A stretch of 9,186 nt of DNA, taken from the IMG/VR virus record IMGVR_UViG_2548876943_000020, one strand, 5' to 3'. The translations under genes and the position numbers were made by a program. The first letter of the stretch is position 1. Every line of letters begins with the position of its first letter. A model generated the notes under the pieces. It was given only the letters and a program-made list of their open reading frames with translations. It had not been told where the DNA came from and did not search any database. The stretch comes from a virus (lineage: Duplodnaviria; Heunggongvirae; Uroviricota; Caudoviricetes). Below, piece by piece: positions 1 to 9,186 of this stretch.

Positions 1-159
1 TACATCAACGCCGGGTATTTCACGGTGAAAGAAGTGGTGCTGGATGATGAAGATGGTTACCAGATACGGCTGACGCCCCAATTAACGGGTAAAGGCCAGC
101 AGTGGTTAACTCGCAAGCTACTTGATGCTGGTTTGTTAAAACCAGTAGCGGCTGAGTGA
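1..159 (+). CDS. 3' end (last 52 codons plus TGA) of an unidentified conserved protein-coding gene; partial, continues upstream of the window
   Basis: Frame 1 is open from the window edge and ends ...GKGQQWLTRKLLDAGLLKPVAAE*. The same 52-aa C-terminus is encoded in inverted orientation at 9028..9186 with only synonymous differences, which argues for a real, selected coding sequence. Confidence 0.5.
   Translation, partial: YINAGYFTVKEVVLDDEDGYQIRLTPQLTGKGQQWLTRKLLDAGLLKPVAAE
1..159. repeat. Left arm of an imperfect inverted repeat (partner 9028..9186)
   Basis: Reverse complement of 9028..9186 aligns colinearly with 1..159 with no gaps. The outer 54 nt are identical; the inner 105 nt carry 13 synonymous codon differences plus TGA versus TAA. 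Similarity stops exactly at the stop codons. Confidence 0.9.
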
Positions 160-166
160 TTAAATT

Positions 167-189
167 AAAAAGGCGGCCTTTCGGCCGCC
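167..189 (-). terminator. Intrinsic terminator-like hairpin downstream of the protease/scaffold gene
   Basis: Plus strand is AAAAA then GGCGGCC-tttc-GGCCGCC. On the minus strand this is a 7-bp GC stem followed by a U5 tract, about 45 nt after the stop at 235. Confidence 0.45.
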
Positions 190-234
190 AGTGATTTCAG
201 ATACCCCGGCAGCCGCCGGGGTTATTTTTGGTGG

Positions 235-2965
<2,731 letters not shown>

Positions 2966-3031
2966 TTAATTAGAATAATTCGCATCGTGTTTGAACGGAA
3001 TTTAACACTAGTCACTTGTTAAGGATTACCA

Positions 3032-3181
3032 ATGAACAAGCTATCTATGGGGGTGTTTCGCTGTTCAAGTGTCAGCGAAATATTGAAATATATTAGTGCA
3101 ATAACATTTCATCGGGCGCCGATTAGATACGGCGTGGAAAAGGTGGAAGGCAAAAGCTATGACCGACTACGCCGGACGTGA
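3032..3181 (+). CDS. Small ORF (49 aa) immediately upstream of lxc; possible ulx-like gene
   Basis: ATG at 3032 preceded by AAGGA; ends TGA at 3179..3181. It is below the 60-aa ORF-track cutoff and is supported only by its RBS and its position upstream of lxc. Confidence 0.2.
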   Translation: MNKLSMGVFRCSSVSEILKYISAITFHRAPIRYGVEKVEGKSYDRLRRT

Positions 3182-3268
3182 AATAATATGTCCACACTAT
3201 CTGATACAATAAAACCGAATAGGACATAATTTCGACGTCAAAGCCTTGGCACAGGCTGGAGAGAAAAC

Positions 3269-3517
3269 TTGAAAAAGCGATACTACACAGTAAAGCATGG
3301 GACGCTACGAGCATTACAAGAGTTTGCTGACAAGCATAACGTTGAGGTGCGAAGGGAAGGGGGCAGTAAAGCTCTGCGCATGTACCGTCCGGACGGGAAA
3401 TGGCGGACAGTCGTTGATTTCAAAACAAACAGTGTTCCCCAGGGGGTCCGCGATCGGGCATTCGAAGAATGGGAGCAGATCATCATAGATAACGCATTGC
3501 TCCTGAATGCAGATTAA
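3269..3517 (+). CDS. lxc: Lxc/Bof-like C1 co-repressor, 82 aa, TTG start
   Basis: The ORF starts at a TTG with SD GGAGAG 7 nt upstream and has no in-frame ATG near the start. The 82-aa length and the position between the mat-position gene and the portal match P1 lxc (bof) as I recall it. Confidence 0.5.
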   Translation: MKKRYYTVKHGTLRALQEFADKHNVEVRREGGSKALRMYRPDGKWRTVVDFKTNSVPQGVRDRAFEEWEQIIIDNALLLNAD

Positions 3518-3532
3518 ACTTTCCGCCCTTTT

Positions 3533-3551
3533 GCCCGGTCTATCGCCGGGC
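3533..3551. terminator. Hairpin between the convergent lxc and 213-aa ORF stops
   Basis: GCCCGG-tctatcg-CCGGGC lies in the 39-bp gap between the stops at 3517 and 3557. The downstream U-tract is weak on both strands. Confidence 0.3.
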
Positions 3552-3556
3552 ATCTT

Positions 3557-4198
3557 TCAGAGATAATTACCTTTACCCGTCAATTCCCCTTGTGGTACTT
3601 GTTTTTGCGCCAGTGTTTGGGTTCCGTGAATTATGTTAATCAGAGGTCTTAGTAACGATGGTTCCTGGCGGGCCTCAACTTCTCCAGCCATTGCCCTGAT
3701 GTAGTCGGCGCTGGCAACATTGTTGTATTCCGTTGCGAAACAGCATAACAATGTCAGAACATGCTCTGTTGTTATTTCGCTCCAGTTGATGTTGAAAAAT
3801 TCATCGCCTTTTTTATCGTGTTCGGAATCGAAGATGCTTTGGTGGAGGATGTATTTGCCGGATTCCTTGCGCGGTAACTTGATCGCTTTCTGGCGTTCCA
3901 GCTCCTTGTAAATCTGCATTGCTTCAATTAGTACCGGCCTGCCGTTCATGAAGGGATCGCGCAACCTTACACGCTGGCCAACTCGACCGGTAATAAAGCT
4001 GTTTTCCTCTTCCACCAGCACGATAAAACCCTTTTCCTCTTTTTCTCGCAATTCGCGCAGCAGCTGGAGTTCCATATCGCGGCGGCGTTCAGGGTAGCTG
4101 GTCCGCTCAGCCATGATCAGCTCATTGTTGATCCATGCAGCAGTCATTGACGCCGGTTTGCCGACGCTCATTGAAACAACGCATATTTTCTTATCCAT
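3557..4198 (-). CDS. Hypothetical protein, 213 aa from the ATG at 4198 (position corresponds to P1 mat); function not recognisable from sequence
   Basis: The ORF track gives 3557..4225, but the internal ATG at 4198 has a GGGG SD-like motif upstream and immediately follows a terminator-like hairpin, so I prefer it. The product is charged with a Glu/Lys-rich central segment and no motif I can name. Confidence 0.5.
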   Translation of the reverse strand: MDKKICVVSMSVGKPASMTAAWINNELIMAERTSYPERRRDMELQLLRELREKEEKGFIVLVEEENSFITGRVGQRVRLRDPFMNGRPVLIEAMQIYKELERQKAIKLPRKESGKYILHQSIFDSEHDKKGDEFFNINWSEITTEHVLTLLCCFATEYNNVASADYIRAMAGEVEARQEPSLLRPLINIIHGTQTLAQKQVPQGELTGKGNYL

Positions 4199-4208
4199 AG
4201 CGCCCCTA

Positions 4209-4235
4209 CAAAAAAGAAAAGCCACCAGCGGCGGC
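4209..4235 (-). terminator. Intrinsic terminator-like hairpin plus U-tract immediately upstream of the 213-aa ORF
   Basis: Minus strand reads GCCGCC-GCU-GGUGGC (6-bp stem with one G-U) followed by UUUUCUUUUUU, then GUAGGGGCGCU and the ATG. Confidence 0.35.
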
Positions 4236-4386
4236 TTAGCAATACAACTGAAGGTAGCGCCCGGTACTCAGACTGTGCCGTCCATGGAATATTTGAAAAG
4301 GGATCCATCCGTACCGGGCGTGTGATGATTCTGACTGAAGTCACTTGTCAGTTGTCAATCATTTATCATTAAAAATAATATATTTA

Positions 4387-4947
4387 TTAGTGCATGATGT
4401 TTGCCATCTCATAGGCATCAGCCAGTAACTCCATCTCTGACTTGTTCAGCAAGGTGAATTCTTTCTTGCCTCCAACCACACCATCGGCATGAACAGGGAC
4501 CAGCCATGGGTATTTTTCTCTTACTTCAGCCGGAGCTGCATGCTGGTGGTGCCATCTACAAAGTGGCAATTGCTTTTTATGACAACCCGGCGCGGTACGA
4601 CCGGCGATATGGTGCAGAGACACCTCATTAGATATTACTCCATGCATATAGCAGGCAATGCAGGGGAGAGCGCCAAGAGCATTGGCGATGCGCCGTTCCT
4701 CCGCCGTTGGTGTTCTCCCCTTCAAGCCACGAGATTTTATTTTTACCGCGCTTTTCCGCGTTTTGCTGGCTGGTGGGCGCTCTTTCTGTTTAGCGATACG
4801 GCGGTCGATAGAATCCCGCATTTTCTGATATTGCGATTCTCTCCAGGCGGGGTCAGCCAACTTTTCCCGTTGCCGAGCGATCGCTCGTTCTCTGGCTGCC
4901 TTCTGCCACTCGCGGCGCTGTTCAAGTTTTTGTTCGATTGTTTTCAT
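4387..4947 (-). CDS. ref: Ref-like RecA-dependent HNH-type nuclease, 186 aa from the ATG at 4947
   Basis: Highly charged N-terminal region followed by a Cys/His-rich core (CIACYMHGV...HHIAGR...CHKK...CRWHH) consistent with an HNH/zinc nuclease fold. Length, position downstream of cre and the C1 operator-like sites upstream match P1 ref as I recall it. The ORF track's longer 221-aa version would begin upstream of a terminator hairpin, so the ATG at 4947 is preferred. Confidence 0.7.
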   Translation of the reverse strand: MKTIEQKLEQRREWQKAARERAIARQREKLADPAWRESQYQKMRDSIDRRIAKQKERPPASKTRKSAVKIKSRGLKGRTPTAEERRIANALGALPCIACYMHGVISNEVSLHHIAGRTAPGCHKKQLPLCRWHHQHAAPAEVREKYPWLVPVHADGVVGGKKEFTLLNKSEMELLADAYEMANIMH

Positions 4948-4952
4948 ATGGC

Positions 4953-4978
4953 AAAAAAAAGGCGGCCTAATGGCCGCC
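4953..4978 (-). terminator. Canonical intrinsic terminator structure ending 5 nt upstream of the ref ATG
   Basis: Plus strand is A8 then GGCGGCC-taat-GGCCGCC, so the minus-strand RNA is a 7-bp GC stem, 4-nt loop and U8, then GC and the AUG. The stem sequence is the same as in the hairpin at 172..189. Confidence 0.4.
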
Positions 4979-5032
4979 AATGATGTCAAGGAGTTAAGTA
5001 ATGGCAACGTCTTCGTAGTTGACAAAAACTGC

Positions 5033-5062
5033 GGCTCAATTATAGCAATCAATTAGAGCAAT
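5033..5062 (-). promoter_or_regulatory. Tandem C1 operator-like sites (Op2-like) with a TATAAT hexamer, upstream of ref
   Basis: Minus strand reads ATTGCTCTAATTGATTGCTATAATTG. ATTGCTCTAAT matches the first 11 nt of the C1 operator consensus and an adjacent ATTGCTATAAT half-site overlaps a perfect TATAAT. Confidence 0.5.
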
Positions 5063-5192
5063 GGTAGATATTTTGTTAATCGAGAATCACATTTTTTCAC
5101 TTCAGTACCTGTGTGCTATACTCTTTCTTGATTGATTGGATGCGGAATACAAACCCGCTCTTTTGTGCAGCCTGGCTCCTTGCCAGGCTTTT

Positions 5193-5504
5193 TTATTTCA
5201 TCATGGAAGCTGTTAACGCTTTGGATCTTGCTGAACTGATTGAAAGGGCATTGTTTACCTTACCCAGGAGTTCGCCAAATTCCGCCATCACTCTAGTAAG
5301 CCCTCGCCGCGCTTCCTCCTCCGTTGCATTCATCACAAAATGTTCAGCACTCCGCATGCTTTTAACGGGGAACGCAACAGATATCGAGTCGATATCAGGC
5401 ATCCTATCGCTCAATTTTACGGTGACAATGACAGATGGTGACTGAATTTGAGAGCTTACAGACAGCACCACATATTTTCCGTCTATTTTGAAATCCTTCC
5501 GCAT
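5193..5504 (-). CDS. Hypothetical protein, 103 aa (position corresponds to P1 cra, downstream of cre)
   Basis: ATG at 5504 with GGTGA 4 to 8 nt upstream, and a C1 operator-like site just upstream at 5521..5537. No recognisable motif; identity is by synteny only. Confidence 0.45.
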   Translation of the reverse strand: MRKDFKIDGKYVVLSVSSQIQSPSVIVTVKLSDRMPDIDSISVAFPVKSMRSAEHFVMNATEEEARRGLTRVMAEFGELLGKVNNALSISSARSKALTASMMK

Positions 5505-5520
5505 GTGTCACCATAAATAT

Positions 5521-5537
5521 CAAATAATTAGAGCAAT
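5521..5537 (-). promoter_or_regulatory. C1 operator-like site between the cre stop and the 103-aa ORF
   Basis: Minus strand ATTGCTCTAATTATTTG matches the consensus ATTGCTCTAATAAATTT at 14 of 17 positions. Confidence 0.4.
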
Positions 5538-5554
5538 CAAGTAAAAATGAACGG

Positions 5555-6586
5555 CTAATCGCCATCTTCCAGCAGGCGCACCATTGCCCCCGTTTCACTA
5601 TCCAGGTTACGAATGTAGTTCATGACAATATTTACGTTGGTCCAGCCACCAGCTTGCATGATCTCCGGTATTGAAACTCCGGCGCGGGCCATATCTCGCG
5701 CGGCACCGACACGGGCACTATGTCCAGACCAGGCCAGGTATCGCTGACCAGAGTCATCTTTTGCCCCGTAAATCAATCGGTGAGTTGCTTCAAAAATCCC
5801 TTCCAGGGCGCGAGTTGATAGCTGGCTGGTGGATGATGGCGCGGCAACACCATTTTTTCTGACGCGGCAAAACAGGTAGTTATTCGGATCATCAGCTACA
5901 CCAGAGACAGAAATCCATCGCTCAACCAGTTTAGTTACCCCCAGGCTAAGTGCCTTCTCTACACCAGCGGTGCTAACCAGCGTTTTCGTTCTGCCAATAT
6001 GGATTAACATTCTCCCACCGTCAGTACGTGAGATATCTTTAACCCTGATCCTAGAAATTTCGGCTATACGTAACAGGGTGTTATAAGCAATCCCCAGAAA
6101 TGCCAGATTACGTATATCCTGGCAGCGATCGCTATTTTCCATGAGTGAACGAACCTGGTCGAAATCAGTGCGTTCGAACGCCAGCGCCTGTTTTGCACGC
6201 TCACCGGCATCAACGTTTTCTTTTCGGATCCGTCGCATGACCAGTGAAACAGCATTGCTGTCACTTGGTCGTGGCAGCCCGGACCGACGATGAAGCATGT
6301 TTAGCTGGCCCAAATGTTGCTGGATAGTTTTTACTGCCAGACCACGCGCCTGAAGATATAGAAGGTAATCGCGAACATCTTCAGGTTCTGCGGGAAACCA
6401 TTTCCGGTTATTCAACTTGCACCATGCCGCCCACGACCGGCAAACGGACAGAAGCATTTTCCAGGTATGATCAGAAAACGCCTGGCGATCCCTGAACATG
6501 TCCATCAGGTTCTTGCGAACCTCATCACTCGTTGCATCGACCGGCAATGCAGGCAAATTTTGGTGAACGGTTAACGAATTAGTCAT
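5555..6586 (-). CDS. cre: Cre tyrosine site-specific recombinase, 343 aa
   Basis: The translation MTNSLTVHQNLPALPVDATSDEVRKNLMDMFRDRQAFS...GAMVRLLEDGD is near-identical over its full length to P1 Cre as I remember it, including the C-terminal catalytic region. The few differences are at residues 2 to 4 and about three internal positions. A canonical loxP lies 0.82 kb upstream. Confidence 0.95.
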   Translation of the reverse strand: MTNSLTVHQNLPALPVDATSDEVRKNLMDMFRDRQAFSDHTWKMLLSVCRSWAAWCKLNNRKWFPAEPEDVRDYLLYLQARGLAVKTIQQHLGQLNMLHRRSGLPRPSDSNAVSLVMRRIRKENVDAGERAKQALAFERTDFDQVRSLMENSDRCQDIRNLAFLGIAYNTLLRIAEISRIRVKDISRTDGGRMLIHIGRTKTLVSTAGVEKALSLGVTKLVERWISVSGVADDPNNYLFCRVRKNGVAAPSSTSQLSTRALEGIFEATHRLIYGAKDDSGQRYLAWSGHSARVGAARDMARAGVSIPEIMQAGGWTNVNIVMNYIRNLDSETGAMVRLLEDGD

Positions 6587-6978
6587 TTATTATGCGTGAT
6601 TTTAACAGTTAAGCCTTGTTCATGAAGTATCTCATCAATAATTCGAATCACATCCCCTGGTAGATCATCGTTCTCGAAATATCTGTGATCGGGGATTTCT
6701 ACAGTGATTGGGGTTGCTGCTTTATGCAAAATCCGAACAATCTTTTTTTCTTTTTTGCATGTTGCATATTCAGCCTCTTCGATATCTATCCAGCTCGCAC
6801 CATCAAATTGCTGGTAAACCCGAGTGTATAGTAAGCGGTTTCGCTTTACTTCTTCTGCTAACTCCCAAATTGCAACAGCCATAGCACGTTCATTTTCATT
6901 CGTTCCAGGGTTAGCAGCTTTTTGTTTTGCGTCGTTCAGTAAGGCGTTTACCTTGGCATCTGTCAGGCCATTAAACAT
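6583..6978 (-). CDS. Hypothetical protein, 131 aa, translationally coupled to cre; not recognised
   Basis: ATG at 6978 with SD GAGGTGA upstream. Its TGA overlaps the cre ATG as ATGA. No motif I can name. Confidence 0.6.
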   Translation of the reverse strand: MFNGLTDAKVNALLNDAKQKAANPGTNENERAMAVAIWELAEEVKRNRLLYTRVYQQFDGASWIDIEEAEYATCKKEKKIVRILHKAATPITVEIPDHRYFENDDLPGDVIRIIDEILHEQGLTVKITHNK

Positions 6979-6997
6979 TCATCACCTCATGATCAAG

Positions 6998-7219
6998 TTA
7001 AATTATTGTTTTCAGCAGAGTGTACAGGATTGGCTCTGCCTTTACCTGGTTATGGTTCTCGTCATAGAAACGCCAGCGACCGCGCGTGCGTTCTATTTTC
7101 TCTTCACCGCGAGATAATGACAGTTGGTAACTATCACGCTCAAACCATTTTGCCCGCCAGTAACCACGGTTTTTCTCAAGCTCAAGATGAGTGGACACTT
7201 TAGCAGCTGAATATCCCAT
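6998..7219 (-). CDS. Hypothetical small basic protein, 73 aa, first gene of the leftward cre operon; not recognised
   Basis: ATG at 7219 with a strong SD AGAGGTGA upstream. Trp/Arg-rich with two similar segments (GYWRAKWFERDSYQL and GRWRFYDENHNQV). Its stop is 19 nt before the 131-aa ORF start. Confidence 0.5.
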   Translation of the reverse strand: MGYSAAKVSTHLELEKNRGYWRAKWFERDSYQLSLSRGEEKIERTRGRWRFYDENHNQVKAEPILYTLLKTII

Positions 7220-7250
7220 TTTTCACCTCTGATTGATTGGTGGTGCTAAG

Positions 7251-7311
7251 TGCGCTACGCGAAATCTGGAGCACTAACACTGCCAACATTTCGCAGATTT
7301 TACGTAGCGCA
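7251..7311. promoter_or_regulatory. Large imperfect palindrome in the leader between the GATC cluster and the 73-aa ORF
   Basis: Arms TGCGCTACGCGAAATCTG (7251..7268) and CAGATTTTACGTAGCGCA (7294..7311) are complementary at 16 of 18 positions, with a 25-nt loop. Confidence 0.3.
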
Positions 7312-7315
7312 ACCT

Positions 7316-7337
7316 TGATCAAATGATCAAGTGATCA
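7316..7337 (-). promoter_or_regulatory. Cluster of three TGATCA (Dam GATC) hexamers; candidate methylation-sensitive promoter for the leftward cre operon
   Basis: TGATCA occurs at 7316, 7324 and 7332 with 8-bp periodicity, and TTGATC could serve as a -35 on the minus strand. Dam-sensitive cre promoters are described for P1, but the exact correspondence is not verified here. Confidence 0.4.
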
Positions 7338-7408
7338 CTATTTGACCTGATAAGGTATTGAACTGTATGGATTTACAGGTAAATTAATCATGTTCAATAA
7401 CCCTTAAG

Positions 7409-7442
7409 ATAACTTCGTATAATGTATGCTATACGAAGTTAT
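7409..7442 (+). other. loxP: loxP recombination site (Cre target), wild-type 34-bp sequence
   Basis: Exact ATAACTTCGTATA-ATGTATGC-TATACGAAGTTAT: two 13-bp inverted arms around the 8-bp asymmetric spacer. Confidence 0.97.
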
Positions 7443-7485
7443 TAGGTCCGAAGAGGAGTTTACGTCCAGCTACGCATAAAAATCA

Positions 7486-7502
7486 AGAATTATTAGAGCA
7501 AT
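7486..7502 (-). promoter_or_regulatory. C1 operator-like site in the immC control region
   Basis: Minus strand ATTGCTCTAATAATTCT matches the consensus at 15 of 17 positions. Confidence 0.5.
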
Positions 7503-7562
7503 AAATTTTGAGAGAAAAATCCCACTCCACCAGCCAAAAACTGGATTGTTTTTCATAGTTGT

Positions 7563-7589
7563 TTGACAATTGCTCTAATAAATTATAGT
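7563..7589 (+). promoter_or_regulatory. Rightward promoter-like element (TTGACA, TATAGT) overlapped by a near-consensus C1 operator; candidate coi/c1 promoter
   Basis: TTGACA at 7563..7568 and TATAGT at 7584..7589 (15-bp spacer, shorter than optimal). ATTGCTCTAATAAATTA at 7569..7585 matches the consensus at 16 of 17 positions. Confidence 0.5.
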
Positions 7590-7823
7590 TTTGCCGCCGT
7601 TACGTAATACGACTTTGGATTCACTATTTAATGTGTCTTCAGCGTTGTAGAGCGGCTCAGAAGGAAATGAGCAAACAGGGAAACCTTATACAACGGCATT
7701 ACAGCTATGCATTGCTCATCTTACACACAGCGCAATGTTGTTAGATTACCCCAGCATGGATCATGGGTGAAACAGTAGGTCAGAGCTTCAGGCTCTGTGT
7801 TGTCAATACAGTGAGGCATAATT

Positions 7824-8033
7824 ATGGCTTTCATTCAACCAACCATCGACGACGTTAGACATTGCTCTAACGCTTTATCTGTAGACCCTGCCGAAACCGA
7901 CGCTGCCCGCGCCATTGCTGAACACTACTCAAAGATATCCAATCAGGAGTACCGCATCACCCAAGACGACCTGGATGATCTCACTGACACAATCGAATAT
8001 CTCATGGCCACTAACCAGCCAGACTCACAATAA
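7824..8033 (+). CDS. coi: Coi-like C1 inactivator, 69 aa
   Basis: 69-aa acidic ORF with SD GTGAGG upstream, immediately upstream of c1. Size and position match P1 coi as I recall it. Confidence 0.7.
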   Translation: MAFIQPTIDDVRHCSNALSVDPAETDAARAIAEHYSKISNQEYRITQDDLDDLTDTIEYLMATNQPDSQ

Positions 8034-8069
8034 ATGCACTAATAAATCTATTATTTTCGTTGGATCCTT

Positions 8070-8110
8070 CTATAATGGTGGCCAACAACTCCCAGTGTAA
8101 TCCGCTGTGA
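8070..8110. promoter_or_regulatory. 12-bp perfect inverted repeat with a 17-nt spacer between coi and c1
   Basis: GGCCAACAACTC (8070..8081) and GAGTTGTTGGCC (8099..8110) are exact reverse complements. A TATAAT hexamer sits at 8061..8066 and no U-tract follows. Confidence 0.35.
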
Positions 8111-8143
8111 GTTGTTGGCCATGTCAATTCTGGAGGAGGATCA

Positions 8144-8995
8144 ATGATAAATTATGTCTACGGCGAACAACTGTACCAGGAGTTCGTCAGCTTCAGGGAT
8201 CTCTTTCTAAAAAAAGCTGTTGCACGCGCCCAACACGTTGATGCCGCCAGCGACGGTCGTCCTGTACGCCCGGTTGTCGTTCTGCCGTTCAAAGAAACGG
8301 ACAGCATTCAGGCTGAAATTGATAAATGGACTTTAATGGCGCGGGAACTGGAACAGTACCCAGACCTCAATATCCCAAAGACTATTTTATATCCAGTGCC
8401 TAACATCCTTCGCGGTGTGCGTAAGGTTACAACTTATCAGACAGAAGCTGTGAACAGCGTCAACATGACCGCTGGCCGCATTATTCATCTGATTGATAAG
8501 GACATTCGCATCCAGAAAAGCGCGGGGATCAATGAGCACAGTGCGAAATACATAGAGAACCTGGAAGCAACAAAAGAGCTAATGAAGCAGTACCCGGAGG
8601 ATGAAAAATTCCGTATGCGTGTACACGGCTTTAGCGAAACAATGCTGCGCGTCCATTACATTTCCAGTAGCCCTAACTACAATGATGGTAAATCAGTTAG
8701 TTACCATGTGCCGCTGTGTGGTGTGTTTATCTGCGATGAAACTCTCCGTGATGGAATCATCATCAACGGTGAATTCGAGAAAGCAAAATTTAGCCTTTAT
8801 GACTCTATAGAACCGATCATCTGCGACCGCTGGCCGCAGGCAAAAATATATCGCCTGGCAGATATTGAAAATGTAAAAAAACAAATTGCCATCACTCGCG
8901 AAGAGAAAAAGGTTAAGTCAGCCGCATCAGTTGCGCGCAGCCGTAAAACCAAGAAGGGGCAGCCAGTAAACGACAACCCCGAAAGCGCGCAATAA
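8144..8995 (+). CDS. c1: C1-like primary immunity repressor, 283 aa
   Basis: 283-aa ORF with SD GGAGGAGGA upstream. Length, position downstream of coi, convergent orientation to the flanking gene and the cognate operator motifs in the window all match P1 C1 as I recall it. Confidence 0.85.
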   Translation: MINYVYGEQLYQEFVSFRDLFLKKAVARAQHVDAASDGRPVRPVVVLPFKETDSIQAEIDKWTLMARELEQYPDLNIPKTILYPVPNILRGVRKVTTYQTEAVNSVNMTAGRIIHLIDKDIRIQKSAGINEHSAKYIENLEATKELMKQYPEDEKFRMRVHGFSETMLRVHYISSSPNYNDGKSVSYHVPLCGVFICDETLRDGIIINGEFEKAKFSLYDSIEPIICDRWPQAKIYRLADIENVKKQIAITREEKKVKSAASVARSRKTKKGQPVNDNPESAQ

Positions 8996-8998
8996 ATT

Positions 8999-9020
8999 AT
9001 GCCCGGCATCAACCGGGCAT
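8999..9020. terminator. Hairpin between the convergent c1 and right flanking gene
   Basis: ATGCCCGG-catcaa-CCGGGCAT, an 8-bp stem directly after the c1 stop, followed by a weak T-rich tract. Confidence 0.35.
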
Positions 9021-9027
9021 TCTTCCA

Positions 9028-9186
9028 TTATTCAGCCGCCACCGGTTTTAACAAGCCAGCATCGAGCAGTTTACGCGTCAACCACTGCTGGCCTTTACCC
9101 GTTAATTGAGGCGTCAACCGTATCTGGTAGCCATCTTCATCATCCAGCACCACTTCTTTCACCGTGAAATACCCGGCGTTGATGTA
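9028..9186 (-). CDS. 3' end (last 52 codons plus TAA) of the same unidentified gene as at 1..159; partial, continues beyond the window
   Basis: The minus-strand frame encodes the same 52 residues as 1..159, with 13 synonymous codon differences and a TAA stop. Confidence 0.5.
   Translation of the reverse strand, partial: YINAGYFTVKEVVLDDEDGYQIRLTPQLTGKGQQWLTRKLLDAGLLKPVAAE
9028..9186. repeat. Right arm of the imperfect inverted repeat (partner 1..159)
   Basis: See the left arm. Homology ends exactly at the stop codon and identity is perfect at the window edge, so the repeat probably extends beyond the window. Confidence 0.9.

Follow-up and report, generated by a model that had tools for sequence, protein, structure and literature searches.

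Layout of the loxP-cre interval

The window (the whole 9,186-nt stretch of viral DNA that was analysed) carries a P1-type loxP-cre interval in which two small reading frames of 73 and 131 codons lie between the recombination site and the recombinase gene, and its features are collected in Table 1. We call the 73-codon frame cra, for reasons given below, and the 131-codon frame orf131. The earlier note on this DNA, made from the letters alone, is confirmed in part: both frames are where it had put them, the cre ATG that it placed about 0.82 kb from loxP is 823 nt away, and the orf131 ATG is 431 nt away, near the position at which cre itself starts in P1 (cre ATG at 436, counting the lox centre as position 1). 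The fusion of orf131 to the start of cre through an ATGA overlap can be read directly. The strong Shine-Dalgarno sequences on both small frames held up as well, with duplex energies against the anti-Shine-Dalgarno sequence of -7.1 kcal/mol for cra and -6.9 kcal/mol for orf131, compared to a background median of -2.4. The GC content is 40.4% in orf131, 45.5% in cra, 50.5% in cre and 48.2% in the window.

The GATC-rich promoter region that the note expected upstream of these genes is a cluster of three GATC sites (7317, 7325 and 7333) inside the region that matches the Dam-sensitive cre promoter of P1. We transferred this promoter from the P1 annotation (104-129 plus the Dam sites), and by homology it is likely to be active here. 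A consensus promoter scan of the region called neither the P3cre/pR1 homologue nor the other cre promoters, and no Rfam family matched in the window.

Table 1. Features between loxP and the end of cre, in positions of the window
Feature	Positions	Strand	Basis or content
loxP	7409-7442	.	exact string match to the canonical 34-bp site; aligns with P1 lox
Putative P3cre/pR1 homologue (Dam-sensitive cre promoter of P1)	7297-7336	minus	P1 annotation transferred via alignment
cra, 73 aa	6998-7219	minus	93% amino acid identity to P1 Cra; PHROG 804
cra-orf131 spacer, 19 nt	6979-6997	minus	orf131 Shine-Dalgarno GAGGTGAT; one GATC (6991)
orf131, 131 aa	6583-6978	minus	orphan accessory gene; PHROG 20152
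ATGA overlap, orf131 stop TGA / cre start ATG	6583-6586	minus	sequence read directly
cre, 343 aa	5555-6586	minus	P1-type from about codon 8 on; donor-type codons 1-7
Probable cassette-linked foreign tract	6566-7031	minus	last cra codons, spacer, orf131 and cre codons 1-7

The 73-aa gene is cra of P1

The 73-aa reading frame is the resident cra gene of P1. Its product matches PHROG 804 (E=1.1e-32), its position relative to loxP is the same as in P1, and in P1 the gene occupies 207-428 of NC_005856 and has been annotated, as ORF1, since the 1986 record X03453. The statement in the earlier note that the P1 leader between loxP and cre holds no annotated gene was wrong on this point, and there is therefore one extra gene in the window and not two. 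The note also found neither product recognisable, which applies to the 131-aa protein, without relatives beyond its own cluster, and not to Cra. It had named a wide presence of both frames in P1-like genomes as an outcome that would speak against an insertion; this is the case for cra, which is found in about 700 P1-like plasmids, and not for orf131, which is found in 14 of these roughly 700 in PLSDB.

Cra is a basic protein (pI 9.6). Structure prediction with AF2 on a 9-sequence alignment gave a pLDDT of 54, and the best Foldseek match of this model to the PDB had an E-value of 0.89. In some plasmids cra is frameshifted.

orf131 is a rare single-gene insertion

Alignment of the interval with P1 and its relatives, as the note had suggested, shows orf131 to be an insertion with a net size of 404 bp, both against P1 and against 66 empty-site P1-type loci. 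The insertion swaps the 7-nt cra-cre spacer for 19 nt plus orf131, and what has been added is a single-gene accessory cassette with its own strong Shine-Dalgarno sequence and with a stop codon that overlaps the cre ATG. The 19-nt spacer and the orf131-cre junction AATAAATGAC are kept in all carriers, and the ATGA is present in 8/8 alleles.

Our survey of the site covered 77 scorable IMG/VR loci and 20 loci of diverged lineages that were fetched through Cra. Among the IMG/VR loci 66 were empty and 11 filled, and all 20 diverged-lineage loci were empty with a 7-nt spacer. The spacers of empty sites differ in sequence among three deeply diverged lineages (GTGTTAA, GCAGACA and CTAACTT). We considered whether the cra-cre slot attracts insertions in general, and this was ruled out by the finding of only two states, with no other cargo in the slot among the 77 and 20 loci. 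The gene itself is always in this slot and was never found outside the cre operon.

orf131 is rare. Among 5426 complete E. coli genomes 689 have cra and 32 have orf131, so that cra stands without it in 657 of these 689 genomes, in about 686 of the 700 plasmids and in all 20 diverged-lineage loci. A near-isogenic plasmid with 99% identity (NZ_CP058684.1) does not have it, and backbones of this empty type and of the filled NZ_CP045829.1 type form near-isogenic pairs in nature. It is a minority allele in each of two deeply diverged P1-like lineages, and its carriers span IncY and p0111-type replicons, the latter being typed as 'IncHI1B' by MOB-suite in PLSDB.

orf131 encodes a constrained orphan protein

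orf131 is a genuine coding sequence, and purifying selection acts on it. Its product has a mass of 15.0 kDa and is acidic (pI 5.6) and soluble. The variable sites are distributed 15/14/43 over the three codon positions, and the length of 131 codons is invariant across 8 alleles. A lack of coding conservation across relatives, which the note had listed as a result that would count against its proposal, was not what we found, since dN/dS is 0.11-0.35 for orf131 and 0.17-0.26 for cra across deep lineages. In codons 91-131 pN/pS is 0-0.10, and the deep between-lineage comparisons, in which synonymous sites are informative, have 8-11 synonymous differences here against 0-3 non-synonymous ones. We looked for diversifying selection as well, and pN/pS was below 1 in all regions, including a variable patch at residues 61-90.

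As far as sequence and profile searches reach, orf131 is an orphan gene without detectable relatives. Residues 1-131 match positions 1-131 of the PHROG 20152 profile (E=3.8e-92), and the family and the RefSeq entry WP_000481733.1 (hypothetical protein) both stand for this one protein and record no function or description for it; an identical protein is encoded by pO111_2 and other E. coli plasmids. Neither WP_000481733 nor PHROG 20152 was mentioned in any paper in our literature search. An exhaustive HMMER search over 1.84e9 representative proteins and a word-indexed search of 5.8e9 proteins returned nothing outside its own cluster, and tblastn against phages and plasmids likewise gave this cluster only. 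There was no match in Pfam, NCBIfam or PADLOC, and a profile search of the PDB was also empty. With regard to toxin, antitoxin and defence families in particular, neither Cra nor the orf131 product matched significantly in Pfam, NCBIfam or PADLOC; the sole match in PADLOC-DB 2.0 was a partial and non-significant one to JetC (E=0.01, 11.7 bits).

A few long repeat proteins (P0008-P0011) appeared as possible relatives of orf131 in HMMER with E-values of 1e-9 to 1e-4. P0008 and P0009 were rejected because their scores were sums of short motif matches of 19-59 residues over 7-12 tandem repeats; P0010 was set aside for the same multi-stretch pattern, and P0011 for the lack of any one stretch that matches. 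The profile search and structure prediction that had been proposed for both proteins gave an identity for Cra, and for orf131 gave only its own PHROG and an unreliable AF2 model (7-sequence alignment, pLDDT 53, best Foldseek E-value against the PDB 0.66).

The first six residues of the orf131 product, MFNSLT, are close to those of a donor-type Cre, MTNSLT. The idea that orf131 is a diverged N-terminal domain of Cre was rejected, as BLASTP found no similarity between the two and there is none beyond these six residues.

Probable exchange of the cassette between diverged lineages

The foreign character of this part of the window, seen within orf131 in a GC content of 40% against 50% for cre, extends past orf131 itself. 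Every P1-type comparator with an empty site has a 404-nt gap relative to the window and differs from it at 7031, 7018, 7016, 7013, 7007, 7004 and 6566, and similarity to Salmonella-type carriers is high over approximately 6550-7044. In the alignment to loci L008/L011 the identity is about 90% within the block and 60-70% outside of it. Between the two lineages orf131 is far less diverged than its neighbours are, with a dS of 0.39-0.49 compared to 1.4-1.5 for cra, more than 2.7 for c8 and saturation for cre. We infer from these patterns that a tract of about 0.45-0.5 kb was exchanged between deeply diverged P1-like lineages.

The P1-type backbones that carry orf131 have donor-type flanks, consisting of the last ~8 cra codons and the first 7 cre codons. 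Over cre codons 1-7 the window shares 20/21 nt with the empty sites of the Salmonella-type lineage and 14/21 nt with P1. Additionally, the alleles of orf131 are more diverse in the Salmonella-type lineage (dS 0.315) than within the P1-type (~0.1). Because of this greater diversity and the match in the cre codons, the transfer was probably out of the Salmonella-type lineage. At megablast level neither INPHARED nor PLSDB had a match for this lineage, and a 356-aa gene that it carries had no match in Pfam, NCBIfam, PADLOC or the PDB.

The same comparison accounts for the start of Cre. Cre of the window is 98.5% identical to P1 Cre at the amino acid level, and the differences are S2T, L4S, E39D, A178S and A252S. 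The earlier note saw these concentrated in codons 2-4, which is true of S2T and L4S, both linked to orf131, and not of the other three. It took the altered start for a junction scar. The start is MTNSLT in 11/11 filled loci and MSNLLT or MSNLMT in 66/66 empty P1-type loci, but MTNSLT is native, down to the DNA, at empty sites of the Salmonella-type lineage, and this start came in with the sequence of the donor lineage. On the other side of the cassette, the P1cre/pR3 promoter DNA that P1 has in the 3' end of cra is replaced in the window by donor-type sequence.

These observations would fit a history in which orf131 was inserted once, in a Salmonella/Klebsiella-type lineage, a single origin being suggested because the junctions are conserved. 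It would then have entered E. coli P1-type phage-plasmids on IncY and p0111-type replicons. It probably spread by homologous recombination in the conserved gene ends on either side, the 3' end of cra and the 5' end of cre, with no mobility function of its own.

Expression of cre and its probable coupling to the upstream gene

No configuration of cre that we examined has a Shine-Dalgarno sequence. Its duplex energies, +1.5 kcal/mol in the window and -2.5 for P1, compare with the background median of -2.4. The pair in the window has two of the marks by which coupled genes are recognised, an ATGA overlap and a downstream gene without a ribosome-binding site. Lacking a Shine-Dalgarno sequence, cre is probably coupled in its translation to the upstream reading frame, and in the window this partner is likely to be orf131. 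The step involved would probably be termination-reinitiation, with the ribosomes coming from cra in P1 and from orf131 here.

At the level of transcription, cra, orf131 and cre would be co-transcribed from the Dam-sensitive cre promoters, and the suggestion that orf131 rides on the cre transcript, to which it is joined by the ATGA, has gained support. A search for C1 operators from lox to cre, allowing up to 3 mismatches, was negative, and given cre promoters without such an operator, orf131 would be made on DNA entry and in lysogens. Both the co-transcription and the coupling draw on what is known of P1 and on the Shine-Dalgarno energies. A crude consensus scan of the minus strand, which weak promoters may escape, showed no promoter or terminator of its own flanking orf131.

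Discussion

Taken as a whole, the locus is probably best explained by a resident cra, an orf131 accessory cassette spread by recombination, and a cre that is coupled to whichever frame lies upstream. One alternative history is that orf131 is ancestral and that P1 and most of its relatives have deleted it. The M-x-N-x-L-T motif is common to the starts of orf131, P1 cre and the window cre, and the P1 cre start resembles both the orf131 start and the window cre start at 12/18 nt each, counted by eye. However, the empty sites of three deep lineages all have 7-nt spacers of differing sequence, and independent deletions, which would not recreate an equal length, are therefore disfavoured. The dS of 0.39-0.49 makes orf131 much younger than a lineage split of at least 1.4, and the carriers in P1-type backbones have donor-type flanks. 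We regard an ancestral orf131 as very improbable. The same holds for a toxin-antitoxin-like or addiction pair made up of cra and orf131 on the cre transcript, one of the ideas in the earlier note, despite their being two small adjoining frames in one operon, 19 nt apart, with a basic Cra and an acidic partner. The two are not co-inherited, with cra standing without orf131 in ~95-98% of elements and in 20/20 diverged-lineage loci; cra is frameshifted in some plasmids, the mobile cassette is orf131 alone plus the last codons of cra, and the family searches named above gave no toxin, antitoxin or defence match.

With these set aside, our best guess is that orf131 encodes an accessory protein expressed early or in lysogeny. 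We would guess further, at a little under an even chance, that it is a small soluble acidic moron-like protein used in phage-host or phage-phage conflict or in host interaction. The finding of no diversifying selection slightly weakens this guess, and the confinement of orf131 to the cre operon might just as well reflect a functional link with Cre. Roles in anti-defence, exclusion or Cre modulation are possible. It is unlikely, though compatible with what we observed, that orf131 founds a new family, either as a regulator of Cre/lox recombination in natural phage-plasmids or as an anti-defence or exclusion protein, tied to the first transcript after entry; the gene is constrained, orphan and, by our reading, co-translated with Cre. 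A function in some class other than conflict, Cre/lox, a cis role or toxin-antitoxin is likewise unlikely.

The more specific form of a tie to Cre is an accessory factor that would bind Cre or lox DNA and adjust how much, when or in which direction recombination takes place, for instance by favouring dimer resolution or cyclisation. We think this unlikely on balance, but it draws on several features of the locus: orf131 is only ever found overlapping the start of cre, to which it lies directly upstream, cre itself lacks a Shine-Dalgarno sequence and probably depends on orf131 for coupling, the protein starts with nearly the same six residues as donor-type Cre, and it is constrained at the protein level. 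Spread through homology in the flanks would, however, suffice to explain the fixed location. Cre is known to work without cofactors and needs no directionality factor, more than 95% of P1-like elements do without orf131, and the protein, with a pI of 5.6, is acidic, gave no match to a DNA-binding or Xis/RDF family and has no similarity to Cre past those first six residues. It could also be that orf131 matters mainly in cis, by feeding ribosomes to the cre start, and that its protein is incidental. The strong Shine-Dalgarno sequence on orf131, the lack of one on cre and the ATGA overlap point this way, as does the P1 order (cra stop, 7 nt, cre ATG), which suggests that cre always needs an upstream reading frame. 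This role is rather improbable in our view, given that cra was already such a frame before the insertion, that amino acids are conserved in codons 91-131 while synonymous sites change freely, and that the 131-codon length does not vary in 8 alleles.

Comparison to known systems helps to place the accessory gene that we favour. The loxP-cra-cre interval of P1 (X03453, NC_005856) has the same loxP, a homologous leader including the GATC promoter region, and cra and cre products that are 93% and 98.5% identical to those of the window, and in both cre follows closely behind an upstream reading frame with no Shine-Dalgarno sequence of its own. What sets the window apart is the 404-bp insertion, which places a third gene after cra, and the upstream neighbour of cre is now orf131 with an ATGA overlap instead of cra with a 7-nt gap. 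Morons, known from lambdoid comparisons, are single accessory genes between conserved genes of related phages, and the classical ones bring their own promoter and terminator. Like these, orf131 is one extra reading frame between conserved neighbours, patchy among near-identical backbones, lower in GC than its flanks and plausibly expressed in lysogens; unlike them, it lies within an operon, appears translationally joined to cre and moves with pieces of the flanking genes. In the lambdoid xis-int pair a small gene overlaps the start of a tyrosine recombinase gene, and orf131 is similarly located directly upstream of such a gene, overlapping and presumably co-transcribed with it. However, it encodes an acidic protein of 131 aa with no Xis/RDF, winged-helix or DNA-binding family match, and more than 95% of relatives lack it.

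Cre/loxP is among the most widely used genetic tools, and its natural operon has been little studied. As found in nature, cre lacks a ribosome-binding site and appears to depend on an upstream reading frame, and a minority of wild P1-like phage-plasmids carry a conserved orphan third gene between cra and cre. The crossing of deep lineages by orf131 through approximately 20-40 nt of flanking gene ends would be a case of accessory-gene movement without mobility machinery. At present orf131 is best described as an uncharacterised gene with well-defined limits, and it does not represent a new type of system. A role in modulating Cre or in countering a host defence, if it had one, would make the protein useful. 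The carriers of orf131 are mostly Shiga-toxin-producing E. coli O111 and O103.

An added gene between cra and cre

The window carries a variant of the P1 cre operon with an added orphan gene of 131 codons (orf131) and not another kind of system. The window is natural DNA: the E. coli plasmid NZ_CP045829.1 covers it colinearly at 99.9%. The earlier note placed the cre ATG about 0.82 kb and the orf131 start about 431 bp from loxP, with orf131 joined ATGA-style to cre. All of this was confirmed, the measured distances being 823 and 431 nt. The P1 reference has its cre ATG at 436 when the lox centre is numbered 1.

Coordinates of the loxP-cre region in the window
Feature	Position	Strand	Remark
loxP	7409-7442		exact canonical 34-mer
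cra (73-aa ORF)	6998-7219	minus	
orf131 (131-aa ORF)	6583-6978	minus	
cre	5555-6586	minus	343 aa
ATGA overlap	6583-6586	minus	orf131 stop TGA with cre ATG

Aligning the cra-cre interval to P1 and its relatives bears out the idea of an insertion: in this interval the window is about 404 bases longer than P1 and than NZ_CP058684.1, a plasmid whose backbone is 99% identical. Three P1-like lineages, deeply diverged from one another, have empty sites made up of the cra stop, exactly 7 nt and the cre ATG, and the 7-mers differ by lineage (GTGTTAA, GCAGACA and CTAACTT). Where the site is filled, those 7 nt give way to a spacer of 19 nt, which has a strong Shine-Dalgarno (SD) sequence, and then orf131.

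The observation in the earlier note was real, but half of it was long known. Two genes had been counted as extra and the P1 leader was believed to hold no annotated gene; the leader already holds cra, so only orf131 is extra. The 73-aa frame was annotated between loxP and cre in 1986 (X03453, 'pot. ORF1 (aa 1-73)'), is named cra in the P1 reference genome (207-428), and is placed between loxP and cre in the map legend of a 2008 paper (PMC2409434). The protein of the window is 93% identical to P1 Cra and matches PHROG 804, and the corresponding DNA occurs in about 700 PLSDB plasmids and 689 of 5426 complete E. coli genomes. Cra is basic (pI 9.6) and was found solely in P1-like elements of Escherichia, Salmonella and Klebsiella. 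Comparisons of deep lineages show that it is kept by purifying selection (dN/dS 0.17-0.26). It has no Pfam or NCBIfam family match. Many 73-aa Cra proteins in RefSeq carry the NCBI label 'creatininase', for which 73 aa is far too short, and this looks like a propagated naming error. The cra of NZ_CP058684.1 has a 1-bp deletion causing a frameshift (equivalent of window ~7197) and the protein database holds many truncated Cra clusters; given these, cra may often be dispensable, or mis-sequenced.

The insertion is rare. Searching with Cra gave 80 IMG/VR loci, of which 66 were empty, 11 were filled (one of them frameshifted) and none held other cargo. With tblastn, orf131 was found in 14 plasmid records, always adjoining the integrase gene, and in no deposited phage genome. 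Of the 5426 complete E. coli genomes, 32 have it, and most of these are O111:H8 or O103:H2 strains. Carriers include replicons of both the IncY and the pO111_2 type (MOB-suite label 'IncHI1B' for the latter). The lone chromosomal match (NZ_CP015229.1, 1878363-1878748) is in E. coli 06-00048, whose plasmid record NZ_CP012497.1 holds the same allele; it is either an integrated P1-like element or a product of two differing assemblies of one strain. The copy in IMGVR_UViG_2534681832_000025 is apparently frameshifted, with a cra-to-cre interval of 410 nt versus 411 nt and a tblastn identity of only 83%.

Transfer between diverged lineages

Salmonella and Klebsiella contigs of 88-97 kb carry a diverged P1-like region with c1, coi, a 356-aa gene, a 71-aa Cra and a 342-aa Cre. 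This lineage had no megablast-level match among deposited phages or PLSDB plasmids. Its 356-aa gene lies between lox and cra with an ATGA overlap with the cra start (1699-2769 in the orf131-carrying locus L008; 1434-2504 in L012-L031); it matches PHROG 7674, labelled unknown function, and had no Pfam, NCBIfam, PADLOC or PDB match.

These contigs mostly have the empty site, with orf131 in a few (L008-L011). Comparing these carriers to the window, identity is 88.5% for orf131 but 60% for Cra, 81% for Cre and 46% for C8, and dS is 0.39-0.49 for orf131 versus 1.4-1.5 for cra, >2.7 for c8 and saturation for cre. The alignment has a block of ~90% identity from roughly 7044 to 6550 and 60-70% on both sides. 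Because orf131 is so much closer than its neighbours, we conclude that it was exchanged long after the lineages split.

The ends of the neighbouring genes suggest a direction. The first seven cre codons of P1-type carriers, ATGACTAATTCGTTAACCGTT (MTNSLTV), match the Salmonella-type empty-site cre start at 20 of 21 nt and P1 (MSNLLTV) at 14 of 21. The last 21 nt of cra follow the same pattern; the last codons differ from P1 by six synonymous changes and the stop codon, leaving the peptide ...LYTLLKTII the same. At 7031, 7018, 7016, 7013, 7007, 7004 and 6566 the window differs from every P1-type comparator with an empty site. The linkage of orf131 to MTNSLT is perfect in the IMG/VR survey, and alleles are more diverse within the Salmonella-type lineage, at dS 0.315, than across the P1-type carriers (~0.1). 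From these we infer that orf131 arose or arrived in the Salmonella/Klebsiella-type lineage, and that it entered P1-type backbones through homologous recombination, the crossovers falling in the 3' end of cra and within the first ~10 cre codons. Cre S2T and L4S would have been carried along, so that what was read as a junction scar in Cre codons 2-4 would be donor sequence instead. Cre E39D, A178S and A252S relative to P1 are probably ordinary polymorphism.

Coding evidence and expression

The 131 codons are kept in 8 of 8 alleles, variable sites fall 15/14/43 by codon position, and comparisons in which dS is 0.3-0.5 give a dN/dS of 0.11-0.35. In deep between-lineage comparisons codons 91-131 show 8-11 synonymous versus 0-3 non-synonymous changes (pN/pS 0-0.10); codons 61-90 are relaxed (0.26-0.78) and never above 1. 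Judged by substitution pattern, orf131 is a real protein-coding gene. The gene encodes a hydrophilic, acidic protein (15.0 kDa, pI 5.6); its GC content is 40% versus 50% for cre. PHROGs lists it as family 20152, of unknown function; profile searches of Pfam, NCBIfam, PADLOC and PDB gave no relative, and an exhaustive HMMER search of 1.84 billion representative proteins hit nothing beyond its own cluster, a single fragment and artefacts from repeat proteins. AF2 models are unreliable (pLDDT 53 for orf131, 54 for Cra), and Foldseek on them gave no significant match. It is a catalogued orphan, now well delimited.

By homology with P1, orf131 is probably transcribed from the cre promoters. The GATC cluster at 7317, 7325 and 7333 holds the homologue of the upstream cre promoter, annotated as Dam-regulated in P1. 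The Dam-site pattern of this region differs from P1's: the GATC nearest lox is lost (7386, where GATT stands in place of P1 Dam site 1) and one is gained in the cluster (7333; GACC in P1). The interval from lox to cre contains no C1-operator-like site, consistent with the operon being expressed both at DNA entry and in the lysogen.

Both small ORFs have strong SD sequences, as had been noticed earlier, with anti-SD duplexes of -7.1 (cra) and -6.9 kcal/mol (orf131), values that rank in about the top 5% across positions of the window. The values for cre are +1.5 in the window, -1.4 in L008, -2.5 in P1 and -2.3 or +0.7 in diverged empty sites (background median -2.4). Since cre has no SD anywhere compared and always starts ≤7 nt past the upstream ORF, translational coupling to that ORF is the simplest reading. 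The insertion would keep this logic, with orf131 becoming the partner of cre.

Possible functions of orf131

Near-identical backbones differ in whether they have orf131, the gene appears to have spread laterally, its composition is foreign, its product is small, acidic and an orphan, and it is probably expressed in lysogeny and at entry. On these grounds we guess, at somewhat below even chances, that orf131 is a moron-like accessory protein with a role in host interaction or in conflict between phage and host or between phages. Its fixed position, predicted coupling and common N-terminal hexapeptide with Cre would also suit a protein acting on Cre/lox, which we consider unlikely. The hexapeptide (MFNSLT in most alleles; MFNGLT in the window, 6961-6978) matches donor-type Cre MTNSLT (window 6569-6586) at 5 of 6 residues. 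The first 18 nt of the two genes are only 9/18 identical, with differing Ser and Leu codon families, and there is no similarity past the hexapeptide; it may be a relic of the insertion, the result of selection acting on both genes at the initiation region or for an N-terminal signal, or coincidence.

A mainly cis effect on Cre translation is weakened by the protein-level constraint and seems improbable. Neither homology nor reliable structure constrains orf131, which leaves a small share of our expectation for a function outside these classes. The toxin-antitoxin-like pair with cra proposed earlier is very improbable, as cra nearly always occurs without orf131. The evolutionary history of orf131 seems clear from sequence comparison and its expression mechanism plausible; its interest is modest unless activity on Cre or host defences is shown.

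Other features of the window

Between cre and c8 (5521-5537, minus strand) lies a C1-operator-like 17-mer, ATTGCTCTAATTATTTG, with 3 mismatches to the C1 operator consensus ATTGCTCTAATAAATTT. The P1 equivalent, ATTGCTATAATTATTTG, has 4 mismatches and no operator is annotated there. The c8 allele of the window is diverged, with 91% aa identity to P1 and a dS of 0.64.

Positions 1-160 and 9027-9186 form a 160-nt inverted repeat, 91% complementary, encoding the same 44 residues at each end. The equivalents in NZ_CP058684.1 are the C-termini of two KilAC-domain antirepressor genes in opposite orientations.

Relatives diverge at about 3000-3550 (left of ~3170), from a mat-like gene to the portal gene. 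By feature names, some P1-like plasmids have a type III restriction-modification system here, others a SIR2-family gene or a PIN-domain gene, and some have nothing. The window's version is short and lacks res/mod/darB, and the interval resembles a variable slot of the defence type.
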